Shown one piece after another: positions 1 through 40,103 of a stretch of DNA of 40,103 nt (its first letter is position 1; each line of letters opens with the position of its first letter). The translations under genes were made by a program, and so were the position numbers. The DNA is from a virus. Under the pieces are notes generated by a model, which searched no databases, was not told the origin of the DNA, and saw only the letters and a list, made by a program, of their open reading frames with translations. The stretch lies in IMG/VR virus record IMGVR_UViG_3300029610_000017, positions 1-40,103 of that record; one strand, given 5' to 3'.

Positions 1-99
1 CAGGCGATATGTTTTACGGATATTTCATTGTTGGAATTGACACAAAACAAGGAAGTGCAACATATCATTATCCGCTTGAATATTGGAGTTTGTTTGATG
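1..99. repeat. Terminal direct repeat, copy A (assembly overlap)
   Basis: Identical by eye to 40005..40103. Confidence 0.95.
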
Positions 100-209
100 T
101 TAAAGAATTGCCAAGCGCTCCAAAATGGGACGGACACACGGCAGAACAAGCCATAGAACGAATTAAAAATCACTTTTGTCCATCAATAAAGGGTGGTGCG
201 AATGGCTGA
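1..209 (+). CDS. 3' part of the same wrap-around CDS as 39827..40103
   Basis: In frame with 39827 across the junction (first full codon at position 3). Stop at 207..209. Confidence 0.6.
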   Translation, partial: GDMFYGYFIVGIDTKQGSATYHYPLEYWSLFDVKELPSAPKWDGHTAEQAIERIKNHFCPSIKGGANG

Positions 210-266
210 TGTGAACTACTCCTGCCGCCGTATATGCAGATTATTCGAATTGAAAGGAAAGAAGAA

Positions 267-566
267 ATGACCGACTACAGCGAAGAATTCGACCGCCTCC
301 GCAGAAACCGCGTTGAACTGTCGCATATAAAGTACGGCTCCGCAAGGATAAATTTCGGCGGCGGCAGAGTGGACGCTCTCAAAACCGCCGAGAATTGCCT
401 TGAAGCCTTCAGGCGGGACAAAAATACCGAACACCTCGTCGATGCCGCGAACTATCTGATGTTCCGGTTTATGTACCCCTACCCCGGAGAACACTTCCGC
501 GCCACCGACAGCAGCGAAAGCGTAAAACCCGTCGGAATACCGATAAATATGGAGGACGAACCATGA
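267..566 (+). CDS. Hypothetical protein (99 aa)
   Basis: Track ORF 234..566. The internal ATG at 267 has an AAAGGA ribosome-binding site and the upstream ATG has none. Stop overlaps the next start. Confidence 0.5.
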   Translation: MTDYSEEFDRLRRNRVELSHIKYGSARINFGGGRVDALKTAENCLEAFRRDKNTEHLVDAANYLMFRFMYPYPGEHFRATDSSESVKPVGIPINMEDEP

Positions 567-907
567 CCCTGAAAAACAAAATCCTGAAAGCCCTCGGCAG
601 AGAAGAGGTGCAATGGTACAGAGAATTCGGTGTCCTCGCTCCCTTCTGCCCGTATTGCGGAGAACCCGCCTACGACACGCACAGATGCGCTTTCTGCGGA
701 AGAAAATATATCTGGAGGGATTCGCCCCACCCGCCGACAATCGCTGAATACGGCGATTATACAGCGGCTCAGACCGACGACTCCATCCTCATCTTCAAGG
801 GAGACCGACTGGTATATCATGCATCGTATACAGGCGACCCCATGACGGAGGACGAGCTGAAAGACCATATAGCCTTTGTCTTCGGGCTGGGTATGACAGA
901 TGACTGA
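563..907 (+). CDS. Hypothetical zinc-ribbon protein (CPYC...CAFC)
   Basis: GGAGG ribosome-binding site, ATGA overlap with the upstream gene, two CxxC pairs. Confidence 0.55.
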   Translation: MTLKNKILKALGREEVQWYREFGVLAPFCPYCGEPAYDTHRCAFCGRKYIWRDSPHPPTIAEYGDYTAAQTDDSILIFKGDRLVYHASYTGDPMTEDELKDHIAFVFGLGMTDD

Positions 908-919
908 CAGGAGGTAAAA

Positions 920-1213
920 ATGCGGACACGGGACAAGAGATATAAAGACTATGAAATCACAAGGGAAAATCGGAACTTTCTCCTTGCACTCTGCCGGATG
1001 GAAAAGCCGGAGGTGCAGGGGCTGCTGCGGCAATCATGCGAAGAATCGAACGACCAGATAGCGGAGCTGCTTTATCAAAATCTTTCTCGTGGCGATTCTT
1101 ACGACAAGATCGAGCGCATACCTTATGCGCAGACGGACTTCTACGCATACAGAAAAAAGGCTCTCGCGATTTTCCGGGATAAGTATATCGTCTGGCTCGG
1201 AAAAGGGAAATGA
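920..1213 (+). CDS. Candidate late-gene transcriptional activator (RinA/ArpU-like, sigma region-4-like HTH)
   Basis: AGGAGG ribosome-binding site. The C-terminal IERIPYAQTDFYAYRKKALAIF resembles the HTH of small phage late activators. Located immediately upstream of the packaging genes. Confidence 0.4.
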   Translation: MRTRDKRYKDYEITRENRNFLLALCRMEKPEVQGLLRQSCEESNDQIAELLYQNLSRGDSYDKIERIPYAQTDFYAYRKKALAIFRDKYIVWLGKGK

Positions 1214-1217
1214 AAAC

Positions 1218-1240
1218 AGGGGAGCTGTTGAGGCTCCCCT
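1218..1240 (+). terminator. Hairpin after 920..1213 (possible terminator)
   Basis: AGGGGAGC / GCTCCCCT 8-bp stem with a 7-nt loop. The U-tract is poor. Confidence 0.35.
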
Positions 1241-1280
1241 TAAATGCGTATTTGACGCAAAGCTCATACTGCTATACAAT
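1239..1280 (+). promoter_or_regulatory. Late promoter 1 with conserved upstream element
   Basis: CTTAAATGCGTAT-TTGACG-17 nt-TACAAT. The same 13-mer occurs in the same register at 9996 and 21865. Confidence 0.6.
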
Positions 1281-1290
1281 GGAGGTACAC

Positions 1291-1848
1291 ATGGAAATCA
1301 AAACACTTAAAATCGGAGATATACACCCATACGAAAAGAATCCGCGAAAGAACGACAAATCCATCGCGGCGGTGGCAAGGTCGATTGAAGAGTTCGGGTG
1401 GCAACAGCCCATTGTGGTTGATGTAAATCACGAGATTATCTGCGGGCATACAAGATACAAAGCCGCAAAGAAGCTCGGCATGAAAGAAGTGCCGTGTGTT
1501 ATCGCGGAAAATCTCACCGAGGAGCAGATAAAGGCATATCGTCTCGCGGATAACAAGGTCAGCGAGAGTTCCGAGTGGGATTTGCCGGTTCTCGGTGAAG
1601 AGCTTGCAGGCATCATCGATATCGATATGTCGGATTTCGGTTTTACTCTTGAAGTGCCGGAGGAGATCGAGCCGCCGGACTACAAAGCCGAAACGCAGAG
1701 CATGAAAGAGGATATTCTCAATCTCGGATATGCGCAGTTCCCCGGCGTGGGCAAGTACGATATCCCCGAAATCGCCCCGGTGTATGATCTGCTGGAGATA
1801 GAGGAGTGGATCGGCTTCAATTGTAAGCATGAGGGGCTATTATTATAG
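1291..1848 (+). CDS. ParB-like N-terminal (nuclease/Srx-fold) domain protein
   Basis: GGAGG ribosome-binding site before the ATG at 1291. Motifs IHPYEKNPRKN, GHTRYKAAKKLG and YRLADNK. Sits directly upstream of the terminase. Confidence 0.75.
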   Translation: MEIKTLKIGDIHPYEKNPRKNDKSIAAVARSIEEFGWQQPIVVDVNHEIICGHTRYKAAKKLGMKEVPCVIAENLTEEQIKAYRLADNKVSESSEWDLPVLGEELAGIIDIDMSDFGFTLEVPEEIEPPDYKAETQSMKEDILNLGYAQFPGVGKYDIPEIAPVYDLLEIEEWIGFNCKHEGLLL

Positions 1849-1926
1849 TTATAAGCAGGACAAGTGGCTGCCTTCAAAGTACGAGCAGACATATAGAAAT
1901 TACACGTAAGAGGGTGAGGTGAACAC

Positions 1927-3525
1927 ATGGCAGACGGCGCGAAGTTCGGCATACCGTTTTCGGAAAGAAGCGCCGAGGAAGCGCGGGAACTCGGCAGCAT
2001 CGGCGGGAAGAAATCCGTAAAGGTTCGCCGGGAGAAAAAAGCAATATCGCAGCTTGCCTCTGCCATGATTTACTCACAGCTCGACGGCAAGGGCAAAGAT
2101 GCGATCAAGAAGCAGTTTGGCGGGCTTGTGAGCGACGATGTGACCGTTGCCTCGGCTATGATAGCGGGGCAGATACAGGCGGCAATGAAGGGCGACAGCA
2201 GGGCTTTCAGCACGGTCGCGGCGCTTATCGAAAAGCAGGAAGAAAAAGAAGCCAAGGCAGAGGAAAAGCGGCAGTCGCTCATCAACCGCGTATACCATAT
2301 GGACTTGTACGAAGTGCCGGACGCTTTTCACAGTACGCTCCGGGCAGTGCGGGATCAGAAATATCTTGAGTATGTCTTTTCCGGCGGCAGAGGCTCAACA
2401 AAGTCGTCCACCATCGCGCAGATTGTGGTCGAAATCATGAAAAACTATCGGGATATACACTGTGTAGTGTGCCGAAAGGTCGGAAACACTTTAAAGGATT
2501 CCGTGTACAGTAAGATAAAATGGGCGATTGAAAAACAGGGACTGACGGCAGAGTTCACGGTACACAAAAGCCCGCTTGAGATAACGCTGAAGGCAACCGG
2601 GCAGAAGATATACTTCCGTGGTGCCGATGAGCCGGAAAAGATAAAGTCTATCTCTCCGGAGTTCGGATATCTCGGCATCCTGTGGTTTGAGGAGCTTGAC
2701 CAGTTCTGCGGGCAGGAGGAGATACGAAACATCACGCAGTCGGTCATCCGAGGCGGTGAGCACGCGTGGATTTTCAAGAGCTTCAACCCGCCGAAATCAA
2801 AGGTAAACTGGGCTAACCAGTACATACTTGAGCCGAAGGACAACCGGATCGTGCATAAGTCCACATATCAGGACGTTCCGGTTGAGTGGCTCGGACAGCC
2901 CTTTATCGATGAAGCGGAGCACCTGAAGGAGATAAACCCGTCAGCTTATGAGCATGAGTATCTCGGCATTCCCAACGGGAGCGGAGGAAATGTTTTCGAT
3001 CTTGTTGAGGTGCGCGAGATTACCGACGAGGAGATATCCCGCATGGACAGGATATATCAGGGCGTGGACTTCGGTTGGTATCCTGATCAGTTTGCTTTTC
3101 TCCGGACGCACTACGATGCCGCGCGTGAGAAGATATATCTCATGGACGAGCTGTATGTGAACAAGCAGAGCAATGCCGAGACCGGAAAATGGATCATCGA
3201 CAAAGGTTACAGCGATTTTGCCATCACGTGCGACAGCGCAGAGCCGAAGTCGGTCAACGATTACCGGGACATGGGGCTTAAAGCGCGCGGAGCGATAAAG
3301 GGCGCGGGTTCGGTGGAGTACGGCTTCAAGTGGCTGCAATGCCGGACGATTGTTATCGACCCGAAGCGCACACCGAACGCATACAACGAGATCACAAAGT
3401 ATGAGTATGAGCGGGACAAAGAAGGAAATGTTATCAGCGGATATCCGGACGGCAACGACCATGCGATTTCCGCGCTTAGATACGCATACGAAAGTCTATT
3501 CAACAAGCGGGGGATAAACGCATAA
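1927..3525 (+). CDS. terL: Terminase large subunit (PBSX / Terminase_3 type) with an N-terminal extension of about 125 aa
   Basis: Walker A-like GGRGSTKSS near residue 160, later DxxE/nuclease motifs, 532 aa, positioned before the portal gene. Confidence 0.9.
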   Translation: MADGAKFGIPFSERSAEEARELGSIGGKKSVKVRREKKAISQLASAMIYSQLDGKGKDAIKKQFGGLVSDDVTVASAMIAGQIQAAMKGDSRAFSTVAALIEKQEEKEAKAEEKRQSLINRVYHMDLYEVPDAFHSTLRAVRDQKYLEYVFSGGRGSTKSSTIAQIVVEIMKNYRDIHCVVCRKVGNTLKDSVYSKIKWAIEKQGLTAEFTVHKSPLEITLKATGQKIYFRGADEPEKIKSISPEFGYLGILWFEELDQFCGQEEIRNITQSVIRGGEHAWIFKSFNPPKSKVNWANQYILEPKDNRIVHKSTYQDVPVEWLGQPFIDEAEHLKEINPSAYEHEYLGIPNGSGGNVFDLVEVREITDEEISRMDRIYQGVDFGWYPDQFAFLRTHYDAAREKIYLMDELYVNKQSNAETGKWIIDKGYSDFAITCDSAEPKSVNDYRDMGLKARGAIKGAGSVEYGFKWLQCRTIVIDPKRTPNAYNEITKYEYERDKEGNVISGYPDGNDHAISALRYAYESLFNKRGINA

Positions 3526-3526
3526 T

Positions 3527-4942
3527 ATGGGACTTATTTCATGGATAAAAGGATGGTTTAACAGAATGCTTTTAATCGACAGCCGAATCAAAGACGAGTT
3601 TGACGTGGAGCCTATATCATCCACTGCGATGGACAAGTACATCAAGCGGTGCATGGATATATACAGCGGTATGCCTGACTGGGTAGACCCCGACGGGCAT
3701 ATCAAGACCGTAAACGTCGCGAAAAGCGTATGCTCCGAGGTCGCGCGGCTTACTACTCTTGCTATCGGTATAAAGATAGACGGGAGCGCACGCGCAAAGT
3801 GGCTTCAGGAGCAGATAGACGCAGCATACTCAAGCTTCAGGGGTTGGACGGAGTACGGATGCGCGGCAGGGAATATGATCCTCAAGCCCAATGGCGAGGG
3901 GATAGATTTCGTCATGCCGGACAGATACAAGATTGTTGACATGGCAAACGGAGCTATTACCGGGATTGTGTTCATCGATCGGCAGAAGTATGAGAAAAAG
4001 TGGTACACCCGGCTTGAGTATCACCGCTTCACCGGCACGGGGGACAACCGCAAGTATGAGATATCCAATCGGTGCTTCAAGGGAGAGAGCGAAAACGACA
4101 ACGGACGCGCCGTACCGATAGCCGAGACCCCGTGGAGCGGCTTGCAGGAGGATATAGTCGCTGTCAATGTCGATAAGCCCCTGTTCGGAGTTTTCCGCAC
4201 ACCGAGCGCGAACAACGTTGATATCGGCTCCCCGCTGGGCTTGCCGGTCTTTGCGGAGGCGACCGAAGAACTCCGGGACTTTGATATAGCATACAGCCGC
4301 AACGCGAAGGAAATCCTCGACAGCAAGCGGCTTGTGCTCCTCGACAGCGACCGCCTTCTCAGCACACCCGGCGCACGTCTCAGCCAGAAGAACGCCGATG
4401 CGCTTTCCCGTGACATGGGGCTTCCGGACTATATCAAGACTGTCGAAGGCGACGGCAACAGCGAGATATATCACGAGATCAACCCGTCCCTCAATACCGA
4501 GATGCGCAAGAGCGGCATGAACTTCCTTCTTTCGCAGATCGGGTACAAGTGCGGCTTCTCCAACGGGTACTTCGTTTTCAACGAAAAATCCGGCATGGTC
4601 ACGGCGACGCAGGTCGAATCAGATGACCGCCGCACGATACAGCTCATCAAGGATATGAGGGATAAGCTTCAGGCTTGCCTTGACGGTGTGATATACGCGC
4701 TCGACAAGTTCGCCGATGCATACAACCTCGCTCCGGCGGGGACATACAAGGTGACGTATGACTTCGGGGACATCACATACAACCGGGAGGAGGATCGCGC
4801 GAGATGGTACAGCTATGCACAGTCGAACAAAGTTCCTTTCTGGTATTATCTTGTGAAGTTTGAGGGACTGAGCGAGGAAGAGGCAAAGGCTCTCATAGAG
4901 GAGGCAACCCCGGCTGACCCGATGTTCGGAGGCGAGGAGTAA
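3527..4942 (+). CDS. Portal protein (SPP1 gp6-like)
   Basis: 471 aa, directly after terL, with a typical portal N-terminus and size. Confidence 0.85.
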   Translation: MGLISWIKGWFNRMLLIDSRIKDEFDVEPISSTAMDKYIKRCMDIYSGMPDWVDPDGHIKTVNVAKSVCSEVARLTTLAIGIKIDGSARAKWLQEQIDAAYSSFRGWTEYGCAAGNMILKPNGEGIDFVMPDRYKIVDMANGAITGIVFIDRQKYEKKWYTRLEYHRFTGTGDNRKYEISNRCFKGESENDNGRAVPIAETPWSGLQEDIVAVNVDKPLFGVFRTPSANNVDIGSPLGLPVFAEATEELRDFDIAYSRNAKEILDSKRLVLLDSDRLLSTPGARLSQKNADALSRDMGLPDYIKTVEGDGNSEIYHEINPSLNTEMRKSGMNFLLSQIGYKCGFSNGYFVFNEKSGMVTATQVESDDRRTIQLIKDMRDKLQACLDGVIYALDKFADAYNLAPAGTYKVTYDFGDITYNREEDRARWYSYAQSNKVPFWYYLVKFEGLSEEEAKALIEEATPADPMFGGEE

Positions 4943-6856
4943 ATGCTGTCTCCTGAGTACCTTCTGCGCGTCTCTGAGGGCGCGGAGGAAATAGCGGAGC
5001 GGTTACATCAAGATATCGTTAAAAGGCTTATACAGCGCATTGTGGCGCGTCTGGAGCGGGGAGACGATTACATACTCACCCCGATTGACAAATATCAGCT
5101 TGAAACGCTGAAGCAGGCGGGCTTCCTCATGAAGGATATCGAAAAGGAGATAGCGGCAAAGACCAAGCTCCAGAGGGCAGAAATCCGCGCCGCCTTTGAG
5201 GATGCCGGCATACGCTCTTACGCTTACGACAGCCGGGTATACGAGGCGGCAGGGCTTGCAACAAAGCCGCTCACACAGTCGCCGCAGTACATCCGCATGA
5301 TGCAGAGGGCATACGAAGCGACGCTCGGAGAGTGGCGTAACTTTTCCCGCACGACAGCGGGGGAGGCATACCGCCGGTTTATCGTTGAGTGCGACCGTGC
5401 ATATTACAGCGTGCAGTCGGGCGCGATATCGTATACGCAGGCATTCCGTGAGGCGATAAACCGCATAGCCGACGAGGGCGTTGTGGTGGCATACCGGGAC
5501 AAGGACGGCAACATCACCCGGCGGGACACGATTGAAACTGCTACACTTCGCAACATTCGAACCGGAATCTCTCAGTCATGCGCGGAGATCACCAACGCCC
5601 GCATGGAAGAAATGGACTGGGATATACTTCTTGTGTCTGCCCATCTCGGCGCGAGGTACACCGAGAAGAACGATTACACAAATCACTTCTGGTGGCAGGG
5701 CAAATTTTACTCCAAAAGCGGCAAAGACAAGCGTTTTCCGCCCTTCAGCGTATGCGGACAGGGCGAAGTACAGGGAATCAACGGCGCGAACTGCCGGCAT
5801 TCATACAGCCCCGGAGACGGTGAGACAAATCCCTTCTCGGATTACGACAGCGAGGAGAACAAAAAGGCATACGATCTCTCGCAAAAGCAGAGACAGCTTG
5901 AAAACCGCATCCGGCACACCAAGCGTCAGGTCATGGCGATAAAGGAAGGTCGCGATTATGCAGAACACCCCGACCACAAGGCGGCGCTCGACGAGGATTA
6001 CAAGAAGAAAGCCGCGAAGCTGGAGCGGCAGAACAAGGAATACAAGGACTTCTGTGAACAGAACGGCTTGAAAACGCGTCAGGAACGGCTGACGATAGCC
6101 AAGTGGGACAGGCAGCAGGCGGCAGAGGCGCGGGGAGCTGCGGCAAGGTACAAGAACAGCCGGAGCACAGAGCCGAGAGAGAAGCCGGACACGAGCACGG
6201 TTGAGGTGACCGTCGGGACAGATATCTATAACGTCGAAAAGCCGATGTCGGAGTACAGGGACGCATCGGGGCGGTTCGATATAGACAAAGCAAACGCAGA
6301 TTACGAAAAGCTCTTGACAAAAGTTCCGGAAGAGTATAAAATGAGCATAGAGACAGCTTATAAAACGACGGAATTTGAAGAGAACACGGAAATCAGCTCC
6401 GCTTTCCGGTATGATACCAAGCGCGACAGGGTAGTGTATAATCCTGAACACCGAAACTTTGACAATTACAGTTATCCTCAAGCTGTAACGCATGAGCTTT
6501 CTCACCGCATTGACGCTCTGGATTATCATTCAGAGAAAAACGCGAAATTCAGCAAGGCGATTGATGATGCATACCCGGTCGCTATGCGGAATGCGGGGAG
6601 GTTGAGAGAATACAGCGTGAATGCCGACGGTGACGGTTTCTTTTCGGATATCATCTCTGCGCTTTCAAACGGAGATATCAAAACAATGGCATATCACTCG
6701 ACAAAGTACTGGTCAAAACAAGGCACCAAAGAAAAAGAGATATTCGCCAATCTGTTTTCAATGGGTGTCTTTGATCAGAAGAAACACATTGATCTCATTA
6801 ACGAGATTTTCCCTGAAGTCTACGAAGCATATAACGAAATCAGAAAGGATGTATGA
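4943..6856 (+). CDS. Minor capsid / head-morphogenesis protein (Phage_min_cap2 / MuF-like) with a C-terminal HExxH domain
   Basis: N-terminal minor-capsid-2 style sequence, an NCRHS motif, a charged coiled region, then HELSH at 6491..6505 with a downstream Glu (EIFANLF). Confidence 0.75.
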   Translation: MLSPEYLLRVSEGAEEIAERLHQDIVKRLIQRIVARLERGDDYILTPIDKYQLETLKQAGFLMKDIEKEIAAKTKLQRAEIRAAFEDAGIRSYAYDSRVYEAAGLATKPLTQSPQYIRMMQRAYEATLGEWRNFSRTTAGEAYRRFIVECDRAYYSVQSGAISYTQAFREAINRIADEGVVVAYRDKDGNITRRDTIETATLRNIRTGISQSCAEITNARMEEMDWDILLVSAHLGARYTEKNDYTNHFWWQGKFYSKSGKDKRFPPFSVCGQGEVQGINGANCRHSYSPGDGETNPFSDYDSEENKKAYDLSQKQRQLENRIRHTKRQVMAIKEGRDYAEHPDHKAALDEDYKKKAAKLERQNKEYKDFCEQNGLKTRQERLTIAKWDRQQAAEARGAAARYKNSRSTEPREKPDTSTVEVTVGTDIYNVEKPMSEYRDASGRFDIDKANADYEKLLTKVPEEYKMSIETAYKTTEFEENTEISSAFRYDTKRDRVVYNPEHRNFDNYSYPQAVTHELSHRIDALDYHSEKNAKFSKAIDDAYPVAMRNAGRLREYSVNADGDGFFSDIISALSNGDIKTMAYHSTKYWSKQGTKEKEIFANLFSMGVFDQKKHIDLINEIFPEVYEAYNEIRKDV

Positions 6857-7050
6857 TAATGTACCTGTGCCCGAAAGAAGTCGCAATGCTGAAAAGCAAG
6901 GAAATACGCGGTCTTATGGATGAGTACGAAAAAGTATTCAACGAAACCCCACCCGGATTCAATTATGATGAATTCGACAGCATAGAGGACTATGTCAGAA
7001 TACTGAAAGAGTGCATCAAAACAAAGAAGAGCTGGTATGACATTCCCTGA
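6853..7050 (+). CDS. Hypothetical 65-aa protein (possible partner or immunity protein for the HExxH domain)
   Basis: ATGA overlap with the upstream gene. Last gene before a terminator. Confidence 0.45.
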   Translation: MIMYLCPKEVAMLKSKEIRGLMDEYEKVFNETPPGFNYDEFDSIEDYVRILKECIKTKKSWYDIP

Positions 7051-7094
7051 CCGCGCGTATACAACCGCCCGAAACCCCCTGTAAAACAGCCACA

Positions 7095-7126
7095 AAAAGC
7101 CCGGTGAATACACATCGGGCTTTATC
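7095..7126 (+). terminator. Rho-independent terminator
   Basis: AAAAGCCCG ... CGGGCTTT stem followed by a T-rich run. Confidence 0.7.
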
Positions 7127-7128
7127 TA

Positions 7129-7156
7129 TTGACTTTCGCTCCCTGTATGGTATAAT
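7129..7156 (+). promoter_or_regulatory. Sigma-A type promoter for the 7178..7552 moron
   Basis: TTGACT-16 nt-TGgTATAAT (extended -10). Confidence 0.7.
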
Positions 7157-7177
7157 TATTACAACGGAGGTGGGGCG

Positions 7178-7552
7178 ATGAACTTCATACAGTACAACCC
7201 CAATCCAAGGGGAAACCGTGTCGGAGACTGCGTCATCCGGGCGATATCCAAGGCAACCGGACGGGATTGGGAGACAACATACGCCGGGGTGTCTGTCTGT
7301 GGGTTTGAGCTTGCAGATCTGCCGTCAGCCGATCATGTGTGGGGCGCGTATCTGCGGAAACACGGGTACTCCCGGAGGCTCGTTGACGATCACGGGCAGG
7401 ACGTGTACACAGTGGACGATTTCTGCCGGGACAATCCGACCGGGACGTACATCCTCGCGATAAGCGGTCACGTGGTCTGCGTGATAGACGGAAAGTATTA
7501 TGATTCGTGGGACAGCGGGAACGAGATTCCCCTGTACTGCTGGCAAAAGTAA
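7178..7552 (+). CDS. Papain-fold cysteine-peptidase-like protein (moron)
   Basis: GGAGG ribosome-binding site. Candidate catalytic Cys18 (GDCVIRA), His98 (SGHVVCVIDG) and Asp in YDSWDSG. Flanked by its own promoter and terminators. Confidence 0.5.
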   Translation: MNFIQYNPNPRGNRVGDCVIRAISKATGRDWETTYAGVSVCGFELADLPSADHVWGAYLRKHGYSRRLVDDHGQDVYTVDDFCRDNPTGTYILAISGHVVCVIDGKYYDSWDSGNEIPLYCWQK

Positions 7553-7556
7553 ATAA

Positions 7557-7600
7557 AGTGTCAGAGCCGTAGAGCCTTCTATCGTTCTGGCACTGTTTTT
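7557..7600 (+). terminator. Probable terminator
   Basis: AGTGTCAGAG / TTCTGGCACT stem (with G-U pairs) followed by GTTTTT. Confidence 0.5.
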
Positions 7601-7618
7601 ATATACGGAGGTGCGATT

Positions 7619-8005
7619 ATGGCATACGGAAATTATCAGAACGGGTATCAGATGCCGATATACGGTCAACAGGTATATCCGCAGATGCAGGCACAGCAGC
7701 CCCAACAGCCGCAGAACGGCATACAGTGGGTGCAGGGCGAAGCCGGGGCGAAGTCTTACCTTGTAGCGGCAGGAAACACCGTGATGCTCATGGACAGCGA
7801 AACACAGCGCTTTTATATCAAGTCTACGGACGCAAACGGGATGCCTCATCCGCTTCAGGTGTACGAATACCGCCGCGTAAACGAGGCACAGACGCCCGCA
7901 AGCGTCCCGACGATAACGCGGGAAGAATATGACGCTCTCGGCGCAAAGATCAACGAGCTGACTGAGAAGGTGAACAAGCTCGAAGCAAAGGAGGCAGAGA
8001 TATGA
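7619..8005 (+). CDS. Hypothetical protein with a Q/Y-rich N-terminus and C-terminal coiled coil
   Basis: GGAGG ribosome-binding site, 128 aa. Core sequence WVQGEAGAKSY...FYIKSTDANGMP. Confidence 0.55.
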   Translation: MAYGNYQNGYQMPIYGQQVYPQMQAQQPQQPQNGIQWVQGEAGAKSYLVAAGNTVMLMDSETQRFYIKSTDANGMPHPLQVYEYRRVNEAQTPASVPTITREEYDALGAKINELTEKVNKLEAKEAEI

Positions 8006-8199
8006 ATCCGCTTTTCGGAATGCTCGGAGGAGGGAATCAGCAGAACGCGCTGATACAAAAATTCCAGCAGTTCAGGCAGAGCTTTCAGGGCGACCCGAAA
8101 GCCGAGGTTATGAGACTGGTACAATCGGGCAGGATATCACAACAGCAGCTTGACCAGCTTCAGCAGATGGCGCGGCAGTTTCAAGGAATGCTGAAATAA
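8002..8199 (+). CDS. Hypothetical Q-rich 65-aa protein
   Basis: AAGGAGG ribosome-binding site, ATGA overlap, followed by a terminator. Confidence 0.5.
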   Translation: MNPLFGMLGGGNQQNALIQKFQQFRQSFQGDPKAEVMRLVQSGRISQQQLDQLQQMARQFQGMLK

Positions 8200-8220
8200 A
8201 ATAAGCCGGACGTATAACGC

Positions 8221-8252
8221 AGAGCAGATACTTTATTGTGTCTGCTCTTTTT
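8221..8252 (+). terminator. Rho-independent terminator
   Basis: AGAGCAGA / TCTGCTCT stem followed by TTTT. Confidence 0.7.
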
Positions 8253-8311
8253 CATGGCAACAACCGTGCGCACGGATTGCAATATATTAAAATACACATG
8301 GAGGAAAAATC

Positions 8312-9025
8312 ATGGAGAATTACGGAATGTCTCCTGCCGATTACGCGGCAGTGAGCGGAAACAACCGCGACGGAGTTTTCGGCGGTGACGGTGCATGGTG
8401 GATTATCATCCTGTTCCTGTTCGCGATGTTCGGTGGATGGAACAACGGATGGGGCAACAACGGCACAAACGGAGCCGGTTTTCAGGGATATGCCACACGC
8501 GCAGACATCAACGAGGGCTTTGCGCTCAACGGGCTTGAAAACGGCATAAGGGGCATACAGCAGGGGCTGTGTGACAGCACCTATGCGCTGAACAACGGCA
8601 TGATGCAGGGCTTCTGCGGGGTGGAAAAAGGATTCAACAGCCTTTCAAGCCAGCTTGCGGACTGCTGCTGCCAGAACCGCGAAGCCATAGCACAGGTGCG
8701 CTATGACATGGCGACACAGAGCTGCGCGACGAACAACAACATACAGAACGTAGCAAGGGATATCATCGACAGCACCAACGCCGGAACAAGGGCGATCCTC
8801 GACAAGATGTGTCAGCAGGAGATAGACGCGCTCAAGTCGCGCAACGCTGACCTTCTCGCGGATAACAACGCGCTGCGTTTTGCACAGTCTCAGACCGCTC
8901 AGAACCAGTTTATCACGCAGGTCGGAAGCGATATCGTGAACAGGATTCAGCCCATCCCGACACCGTCTTATATCGTCCAGAATCCTAACTGCTGCGGAAG
9001 TACCTTCGGTACCTGCGGCGGTTGA
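8312..9025 (+). CDS. Cys-rich membrane-anchored protein, unknown function
   Basis: GGAGG ribosome-binding site. One TM segment (AWWIIILFLFAMFGGW), G/N-rich linker, many Cys residues including CCC and a C-terminal NPNCCGSTFGTCGG. Confidence 0.55.
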   Translation: MENYGMSPADYAAVSGNNRDGVFGGDGAWWIIILFLFAMFGGWNNGWGNNGTNGAGFQGYATRADINEGFALNGLENGIRGIQQGLCDSTYALNNGMMQGFCGVEKGFNSLSSQLADCCCQNREAIAQVRYDMATQSCATNNNIQNVARDIIDSTNAGTRAILDKMCQQEIDALKSRNADLLADNNALRFAQSQTAQNQFITQVGSDIVNRIQPIPTPSYIVQNPNCCGSTFGTCGG

Positions 9026-9061
9026 GTGAGCCACACGGAATCACGGTAGGAGGTGCAAAAG

Positions 9062-9493
9062 ATGCCTGAATATACTTCAAACGCCGTCCAGACAGTGGCG
9101 GCAAACGGCAACGTCCTTTTCACCGAGACGCCTGTTCCCTGCACCAAGGGATATGTCGTACACCGCGAAGGCGCGGGAGTTATAACTCTGCGCGGCATCG
9201 TGAATTCCTGCGCTCAGAGCGCAAGATACAAGGTGTCCTTCGGAGGCAATATTGCAATCCCGACGGGCGGCACAGTGGGTGCGATATCGATTGCGCTTGC
9301 CATCGGTGGAGAGCCGATACCTGCAAGCTCGATGATATCCACCCCGGCGGCGGTGGGCGAGTATCAGAACGTCTTCGGATCACTGTTTGTCACGGTTCCT
9401 CGCGGGTGCTGCTACACTATTGCGGTGGAGAACACAAGCGGGCAGGCGATCGAAATCCAGAACGCCAACATCATTGTTGAGCGCGTGGCTTAG
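9062..9493 (+). CDS. BclA-C-terminal-like (C1q/TNF-like jelly-roll) protein
   Basis: AGGAGG ribosome-binding site 8 nt before the ATG at 9062. The pattern NGNVLF...YKVSFGGNIA...ALAIGGEPIP...VENTSGQAIEIQNANIIVERV matches the exosporium BclA C-domain style. Confidence 0.5.
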   Translation: MPEYTSNAVQTVAANGNVLFTETPVPCTKGYVVHREGAGVITLRGIVNSCAQSARYKVSFGGNIAIPTGGTVGAISIALAIGGEPIPASSMISTPAAVGEYQNVFGSLFVTVPRGCCYTIAVENTSGQAIEIQNANIIVERVA

Positions 9494-9504
9494 GGGGTGA
9501 GAGC

Positions 9505-9963
9505 ATGGACGAGATGTACCGCATGGGCGAACGCATAAAAGAGGAGCTTGATAAGATAGCCGAAAAGGGGCTGAACATCGGCAACCTCGATCATGCGTAC
9601 AAGCTCATAGATATGTACAAAGACCTGAAAAACGTCGATTACTGGGAAGCCAAAAAGGATTACTATGAGACCGACGGATACAGCGAGAGAAACCGGAAGC
9701 GTGACAGTCACGGCAGGTACAGCCGGAGCGACGGATACAGCTATCGGGACGGCTCGGATGCTTATAACCGATATATCGACAGTAAGCGGACATACAGACA
9801 CAACGCAGGGGACGGAAACTGCAAACAGCGGCTGATGAACACCCTCGACGACTATATGGACAGCTTCACCAGCAGAATGGAGGAAATGCTCCGGGACGCT
9901 GACTGCGCGGAAGAGCGCGAGACGATACAGCGGTATCTCAGTAAGCTGAACAGCCTTAGCTGA
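9505..9963 (+). CDS. Hypothetical charged protein (152 aa)
   Basis: GGGGGTGAG ribosome-binding site. Helical ends around an R/S/D/Y-rich centre. Confidence 0.5.
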   Translation: MDEMYRMGERIKEELDKIAEKGLNIGNLDHAYKLIDMYKDLKNVDYWEAKKDYYETDGYSERNRKRDSHGRYSRSDGYSYRDGSDAYNRYIDSKRTYRHNAGDGNCKQRLMNTLDDYMDSFTSRMEEMLRDADCAEERETIQRYLSKLNSLS

Positions 9964-9970
9964 CAGGCGG

Positions 9971-9996
9971 GGGGGAGAACGGAAACGCTCTCCCCC
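9971..9996 (+). terminator. GNRA-capped hairpin (probable terminator)
   Basis: GGGGGAGAACG-GAAA-CGCTCTCCCCC with one mismatch. The stem resembles the one at 1218..1240. Confidence 0.5.
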
Positions 9997-10037
9997 TTAA
10001 ATGCGTATTGGACTTTTTTTGTTTTTGGCTTTACAAT
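9996..10037 (+). promoter_or_regulatory. Late promoter 2 with conserved upstream element
   Basis: CTTAAATGCGTAT-TGGACT-17 nt-TACAAT. Confidence 0.6.
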
Positions 10038-10051
10038 GGTTATGATAGGGG

Positions 10052-10228
10052 GTGAGGCTTATTAATCCGACCGAAAACGAGTGGGTGTTATGCCCGATAT
10101 GCGGAGGAAAAACCCGCGTGATGGTCAATCGGCACACCAAGGTCAGCGATTTCCCGCTGTTCTGCCCGAAGTGCAAGAATCAGTCCCTTGTCGATATCGC
10201 AGATATGAAGCTGACATACAGTCGGTGA
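10052..10228 (+). CDS. Cysteine-rich KTR-family zinc-ribbon protein (58 aa, not in the ORF track)
   Basis: Translation gives ...NEWVLCPICGGKTRVMVNRHTKVSDFPLFCPKCKNQSLVDI... The frame opens after TAG at 10046. Start is uncertain (GTG at 10052 assumed). Confidence 0.6.
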   Translation: MRLINPTENEWVLCPICGGKTRVMVNRHTKVSDFPLFCPKCKNQSLVDIADMKLTYSR

Positions 10229-10311
10229 CATAAAATTACCTTGCCGGGGTTTACACGGCTTATCATCCGATTCGCGGGCGGCGCGAAAAACAAATCACGC
10301 AGGAGGATAAT

Positions 10312-10944
10312 ATGCAGAACATCACAGAAATACTCAAGGAAATCGGCATCGAAGTTCCGGAGGACAAACTGCCCGATCTCACCAAGAAGGTCGCGGAAAA
10401 TTACAAGACAGTCGCCGAGATGGAGAAGAAGACCGGAAGACTTGAGCAGGAACGCGACGATTACAAGTCGCAGCTCGAAAGCGCGAAGAACACGCTCAAG
10501 GGCTTTGAAGGCGTTGACCTGTCCACCATGCGCACTCAGCTTGCCGAATATAAGGAAAAAGCCGAGAAAGCGGAAAAGGATTTTAAGGACAAGCTCGCCG
10601 AAAGAGACCTTGACGACGCGCTGAATGCCGCGCTGGACGGCATAAAGTTTACCTCTGAGACAGCCAAGCGGGGGGTGAAATCCCGGCTGAAAGAGGAGAG
10701 AATCGAGCTTAACAAGGACGGCAAGCTCCGTGGATTTGATTCCCTGATATCCAAGCTCAGGGAGGAGGACAAGGACGCTTTTGCCGAGGACAGCAAACCT
10801 TCAGCGCGCTTTACTTCATCCTTCGGGAAGAACGACGGCGTAAAGAAGTACTCCAGCATCGAGGATATTTACAAAATCAAAGACGCGACAGAGCGGCAGA
10901 CCGCCATCGCACAGAACATGGATTTGTTCAGAAAGGATGAATAA
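10312..10944 (+). CDS. Scaffolding protein (Phage_GP20-like)
   Basis: AGGAGG ribosome-binding site. Highly charged coiled-coil protein immediately upstream of the capsid gene. Confidence 0.7.
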   Translation: MQNITEILKEIGIEVPEDKLPDLTKKVAENYKTVAEMEKKTGRLEQERDDYKSQLESAKNTLKGFEGVDLSTMRTQLAEYKEKAEKAEKDFKDKLAERDLDDALNAALDGIKFTSETAKRGVKSRLKEERIELNKDGKLRGFDSLISKLREEDKDAFAEDSKPSARFTSSFGKNDGVKKYSSIEDIYKIKDATERQTAIAQNMDLFRKDE

Positions 10945-10946
10945 CT

Positions 10947-12113
10947 ATGGCAGCTAAAGACGGACTTACAAAATCCGCAAATATCAGCGTAACCGCGAGA
11001 GAGATAGACTTCGTCACGCGGTTCACCCGTAACTGGGAGCATCTCACCGAAATCCTCGGCATCATGCGTCCCATCAAGAAACAGCCCGGCGCGGTACTCA
11101 AGAGCAAGTACGCAGAAGGAACGCTCAAGAGCGGCGCGGTAGGCGAAGGCGAGGAGATCCCTTACAGCAACTTCGTTGTCAAGGAAAAGAACTACGCCGA
11201 GATGACCATCGAGAAGTACGCAAAGGCAGTCTCGATAGAAGCAATCAAGGATCACGGATACGACAATGCGGTCGCGATGACCGACGACGAGTTCCTGTTC
11301 CAGCTTCAGAGCGAGGTTACATCCCGCTTCTATGCTTACCTCAACACCGGTGAGCTGACCGACACCGAGACCACCTTCCAGATGGCTCTCGCAATGGCAA
11401 AGGGACTTGTCGAAAACAAGTTCAAGACCATTCACCGCACCATGACCGGCACCGTCGGCTTCGTCAACGTCCTTGACGTATACGAATACCTCGGCAACGC
11501 AAACATCACGATTCAGACCCAGTTCGGATTCCAGTACATCAAGGACTTCATGGGCTTCAACACCATCTTCCTTCTCGGCGAAAACGAGATCGAAAGAGGT
11601 CGCGTGATCGCAACGCCGGTCGAAAATATCGTGCTTTACTACGTCGATCCCGGCGATTCCGATTTCGGTCGCGCCGGACTTGAGTATACTACTCAGGGAC
11701 AGACGAACCTCATCGGTTTCCACACGCAGGGCAACTACAACACCGCTGTGTCCGAGGCTTTCGCAATCATGGGGCTTACCCTCTTTGCAGAGTACATCGA
11801 CGCAATCGCGGTCGTTACGCTGTCCGACGGCAACGGTTCTCTCGGCGCTCTGACTGTCGCATCTGCGGCAGGAAGCACGACCGGCACAACCAAGCTGACC
11901 GTCACTCCCGCTAAGGTCGGCGGCGTGTACAAGTACAAGACCGATTCAACAACCGCTCCGACCGTGACTTACCTCCAGAACGTCCGCAACTGGACGACAT
12001 GGGACGGCAAGTCTGACATCGCGGCAACGTCGGGACACAAGATCACCGTTGTTGAGGCTGACAGCACCTATAAGGCGCTCAAGTCCGGCAACGCGACCAT
12101 CGCAGTAAAGTAA
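10947..12113 (+). CDS. Major capsid protein with a C-terminal Ig-like domain
   Basis: 388 aa, placed after the scaffold. The C-terminal ~90 aa (TKLTVTPAKVGGVYKYK...ITVVEADSTYKALKSGNATIAVK) look Big_2/Ig-like. Confidence 0.8.
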   Translation: MAAKDGLTKSANISVTAREIDFVTRFTRNWEHLTEILGIMRPIKKQPGAVLKSKYAEGTLKSGAVGEGEEIPYSNFVVKEKNYAEMTIEKYAKAVSIEAIKDHGYDNAVAMTDDEFLFQLQSEVTSRFYAYLNTGELTDTETTFQMALAMAKGLVENKFKTIHRTMTGTVGFVNVLDVYEYLGNANITIQTQFGFQYIKDFMGFNTIFLLGENEIERGRVIATPVENIVLYYVDPGDSDFGRAGLEYTTQGQTNLIGFHTQGNYNTAVSEAFAIMGLTLFAEYIDAIAVVTLSDGNGSLGALTVASAAGSTTGTTKLTVTPAKVGGVYKYKTDSTTAPTVTYLQNVRNWTTWDGKSDIAATSGHKITVVEADSTYKALKSGNATIAVK

Positions 12114-12125
12114 GGAGGAGGGCGT

Positions 12126-12623
12126 ATGGCATATGCGGATTACAGCCGGTATACGTCGATATACGGTGAAGGAAGCATATCTGAGATAGATTTCAACCGA
12201 TTCTCGTATGATGCATCGCGGTATATGGACTACTGCACAACCGGCGTGGACGGGGTGAAAAAACTTAAAATCGCGCACCCGACGGACGCTGACGATGCCG
12301 AGGCTGTGATCCGCTGTGCCTGTGCTCTTATACATGATATGTCCGAGATAGATGCCGCAGAAAAACGCGCGGCATCCGTCCGGGGGCTTGTACAGCGCGA
12401 GGACGGCACCGTCACCGGGGCTGTCGTTTCGTCGGTATCATCCGGCTCGGAATCGATCAGCTACTCGGTATCATCCGGGCAGTCTGCGATAGATGCCGCT
12501 GTGGCAAGCGAGGATGAGCGCAGGAAGCTTTATTTTGCGACGGTAAGGAAATACCTGTCCGGAGCAAAAGACGCAAATGGTGTGAATCTGCTGTACGGAG
12601 GGGCATATCCTTATGTACTCTGA
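12126..12623 (+). CDS. Head-tail connector/adaptor protein
   Basis: AAGGAGG ribosome-binding site. Position and size fit. Confidence 0.5.
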   Translation: MAYADYSRYTSIYGEGSISEIDFNRFSYDASRYMDYCTTGVDGVKKLKIAHPTDADDAEAVIRCACALIHDMSEIDAAEKRAASVRGLVQREDGTVTGAVVSSVSSGSESISYSVSSGQSAIDAAVASEDERRKLYFATVRKYLSGAKDANGVNLLYGGAYPYVL

Positions 12624-13068
12624 TACCGTCACCGTTTTCAATCGGTATGAATCTTCCCTCGGCGATACATGGTATCCCACAGTCATCTCCGGGGTTGATC
12701 TCAACATCGACAAGGCGGCGATACTTGCGAAATACGGCGCGGAATCTCAGGATAAAGCGGTGCTGCATATAAAGTACACAAAGACCGACGGCGGCATATA
12801 CGTCGCGGGGAAAAAGTGGCTCTCGCCCAAAGAGTGGGACAGGCAGACAAACGACCTTCTGCCGAAGACTATCACCTTCACGAGCGAAGGCGAAGACAGC
12901 GACTTCTTCATGTGGGGAAAGTATGACACTGCCCCGGTTTCTGACGCGGATTTCGATAAGTACGACGGCTTTTACAACTATATGCTCAAAAAGCACGATT
13001 ACGTCTTTACCGTCAGCTCTGCGGCTCTGTATACGGTGATACCGCACTTTGAGATACTTGGGAGGTAG
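12613..13068 (+). CDS. Head closure / neck protein (putative)
   Basis: GGAGG ribosome-binding site. Overlaps the upstream gene, consistent synteny. Confidence 0.4.
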   Translation: MYSDTVTVFNRYESSLGDTWYPTVISGVDLNIDKAAILAKYGAESQDKAVLHIKYTKTDGGIYVAGKKWLSPKEWDRQTNDLLPKTITFTSEGEDSDFFMWGKYDTAPVSDADFDKYDGFYNYMLKKHDYVFTVSSAALYTVIPHFEILGR

Positions 13069-13070
13069 CT

Positions 13071-13541
13071 ATGGCGAAGTCCAAGAAAATCGAGGCGCTG
13101 AAATACACCGGAAACTTCACGATGATCGACGGCGACCTCAGAATCAAGGTTAACTACAAACGCTTTTACGACCAGTTCAAGCGTGCGCAGTTTGAGCTTG
13201 ACAACAACGTGATGAGCGGCATGAAGCCATTTATGCCAATGGACACAGGGACATTCATACAACTTACTGAACAGGAAAGCATGGCTCTTGCCGGTTCCGG
13301 CGAGGTTGTCGCGGCTCATGCTCCTTACGGGCGATTCCTGTACTACGGCAAGCTGATGATTGACCCGGTGACGGAAAGCCCGTGGGCGCGTAAAGGCGCG
13401 AAAAAGGTTGTAAAAGTGCCGGAGGTTGAACTGACGTTTTCTAATCCGAAAGCCGTGCCGATGTGGTTTGATGAAGCCAAAAAGCATTATGCGGCTGACT
13501 GGATAAGAAAAGCAAAAAAAACAGCCGGCGGAGGTGACTGA
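13071..13541 (+). CDS. Minor capsid / neck protein (Minor_capsid_2, HK97 gp10-like)
   Basis: Motif MKPFMPMDTGTF...APYGRFLYYG. Confidence 0.55.
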   Translation: MAKSKKIEALKYTGNFTMIDGDLRIKVNYKRFYDQFKRAQFELDNNVMSGMKPFMPMDTGTFIQLTEQESMALAGSGEVVAAHAPYGRFLYYGKLMIDPVTESPWARKGAKKVVKVPEVELTFSNPKAVPMWFDEAKKHYAADWIRKAKKTAGGGD

Positions 13542-14041
13542 TGGCAGACCAAGAGTTAAAATACGATCTTGACGGTTACGAAGAAGTGACCGCCGCAATG
13601 CGCATACTGCTGAACAAATATCCGGGGCTTGCGATAGGGGACGAGATCGCATTTGCGACGCTCCCCGAAACGAGCGGGAAGGCGATGTATCCTATATCGA
13701 GCGCGGTTATAGCAACAGAGCGGGAAAGCATCACCGGACACGTAACGCAGACGTGTGTATACCCTCTGCACGTCATATACCGTGCGGCAAATCTGACCGA
13801 AGACCGTCGGGCGAGGATCAAGGAGTGGCTTGACAACCTCGGACGGTGGCTTGAGAGGCAGACGATTACGGTAGACGACACGGAGTATAAGCTCGACGGA
13901 TACCCCGCCCTGACCGGAAACCGCGTGATTACGCAGGTACAGCGGCAGACAGCGGCATATCTCGACAGCGTAAACGAAAACAAAAGCGAAAACTGGGTGA
14001 TATACATATCCGCTCAGTACAAAAATGAATTTGAAAGGTAG
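13541..14041 (+). CDS. Tail completion/terminator protein (putative)
   Basis: Synteny: immediately upstream of the major tail protein gene. Confidence 0.45.
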   Translation: MADQELKYDLDGYEEVTAAMRILLNKYPGLAIGDEIAFATLPETSGKAMYPISSAVIATERESITGHVTQTCVYPLHVIYRAANLTEDRRARIKEWLDNLGRWLERQTITVDDTEYKLDGYPALTGNRVITQVQRQTAAYLDSVNENKSENWVIYISAQYKNEFER

Positions 14042-14047
14042 GATAAT

Positions 14048-14548
14048 ATGGCTATAACCGGAAAAATCGAAAGAAAGTACATGGCGCATTACATTGATAC
14101 TTCTTTCGGAAGCACAGTAAGCTGGGAAAGGCTCGGCAAAGACCTTGAGGAGTACAGCATCGAGCTGAACCCCGACACCGAGACCAGCAAAAACATCCTC
14201 GGCGAATCAACCTTCAAGCACAACGGGTACGAGGTTTCCGCAGATGCAGATCCGTATTATGCGGAGGTCGGCGACGCGCTTTTCCTCAAGCTTCAGGACA
14301 TCATCGACAACCGCACGACCGGAGACGGATGCAAGACCAAGGCACTTGAGGTGCATCTCTGGGACGAGGATTCCACCACAAGCGGTTCTTTCACTGCATG
14401 GCAGCAGGACTGCTATGTCGTGCCGACCTCTTACGGCGGGGACACTTCGGGATATCAGATCCCGTTCACCGTATACTATACCGGCGAGAGAGTAAAGGGA
14501 AAGTTCGCACTGGCGACCAAAACCTTTACTGCCGATTCATCGCTTTAA
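14048..14548 (+). CDS. Major tail protein
   Basis: 166 aa, positioned before the chaperone pair and tape measure gene. Confidence 0.7.
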   Translation: MAITGKIERKYMAHYIDTSFGSTVSWERLGKDLEEYSIELNPDTETSKNILGESTFKHNGYEVSADADPYYAEVGDALFLKLQDIIDNRTTGDGCKTKALEVHLWDEDSTTSGSFTAWQQDCYVVPTSYGGDTSGYQIPFTVYYTGERVKGKFALATKTFTADSSL

Positions 14549-14559
14549 GGAGATAACAC

Positions 14560-14982
14560 ATGGACGAGAGAAGACTTACACTTGAGGTCGATACCGGAAA
14601 AATCATGATCGACCTGAAAGACGAAACCGGAGCAAAGATAGGAGAATTCGGGCTGAATCCGTCAGACGTCGGCATCGTTGACCGCTTCCGGGCGGTGATA
14701 GACTTTTTCAACGGCTATGGAGATTCAGAGGACGCAGACCCGCTTGACCGGGCATCAGAGCTTAACCGGAAGATCGGGGAGCAGTTCGACTATCTTCTCG
14801 GCGAAAACGCGCACGAGGGGATTTTCGGGAAGGTAAGCGCTCTCTCTCTTAACTCCGACGGCGACTTCTTCTTTGAGGGTATAATCGAGGGGCTTGGCGG
14901 TATCATCGAGCAGATAACCAAAAAGCGCGTCGATAAGAAGCTCAAAAAGATAAAGAAATATACGGATAAATACGCAAAGTGA
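14560..14982 (+). CDS. Tail assembly chaperone
   Basis: AAGGAG ribosome-binding site, acidic 140-aa protein upstream of the Gp15-like gene and the tape measure gene. Confidence 0.6.
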   Translation: MDERRLTLEVDTGKIMIDLKDETGAKIGEFGLNPSDVGIVDRFRAVIDFFNGYGDSEDADPLDRASELNRKIGEQFDYLLGENAHEGIFGKVSALSLNSDGDFFFEGIIEGLGGIIEQITKKRVDKKLKKIKKYTDKYAK

Positions 14983-15539
14983 ATGTCTGGGAACTGCCCA
15001 CATCCCTTGAAATCGGGGGTGTGGGCTTTGCCATTAGAAGCGACTTTCGCGCGGTGCTCGACGTGCTGAAAGCCTTCAACGACCCCGACCTTGAGGATGA
15101 CGAAAAGGCTATTGTGTGCCTGAAGATACTGTATGAGGACTTTGACAAAATCCCGCAGGAAAAGTACGAAGAAGCCTTTCAGAAAGCGGTGGAGTTCATC
15201 GACGCAGGGAGCACATCAGACGACAGCCCCAAACCCCGGCTCATGGACTGGGAGCAGGACGCGCCTATACTCATCCCTGCCGTAAACAAGGTTCTCGGCA
15301 CAGAATGCCGTGTAGCACCGTATCTGCACTGGTGGACTTTCCTCGGAGCATATATGGAGATAGGCGAGGGGCTTTTCTCCAGCGTGATAAGCATCCGGAA
15401 CAAGAAGGCAAAGGGAGAAAAGCTCGAAAAGTATGAGCGAACGTTTTACCGGGAAAACAAAAAGCTCATTGATTTTGAAAAAAGGTACTCGGAAGAGGAA
15501 TTGCAGGAGCAGGAGCGGCTTAAGGCTCTGCTCGGATAG
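14979..15539 (+). CDS. Phage Gp15-family tail assembly protein
   Basis: GTG start overlapping the upstream stop (GTGA). N-terminus ...WELPTSLEIGGVGFAIRSDFRAVLDVL is typical of Phage_Gp15. Confidence 0.6.
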   Translation: MNVWELPTSLEIGGVGFAIRSDFRAVLDVLKAFNDPDLEDDEKAIVCLKILYEDFDKIPQEKYEEAFQKAVEFIDAGSTSDDSPKPRLMDWEQDAPILIPAVNKVLGTECRVAPYLHWWTFLGAYMEIGEGLFSSVISIRNKKAKGEKLEKYERTFYRENKKLIDFEKRYSEEELQEQERLKALLG

Positions 15540-15547
15540 GAGGACAT

Positions 15548-18103
15548 ATGGCAAGGCACGCCGACGGAACAATAGTAATAAACACAGCCATCGAAACCGA
15601 CGGCTTCAAAAAAGGCTCCAAGGACATGGAAGCCGCTTTCCGCAAGGCGGCGCACAACCTTGAGGGTGTAAGCGAAAAAATACAGATATCCATCGAGAAG
15701 TCCGTACAGGCTTTTGAGAAGCAGAATGCCGCATACAGGGAGCAGGAAGCGCGGGTTGAATCGCTCAAGGCGAAGATAGAGGAGGCGCAGAGCGAAAAGG
15801 TTGAATCTCAGGCTTTCACTGACATAAACAAGCAGATAGACGACTACCAGAAGAAGCTTGACGCGGCAATCGAAAGAGAAATCCGATTCATGGAGACCGG
15901 AGGAAGCACCAGAAGCACGGCATATGAGCGCATGGAGTATGATATCGAGATGCTTCGGGAGAAAATAGCCGAGGCGAAAGCCGAAAAAGACCGGCTGTTG
16001 CAGTCCGGCGAAGCATACACCGGCGCGGACATCTCCGGTCTTACCTCTCAGCTGACCGAAGCACAGGACAAGCTCGGACAGATGGGCGGGAAACTGGAGG
16101 CTTCGTATGCCTCACTGCGGCAGAAAATGGACGAATATTCCGAAAAAGCGGAGGAATCTGCGAAGAAAACGAACATTTTCAAGAGTGCGATAGACAGGCT
16201 GAACTCAAGCGCAAGAAGCTCCGGCTCCGGAATCGGCGGTGCGCTGAAAAAGTTTATCAAATACGGTCTTGGCATGGCGTCGGTCTATATGCTGTTTAAT
16301 AAGCTCCGCGCAGCCATAAAGGATGGTATAAAAAGCATCGTCCAGTTTGACAAGAAAACGAACACAAGCATTTCCGGCATACAGTCAGCATTTGCGAAGC
16401 TGAAAAACAACCTCACTGCAGCTATCGCTCCTTTGATAAATGCACTTGCGCCGTACATTATTAAAGTTGTGGATTGGCTTAATCAGGCAATAACTCAGCT
16501 TGCAATCTTTTTCGCACAGCTTACCGGGCAGAAAACGTATATTCAGGCAAAGGATGTATGGAAGGATTATGCCCAAGGTCTCAAAGACACTTCAGCTGCC
16601 GCAAAGGAGGCAAAAAAGAACCTTTCCGGACTTGATGAGATAAAAACATGGGATTCCGGAAGCTTCGGAGGGAGCGGCGGTTCAGGCTCTGGCACAAAAG
16701 CGGAGGATATGTTTGTTACGAAGAAACTCGATTCTTCCCTTGGAGACATAGATTGGAAGAGCTTTGGTGCAAAAATATCCGACGGATTTATAAATGTTAT
16801 GTCAAAAACATCCACATGGCTGGATAATATCCCGTGGGATGATATCGGGACAAAAATCGGAGAGACGATAAAGGGGATAGATTGGGGCGGCGCTCTCGCC
16901 AGTGTGGGTGGACTTGTTTATAATTTAGTGAATGGCATTTCGGAGGCAATAAGTGGCTTAGGGAAAGCGCTGACGAACGAAGAGCTTAATCTCCCAAGCG
17001 TTAATGAACAAGTTGAAGATCTTAAAACAAGATACGAAAAGATAAGTTGGATTATCAATAATATGTATAGCGATGACTATCAGAATGCATTTTTTAACTA
17101 CTTCGGCAGAGTGCCGAACGAATTTGATTCCTTTAGAGGATTTTTTGAACCGGGGTATGGAGAATGGCTGTATGATATTATCCAAAATGAAATAAAACTT
17201 GAAAAGAAACGTGAAGAAACAGCTAAAAAGGCTGTAGATAAAATGAAATGGCTTGAGATGCTGCTTAAAAACGATATTATCTCAATAGAAGAATATGTGA
17301 AAAGATCAAATTCTGCTTATAAAGATGGTATCCTTACCCTTGAGCAGTATAATGAACTTTTAGCCAAAGTGGGATTAACATCAACCGAAGCAGCTGCAAT
17401 TATTAAGAAAAACGCGGTCGAAGCACACGACAAAATGCTTAAAACTGCTGAATCTTTGCGAGGATTTGGCGAGAATGCAGGACGAGGATATGTTGAAGGC
17501 TTAGAGCTTGAGCTGAGAAACGGCAGATTTGCAATTATTGATGCCAATAACACAATCGTAGATAATATACGAAATAGCGGTAAGGGTCTTATATCTCAGA
17601 TTGTGGCAATTTTCGGGAAACAGGCTCTTGAAAGAGCAAATCAAAAGGCTGCAAAAGCGGCAGGGGAAGCAATCGGAGACGCGCTTGGAAATGGAATAAT
17701 AAGTTCCGTTAACCAAACCAATGCGCACGTTGCAGATTATACGGAGTTCTTGATCGGACAGCTTGAGGACAGCATGAAGCCCGGAGAGGATTATTACAAG
17801 AAAAAAGCGGCAATACGCAAACTAAAGTCTTTTACCGTTCCATATCTTGCATCCGGCGCGGTGATCCCTCCGAATGCGCCGTTTACGGCGGTTCTCGGCG
17901 ATCAGAAGCACGGGACGAATGTCGAGGCGCCGCTTGAGACCATAAAACAGGCACTGCGGGAAGTGCTCGGTTCCGGCACCGGCGGCGGGAACACTTACAA
18001 CATCACCGCGACGGCAAATGGGAAAACGCTTTTCCAGCTTCTGCTTGAGGAGGGGCGCAACGCGCAGATGCAGACCGGGAAGAATCCCTTCCTGCTTGCA
18101 TAA
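15548..18103 (+). CDS. Tape measure protein
   Basis: 851 aa with coiled-coil and hydrophobic central segments, in the canonical position. Confidence 0.85.
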   Translation: MARHADGTIVINTAIETDGFKKGSKDMEAAFRKAAHNLEGVSEKIQISIEKSVQAFEKQNAAYREQEARVESLKAKIEEAQSEKVESQAFTDINKQIDDYQKKLDAAIEREIRFMETGGSTRSTAYERMEYDIEMLREKIAEAKAEKDRLLQSGEAYTGADISGLTSQLTEAQDKLGQMGGKLEASYASLRQKMDEYSEKAEESAKKTNIFKSAIDRLNSSARSSGSGIGGALKKFIKYGLGMASVYMLFNKLRAAIKDGIKSIVQFDKKTNTSISGIQSAFAKLKNNLTAAIAPLINALAPYIIKVVDWLNQAITQLAIFFAQLTGQKTYIQAKDVWKDYAQGLKDTSAAAKEAKKNLSGLDEIKTWDSGSFGGSGGSGSGTKAEDMFVTKKLDSSLGDIDWKSFGAKISDGFINVMSKTSTWLDNIPWDDIGTKIGETIKGIDWGGALASVGGLVYNLVNGISEAISGLGKALTNEELNLPSVNEQVEDLKTRYEKISWIINNMYSDDYQNAFFNYFGRVPNEFDSFRGFFEPGYGEWLYDIIQNEIKLEKKREETAKKAVDKMKWLEMLLKNDIISIEEYVKRSNSAYKDGILTLEQYNELLAKVGLTSTEAAAIIKKNAVEAHDKMLKTAESLRGFGENAGRGYVEGLELELRNGRFAIIDANNTIVDNIRNSGKGLISQIVAIFGKQALERANQKAAKAAGEAIGDALGNGIISSVNQTNAHVADYTEFLIGQLEDSMKPGEDYYKKKAAIRKLKSFTVPYLASGAVIPPNAPFTAVLGDQKHGTNVEAPLETIKQALREVLGSGTGGGNTYNITATANGKTLFQLLLEEGRNAQMQTGKNPFLLA

Positions 18104-18112
18104 GGAGGATAT

Positions 18113-18490
18113 ATGGCACAGGACAAAATCAAGATAAACGGAATTACCATAAGACAGCCCGACGAGGGGCTTGGGTACGACTTCGAGACTACCTATGACG
18201 AAAGCGCAAAGAGAGCGCAGAACGGCAAGCTCAAGGCTTCAAGGCTTTTCACGGTCGAAGCCCTGAGCTATGCCGCAAGCAACCTCACGCTTGACGAGAT
18301 GAAAACCATCCTTCAGCAGGTGGCAAAGGGAAGTTCTTTCACGCTTCACTATTTCTCGCCTTACTATGGTGCATGGAGAGACGGAAAATTTTACGTCGGG
18401 CGTGGGAATCTTTCGATAGGTCGGCTTATCGAGGGAGGGGAAGTGTATGAAAGCCTATCGATACAGATGACGGGGGTGAATCCTATATGA
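18113..18490 (+). CDS. Small distal-tail-like protein
   Basis: AAGGAGG ribosome-binding site. First gene after the tape measure gene. Confidence 0.45.
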   Translation: MAQDKIKINGITIRQPDEGLGYDFETTYDESAKRAQNGKLKASRLFTVEALSYAASNLTLDEMKTILQQVAKGSSFTLHYFSPYYGAWRDGKFYVGRGNLSIGRLIEGGEVYESLSIQMTGVNPI

Positions 18491-19968
18491 TATCGGTATC
18501 TGACGCCTTCAAGGAGGCGATGAAAGACCGGTCGGATTACAGGTGTAGCGCGACAATCACCCTCGCAAACGGCACGGTTCTGACGCTTGCGGAGAACGAT
18601 TTCTCAATCATGGGAAACAAGGTATCGGAAGGGGCAGAATCTGACGGTCTGCCCCTCGGAGAAGCAATCAGCAGGAGCATATCGCTTGAACTGCTGAACT
18701 TCGACGGCGCGCTTAGTGCATACTCCTTCACCGGGGCAAAGATCGAGCTGCATCTTCTTTTCGCTCTTGACGGAGGCACGGAAGATGTGCTCATGGGAAC
18801 CTTTACGGTACTGACACCCGAAACCCCCGGCACGATAATCTCCATCACCGCCAACGACGATATGTACCTCACGGACAAGGAGTACGACACCGCGCTGTCT
18901 TATCCGGCAACGCTTTCGGAAATCTTCGTCGATGTCTGCAATCGGTGCGGTCTTGCTCACGGAAGCGACAACTTTGTAAACAGCGACTTTGAAGTGACGG
19001 CAAAGCCGGACGGATATACTTACCGAAAGGTTCTCGGCATGGTGGCGATGCTTGCCGGAGGAAATGCCCGGATAAACCGCGCCGGGGAGCTTGAAATCAT
19101 CACATACAGCTTTGCTTCTCCCGCCGTGCAGACGGTGGAGGACTGGATCAAGCTGACCGTCGCGACGGATGATATCACGATAACCGGCATTTCGGCGATA
19201 GCCTCTCAGGTGGTGGACGGAAAAATAGTCCGGAACCGCGTCATGTCCGGAGCCGACGGATATGTTATAGAGCTTGAAAATCCGCTGATGGACGGCAAAG
19301 AAGCCGAGGCGGTGAGTGCGCTCAACGGCATCTTCGTTGGGAAAACTCTCCGGAGGTTCGACGGAGAGATAGGAGGATATCCTCTCGCGGAGTTTATGGA
19401 CACGATCAGCGTGAAAGACCGGAACGGGACGGAATATTTCTCTGTCGTGACGGATATGTCCTTTACTTTTCTCGGCATGACAAGCATCAAAAACTCTGCC
19501 GCGTCCGAGATGCGCGTAAACAGCACCTTCGACGTATCAAAGGACGTCGGAAAGCTGATCGATAACGAGCGGACGGAAAGAATTGCCCAGATCACAAAAA
19601 CCGAGGAGGGACTGCGCTTCGATGTAGCCCAGCTGTCTCAGCAGGTCGCGATGACCATGACGGCAGACCAAGTCAGGATCGCGATCTCGGAAGCTGTCGG
19701 GGACATAAACTCGGTGACGACCGAAACCGGGTATACCTTCGACAAAGACGGTCTGCGGATAAAGAAAAGCGGAGAGGAAATAGAGAACCTTCTCGACAAC
19801 ACCGGTATGTACGTAAACCGTGACGACGAAAACATCCTGACGGCAAATAACGAGGGCGTGAGCGCGATAAACGTCAGCGTGAGAAAGTACCTGATTATCG
19901 GCAAAAACTCGCGTCTTGAGGACTATGACGGCACACGTACAGCGTGCTTCTGGATAGGAGGAACATGA
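18487..19968 (+). CDS. Tail tip / Tal-like baseplate hub protein
   Basis: 493 aa, ATGA overlap, consistent synteny. Confidence 0.55.
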   Translation: MISVSDAFKEAMKDRSDYRCSATITLANGTVLTLAENDFSIMGNKVSEGAESDGLPLGEAISRSISLELLNFDGALSAYSFTGAKIELHLLFALDGGTEDVLMGTFTVLTPETPGTIISITANDDMYLTDKEYDTALSYPATLSEIFVDVCNRCGLAHGSDNFVNSDFEVTAKPDGYTYRKVLGMVAMLAGGNARINRAGELEIITYSFASPAVQTVEDWIKLTVATDDITITGISAIASQVVDGKIVRNRVMSGADGYVIELENPLMDGKEAEAVSALNGIFVGKTLRRFDGEIGGYPLAEFMDTISVKDRNGTEYFSVVTDMSFTFLGMTSIKNSAASEMRVNSTFDVSKDVGKLIDNERTERIAQITKTEEGLRFDVAQLSQQVAMTMTADQVRIAISEAVGDINSVTTETGYTFDKDGLRIKKSGEEIENLLDNTGMYVNRDDENILTANNEGVSAINVSVRKYLIIGKNSRLEDYDGTRTACFWIGGT

Positions 19969-21869
19969 TGGAACTCACAAGCACATATCAATATCTCGGA
20001 CGGTCGGCAAAGATCGCACCGCAGAGCGGCAACTATGGCTTTTATATCCTGCTTTACGGAAAATCAACGCCGAACACCGTGACAGGATATCACACGGTAT
20101 CAACAAAAATGGTGCTTGCGTGTACTATAAACTCGGAGTTTTACCAGTACGGCACGACATACACCGGAACGATAAACGGTGCGTCGGCTTTTTCCGGTAC
20201 GAACGAGCCTTCTGCCGCGTGGGAGATGTCGGCATTTTCCGAGGGCGGGTACAGCTATAAGAAAGGCACTGTAATCGACGAGGGAACTGTATCCGTAGAT
20301 TGCACTGACGGATATGCGAAAAACATCCCGCTCTATGGGAAGTGGACTTTCACGGTAAACGGTACGACATACACCCCGGCAAAGAACGCAAGCGGGACGG
20401 TGTCGGTCACTGCGACACTTCCGGCAATCGCGAGAAAAAGCACCGTGACGGCAACGGATGCTTATATCGGTGCGGCAAGCACTATCGTTATAAACAAGAG
20501 CAACAATGCGTATACCAGCACCCTTTCATATCGGTATTATGGGCAGAGCACTTACACTGAGATTGTATCCAAAACCGCCGCGACACAGTACGGATGGACG
20601 GTGCCGGATGAGGCATATCAGCTGATACCAAACAGCCGGGAAATCAAGATATACATCCGATGCGAAACCTTCAACGGCTTGACCAGTATGGGGACGAGCG
20701 AGACATATCTCACCGCATCCGTTAGAGAAAGCACCAATGCGCCTGAAGTCTCTGCAAATGCGCAGGATGTAAACGCAAAGGCAACAGCCCTCACAGGAGC
20801 CGCCACAACGCTCATCAAGGGCGTTTCCAATCTTCGGGTACAGACAACCGCGACGGCAAAGAACGGCGCTTCTGTGGCTTCTGTGCGCGTCACGTGCGGC
20901 GGCATAAGCGCGATCGGAGTTGACGTCACCCTCAACGCCGTCGAAAGCAGTGCCGTCACCGTCAGCGTGACCGACAGCAGAGGGCTTACAACTGCCATAC
21001 AGCTTGCTGGGCTTAGTATGGTGAACTATATACCCCTCACACTCAATCCGACCGTACAGCGCGAATCTGCGGGTTCTGACGTGGTGTCGGTAAGTGCAAC
21101 CGGAAACTTTTTCTCCGGCTCCTTCGGTGCGGTTGCAAACACTCTCACGGTAAAGGTGAGGGTAAAGCCCGACGGCGGTTCTTACGGCGATTATACGGAA
21201 ATCACAGCATCGTCGGTCGGGAACACATACACCGCATCCGGTAACGTGTCAGGAGTGTCCTATACTGTCGTAAATGACGTGGAAGTGACCGCGTATGATA
21301 AGATATACACCGAAGGGAAAACCGCCGTATATCGCGTAAATAAGGGCGTTCCCGTCTTTGACTGGGGCGAAAACGATTTCCGCTTCAATGTCCCGGTCAG
21401 CATCGACGGAAACCTTACGGCAAAGAAGATCACCGGCACACAAGGGGAGTTTTCCGGCGCAATGGCGGTTAAATCCCTGACCGTCAACGGGAAGACCTTT
21501 TCCGACTATGTCATCTCCAGATATACAAGCGGTATATGGAAGGTGTGCAAGTGGAGTTCCGGTTTCTGCGAACTGTGGGGTACATACTCAAATACCGTAA
21601 ACATTTCCACAGCATGGAACGGTATGTACATCAAGGACGACGCGATACCGAATCAGACCTTCCCGGTGACCTTCACAAGCATCCCGACGGTCACGGCGAC
21701 GCCGCATATATACGGCGGTCAGCGTTTCGGTCTGCTCACCGGCTCCGGTGATACAGAGACATCCAAGCCATCAAATACCGGAACCGGCGCGTGGGGCGTT
21801 TTCCGCATGAATAACCAGTCAAACATCACCATCGGTGCGGATTTTTACGTCGCAGGGTACATCTCTTAA
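19965..21869 (+). CDS. Tail fibre / receptor-binding protein (DUF859-like N-terminus)
   Basis: AGGAGG ribosome-binding site before the ATG at 19965 (ATGA overlap). The track start at 19944 has no ribosome-binding site. 634 aa, T/S/V-rich beta-type sequence. Confidence 0.5.
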   Translation: MMELTSTYQYLGRSAKIAPQSGNYGFYILLYGKSTPNTVTGYHTVSTKMVLACTINSEFYQYGTTYTGTINGASAFSGTNEPSAAWEMSAFSEGGYSYKKGTVIDEGTVSVDCTDGYAKNIPLYGKWTFTVNGTTYTPAKNASGTVSVTATLPAIARKSTVTATDAYIGAASTIVINKSNNAYTSTLSYRYYGQSTYTEIVSKTAATQYGWTVPDEAYQLIPNSREIKIYIRCETFNGLTSMGTSETYLTASVRESTNAPEVSANAQDVNAKATALTGAATTLIKGVSNLRVQTTATAKNGASVASVRVTCGGISAIGVDVTLNAVESSAVTVSVTDSRGLTTAIQLAGLSMVNYIPLTLNPTVQRESAGSDVVSVSATGNFFSGSFGAVANTLTVKVRVKPDGGSYGDYTEITASSVGNTYTASGNVSGVSYTVVNDVEVTAYDKIYTEGKTAVYRVNKGVPVFDWGENDFRFNVPVSIDGNLTAKKITGTQGEFSGAMAVKSLTVNGKTFSDYVISRYTSGIWKVCKWSSGFCELWGTYSNTVNISTAWNGMYIKDDAIPNQTFPVTFTSIPTVTATPHIYGGQRFGLLTGSGDTETSKPSNTGTGAWGVFRMNNQSNITIGADFYVAGYIS

Positions 21870-21906
21870 ATGCGTATTTGCAATATCAAAGAAAGTGTAG
21901 GATAAT
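21865..21906 (+). promoter_or_regulatory. Late promoter 3 with conserved upstream element
   Basis: CTTAAATGCGTAT-TTGCAA-17 nt-GATAAT. The element overlaps the fibre gene stop codon. Confidence 0.55.
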
Positions 21907-21970
21907 GAAGTCATGAGACAAGGAACCACACCCACAATCAAGAACTCAAAATCAATTAAGGAGAAACATT

Positions 21971-22162
21971 ATGGCTGTTAAGTTAATGAATCAGAACATC
22001 GATCAGTATGCGAAGGCGACGACCTTTGACTACCTTTGCGACACGGATGACGACTTTGCGTCGCTTCCGGAGACTACTGTCGGGTCAACGGCAGTGAGCA
22101 TAGCGTCCGGAACGGTGAAGGTCGTGAACACTAAGGGACAGTGGGTTACATTCGGAGGTTAA
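21971..22162 (+). CDS. Hypothetical 63-aa protein
   Basis: AAGGAG ribosome-binding site, tightly coupled to the LRR gene. Confidence 0.5.
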   Translation: MAVKLMNQNIDQYAKATTFDYLCDTDDDFASLPETTVGSTAVSIASGTVKVVNTKGQWVTFGG

Positions 22163-22163
22163 A

Positions 22164-23093
22164 ATGGATATTACGAAGTACGCGATTTTGAAGAAACTGG
22201 CTGGCGGGGGAGGTGGAGGCGGCGACCATACGACAGAAGATGCGATAGTATCCGGGACTATTACGGATTATACGAATGACAGGGTGACGAGTATAGGAGA
22301 CTCTGTGTTTAGCGGGTGCTCCAGTCTCACATCAGTATACTTTCCTGCAGTAACGAGTATAAAAGACTTTGCGTTTATCATGTGCTCCAGTCTCGCATCA
22401 GCAGACTTTCCTGCGGCAGCGAGTATAGGAGAATCTGCGTTTGACGGTTGCTCCAGTCTCTCATCAGCAAACCTTCCTGCAGCAACGAGTATAGGAAACC
22501 GGGCGTTTGCAGAATGCTCCAATCTCACATCAGTAGACTTTCCTGCGGCAGCGAGTATAGGAAACCGGGCGTTTTTTGTATGTTCCAATCTCACGTCTGC
22601 AGACTTTCCTGCAGCAACGAGTATAGGAAAATCTGCGTTTGACAGTTGTTCCAATCTCACATCAGTAGACTTTCCTGCGGCAGCGAGTATAGGAGAATAT
22701 GCGTTTGACAGTTGTTCCAATCTCACATCAGTAGACTTTCCTGCGGCAGCGAGTATAGAAGCAGGTGCGTTTTGTTGTTGTTCCAATCTCACATCAGCAG
22801 ACTTTCCTGCGGCAGCGAGTATAGGAGAATATGCGTTTGAAGAATGCTCCAGTCTCACATCTCTAATCCTTCGTGTCACAACACAGGTCTGCACTCTTGG
22901 CGACACCTCCGCTTTTGATAACACGCCCATCGCCTCCGGCACTGGCTATATCTATGTCCCTGCGGCGCTTATTGACAGCTACAAAACAGCGACAAACTGG
23001 ACGACGTATGCCAATCAGTTCAGGGCGCTTGAAAGCTATACGGTAGACGGCACAACGACCGGGGAACTTGACCCCACAAAGGTGAACGCATGA
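22164..23093 (+). CDS. BspA-type leucine-rich-repeat (LRR_5) protein
   Basis: About nine 23-aa repeats of the form FxxCSxLTSxDFPAAxSIGxxAF, plus a G-rich N-terminus and a non-repeat C-terminal cap. Confidence 0.8.
   Translation: MDITKYAILKKLAGGGGGGGDHTTEDAIVSGTITDYTNDRVTSIGDSVFSGCSSLTSVYFPAVTSIKDFAFIMCSSLASADFPAAASIGESAFDGCSSLSSANLPAATSIGNRAFAECSNLTSVDFPAAASIGNRAFFVCSNLTSADFPAATSIGKSAFDSCSNLTSVDFPAAASIGEYAFDSCSNLTSVDFPAAASIEAGAFCCCSNLTSADFPAAASIGEYAFEECSSLTSLILRVTTQVCTLGDTSAFDNTPIASGTGYIYVPAALIDSYKTATNWTTYANQFRALESYTVDGTTTGELDPTKVNA
22300..22870 (+). repeat. Tandem 69-bp coding repeats (about 8-9 copies)
   Basis: Adjacent units are near-identical, e.g. 22623..22691 versus 22692..22760. Confidence 0.85.
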
Positions 23094-23266
23094 TACACGC
23101 AGAGACAATAACAATCAACGGGAAAAGATACAAGCACACATATTCCGACACGCACACGATTTCGCGCGACGGCGTGGAATACTACGACGCGGTTGACCCC
23201 TTCGGCAGTGACAGGGTCTATACCGAAACAGAAAACAAACTGCCGGAAAAGGATGAGAAAATGTGA
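23090..23266 (+). CDS. Hypothetical 58-aa protein (not in the ORF track)
   Basis: ATGA overlap with the LRR stop. Its own stop overlaps the GTG start of the next gene. Confidence 0.45.
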   Translation: MIHAETITINGKRYKHTYSDTHTISRDGVEYYDAVDPFGSDRVYTETENKLPEKDEKM

Positions 23267-23709
23267 CGCTTAAAGAAATCCTGTGGGGGAGCGGCGGTGC
23301 TATAATCATCCTGCTTACTCTCATACAGATAACGCCTATCAGGATCAACCCTTGGACGGCGATAATAAAAGCCATAGGGAGGGCGTTTAATACAGACGTG
23401 ATTAAAGACCTTAAAGACATAAAAACGTCGCTTCTTGAGACGCAGGAGCGGCTTGAAGGGCATATACTTGCCGACGACATGAGAGCGGCGGACGAGCATC
23501 GGAGGCAGATACTCCGCTTCAACGGGGAGGTGCTGCGCAAGCTCCGGCATACCAAGGAAGAATTTGACGACGTGCTTGTCCAGATAGACGAATATGAGAG
23601 GTATTGCAAGGCTCATCCCGACTACAAGAACAACCGGGCGGTGCTTGCGATAGAGAACCTGCGCCGGGTATACAAGATACTTCTTGAAACAAACGATTTT
23701 TTAACCTGA
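23263..23709 (+). CDS. Membrane-anchored coiled-coil protein of the lysis region
   Basis: N-terminal TM segment (GGAIIILLTLIQI). Located upstream of the holin. Confidence 0.5.
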   Translation: MTLKEILWGSGGAIIILLTLIQITPIRINPWTAIIKAIGRAFNTDVIKDLKDIKTSLLETQERLEGHILADDMRAADEHRRQILRFNGEVLRKLRHTKEEFDDVLVQIDEYERYCKAHPDYKNNRAVLAIENLRRVYKILLETNDFLT

Positions 23710-23722
23710 AAGGAGAAAAATT

Positions 23723-24016
23723 ATGGATTTCGGAATTACGGGAATTGCGGCGATAACGGTCATCTGTTACCTTGCCGCGCAGCTTATCAAGGCGACACCG
23801 CTTGACAACAAGTGGCTTCCGGTGATATGCGGCATACTCGGAGGAGGGCTTGGCGTACTGGGAATGTACATAATGCCGGACTTCCCTGCCGGGGACATCA
23901 TTACAGCAATCGCTGTGGGCATAGTATCCGGGCTTGCGGCGACGGGTGCGCATCAGATATACAAGCAGCTTTCCGGGGACAAGCCCGGTGCCGACGACGG
24001 TGAGGAGGGCATATAA
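23723..24016 (+). CDS. Holin
   Basis: 97 aa, multiple TM segments, charged C-terminus, immediately upstream of the endolysin. Confidence 0.75.
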   Translation: MDFGITGIAAITVICYLAAQLIKATPLDNKWLPVICGILGGGLGVLGMYIMPDFPAGDIITAIAVGIVSGLAATGAHQIYKQLSGDKPGADDGEEGI

Positions 24017-24825
24017 TGACTATAACCGAATGCCTTCACACGCAGAGCCGGTGCTATACTGTATATCAGGAGTGTGAGCCGGTCGGGATCGTGGTACACT
24101 CGACCGGAGTTAACCAGACCTCGGTGGCGAGGTACTGCCAGCCGTCGGATGACGATCCTTCAAGGGCTGAAATAATCTCGAAGATCGGGAGGAACAAGTA
24201 CGGCAATCACTGGAACCGACCGAACGTAAACAAGGCGGTTCACTATATGATCGGTCGTCTGGCTGACGGCACGGTCGGCATACTTCATCTGCTTCCGGAG
24301 GAGATATGCGCGTGGGGTGTGGGGAACGGCAAGAAAGGCTCTTACAATTATCCTCCGTACCCGCACATACAGTTTGAGATATGCGAGGACGGGCTGAAGG
24401 ACGAGACGTACTTCAAGGCGTGCTACAACGCGGCTGTTTCTCTGTGTGCCGACATCTGCCGCAGATGGGGATGGGAAGCCTCGGTCATCGTATCACACAG
24501 AGAGGCGTACAAAAAGGGCTATGCAAGCAATCATGCCGACTGCGACCATTGGCTGAAGCGGTTCGGGCTGACGATGGACGACTTCCGGCGCGACGTGGAC
24601 GGGCTTCTTCATCCCTCAAAGGTGATATCCGTCGGCGACACCGTGGTATTTACCGGAAAAAAGCATTACCGGAACGCAAACGCCATTATCGGCTTCGGGT
24701 GCAAGCCGGGCAAGGCAAAGGTCATGAGGGTATACCGGCTCGGAAAGTCGCGGCATCCGTATCTGCTGAAGGGATTCGACGGGTGTACGGCTAACGGATG
24801 GTGCAACGAAGAAGAAATAAAGTAA
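24016..24825 (+). CDS. Endolysin: N-acetylmuramoyl-L-alanine amidase (Amidase_2/PGRP-type) with a C-terminal binding domain
   Basis: Motifs GIVVHSTG and HYMIG, SHREA...HADC, and an SH3-like tail. Confidence 0.8.
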   Translation: MTITECLHTQSRCYTVYQECEPVGIVVHSTGVNQTSVARYCQPSDDDPSRAEIISKIGRNKYGNHWNRPNVNKAVHYMIGRLADGTVGILHLLPEEICAWGVGNGKKGSYNYPPYPHIQFEICEDGLKDETYFKACYNAAVSLCADICRRWGWEASVIVSHREAYKKGYASNHADCDHWLKRFGLTMDDFRRDVDGLLHPSKVISVGDTVVFTGKKHYRNANAIIGFGCKPGKAKVMRVYRLGKSRHPYLLKGFDGCTANGWCNEEEIK

Positions 24826-24834
24826 AATAAGTGC

Positions 24835-24870
24835 GCGGCAAGAGCGATTTTGCCGCCATTTATTTTTTTT
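24835..24870 (+). terminator. Rho-independent terminator ending the late operon
   Basis: GCGGCAA / TTGCCGC stem followed by a long T run. Confidence 0.75.
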
Positions 24871-24907
24871 CAAAAATTTTTTTGTTTTTTTAAAAACCCC
24901 TTGACAA

Positions 24908-25069
24908 ATGCACTCAAAAAGAACCGGGCTTTCGCAAACGGATTTCGGCGACATCTGCGGCAGCATCCCCCTCCGCACGATTCAAAACTGGGAATCGGGC
25001 ATACGAGAATGCCCCGACTACGTCCTCTTCCTCATAAAGTCCCACCTGAAGAGCGAAAACCTCATCTGA
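24908..25069 (+). CDS. Small XRE-type HTH protein (53 aa, not in the ORF track)
   Basis: Translation is MHSKRTGLSQTDFGDICGSIPLRTIQNWESGIRECPDYVLFLIKSHL... with a typical RTIQNWESG recognition helix. No clear Shine-Dalgarno sequence. Followed by a hairpin terminator. Confidence 0.45.
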   Translation: MHSKRTGLSQTDFGDICGSIPLRTIQNWESGIRECPDYVLFLIKSHLKSENLI

Positions 25070-25074
25070 AGAAA

Positions 25075-25112
25075 CCAACCCGCGCCGGGAACGGAATGCG
25101 GTTGGCTTTTTC
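25075..25112 (+). terminator. Probable terminator
   Basis: CCAACC(C)GC ... GCGGTTGG stem followed by CTTTTT. Confidence 0.5.
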
Positions 25113-25142
25113 GTGGCAGATTCGTGGCAGATTCGTGGCAGA
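25110..25142 (+). repeat. Three tandem 11-bp repeats TTCGTGGCAGA (candidate integrase arm-type sites)
   Basis: Exact triple repeat with one-helical-turn spacing. The same core recurs at 25343..25363. Confidence 0.6.
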
Positions 25143-25159
25143 TTTGAGGTCAAAATTAT

Positions 25160-25192
25160 GCCCCGCAGGGCAAAAACGCGCCCCGTAGGGCA
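25160..25192 (+). repeat. Two copies of the palindromic GCCCCGYAGGGCA, 20 bp apart
   Basis: 25160..25172 and 25180..25192, in the attP arm. Confidence 0.5.
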
Positions 25193-25228
25193 GAACAAAA
25201 ACCTGCCGCGAAGCCCCGTAATACAAGG

Positions 25229-25251
25229 AAAAACCCGCAATCCCAAGCGGG
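25229..25251 (-). terminator. Terminator-like hairpin downstream of the tRNA fragment
   Basis: On the minus strand, CCCGC-N8-GCGGG followed by TTTTT. Confidence 0.4.
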
Positions 25252-25268
25252 ACGCGGGTTTGCGGGTT

Positions 25269-25296
25269 TGGTGCGGGTAACAGGGGTCGAACCTGT
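25269..25296 (-). other. attP core candidate: 3' end of a tRNA gene (T-arm, acceptor strand, ACCA)
   Basis: The minus strand reads ACAGG-TTCGACC-CCTGT-TACCCGC-A-CCA. No D-arm or anticodon arm lies upstream, so it is a fragment. Confidence 0.65.
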
Positions 25297-25342
25297 TCAA
25301 AAAGTCTGTAAACCCCCGTATTGATTGACTTTTTTGTTGCTC

Positions 25343-25363
25343 ATGGCAGATTTCGTGGCAGAT
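25343..25363 (+). repeat. Two further GGCAGAT arm-type repeats next to int
   Basis: ATGGCAGAT followed by TTCGTGGCAGAT. Confidence 0.55.
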
Positions 25364-25365
25364 TA

Positions 25366-26409
25366 TTATAAATATCGCTTAAAAGTATCGCTATAATACG
25401 TTTCGAGCCGCTCAAAAAACTGGTCTTTTTTGTCCCTCATAATGTGACCATATACGCGATTAACCATCTCCTCCGTCTCGTGTCCGAGCATATCCGCGAT
25501 GTACTTTACCGGAATTCCGAGCATGATCATGACCGATGCAGCATAATGACGCAGTTCGTGGAAGGTGTAGTGTGCTCCGGGGCAAACTCTTGCGAGGGCG
25601 CGTTGATATCGAGTGTAAATTTGATTGGCCTTGAGCGGCGTTACAAAGACAGCGTCCGATGTATAGAGACGGCTCATCTCGTCCCGCAGATAAGGGATCA
25701 TCTTAATAATCCGATATCCTGCATGAGATTTCGGCGCCTTTTCGACAAAATTGTTATTGATGTCCCTCACGAGCGCGGTATCGACTTTTATTGTTCCCGC
25801 TCCCAAGTCAACATTTGCCCATTTAAGTCCAACGATCTCGCTTGACCGCATCCCGGAAAGAGCGGCAAGCAGCACAGGCAGCTCGATATCTGTGTCGTAT
25901 ACATCTTTAATCAGCCGCATAACATCTTCTTCAGTTGGTATGATAATGTCCGATTTTTCTTTCTGCGGCAATGTTGTAAGTAATGTAAAATCCGGGCGAA
26001 ACATCTTGAGCGCGGAAGACAAAAGCCCGTGCATATTTCTGACTGTCTTAGGAGCATGGCTTTCCGCTTCTGCGTTAACTGCCGCTTGCACATCCTCACG
26101 GGTCAGATCGTTGACATTGATTTGGTGGAGCATCTTGAGCGAGTTTTTCCGCATCTGAGTATACTCTCGATAGGTGCGCGGCGAAAGGACGTTTTTTTTG
26201 GATTCCACGTATCGTTCCATTGCGCAACAAACCGTGATATTCCCTGCGCGGTTGTCTTTTCTCTGCGCTTCAAATTGCGCCGCCTCAAGCTGCACGGCTT
26301 TTTTGTTTTTTCCGGTAAAGCTCCGGTAATGCGCCTTTCCGTCCTCGTCCTTATAGTCAAGGACTTTTATCCGGTACGATCCCGACGGCAGCCTTTCTGC
26401 CTTAACCAT
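25366..26409 (-). CDS. int: Tyrosine integrase
   Basis: GAAGGAGG ribosome-binding site before the ATG at 26409. N-terminal arm-binding-type domain and a C-terminal HELRHYAAS...LGHETEEMVNRVYGH (R-H-R-Y type). Confidence 0.9.
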   Translation of the reverse strand: MVKAERLPSGSYRIKVLDYKDEDGKAHYRSFTGKNKKAVQLEAAQFEAQRKDNRAGNITVCCAMERYVESKKNVLSPRTYREYTQMRKNSLKMLHQINVNDLTREDVQAAVNAEAESHAPKTVRNMHGLLSSALKMFRPDFTLLTTLPQKEKSDIIIPTEEDVMRLIKDVYDTDIELPVLLAALSGMRSSEIVGLKWANVDLGAGTIKVDTALVRDINNNFVEKAPKSHAGYRIIKMIPYLRDEMSRLYTSDAVFVTPLKANQIYTRYQRALARVCPGAHYTFHELRHYAASVMIMLGIPVKYIADMLGHETEEMVNRVYGHIMRDKKDQFFERLETYYSDTFKRYL

Positions 26410-26423
26410 TTTGACCTCCTTCA

Positions 26424-26446
26424 AAAAGAACCCCGCACGCGCGGGG
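26424..26446 (-). terminator. Hairpin terminator between the XRE-TM gene and int
   Basis: On the minus strand, CCCCGC-GCGT-GCGGGG followed by TTCTTTTT. Confidence 0.55.
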
Positions 26447-26452
26447 TGTTGT

Positions 26453-26920
26453 TCATATGATCGTTATAAAGATTTCTTTCTGCATCTCGAAAGAACCAAG
26501 TGCCTGCCTGAAAAACCCGATGTCGATGTGTGTGAAATCGTATATCAGTATGCCGATGATCGCGGCAACCAACGCAAACAAAAGAAAGCCGAGAAAGATT
26601 ATCCAAAGGTTTTTGTCTCTTAAAGAGCGGAGATAGATCTCGGATATCCGTTTCTCCGTTCCATAGTCTCGGACATACTTAATGACAGTCGCGGTTCCGG
26701 TTGTAGGCTCAATCTGCTTTTGCTCGATTCCCGCAAGCTCGTCGAGAGAGCCACCAAGAACTTTTACCACACTGGAGACGGTGTAAAACGCCGCTCCCTC
26801 GGCATGACCGGAGAACAGCCGCGCAACCGTGCCGGGAGCGATGCCGCTCAGCTCTGCAATCTGCTGATTGGTCAGGGCTTTTTCCTTTTTCAGCTCGTTC
26901 AGATACTCTGAAATCGTCAT
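26453..26920 (-). CDS. XRE-family HTH protein with a C-terminal transmembrane anchor
   Basis: N-terminal LTNQQIAELSGIAPGTVARLFSG HTH. TM segment LWIIFLGFLLFALVAAIIGILIY. No S24 peptidase domain. Confidence 0.7.
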   Translation of the reverse strand: MTISEYLNELKKEKALTNQQIAELSGIAPGTVARLFSGHAEGAAFYTVSSVVKVLGGSLDELAGIEQKQIEPTTGTATVIKYVRDYGTEKRISEIYLRSLRDKNLWIIFLGFLLFALVAAIIGILIYDFTHIDIGFFRQALGSFEMQKEIFITII

Positions 26921-26964
26921 TTTTTTGACCTTCTTTCATTGTATAGTTTCCAGCATTTAAATAT

Positions 26965-26998
26965 GAATCGCAATTCTCATATATGAATTGCACAATTC
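26965..26998. promoter_or_regulatory. Candidate operators in the divergent control region
   Basis: GAATCGCAATTC (26965..26976) and the perfect palindrome GAATTG-CA-CAATTC (26985..26998), each preceded by ATAT. Confidence 0.45.
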
Positions 26999-27029
26999 GA
27001 TTAAATATGCCGGTATTCAGAACTGGTTA

Positions 27030-27058
27030 TTGCTATTCACCTGTAAATGTGGTATGGT
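27030..27058 (+). promoter_or_regulatory. Rightward promoter candidate
   Basis: TTGCTA-17 nt-(TGg)TATGGT. Confidence 0.4.
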
Positions 27059-27088
27059 AAATATAGCATAAAAAACCGGAGGTATACT

Positions 27089-27256
27089 ATGATACGCAAT
27101 CGCTATGAAAAACGGCGCATCGAAAGAGAGCGCCATTACACCGACCCGATAATCACCGAGGACGAGCTTCGGCTTGCAAGAGCCTTGCAGCTCCGCATGA
27201 GGCGCGTGACGTATCAGGAGGACTGTGCGCCGGAAGACGGAAAGGGGGGTGATTGA
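27089..27256 (+). CDS. Hypothetical basic 55-aa protein
   Basis: GGAGG ribosome-binding site before the ATG at 27089. The track start at 27047 lies inside the promoter. Confidence 0.45.
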   Translation: MIRNRYEKRRIERERHYTDPIITEDELRLARALQLRMRRVTYQEDCAPEDGKGGD

Positions 27257-27403
27257 ATGGGAGAGATTCGTTTGACGCCGGATGTTGCCCGGTTTATCGC
27301 AAAACTCACGCAGGAAGAATTCACAATTATTAAATCTCTCTACGGAGAGGACGACGAAAGGACAGAACAAAATGGACGAAAAAATAAATCTTGCCACACT
27401 TGA
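27257..27403 (+). CDS. Hypothetical 48-aa protein (not in the ORF track)
   Basis: GGGGGGTGA ribosome-binding site. The ATG abuts the upstream stop. Helical-looking TPDVARFIAKLTQEEFTIIKSLYG. Confidence 0.35.
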   Translation: MGEIRLTPDVARFIAKLTQEEFTIIKSLYGEDDERTEQNGRKNKSCHT

Positions 27404-27488
27404 CATCGAGTACATAAAGCTTATTGACAGAGTACTCAACGCCACCCCTGAACAGCTCGAAAAAATCGAGCAGTTGATAAACGAGTAA
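27372..27488 (+). CDS. Hypothetical 38-aa protein (3' part of track ORF 27282..27488)
   Basis: The N-terminal 30 aa of the track ORF look like out-of-frame read-through of 27257..27403. The internal ATG gives a plausible helical peptide. Confidence 0.3.
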   Translation: MDEKINLATLDIEYIKLIDRVLNATPEQLEKIEQLINE

Positions 27489-27508
27489 ATCCAATATATC
27501 AGGCAACT

Positions 27509-27528
27509 GCCCGCTTCGGCGGGCTTTT
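27509..27528 (+). terminator. Rho-independent terminator
   Basis: GCCCGC-TTCG-GCGGGC followed by TTTT. Confidence 0.75.
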
Positions 27529-27539
27529 GTCATCTTGGA

Positions 27540-27938
27540 TTATACGAAATAAGGGTTGGGCTTGAAAAGTATCGCGAAAAAGTCAATTACAACCCCGACA
27601 AATCCAATTCCGCACGTGAATAGATAAACAATGCCCAGCAGAATCTTGCCCTCGTAGAATTTATGCGCGCCCAAAAAGCCCAAAAACACGCACAACAGCA
27701 GGGCAACCCATTTGTTTTTCATATTTCCATACGGGAAATAATCAGCATTATCGTTGATGTTTGTATTGTTGACAATAACAGCCGGCTGCGGTTGGTTTTG
27801 ATGAAAATTCTCTTGTGTAGCCGGAACGATATCTTCTTTAGAAAGTACCTTCGCTTTTTCCGATTCAAATTCCTGTACAGTAAGCACGCCCTCGTTGAGT
27901 AAATCTTTCAGCTTTGTAAGTTCATCGTATTTTGACAT
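27540..27938 (-). CDS. SHOCT-domain plus TM2-domain membrane protein
   Basis: SHOCT-like LTKLKDLLNEGVLTVQEFESEKAKVL. TM2-like NKWVALLLCVFLGFLGAHKFYEGK...GIVYLFTCGIG. The ATG at 27938 has the better ribosome-binding site; the track start is 27965. Confidence 0.65.
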   Translation of the reverse strand: MSKYDELTKLKDLLNEGVLTVQEFESEKAKVLSKEDIVPATQENFHQNQPQPAVIVNNTNINDNADYFPYGNMKNKWVALLLCVFLGFLGAHKFYEGKILLGIVYLFTCGIGFVGVVIDFFAILFKPNPYFV

Positions 27939-27986
27939 TTTCTCATTCCTTTCTTTGCTTGCCATTATTATTCCGGCATAAATCCC

Positions 27987-28319
27987 TTAGTGCTCGGTAT
28001 CGAGCAGTTTATTTATAGCCTTAACCTTATCCAAGGGAGAGGCGACTATTTTTTTTATTAAAGCGGCAACAGCAGGATCAAGCTTTGATAAATCGAGGGT
28101 GTCGGGGGTACGGGAAGGTTCATCGGTTTCGTCTCTCAGGTACTCAGGCGTGGTATCAAGTAGTACCGCGATCTTGAAAAGGATATCGTCTGGGATATTC
28201 AAGTTAAGTCTTTTGCAGTCCTTCAAGTATCCTCGCGACTTTCCGCTTAATATACTGAGGTCTGATTGAGATATACGTTTCTTCTCTCTCAACATATCTA
28301 TTTTGCTATAATTGACCAT
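27987..28319 (-). CDS. XRE-family HTH regulator (candidate repressor)
   Basis: GGGGGCGG ribosome-binding site before the ATG at 28319. HTH is ISQSDLSILSGKSRGYLKDCKR. Confidence 0.65.
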   Translation of the reverse strand: MVNYSKIDMLREKKRISQSDLSILSGKSRGYLKDCKRLNLNIPDDILFKIAVLLDTTPEYLRDETDEPSRTPDTLDLSKLDPAVAALIKKIVASPLDKVKAINKLLDTEH

Positions 28320-28376
28320 AAAACCGCCCCCGGATTTGTGCAAACTCTAAAATCGCTCAAAATGGGCGAAAAACTA

Positions 28377-28405
28377 TTGACTTCGCCCGTTTTGGGTGAT
28401 ATAAT
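28377..28405 (+). promoter_or_regulatory. Strong rightward promoter
   Basis: TTGACT-17 nt-(TGa)TATAAT. Confidence 0.7.
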
Positions 28406-28495
28406 GTAATTACGGTAACAGAAATGATTGCCACAGACAAAGAACCTCCCGAGACAAAAGCGCCGGAAAGTGATTAAATTGTACCTCGCAATTAC

Positions 28496-28524
28496 AGTAT
28501 ATCATTTAACGGCGCGATTGTCAA
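28496..28524 (-). promoter_or_regulatory. Leftward promoter for the XRE / SHOCT-TM2 operon
   Basis: On the minus strand, TTGACA-17 nt-TATACT. Confidence 0.7.
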
Positions 28525-28570
28525 GGGAAATTCTGAAAAACTAACCGCAAAGAAAGAAAAGGCAGGCAAA

Positions 28571-28602
28571 ACAAAAAACCAATGGATGCGCGTATCCATT
28601 GG
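28571..28602 (-). terminator. Rho-independent terminator of the candidate ncRNA
   Basis: On the minus strand, CCAATGGAT-ACGCGC-ATCCATTGG followed by TTTTTTGT. Confidence 0.75.
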
Positions 28603-28927
28603 CTGATTGTCCAAATTTGTTTACCCTCGACATCGTGCAGGCTTTCGCCGCACAAAACGCGCTCTGCGCTTCTTTGAGATGTTTTGTCACTTTCGCAGTT
28701 TTGGTTCTGCAAATGCCTGATTGCTGACGCTTTGTCAGGAGTGCTTATTTCGGTGGGCATACTGGGATGCGCTTACACTCCCGTGTAAGGAACTCCGCCG
28801 AAACAGCCGCTGCATTTAACCGGTTTAATGTGCTTTGGCACCACAATTGCGACCCGTCAATAAGGGAGCAGGCAAATTCAAAAGCTTGGCTAACATAACC
28901 GCGCTCCTTTCTTTGCCAAGACGGCAC
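28571..28927 (-). ncRNA. Candidate structured non-coding RNA of about 350 nt, family unknown
   Basis: Bounded by its own promoter and terminator. Contains several perfect hairpins with GNRA or A-rich loops on the minus strand only. No convincing ORF. Confidence 0.5.
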
Positions 28928-28933
28928 GCCGTC

Positions 28934-28962
28934 AGTATACCGCTGATCGGCGTGTTTGTCAA
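28934..28962 (-). promoter_or_regulatory. Promoter of the candidate ncRNA
   Basis: On the minus strand, TTGACA-17 nt-TATACT. These are the same hexamers as at 28496..28524. Confidence 0.7.
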
Positions 28963-28985
28963 GAAAAATTCTTAAAAATTAATAT
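28956..28985 (+). promoter_or_regulatory. Early-operon promoter candidate, back-to-back with the ncRNA promoter
   Basis: TTGTCA-18 nt-TAATAT. Its -35 overlaps the minus-strand -35 (TTTGTCAAG). Confidence 0.4.
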
Positions 28986-29003
28986 ATTAAAAAGGAGGAC
29001 AAA

Positions 29004-29213
29004 ATGAACCTTGACCTTAAGACCCGGATAGTTCGGCTTCATATAAAGCAGAACGACATCGCAAAGATGTTGAGCGGCAACGGCTTTCCGGTACATCCCG
29101 CAGAGCTGAGCGACGCGATTCACGCAAAGAACAGCTACCCGAAAACCCTTAAGATTCAGAACGATCTTAAGAACCTTCTGACCAAGCTCGAACATGAAAG
29201 GGGACTTGACTGA
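29004..29213 (+). CDS. Cro-like small DNA-binding protein (putative)
   Basis: AAGGAGG ribosome-binding site. First gene of the early operon. Possible HTH at KQNDIAKMLSGNGFPVHPAELSDAIH. Confidence 0.35.
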   Translation: MNLDLKTRIVRLHIKQNDIAKMLSGNGFPVHPAELSDAIHAKNSYPKTLKIQNDLKNLLTKLEHERGLD

Positions 29214-29458
29214 TGCCCCGCGCAGCCATTACCGAAACCGAAAAACGGTGCGCTTCGGTCGTGCGGCATATCGACGCATACAAAGCAGAAAGATACCGGA
29301 AGGGAGACGACAAGGACACCGTCGCAAAGAAACTCGGTCTGTCCTACGGTCGCCTGAAAAGCATTCTCAGGACATCCCCGGAAAGCGTCACCCTCTCGGA
29401 GCTTTCTGCCATCGCAAACGCGATGAACATCTCAATCTCAACTCTCATAGGAGGCTGA
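29213..29458 (+). CDS. HTH-domain protein
   Basis: The C-terminal TLSELSAIANAMNISISTLIGG is XRE-helix-like. Confidence 0.45.
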   Translation: MPRAAITETEKRCASVVRHIDAYKAERYRKGDDKDTVAKKLGLSYGRLKSILRTSPESVTLSELSAIANAMNISISTLIGG

Positions 29459-29459
29459 C

Positions 29460-29612
29460 ATGAAAAAGTACATCCCCGGCACGCTTGCCCTCACACTCAT
29501 GTATATCTTTCTTGCGCTTGCCGTGACCTTCGGAGTAAAGGCTCTCGCCGCCCTGCCGGTTATCGTGTACGCGCAGTACAGACTAATTTTCAAAAGGAGA
29601 AGCAAACCATGA
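29460..29612 (+). CDS. Small hydrophobic membrane protein (50 aa, not in the ORF track)
   Basis: AGGAGG ribosome-binding site. Hydrophobic stretch TLALTLMYIFLALAVTFGVKALAALPVIVY. Stop overlaps the next ATG. Confidence 0.5.
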   Translation: MKKYIPGTLALTLMYIFLALAVTFGVKALAALPVIVYAQYRLIFKRRSKP

Positions 29613-29905
29613 AAAAACGCACATCCGCAGATATGCTCTGCATAGCAGAATACACCCTCAAGCATCTCTACAACCTGAACGTCCATGCCCCGAAAAACGT
29701 AGAATTCAAAATGAGTTATGATGCCGACATGGTCTCCGCCATGATGTTCATCTGGGGAGCAAACGGAACCGAAATCACTTATTCGGAGATCCAGTCCACA
29801 TATAACAGCTTCCACCTCGACCGCAACGACGTGTACGACGCAATCGCCCGCTGGGAAGAAAGATACCTCAAAAAGGAGACCCCCGAAGATGACAATCTGG
29901 GATGA
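29609..29905 (+). CDS. Hypothetical protein
   Basis: AAGGAG ribosome-binding site, translationally coupled. Confidence 0.5.
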   Translation: MKKRTSADMLCIAEYTLKHLYNLNVHAPKNVEFKMSYDADMVSAMMFIWGANGTEITYSEIQSTYNSFHLDRNDVYDAIARWEERYLKKETPEDDNLG

Positions 29906-30098
29906 ACTCATAATAGCCGACTACGAAAGCAAATGGCTCGACCCGGATTACGATTTTGCAAATCGCTGTTACCGGTCCGACGAAGAAGCAGCCGAGACCG
30001 ACACCCGCGAAATGCCCCTCACGGAAGATGAGGAGTATGAAGAAGACCTCCGCATGACGGAGATGAGAAGAGAAATCCTCGGAAGGAGATACGCATGA
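29889..30098 (+). CDS. Hypothetical highly acidic protein
   Basis: AAGGAG ribosome-binding site, D/E-rich, 69 aa. Confidence 0.5.
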   Translation: MTIWDELIIADYESKWLDPDYDFANRCYRSDEEAAETDTREMPLTEDEEYEEDLRMTEMRREILGRRYA

Positions 30099-30595
30099 AC
30101 CTCTACGAAATCAACTCACAGATAAAACGAATCCTCGATAACGGCTTCAACGGGAGCATCGACCCCGAAACCGGCGAGATCATCGACGAAGGCGAACACG
30201 ACCTTGAAACCCTTGAAATCCTCCGTCAGGACAAGCTTGAAGGCATAGCCCTCTACATCAAGAACCTGAACGCTCTGGCAGACGATATAAAGGCAGAGGA
30301 GAAATCCCTTGCCGAGCGCAGAAAAGCCGCAGAAGCCAAAGCAGAACGCCTGAGCGCGTATCTCGCGGACGACCTCACCTCTCACGGCGAGAAAAAGCTC
30401 GAAACCGCAAAATGCGCCGTCACAATGAGAAAATCCGAAGCGGTCATCGTCGACGAATCCCTCCTCGACATGACATGGTTCAAGCCCACCACCACATACA
30501 AACCGATGCTGGCTGAAATAAAGAAAGCAATCAAAGCCGGAGAAACCGTCGACGGCGCACACATCGAAGAAAGGCAGAAGGTAACAGTGAAATGA
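30095..30595 (+). CDS. Siphovirus Gp157-family protein
   Basis: N-terminal MNLYEI... followed by a coiled coil. Located upstream of the recombinase. Confidence 0.65.
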   Translation: MNLYEINSQIKRILDNGFNGSIDPETGEIIDEGEHDLETLEILRQDKLEGIALYIKNLNALADDIKAEEKSLAERRKAAEAKAERLSAYLADDLTSHGEKKLETAKCAVTMRKSEAVIVDESLLDMTWFKPTTTYKPMLAEIKKAIKAGETVDGAHIEERQKVTVK

Positions 30596-31320
30596 GAGAC
30601 CTCAGAGCAGACGAAATCGACCTCCGCATACAGCAGATAAAAACGAAGAACGACCAGCCGACCGGGCTTATCCTCCTCTGCTACAAGGACGCAAGAGTGG
30701 ATATGGATATCCTTGACGAGACATACGGCTCCATGGGATGGCAGAGAACGCATGAGTTCAAGGACGGCAAGCTCTACTGCACCGTCTCCGTCTGGGACGA
30801 TGTGAAAAAGTGCTGGATAAGCAAAGAGGACGTCGGAACCGAGAGCAACACCGAAGCCGAAAAAGGACAGGCAAGCGACAGCTTCAAAAGAGCTAACTTC
30901 AACTGGGGAATCGGCAGAGAGCTTTATACATCGCCCTTCATCTGGGTGGACGCATCAAAGTGCAACGTCTATGATACCAAGCGCAAAGACAAATTCGGCG
31001 CCCCGATTTTCGCGTGCAACGACGGCTTCTCGGTCGAATCCATCACCATAGAGAACAAAGTCATCACCGCAATGTCCGTAAAAAACAACAGAACCGGGGA
31101 AACCGTCTTCGCGTACAGCAAAAACAAGCCGCAAAAGCCCAAACCCGCCGCCCCCTCAGAAATCACCTGCACCAAATGCGGAGTAAAGATCGAGCCGGTC
31201 ATAGCCAAGACCGGCAAGACTATGACCGCGCAGGAGATTTCCGACTTCTCAAGAAAGAAGTTCGGACAGTGCCTCTGCCCCGCCTGCCAGAAGATCGAGA
31301 ACGAAAGAGCTAAAGCATGA
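30592..31320 (+). CDS. Rad52/Sak-type single-strand annealing protein with a C-terminal zinc ribbon
   Basis: Motifs ASDSFKRANFNWGIGRELY and CTKCG...CPAC. Confidence 0.7.
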   Translation: MRDLRADEIDLRIQQIKTKNDQPTGLILLCYKDARVDMDILDETYGSMGWQRTHEFKDGKLYCTVSVWDDVKKCWISKEDVGTESNTEAEKGQASDSFKRANFNWGIGRELYTSPFIWVDASKCNVYDTKRKDKFGAPIFACNDGFSVESITIENKVITAMSVKNNRTGETVFAYSKNKPQKPKPAAPSEITCTKCGVKIEPVIAKTGKTMTAQEISDFSRKKFGQCLCPACQKIENERAKA

Positions 31321-31847
31321 AAGGCAGGATCGCCTCCGAAATAACCTTCACCGCCGACCGGAAGCAGCGCGTCACGATAGAGCTTGACGAGGACTTCCGT
31401 CCGGCATGGGACGGGCTTCACGGAGAGGATGTCGAAATCACCGTTAAGAAGTACCGCAAAAAGCGCAGCCTTGATTCGTCAGCCTACGCATGGGTGCTTC
31501 TCGACCGCCTCTCCGAAAAGCTACGCATCCCGAAGGAAAGGATATACCGCTCCCTTATCCGCGACGTTGGCGGCAACTGCACAACCGTCTGCGTTCAGGA
31601 TAAGGCAGTGGATAAGCTGACGGAATCATGGCAGAGAAACGGCATCGGATGGGTGACAGACACCATGCCCTCAAAGCTGGACGGCTGTAAGACAGTGATC
31701 CTCTATTACGGCTCCTCCACCTACGATACCGCCCAGATGTCCCGCCTCCTCGACCTCATCATCGAGGAGTGCAAGGAACAGGGCATCGAAACCAAAACCC
31801 CGAACGAGATCGCGGAGATGCTGAGCCTATGGGAAAACGCGAGATAA
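31317..31847 (+). CDS. NinB/Orf-like or HNHc_6-like recombination accessory protein (putative)
   Basis: RSLDSSAYAWVLLDRLSEKL resembles the lambda NinB RSLDQNRKLWACLGDVS. Confidence 0.35.
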   Translation: MKGRIASEITFTADRKQRVTIELDEDFRPAWDGLHGEDVEITVKKYRKKRSLDSSAYAWVLLDRLSEKLRIPKERIYRSLIRDVGGNCTTVCVQDKAVDKLTESWQRNGIGWVTDTMPSKLDGCKTVILYYGSSTYDTAQMSRLLDLIIEECKEQGIETKTPNEIAEMLSLWENAR

Positions 31848-32125
31848 AATCCGTACTCAAGACCCGCCCCGGTCTGTGCTACCTCTGCAAACGGCAGGGA
31901 GACACCGCCCTCCACCATTGTTTCTTCGGCGCTGCGAACCGCTGGATGTCCGACGAAAACGGATTCGTCGTTTTCCTCTGCCCCGGTTGCCATACAGAAT
32001 CTCCGACAAGCGTTCACAAATGCCGCGACACCGACCTTTACCTCAAGCGCAGATGTCAGGCGGCATACGAAAAAAACCACACAAGAGACGAGTTTATGCG
32101 CCTTGTGGGACGAAATTACCTCTGA
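31829..32125 (+). CDS. HNH-type (beta-beta-alpha-Me) zinc-finger nuclease-like protein
   Basis: CYLC...HHCF...N...LCPGCH pattern. The ATG at 31829 lies inside the end of the upstream gene. Confidence 0.4.
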   Translation: MGKREIKSVLKTRPGLCYLCKRQGDTALHHCFFGAANRWMSDENGFVVFLCPGCHTESPTSVHKCRDTDLYLKRRCQAAYEKNHTRDEFMRLVGRNYL

Positions 32126-32222
32126 CAGCCGGCAAAGACCGACCGCCCGGCGGAGCGCATCCGTCCCAGCCGAAAGGCATAAAAAATACCGAAAAACAAT
32201 TTCGAAAGGAGATTTCCCCAAG

Positions 32223-32456
32223 ATGAACGCTGCATCACAATGCTTCAAGGTGCTTGAGCATCTGAAGTACATCGGCTCCCTGACACAGGCAAAGGCGCTT
32301 GAACTCTACGGCATAGCCCTTCTGACCTCCCGCGTCAATGACCTCAAGAGAAAGGGAATCGTAATCAACACAAGGACGATCCCGGCGAAAAACCGATTCG
32401 GCGAGACCGTCCACGTCACCGAGTACAGCTTACCGAAGGGAGAAAAATCAGAATGA
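32223..32456 (+). CDS. Winged-helix DNA-binding protein (HTH_39-like)
   Basis: VLEHLKYIGSLTQAKALELYGIALLTSRVNDLKRKGIVI. Confidence 0.5.
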   Translation: MNAASQCFKVLEHLKYIGSLTQAKALELYGIALLTSRVNDLKRKGIVINTRTIPAKNRFGETVHVTEYSLPKGEKSE

Positions 32457-32908
32457 GCGCACTTAACTTCAATCAGGCGATCTTAGCCGGTCGCCTCACC
32501 GCAGACCCCGAACTCAAAACCACGCAGTCCGGCATATCGGTGACACAGTTTACCGTTGCCGTAAGCCGCCCGAAACGTAAGGACGACAGCACCGATGCCT
32601 CCGACTTCATCTCATGTGTCGCATGGAAGGAAAGAGCCGAGCTTGTCACAAAGTACTTCCGCAAAGGCTCCGCTATCATGGTAATCGGTCAGATCCAGAC
32701 CCGCACATGGACGGACAACAACAACCAGAAGCGCTACGCGACGGAAATCCTCGTCGACAACATCCGATTCGTCGACAGCAAAGCCGACGCCGCGCAGAAA
32801 TCGCCCTCAGCGAACGAAAATGCCGGAGCGCCCTCTTATATCCCCGATGCCTATAAAGCCCCGAATTTCGAGGAAGTGACCGACGACGACGGCGATTTGC
32901 CGTTCTGA
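32453..32908 (+). CDS. ssb: Single-stranded DNA-binding protein
   Basis: OB-fold N-terminus (LAGRLTADPELKTTQSGISVTQFTVAV) and an acidic DDDGDLPF tail. Confidence 0.9.
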   Translation: MSALNFNQAILAGRLTADPELKTTQSGISVTQFTVAVSRPKRKDDSTDASDFISCVAWKERAELVTKYFRKGSAIMVIGQIQTRTWTDNNNQKRYATEILVDNIRFVDSKADAAQKSPSANENAGAPSYIPDAYKAPNFEEVTDDDGDLPF

Positions 32909-32925
32909 TAAAAGGAGAACAAACA

Positions 32926-33750
32926 ATGGCACGTCCCTTCAAGGACGGGATTGAATATTTTCCTCTTGATGTGGATTTTTTCGATGACGACAAGGTAAGA
33001 CTTCTCCGTCAGAAGCATAAGGCTAAAGGAATGTATATGCTTGTATTCCTGCTTTGCCGGATGTACAAAAATGACGGATACTATATGAAGTGGAACGGCA
33101 GTCAGGCTGAACTCATGGCAGACGACATGAGATGCGCTGACACCGTCTCCCTCACGAGGTTGGTTGAAGATGCGTTAGAATGCGGCTTCTTTGATAAGCG
33201 CATAGCGAGGACGCATGAAGTTCTGACAAGTGCAGGGATTCAGCGAAGATTTGTCCAAGCGGCAGTCAATCGCGGCACTATCCATATGATAACAGAGTTT
33301 TTTCTGCTCGACCCTCACGATGTGAGAGACGTTCCGGCTAAAGCTCTTTCAAAACTTGTCTTAAAATCAGTTATCTCCGAGAAAACCCCGGTTATCTCCG
33401 AGAAAACCCCGGTTATCTCCGATTTAATTCCACAAAAAGAAATAGATAAAGAAATATATAATCCCCCCATACCCCCCAAGGGGAAGAACGCACAGCAGAT
33501 TGCCGCTGACTCTGACTTCGAGCGGTTCTGGAAAGCCTATCCGAACAAAACCGGAAAGGAATACGCAAGGAAATGCTTTGTCAAGGTTACGGAGAACGTA
33601 AACACCCTGATTGAAGCGGTCGAACGTCAGAAGACGTGGGACAGGTGGACAAAAGAAGGCGGTAAGTTTATCCCCAATCCCTCCACATGGCTCAACCAGA
33701 AGCGGTGGGAAGATGAACCCCCGCAGGAAGCAAAACCAAGATATATGTAA
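32926..33750 (+). CDS. Replisome organizer / replication initiator (DUF4373-type N-terminus)
   Basis: FKDGIEYFPLDVDFFDDDKVRLL at the N-terminus. C-terminal FERFWKAYPNKTGK...TWLNQKRWEDE. Confidence 0.7.
   Translation: MARPFKDGIEYFPLDVDFFDDDKVRLLRQKHKAKGMYMLVFLLCRMYKNDGYYMKWNGSQAELMADDMRCADTVSLTRLVEDALECGFFDKRIARTHEVLTSAGIQRRFVQAAVNRGTIHMITEFFLLDPHDVRDVPAKALSKLVLKSVISEKTPVISEKTPVISDLIPQKEIDKEIYNPPIPPKGKNAQQIAADSDFERFWKAYPNKTGKEYARKCFVKVTENVNTLIEAVERQKTWDRWTKEGGKFIPNPSTWLNQKRWEDEPPQEAKPRYM
33370..33422 (+). repeat. 2.5 tandem copies of a 21-bp unit GTTATCTCCGAGAAAACCCCG (candidate origin iterons)
   Basis: Exact repeats followed by an AT-rich stretch at 33422..33462. Confidence 0.6.
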
Positions 33751-33764
33751 AAGGAGCAATTAGA

Positions 33765-34067
33765 ATGGAATTCATAATCGAAAAAGAACTCGTCTCCGAA
33801 GAAGAAAAGACTCTCCAACAGCTCAATTTCTGCCGCAAAGAGGAAATCAAAAAGCGGTTAACAGACGCGCGGATGCTGTATCCCGAATTTGACAGGCACT
33901 GCAAAGAAAATGACTTTGAAGCACTGATCAATTTATGGGCAGATATTCTTGAAAATTTCGACGCAGTCGATATAGGCATAGGATTCCGAATTTATTTCAA
34001 GACCAGCGGCGAGAACATTACCCCCGCCGGCTTGGTCAGGTGCATCAAAGGATTGTACGATGACTGA
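33765..34067 (+). CDS. Helicase loader-like protein (SPP1 G39P-like, putative)
   Basis: Sits between the organizer and helicase genes. Pattern W..IL..FD......F......ENITPAGLVRCI. Confidence 0.4.
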   Translation: MEFIIEKELVSEEEKTLQQLNFCRKEEIKKRLTDARMLYPEFDRHCKENDFEALINLWADILENFDAVDIGIGFRIYFKTSGENITPAGLVRCIKGLYDD

Positions 34068-35826
34068 ACTCGAATACGCAAATATGTATCTCGGCGAATT
34101 CAAGGTCGTCGGCGACGAGATAAAGCCGCTATACTGTCCCTTCTGCGGCGGCGGCAATCATCAGGATCGCTACACCTTCGCCCTGAACATGGAGAATCAC
34201 ACCTTCAACTGTATGCGCGGCTCCTGCGGCGTCAAGGGTCACTTCTCGGAGCTGTGCCGGGAAAAGAACCTCCGGTATGACGATCCGGCTGACCCGACAC
34301 CCCGCCCGAAAGCCCCGGCGAAGAAGTACAAAAAGCCGGATACAAAGCTGTTTCCCCTTGAAAACAATTCCCCGGCAATGGCATATATGCAGAAGAGGCG
34401 GCTGTCGCCCTCCATAATCGCGTATTTCGGCATTTTGAGGGACGGACAGGGAAACATAGCCCTCCCATTCTATCGTTCGTCAGAGGACAGAAAAACGGCA
34501 TCTCCGACGTTCGTGAAATACCGTCCTCCGAGGAAGGTCGAAAAGGGAGAGAGAAAGATGTGGCGCGAGACCGGAGCCGAGCCGATACTCTTCGGCATGG
34601 ATCTGTGTACCTTCGGCACAAAATCTCTCATCATCACCGAGGGAGAGTTCGACTGCATGGCTGCGTTTCAGGCTTTCTCGGAGAAGCGCCCCATGAACGT
34701 CGTCTCCGTACCCTCCGGTGCCGAGGATTTCACATGGCTCGATACCTGCGCCGAATTCCTCGAAAAATTCGATAAGTTCGTCATCCTCGGCGACAGCGAC
34801 GAGCCGGGAAAGAAGATGGCTGCCGAGCTTGTAAAGAAGCTCCCCGGAAAGAACATCCTCCTCCCCGACTACGACGCATACCTCGGATGCAAGGACATGA
34901 ACGAGCTGCTTGTCCGTCACGGAGAACAGGCGGTAGTAAACGCACTTGCCGCCGTGAAGGAAACCCCGGTCGAAGGTCTTATAAACTTCGCCGACGTGCA
35001 GATGACGGATATACTGAAGCTCCCGCGCACTCTGTCGGGAATAAAATCCCTCGACAAAAAGGTCGGCGGCTTCCTTGAGGGTGACCTCACCGTCTGGACG
35101 GGTAAGCGCGGATGCGGAAAATCCTCCGTCCTCAACCAGATCGGGCTTGACGCAATAGATCAGGGCAAAAACCTCTGTATCTATTCCGGAGAGATCCCGG
35201 CTGACAGGCTCAAGTATCAGATAACCTGCTGTGCCGCCGGAAGGGAAAACCTCTCCTTCGTCCGCGACGAGAGGACCGGAAGAGACGTTGTCACGGTCGG
35301 CAGAGACACCGCCGGAAAGATAGACCGCTGGCTCGACCGCCGCCTGTGGCTCTACGACAACAGGATAGTCCAGACCGACGAGAGAGACAGCATAATAAAT
35401 ATCTTCACCGCCGCATACAGACGATATGATTGCCGCGTCTTCATTGTGGACAACCTGATGACCGTTGCCCTCGCCGCAAAGCCCGGTGAAATGTATCAGG
35501 TTCAGGGTGAGTTCGTCATAAGGCTGAGAAAATTCGCCGAGAAGTACGGAGTTCACGTCCATGTCGTCGTCCACCCGAGGAAAACAAACGACGAGATAAA
35601 GGACAGCGACGAGGTCGGCGGCTCCGGCACGATAACCAATATCGCCTGTAACGTCTTCACCGTCATGCGCGGCGTCGAGGAAAACGATATCGCCAAAATC
35701 CGCTGCCTGAAGTCAAGAATGTACGGCGAGACCGGAGACTTCGAACTGAAATACGACCCCGTTTCCCGACGCTTCTCAGAGGAGTACGCGGGAGCAAAAA
35801 TCTACGGATGGGAGAAATTATCATGA
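34060..35826 (+). CDS. Bifunctional primase-helicase (zinc finger, Toprim, DnaB/RecA-type NTPase; T7 gp4/Twinkle-like)
   Basis: CPFCGGG...C..GSC finger, Toprim motifs TEGEFDC and GDSDEPG, Walker A GKRGCGKSS, Walker B FIVDNL. Confidence 0.85.
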   Translation: MTELEYANMYLGEFKVVGDEIKPLYCPFCGGGNHQDRYTFALNMENHTFNCMRGSCGVKGHFSELCREKNLRYDDPADPTPRPKAPAKKYKKPDTKLFPLENNSPAMAYMQKRRLSPSIIAYFGILRDGQGNIALPFYRSSEDRKTASPTFVKYRPPRKVEKGERKMWRETGAEPILFGMDLCTFGTKSLIITEGEFDCMAAFQAFSEKRPMNVVSVPSGAEDFTWLDTCAEFLEKFDKFVILGDSDEPGKKMAAELVKKLPGKNILLPDYDAYLGCKDMNELLVRHGEQAVVNALAAVKETPVEGLINFADVQMTDILKLPRTLSGIKSLDKKVGGFLEGDLTVWTGKRGCGKSSVLNQIGLDAIDQGKNLCIYSGEIPADRLKYQITCCAAGRENLSFVRDERTGRDVVTVGRDTAGKIDRWLDRRLWLYDNRIVQTDERDSIINIFTAAYRRYDCRVFIVDNLMTVALAAKPGEMYQVQGEFVIRLRKFAEKYGVHVHVVVHPRKTNDEIKDSDEVGGSGTITNIACNVFTVMRGVEENDIAKIRCLKSRMYGETGDFELKYDPVSRRFSEEYAGAKIYGWEKLS

Positions 35827-35936
35827 ATAAATATCAGGAATATGAGGACGCAAAGGAAATCCTGAAACACCTTCCCCTGACCCCCGAACAGTACGAACAG
35901 GCGCTGAAACAACTCGCCGAGGAGTTAGGGATATGA
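35823..35936 (+). CDS. Hypothetical 37-aa protein (not in the ORF track)
   Basis: ATGA overlaps at both ends link it to the flanking genes. Confidence 0.4.
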   Translation: MNKYQEYEDAKEILKHLPLTPEQYEQALKQLAEELGI

Positions 35937-36967
35937 CCCACACCAAAGGCGAACTTCAGCAGATGCAGTCCCTCCCGCTCGACCTTAAGATAGCAATGAC
36001 CGAGCGCCGGATACGCGAGTTTTACGACTACTACGACGGCATGGTGTCGGTCAGCTTTAGCGGCGGCAAGGACAGCACGGTGCTGCTTGATATCACAAGG
36101 CGCTTATATCCCGATGTTCCGGCGGTTTTCGTCAACACCGGCTTAGAGTACCCCGAAGTGCAAACCTTCGCCAAATCGCAGGAAAACGTCATCGTGCTTC
36201 GTCCGGCGATGCGTTTCGATGAGGTAATACGCAGGTACGGATATCCCATGATAAGCAAGGATACAGCCCACCTCCTGTACTATGCCAGACGCGGGTCGGA
36301 ATCAGCAAATCTCAGACTTCATGGAAAAAATCGCGACGGCTCCCTATCGTGGTACAGGAGCCGGTTTGTAAAGTATAGTGAGCTTTTGTCTGCCGACTTT
36401 TGCATATCCGATGTCTGCTGCGACCGGATGAAAGAAAGTCCGGCAAAGCTATATCAGCGCAGCTCCCGCAGATATCCCATCTTGGCTACTATGGCATCTG
36501 AAAGCGGGAGACGCGAAATCGCATGGATGAAGACCGGATGCAATATCGTCGGCACGAAAATCGCCGTATCAAAGCCCATGAGCTTCTGGACGGAGCAGGA
36601 TGTCCTGCGCTACATAAAGGAGCGGGATCTCCCTATCGCCTCCGTCTACGGCGAGATCGTACCCGAAAGCGATCCCGGACAGGTGACTATCGACGACTTC
36701 GGATGCGACAGCGGATGCAAGCTCTGCACTACAGGAGCAAAGAGAACCGGATGTATTTTCTGCGGATTCGGTGCGCACCTTGAAAAAGGCGAGACCCGCT
36801 TTCAGAGGCTTAAGCGCACGCATCCAAAGCAGTACGCCTACTGTCTCGGAGGAGGGGCATATGACGAGGACGGTCTGTGGAAGCCGGACAAAAACGGTCT
36901 TGGCATGAAGCACGTCTTCGATGTTCTCAACGAAATCTACGGAAAGGACTTTATCAGATATGAGTAA
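35933..36967 (+). CDS. PAPS-reductase-family PP-loop protein with a C-terminal Cys cluster
   Basis: SFSGGKDST PP-loop and CKLCTTGAKRTGCIFCGFG. Confidence 0.75.
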   Translation: MTHTKGELQQMQSLPLDLKIAMTERRIREFYDYYDGMVSVSFSGGKDSTVLLDITRRLYPDVPAVFVNTGLEYPEVQTFAKSQENVIVLRPAMRFDEVIRRYGYPMISKDTAHLLYYARRGSESANLRLHGKNRDGSLSWYRSRFVKYSELLSADFCISDVCCDRMKESPAKLYQRSSRRYPILATMASESGRREIAWMKTGCNIVGTKIAVSKPMSFWTEQDVLRYIKERDLPIASVYGEIVPESDPGQVTIDDFGCDSGCKLCTTGAKRTGCIFCGFGAHLEKGETRFQRLKRTHPKQYAYCLGGGAYDEDGLWKPDKNGLGMKHVFDVLNEIYGKDFIRYE

Positions 36968-37295
36968 ATACCACAACCGCAAAACCACCCTCCCCACCGG
37001 CGAGACCTTCGACAGCCAACGCGAAGCCCTCCGGTACATAGACCTTGCAATCCTCGTAAAAGCCGGATACATAACCGACCTGAAGCGTCAGGTAAAATTC
37101 ACATTGATTCCGAAGCAGCGCCTGAAATCCGGCAAAGCCCTCCGCGAATGCGCATACGTCGCAGACTTCACCTACACCGACACCCGCACCGGAGAGCATA
37201 TCGTCGAGGACGTAAAGGGACACCGCACACCGGAGTATATCATCAAAAAAAAGCTCATGCTCCACCTCTACGGAATCGAGGTGACCGAGACATGA
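36960..37295 (+). CDS. DUF1064-family protein (nuclease/resolvase-like fold)
   Basis: MSKYHNRKT...FDSQREALRY...YVADFTY...VEDVKG. Confidence 0.65.
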   Translation: MSKYHNRKTTLPTGETFDSQREALRYIDLAILVKAGYITDLKRQVKFTLIPKQRLKSGKALRECAYVADFTYTDTRTGEHIVEDVKGHRTPEYIIKKKLMLHLYGIEVTET

Positions 37296-37471
37296 CCTTC
37301 GCCAAAACCCTCCATCAGCAGGGCAAGCTCACCCGCATCCACCCGGAGCGGAAAATAAAGCACAACCCCGATCCTCTCCACCCGGACGAGATCGAGATGT
37401 GCCTGACCTGCGAAAAGAAAACCTGTCGCGGATGCGAAAATAAATTCAGAGAAATGAGGAAAACAACATGA
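37292..37471 (+). CDS. Hypothetical zinc-finger protein (59 aa)
   Basis: ATGA overlap. CLTC...CRGC. This is the 3' part of track ORF 37148..37471. Confidence 0.45.
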   Translation: MTFAKTLHQQGKLTRIHPERKIKHNPDPLHPDEIEMCLTCEKKTCRGCENKFREMRKTT

Positions 37472-37719
37472 CCCTCTCCCGCAAAACCCGACAGGAAATG
37501 CACGACGAGCAGATACGGAGCAACACTCTCTCCCTCTGCTATCTCGCCGCCGTGCTGACGCTCGACGGAAAATTCGGATTCGGCGAAAAACGGATACAGA
37601 AATTTGTTGCCGAGTTCGAGCAGACAATCAAAGATTACACGGAGAGATACGGAGAAGTTGCTCACGAAGCACTTGAAAAACACGTAAACGAAAAAGGAAT
37701 CGAGGCTGAATGGAAATGA
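37468..37719 (+). CDS. Hypothetical protein
   Basis: ATGA overlap, 83 aa. Confidence 0.5.
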   Translation: MTLSRKTRQEMHDEQIRSNTLSLCYLAAVLTLDGKFGFGEKRIQKFVAEFEQTIKDYTERYGEVAHEALEKHVNEKGIEAEWK

Positions 37720-37997
37720 AAGCGGGAAAAGACGTACTCAAGTTAGTAAAAGACCTTAATCGACACGAATCGAAGGCGGCAAAACTTAGACAAGCCCTTT
37801 GCGACAGATTCTGCGACGATTTCGATGGCTGTTATATCGGCGACTTCTTCATCGTTGATGAGCCGCAGGGCGACGAGCAGGACGACGGCGAATGGTGTGA
37901 CCAGTATACAGGCTACGAATGTGACACCGGAAGCGGCACTTACTACTATGCCGTCGAAGGATCGAAGAAGTATATCGCCATTACATATGGCTTCTAA
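37710..37997 (+). CDS. Hypothetical acidic Cys-containing protein
   Basis: 95 aa, overlaps the upstream gene. Confidence 0.5.
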   Translation: MEMKAGKDVLKLVKDLNRHESKAAKLRQALCDRFCDDFDGCYIGDFFIVDEPQGDEQDDGEWCDQYTGYECDTGSGTYYYAVEGSKKYIAITYGF

Positions 37998-38011
37998 GGA
38001 GGAATTCAACA

Positions 38012-38293
38012 ATGCACCCGACACTTAAAACCGCCCTCGATACCTTCGGGGCATACGCTCAGACTGTCGTCGCGATAGAGGAGCTGTCCGAGCTTCAGAA
38101 GGAGCTTTGCAAAGCCATCCGCACCGGCATCGGCGACCCGGAAAACCGCGACCACATAGCAGAGGAGATCGCCGACGTGTACATCATGCTTGAGCAGATG
38201 GAAGCCCTCTTTGACGTGTCCGAGGACGTCCCGCTTTACAGAATAGCAAAAATCGACCGCCTCGGAAAGAGACTGAAGGAGAATGCAAAATGA
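38012..38293 (+). CDS. MazG-like nucleotide pyrophosphohydrolase
   Basis: EELSELQKELCK ... EEIADVYIMLEQ, the EExxE and ExxD helices. Confidence 0.6.
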   Translation: MHPTLKTALDTFGAYAQTVVAIEELSELQKELCKAIRTGIGDPENRDHIAEEIADVYIMLEQMEALFDVSEDVPLYRIAKIDRLGKRLKENAK

Positions 38294-38775
38294 CAATAAA
38301 TCTCCCCGTCAGCATCGGCGATCACGTCTACTTCATCCGCGATCACGAAAACCAAAAACGCATAGCCTTCGGCACGATAAAGGAGATATTCTTCTCTCAG
38401 GATATGCGCCTCATGATCCGCGTAAAAGGATACCGAGCCGCCGAATGGGGCGTGAAAGCCTTCAGAACGCGCAAGGAAGCCGAGACCGCCGTCGGAAATA
38501 CCGTGTGGGAAAGCGCAAGCGACGCGCAGAAAAACGCGACAGCGGTGTATAATGCCATGGTCGAGTACGTCAGAAACGCGCTCACCGAATCAAGGGAATC
38601 GCAAAAGAAGCTCGCCGACCGGGCAGGAGTTTCACAGGGAACCGTCACAAACTTCCTCTCCGGAGGACACTCCGTCGGCACTAACCTGACGCTTGCGCTC
38701 CTTGAAGCCTCCGGAATCGACACCTTTGATATGTTCTATACCTACATCGACAAAAAGGAGGAGGAGGGGAAATGA
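38290..38775 (+). CDS. Protein with a C-terminal XRE-type HTH
   Basis: SQKKLADRAGVSQGTVTNFLSG. Confidence 0.55.
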   Translation: MTINLPVSIGDHVYFIRDHENQKRIAFGTIKEIFFSQDMRLMIRVKGYRAAEWGVKAFRTRKEAETAVGNTVWESASDAQKNATAVYNAMVEYVRNALTESRESQKKLADRAGVSQGTVTNFLSGGHSVGTNLTLALLEASGIDTFDMFYTYIDKKEEEGK

Positions 38776-39005
38776 AAATACAAGAAGCGATTGAAAATTT
38801 GAAATATCTTATAAGTGATGATTGCACCGACAATCAAATGGATTTTGTTGAAGAAATCGAAATGGCAATAAATGCACTTGAAAAACAAATACCACAAAAA
38901 CCTATTGAAGATGGTTATTATGGTTTGCCTTGCGTTTGTCCTTGTTGCGGTCAAGCACTCGATTTTACCGACCACCCAACCGAGAAAGGCGGTGAGGAGG
39001 AGTGA
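38772..39005 (+). CDS. Hypothetical protein (CVCPCC motif)
   Basis: First gene of the AT-richer block. Confidence 0.45.
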   Translation: MKIQEAIENLKYLISDDCTDNQMDFVEEIEMAINALEKQIPQKPIEDGYYGLPCVCPCCGQALDFTDHPTEKGGEEE

Positions 39006-39283
39006 AATGGGATGATAGTGTGTCGTTTGCAGGCTTGTCTAAGAAAATAAATGATTGGTATGCCGACAAGGAGTTTGAATTATGCGACCCACCAATCGAA
39101 GCCCAATATGCACTCGATTTAATCTTCAAAGCACTAATTGATGATAAAGAGCATTATCCTTATTTAACTGCTATGCCTGAATCAACAGAACAAACCAACA
39201 GCATTATGCTTGATTTAATTTTAAGGAAATATAGCAGAAAATATCGAAGGTATTTAAAATCATTGAAAGGCGGTGAGAGGTGA
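39002..39283 (+). CDS. Hypothetical protein
   Basis: GTG start preceded by AAGGCGGTGAGG. Confidence 0.45.
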   Translation: MKWDDSVSFAGLSKKINDWYADKEFELCDPPIEAQYALDLIFKALIDDKEHYPYLTAMPESTEQTNSIMLDLILRKYSRKYRRYLKSLKGGER

Positions 39284-39507
39284 TGGCTGAATATGAAGTA
39301 AGAGATGTTGTTTGCGATTATGGAGTGTATGAGGACGGAGAACTGAAATTGATACTTAATTCAAGACGGATTGCGCTACAAATCGTTGAATTGCTAAAAG
39401 AAGATGAGCGCATACACAGAGAATTAAATCCTATCAAGGATTATCCGCCATATTTAGATAGACCTAAGCACACACGCACAACAAAAGAAAGAGGCGGGGA
39501 GAAGTGA
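39280..39507 (+). CDS. Hypothetical protein
   Basis: Start preceded by AAGGCGGTGAGAGG. Confidence 0.45.
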   Translation: MMAEYEVRDVVCDYGVYEDGELKLILNSRRIALQIVELLKEDERIHRELNPIKDYPPYLDRPKHTRTTKERGGEK

Positions 39508-39659
39508 AACCAAAAAGAATAGTTTGGTTTATTGAGAAAAACATTCGTGGAGCTTGGGTTGTATATGGCATTGAAGGAATAAAGCAATATTATGGATATA
39601 CAAAAGCACAGGCAAAACAAAAATATATTGAAGATTGCAAAACCATTGTGGTTTGTTAA
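39504..39659 (+). CDS. Hypothetical 51-aa protein (not in the ORF track)
   Basis: GTGA overlap, GAGGCGGGGAG ribosome-binding site. Confidence 0.35.
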   Translation: MKPKRIVWFIEKNIRGAWVVYGIEGIKQYYGYTKAQAKQKYIEDCKTIVVC

Positions 39660-39671
39660 GGCGGTGATTAA

Positions 39672-39830
39672 GTGGAGAGCATAGAGAAGTGCGGAAACAA
39701 ACGGAATAAAAGATTGTTTTGCAAACACGAATACAAATACAAAGAACAAATGCTTATAAATACATGTATGCAGAAAATGATTGTTTATAAGTGTGAAAAA
39801 TGTGGAAAGGAAAAGTGCAAAATTATATGA
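39672..39830 (+). CDS. Hypothetical 52-aa Cys-rich zinc-ribbon-like protein (not in the ORF track)
   Basis: GTG start after AAGGCGGTGA. CKH...C...CEKCGKEKC. Stop overlaps the next ATG. Confidence 0.35.
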   Translation: MESIEKCGNKRNKRLFCKHEYKYKEQMLINTCMQKMIVYKCEKCGKEKCKII

Positions 39831-40103
39831 TTGATAAAGGTTTATTTATTGAAAACACAAAGGCAATGCTTGAAAGTGATAATTGCGGACTTGTTTCTGA
39901 CGGCGACCATAGTTTTAATGACTTATATCATCACAGAGCGATTTTGACTGCTTCATTGTTTAACTGCAACAAGGATATTTGTTGGAAATCAAAGTTACAC
40001 GATACAGGCGATATGTTTTACGGATATTTCATTGTTGGAATTGACACAAAACAAGGAAGTGCAACATATCATTATCCGCTTGAATATTGGAGTTTGTTTG
40101 ATG
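39827..40103 (+). CDS. 5' part of a wrap-around CDS (128 aa when circularised), WDGH-motif phage protein
   Basis: ATG at 39827 overlaps the upstream stop (ATATGA). The ORF runs off the window end and continues in frame through the repeat to the stop at 207..209. Contains the motif APKWDGHT. Confidence 0.6.
   Translation, partial: MIDKGLFIENTKAMLESDNCGLVSDGDHSFNDLYHHRAILTASLFNCNKDICWKSKLHDTGDMFYGYFIVGIDTKQGSATYHYPLEYWSLFD
40005..40103. repeat. Terminal direct repeat, copy B
   Basis: Identical by eye to 1..99. Confidence 0.95.

Follow-up and report, generated by a model that had tools for sequence, protein, structure and literature searches.

The window analysed here, a 40,103-nt stretch of viral DNA (IMG/VR record IMGVR_UViG_3300029610_000017), carries on its minus strand a locus that almost certainly encodes a structured RNA of approximately 355 nt from the FuFi-1 family (Rfam RF02986). 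The predicted promoter of this RNA, P_RNA (TTGACA-17 nt-TATACT; 28934..28962, minus strand; 11/12 matches), has an A/T-rich segment upstream, and judging from the position of its -10 hexamer, transcription would start at 28927 (+/- 1 nt). In 31 of the 36 representative homologues, a promoter has its -10 hexamer ending at the corresponding distance from the RNA. The predicted intrinsic terminator (28571..28605, minus strand) combines an 11-bp stem and 6-nt loop with a U-tract, the stem-loop at 28604..28577 being followed by UUUUUUGUUUUG; all 11 pairs covary, and the same interval read on the plus strand does not look like a terminator. The initial annotation, made from the sequence alone, had described a near-consensus promoter and a strong terminator bracketing approximately 350 nt, and this description holds at approximately 355 nt, with the 9-bp terminator stem and U-tract proposed at that time contained in the 11-bp stem.

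Downstream on the same strand lies a gene for a cI-like HTH repressor (27987..28343, likely ATG at 28319; HTH_3 and HTH_26 matches) with a predicted promoter of its own. ORFs and domain matches place the first two early genes on the plus strand at 29004..29458, encoding a 69-aa protein with no family assigned and then an 81-aa Cro/C1-type HTH protein. The RNA had been thought to occupy the place normally held by a cI gene. Because the cI-like gene is located only 229 nt downstream, the RNA is no substitute for cI, and most homologues are arranged alike. Among 43 distinct neighbours scanned on the same strand downstream of homologues, 26 matched HTH_3, with Peptidase_S24 also present in 6, and at most loci the cI-like gene lies 100-500 nt 3' of the RNA.

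Identity and extent of the RNA gene

Searching the window against Rfam with Infernal cmscan, as had been recommended, aligned 28739..28573 (minus strand, 167 nt) with FuFi-1 over model positions 1-175 of 175, at 107.7 bits (gathering score, 59.6; E = 1.2e-22). No other Rfam family exceeded its gathering score in the whole window. The FuFi-1 core thus delimited (28573..28739, minus strand), which is also marked by covarying helices, shares with the described motif its helices, the invariant GCAGAACCAAAACUGC and GGGUAAACAAAUUUGG, and a 3' intrinsic terminator. The FuFi-1 invariant blocks GCAGAACcAAAACuGC, AAGUG, GAAA, CUGCA, and GGGUAAAcAAAUUUgG are all present in the window's cmscan alignment and vary little or not at all among 27 representatives. 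Covariance models for RNase P, tmRNA, SRP, 6S, ROOL, GOLLD, and raiA gave no match in 28300-29100 at E values up to 10, and ARAGORN reported 0 tRNA or tmRNA genes, in agreement with the earlier remark that motifs of RNase P, tmRNA, SRP, and 6S are absent. Like ROOL, GOLLD, raiA, skipping-rope, and drum, the RNA is a structured orphan that is often prophage-borne, but none of these has a covariance-model match in the window, and the RNA described here is smaller and differs in architecture. One FuFi-1 phage in the comparison set (L093) also has a skipping-rope RNA. Since the 3' half of the RNA matches FuFi-1 over the full model, the suggestion that the locus might encode a new ornate phage RNA can be set aside.

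FuFi-1 was described as an orphan RNA motif by Weinberg et al. 2017 (PMC5737381), and this discovery paper was the only one found when the literature was searched for FuFi-1, RF02986, and the sister motifs. According to this paper, the motif has no specific gene association, is only rarely located in 5' UTRs, and in experiments neither self-cleaved nor behaved as a riboswitch. FuFi-1 occurs in Firmicutes and Fusobacteria, and the homologues collected here come from viral contigs and Clostridia genomes. The collection of homologous regions by BLASTN and nhmmer, another check proposed at the outset, recovered approximately 110 related loci (79 + 24 IMG/VR viral contigs and 11 Clostridia genomes, including Lachnospiraceae, Eubacterium, Acetatifactor, Acutalibacteraceae, and Agathobacter), and 22 other tested loci score above the FuFi-1 gathering score. 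Neither the locus nor the core of a homologue had a blastn match among 50,697 cultured-phage records.

Homology extends approximately 190 nt 5' of the Rfam model, up to the predicted transcription start, and similarity to loci of ~68% identity begins at approximately 28925-28929 (blastn, nhmmer). The 5' invariant block occurs without the 3' domain only in deletion variants or at contig ends. These comparisons suggest that the Rfam model spans only the 3' half of an RNA whose natural form is about twice the model length. From 5' to 3', the unit comprises a terminal hairpin, a near-invariant segment of ~60 nt with a Shine-Dalgarno-like (SD-like) site and a mini-ORF, a helical domain of ~120 nt, and the FuFi-1 core. 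The additional 5' half, which sets the window RNA apart from the FuFi-1 model, is conserved and partly covarying. If the natural RNA does have about double the length of the Rfam model, experiments on the core alone may have missed an activity.

The conserved fold

A structure of 75 pairs describes the aligned homologues, with 94.3% of cells paired compared with 38-43% when the partners are slid. Compensatory substitutions, whose absence from its stems the initial annotation had listed among the grounds for refutation, occur in 56 of the 75 pairs of this conserved fold, a number equalled by 0 of 500 shuffles (pair counts in the aligned homologues). The core helices F-P1, GCAG hairpin, F-P2, F-P2a, F-P2b, and terminator are 91-100% paired, and their pairs show compensation in 6/7, 2/5, 5/5, 7/7, 3/3, and 11/11 cases, respectively. 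Outside the Rfam model, RNAalifold and pair counts define a 5' structured domain (28736..28856, minus strand) consisting of helix P2 (28856..28853 with 28739..28736; compensatory changes in 3/4 pairs), hairpin P3 (28845..28829; 3/4 pairs), helix P4 (28807..28796 with 28755..28743; 9/11 pairs), and a variable hairpin predicted by RNAalifold (28789..28772).

Two pseudoknots, both covarying strongly, lock the FuFi-1 core, and one of them involves the loop of the RNA's own terminator. In pseudoknot 1, the hairpin loop CCAAA (28704..28700, minus strand) pairs with UUUGG (28615..28611); 97.8% of cells are paired, a C-G pair is replaced by U-A in 9 of 27 sequences, and one homologue (L109) has two compensating changes. 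In pseudoknot 2, a kissing loop, the internal hairpin loop GCGCGU (28662..28657, minus strand) pairs with (U)ACGCGC (28594..28588) in the loop of the terminator; here 98.9% of cells are paired and 5 of 7 pairs show compensatory changes. Both pseudoknots may already be part of the published drawing of FuFi-1 (PMC5737381).

The aligned pairs also identify the functional strand. G·U or U·G combinations occupy 180 cells compared with 24 for A·C or C·A, so that the minus strand is the functional one, as the initial annotation had argued from hairpin loops and a U-G pair that fit this strand only. The single-sequence folding energy (z = -1.9 sense, -1.6 antisense) is not decisive alone. Six local hairpins had been proposed, and all are present in the sequence as written, but only some belong to the conserved fold. 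The hairpin GCAG-AACCAAAA-CUGC and the variable hairpin at 28772..28789 are supported by the homologues. The GUGCGGC-GAAA hairpin is retained only as the 3-bp GGC-GAAA-GCC, and the hairpin at 28830..28841 has a conserved version that is shifted and forms UGUG/CACA at 28845..28829. By contrast, GCGC-AGA-GCGC is unconserved, its bases instead forming the loop partner of the terminator loop, and the equally unconserved CUGAC..GUCAG hairpin has its bases split between two other helices.

The 5' segment and its reading frames

The RNA begins with a 5'-terminal hairpin, GCC-GUCUU-GGC (28915..28925, minus strand), and a hairpin is present at the equivalent position in 36 of 36 representatives. Its stem differs by lineage (e.g., UGCC/GGCA, GCCC/GGGC), as judged by eye only. 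The long-range pairings once suggested between 28854 and 28920 and between 28885 and 28915 clash with this common hairpin and are not retained. Minimum-energy folding additionally predicts, for the window RNA and almost every representative, a three-tier hairpin, SL1 (28871..28917, minus strand), built from GGCAAA/UUUGCC, AGGAGC (28908..28903)/GCUUUU, and GGUUA/UAGCC, with an AUG at the apex. SL1 and the 5'-terminal hairpin are mutually exclusive. The pairing in SL1 is register-specific (86.7% of cells paired vs 30-56% when slid) and there is some compensation at one outer-stem pair, with covariation that is not significant under the covariance model. A pairing of UUGCCU (28875..28870) with GGGUAA (28626..28621) put forward by RNAalifold is less likely; both of its strands are invariant, and it was dropped because the sole informative change (L064) compensates inside SL1.

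An SD-like AAAGGAG (28910..28904, minus strand) overlaps the AGGAGC tier of SL1 and is followed by a mini-ORF of 23 codons plus stop (MLAKLLNLPAPLLTGRNCGAKAH; 28825..28896, minus strand). When examined by eye, pairing of the SD-like bases with CUCCCUU showed no consistent pattern across homologues. The near-invariant 30-nt block at 28861..28890 (minus strand) overlaps the mini-ORF. These features raise the possibility, which we regard as unlikely, that the RNA has a dual function in which the mini-ORF is translated, either to yield an active peptide or to stabilise or remodel the RNA through ribosome loading. The peptide would be hydrophobic, 12-36 aa in length, and of the form M-T-K-L-L-x-L-P-A/V-P-L..., and such a role would fit an RNA acting against the early transcript or in trans. 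Consistent with translation, almost all of the 72 distinct homologues have AGGAG or GGAGG 7-11 nt 5' of an ATG, GTG, or TTG; three lineages with TTA in place of the usual start codon have an ATG one codon upstream; and three loci (L046, L080, L084) keep the reading frame despite nucleotide changes. Moreover, ribosome-binding sites near the 5' end, together with 5' hairpins, stabilise RNAs in Firmicutes. However, three-nucleotide periodicity, the sign of coding named at the outset for this ORF, is absent from the homologues, with entropies of 0.40, 0.47, and 0.48 by codon position, and four-fold degenerate sites are invariant where second positions vary. The stop codon is not conserved in position, falling after 12-36 codons; one homologue has CTG as its start and one has a frameshift; and the SD-like bases and NUG are enclosed in a hairpin that is predicted for almost every homologue.

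The only other ORF in the interval is a 60-aa GTG ORF (28745..28927, minus strand), which lacks a ribosome-binding site because it begins at the predicted transcription start. The initial annotation had allowed for a disguised small-protein gene here, and the ORF is indeed open in the window. Nevertheless, aligned homologues interrupt it with several stops or frame-breaking indels, it has no Pfam match, and the region consists of covarying RNA helices, leaving a protein gene with virtually no likelihood. The view that the bracketed region contains no convincing ORF is therefore upheld by the broken 60-aa frame and by a mini-ORF without codon periodicity. The same is true of the broader proposal of a stand-alone, structured, non-coding minus-strand RNA with its own promoter and terminator, in view of the predicted signals, the covariation, and the lack of a conserved ORF.

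Setting in the control region and possible roles

The predicted cI promoter (TTGACA-17 nt-TGnTATACT; 28496..28524, minus strand; 11/12 matches plus TG) lies 47 nt past the RNA terminator, and separate promoters between the terminator and the cI-like gene are found in several lineages. A 50-nt direct repeat (28495-28544 and 28933-28982, 78% identical) spans this promoter and P_RNA, suggesting that P_RNA is, in the window phage, a paralogous copy of the cI promoter. Phage-specific repeats common to both flanks of the RNA gene occur in several lineages. If P_RNA transcripts read through a regulated terminator in a riboswitch-like fashion, the RNA could act in cis as a regulatory leader or attenuator for the cI-like gene, a role that would suit the proximity of this gene at most loci and the tertiary contact of the terminator loop. 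We consider this improbable, given the strength of the intervening promoter and of the terminator with its long U-tract. The kissing loop requires a formed terminator hairpin and so does not compete with termination. In addition, unrelated genes follow the chromosomal copies of the RNA, and PMC5737381 places the motif only rarely in 5' UTRs.

Divergent from cI and convergent with the RNA gene is a predicted PR-like promoter (TTGACT-17 nt-TGnTATAAT; 28377..28405, plus strand). It faces the cI promoter, with starts ~75 nt apart; the -10 regions of the two form an inverted repeat, and an operator-like inverted repeat, I1 (28352..28400; 19-nt arms, 84% complementary), spans the PR-like -35 hexamer. 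Since the RNA gene lies on the opposite strand between this promoter and the early genes, transcripts from 28377 would cross it in antisense, as previously proposed. The same convergent layout of predicted signals recurs in 24 of 34 lineages, with at least 11/12 matches in 19 and a perfect promoter in 8, where shuffles lead one to expect only 0.4 and 0.02 loci; the remaining 10 lineages have no recognisable convergent promoter. Unlike FuFi-1 as presented in PMC5737381, for which no specific gene association is given, the homologues here regularly adjoin a cI-like gene and converge with a strong promoter. In approximately 10 lineages a small HTH gene lies between the PR-like promoter and the RNA 3' end, and 7 of the 9 tested match Cro/C1-type HTH families. 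No terminator-like site was found on the plus strand between 28405 and 29004, and homologues have no recognisable promoter between P_RNA and the first early gene. The plus-strand promoter formerly assigned to that gene (28956..28985; 9/12 matches, -35 overlapping that of P_RNA) is not conserved in homologues.

This arrangement of predicted signals leads us to infer that the RNA gene forms a transcription unit of its own, read in the lysogenic direction within the lysis–lysogeny control region and opposing the predicted early lytic promoter. We tentatively propose that this RNA, made in lysogens along with the repressor, serves as a brake on the early lytic transcript at the RNA level. Convergent transcription from P_RNA would collide with or occlude polymerases from the PR-like promoter, and the abundant RNA would pair with the perfectly complementary leader of ~355 nt in the early transcript. 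The compact fold, the 5' hairpin, and the ribosome-binding-like 5' end would keep the RNA stable or recruit a partner. A point against this brake is that the antisense duplex would end 77 nt 5' of the first early start codon and so would mask no ribosome-binding site.

Several known systems share parts of this design. The OOP RNA of lambda and the sar RNA of P22 are cis-antisense RNAs with their own promoter and intrinsic terminator that oppose an early or lytic transcript near the immunity region. They are simple, phage-specific hairpin RNAs of ~70 nt that overlap a coding region or ribosome-binding site. The window RNA resembles them in its predicted promoter and terminator and in the way it would oppose, with full complementarity, a rightward early transcript, but it is ~355 nt long, has a conserved tertiary fold, is common to phages with unrelated repressors, and overlaps only a leader. 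In coliphages 186 and P2, lytic and lysogenic promoters lie face to face with transcriptional interference, as the cI and PR-like promoters do in position here, whereas in the window phage the lytic transcript would go on to meet a second promoter in the lysogenic direction and the gene for a structured RNA. The prgQ/prgX locus of Enterococcus pCF10 (Qs RNA, Anti-Q) likewise combines a terminated RNA (~380 nt), a short hydrophobic 5' ORF, convergent promoters, and an adjacent HTH regulator. It differs from the present locus, which has no RRNPP-type peptide-receptor regulator, a much shorter peptide with no coding signature, and a conserved tertiary RNA fold.

Neither simple antisense pairing nor interference needs a conserved tertiary fold or ~68% sequence conservation across phages with unrelated repressors, and this counts against the brake. 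So do the 10 lineages and the two loci (L080, L084) without a convergent promoter, a variant reduced to the core (L026), and a relative lacking the RNA (L091). In L091, both flanks are 84-98% identical to the window and the RNA body is absent, indicating that the genome can be carried without the RNA. In L080 and L084, FuFi-1 copies lie among housekeeping genes without a cI-like neighbour, a chromosomal setting that points to a function in trans. It is nearly as likely as the brake that the RNA is purely trans-acting, binding a protein of the host or phage, a small ligand, or its own copies, with the convergent geometry incidental and the switch region serving as a slot for lysogen-expressed cargo between a promoter and a terminator. 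The tertiary architecture with its invariant unpaired nucleotides and two pseudoknots would fit such an RNA, as would the core-only variant and the persistence of the RNA across phages with different repressors; for example, L071 has an RNA 98% identical to the window's and a repressor only 30% identical. For action on its own copies, the covariation of the pseudoknots fits intra- and intermolecular pairing alike. In PMC5737381, the discoverers also considered that the motif would suit a 'sophisticated biochemical function'. On the other hand, the RNA gene is placed and oriented with respect to cI and the convergent promoter far more regularly than random cargo would be, and besides HTH regulators no protein family consistently co-occurs.

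A more specific trans mechanism had been suggested by analogy with the RNA repressors of P4 (CI) and P1 (c4), in which an immunity RNA pairs with short targets in the same phage. The immunity-region position and the conserved single-stranded segments are in keeping with this idea, but searching the 40-kb window with the reverse complements of the three best-conserved segments, at up to 3 mismatches, gave no match elsewhere, making it very improbable.

Returning to the proposed brake, we consider this explanation as a whole somewhat less likely than not. A bolder and rather doubtful extension is that FuFi-1 adds an RNA, as a third component, to the lysis–lysogeny switch of many phages of gut Clostridia, with a fold that does more than antisense pairing. 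A two-domain RNA of ~355 nt, joined to its own terminator by a kissing loop, would be co-regulated with cI and transcribed head-on to the early lytic promoter. The fold might engage a host or phage factor, respond to ribosome loading on the mini-ORF, or mediate self-assembly, and the outcome would be an RNA-based lock on lysogeny or superinfection.

For the window itself, 28571-28927 (minus strand) should be annotated as a FuFi-1 RNA gene, neither a protein gene nor a new class of RNA. The conservation and complexity of FuFi-1 suggest that its biochemical role is a demanding one. Its placement in the switch region, if true, would offer scorable phenotypes, namely lysogenisation, spontaneous induction, immunity, and early-gene expression, for which the deletion, core-only, and chromosomal variants provide natural controls.

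A FuFi-1 member and the extent of its transcript

The structured RNA proposed in the initial annotation at 28571-28962 (minus strand) is a real feature and was correctly recognised; it adds a new member to an already named family, FuFi-1. Searching the entire window with the Rfam 15 covariance models at curated gathering scores, as the initial annotation had suggested, left a single family above threshold: FuFi-1 (RF02986), on the minus strand at 28573..28739 (107.7 bits, gathering score 59.6, E = 1e-22). The remainder, 28740..28927, had no other Rfam match even at E values up to 10, and ARAGORN found no tRNA or tmRNA in the window. Because the match spans model positions 1-175 of 175 of a published motif, the 3' half belongs, as a typical representative, to an orphan family already on record, and the proposal of a new phage RNA class is ruled out for this half. 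The description of FuFi-1 by Weinberg et al. 2017 (PMC5737381) places it among four highly conserved terminator-ended motifs deemed improbable riboswitches, reports that self-cleavage was absent in experiments, and gives no function. A literature search for FuFi-1 found nothing later than this discovery paper. One viral contig (L093) carries both FuFi-1 and a skipping-rope RNA (RF02924; L093:4906-4989, minus strand; 48.9 bits, gathering score 36.7), so that a single phage holds two of the four terminator-bearing orphan motifs of the 2017 paper.

Consensus scans located both signals said to bracket the RNA, a promoter (P_RNA, TTGACA-17-TATACT, 28962..28934, minus strand) and a strong terminator with an 11-bp stem followed by UUUUUUGUUUUG (28604..28577, minus strand). 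Pattern scans recovered the FuFi-1 core from 79 IMG/VR viral contigs and 11 gut Clostridia genomes, in most cases with a sigma-70-type promoter 196-242 nt upstream of the core motif, and blastn similarity to the window (~68% identity) begins at ~28925, which is the predicted transcription start. A whole-unit HMM found full-length copies at about 106 loci, representing 72 distinct sequences. Scanned alone, the invariant 5' block occurs at 71 viral loci, at all of which the 3' domain accompanies it except in deletion/insertion variants and at contig ends. In 31 of 36 representatives the -10 hexamer ends at a fixed offset from the RNA, and all 36 have a small hairpin that begins no more than a few nucleotides from the inferred 5' end. 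Comparison of the homologues thus indicates that the real unit is ~355 nt long.

Conserved fold, coding potential and natural variants

The fold was computed from alignment A2, which comprises 27 representatives, each <93% identical. RNAalifold together with a pairing-column search gave 12 helices and 75 pairs, with 94.3% of cells paired as compared to 38-43% when the partners were slid; changes occur on both sides in 56 of the 75 pairs, and any of these measures was reached by 0 of 500 shuffles. The stems of this fold carry compensatory changes of the kind that the initial annotation had proposed looking for in homologues. Three helices outside the Rfam-modelled part also covary, namely P2 (28856..28853 with 28739..28736), the P3 hairpin (28845..28829) and P4 (28807..28796 with 28755..28743), all on the minus strand. 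Two pseudoknots on the same strand are well supported by covariation. The first pairs the loop of the GCAG-AACCAAAA-CUGC hairpin with AUUUGG (28704..28700 with 28615..28611) and changes from C-G to U-A in 9 sequences; the second pairs an internal hairpin loop with the terminator loop (28662..28657 with 28594..28588), with 98.9% paired and compensatory changes in 5 of 7 pairs. Since 180 cells show G·U/U·G and only 24 show A·C/C·A, the minus strand is the functional one, as had been claimed. Single-sequence folding energy was uninformative for the window RNA.

All six local hairpins originally listed are there as written, and with the promoter, the terminator and the ORF inventory also checking out, the earlier observation was accurate. 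Against the conserved fold, three of these hairpins are right, one is shifted, and the remaining two, GCGC-AGA-GCGC and CUGAC..GUCAG, represent local alternative pairings without conservation in the homologues. Both long-range pairings offered alongside them clash with a 5' hairpin common to homologues.

The impression that the region has no convincing ORF also held. The interval between promoter and terminator holds only two ORFs, one of 60 aa with a GTG start (28745..28927) and a short one that begins with ATG behind AAAGGAG. The former is refuted as a gene by several stops or frame-breaking indels in aligned homologues, and it has no Pfam match. In almost all of the 72 sequences, the start codon of the short ORF (ATG, GTG or TTG) is preceded at 7-11 nt by a Shine-Dalgarno-like AGGAG/GGAGG; where three lineages carry TTA instead, an ATG lies one codon upstream in each. 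The stop of this ORF falls between 12 and 36 codons among homologues, and the three-nucleotide periodicity that the initial annotation had named as refuting evidence is not seen in them, as mean entropies at codon positions 1, 2 and 3 are 0.40, 0.47 and 0.48; four-fold degenerate sites (CTT, CCT, GCT, CCC) are invariant and second positions vary. Minimum-energy folding places the Shine-Dalgarno-like bases and the NUG in a three-tier hairpin (SL1, 28871..28917, minus strand) in nearly every homologue. A dedicated covariance model showed SL1 to be register-specific (86.7% paired versus 30-56% when slid); since its columns are nearly constant, covariation did not reach significance, with one outer pair changing in a compensatory way. 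These patterns indicate that RNA-level constraint dominates this segment; translation or ribosome binding at the short ORF is possible.

Natural variants reveal a modular RNA. Some copies (~296 nt) are without the middle domain, and two loci (L026, 3473-3650, plus strand, and L065) hold a core-only FuFi-1, without the Shine-Dalgarno/mini-ORF block or the P2-P4 domain, with a promoter 46 nt upstream of the GCAGAAC motif; L026, the one of the two that was scanned, scores 118.5 bits for FuFi-1. A further locus, L091, is 84-98% identical to the window on both flanks of the RNA region and has lost the RNA body. There (4577-4700, plus strand, against window 28572-28933) the first ~100 nt of the RNA are fused directly to the terminator, a naturally arisen deletion or recombination breakpoint within the RNA gene, with a different immunity module after the remnant. 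Retention of the flanks with loss of the body shows that the RNA is accessory.

Gene neighbourhood and promoter geometry

The idea that the RNA stands in for cI did not survive, as a cI-like gene for a 118-aa HTH protein (27987..28343, minus strand) lies 229 nt downstream with its own promoter by consensus scan (28524..28496, minus strand). Because this promoter intervenes between RNA and gene, a role as cis leader of the cI-like gene is unlikely. Genes for a TM2/SHOCT membrane protein (27540..27965) and a second, 155-aa HTH protein (26453..26920) separate the cI-like gene from the integrase gene, which lies beyond the latter, all on the minus strand; the two (26453-27965) look like lysogeny-module cargo. 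The plus-strand genes on the opposite flank encode a 69-aa protein, a Cro/C1-type HTH protein, Gp157 and a Rad52-like protein. The downstream neighbour is conserved: 59 of the 72 homologue sequences carry, no more than 650 nt downstream, a same-strand ORF of 90 aa or longer; the 43 distinct proteins scanned include matches to HTH_3 (26), Phage_CI_repr (8) and Peptidase_S24 (6). At a related locus (L071) the RNA is 98% identical to that of the window and the repressor only 30% identical, which shows that RNA and repressor are inherited separately.

The strong plus-strand promoter whose transcripts had been noted as antisense to the RNA (TTGACT-17-TGnTATAAT, 28377..28405) sits 58 nt away from the likely cI start. 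An inverted repeat with 19-nt arms (28352-28400) runs across it, and it faces the cI promoter in a manner reminiscent of the face-to-face promoters of coliphages 186 and P2. Between the plus-strand and cI promoters, the -10 and start regions (28397-28414 and 28487-28504) make up an 18-nt inverted repeat, 89% complementary and 72 nt apart. The arrangement recurs: 24 of 34 representative loci have an opposite-strand promoter 25-285 nt past the RNA 3' end and aimed into the RNA gene, 19 of them with at least 11/12 hexamer matches and 8 perfect, compared with 0.4 and 0.02 loci in shuffled sequence. As it is always ~60-100 nt upstream of, and divergent from, the cI-like gene, this promoter occupies the PR position. 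In ~10 lineages a small gene, convergent with the RNA, lies between it and the RNA terminator; of the 9 tested, 7 have matches to Cro/C1-type HTH families. Between P_RNA and the gene that comes first beyond it, most lineages lack any recognisable promoter, and the window has no plus-strand terminator between the PR-like promoter and the early genes. Most simply, transcription of the early lytic operon would start at the PR-like promoter and run through the FuFi-1 gene in antisense.

A 50-nt direct repeat (28495-28544 and 28933-28982), 78% identical between its copies, covers the cI promoter and P_RNA with the A/T-rich upstream parts of both and forms a duplicated promoter module flanking the RNA cassette. 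Phage-specific direct or inverted repeats are common to both flanks of the RNA gene in several other lineages, and together these features suggest common regulation.

Possible roles of the RNA

Computation shows the family membership, the extent of the unit, its fold and functional strand, the absence of a coding signature, and the conservation of neighbours and promoter geometry; it is inferred that the predicted promoters are active, that the RNA builds up in lysogens alongside cI, and that the RNA gene is crossed by lytic transcripts. Tentatively, with a probability of roughly one in three, we propose that the RNA is a lysogeny-side brake, in which convergent transcription from the near-consensus P_RNA would combine with full-length antisense pairing against the early leader. 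The logic of this brake is comparable to that of lambda OOP and P22 sar, the face-to-face promoters of phage 186, and pCF10 prgQ/prgX. An RNA repressor analogous to those of P4 or P1 had also been suggested; a search of the window for sites complementary to three conserved segments, allowing up to 3 mismatches, found no trans antisense targets.

The main weakness of the brake is that it leaves the conserved tertiary fold unexplained, along with the core-only variant and two copies in chromosomal-looking, housekeeping surroundings. One of these (L084:3575-4025, minus strand, 137.6 bits) follows truA-like, MBOAT/DltB-like and DltD-like genes and precedes rplM and rpsI; the other (L080:321-772, plus strand, 136 bits) lies upstream of a phospholipase-D (PLD)-type 544-aa gene. 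Both RNAs are ~450 nt long and keep the Shine-Dalgarno/mini-ORF block; cI-like neighbours and convergent promoters are absent at both loci. A 211-aa ORF after rpsI in L084, ~1.36 kb downstream of the RNA, may resemble ToxN/AbiQ-type toxins. Because the fold, these copies and the core-only variant are what the brake does not account for, a structure-based function in trans is an almost equally plausible, if equally tentative, alternative, and the two could coexist.

By comparison with its database entry, FuFi-1 thus has a richer natural transcript and genomic setting; the class was known, and the context found here makes its function testable.
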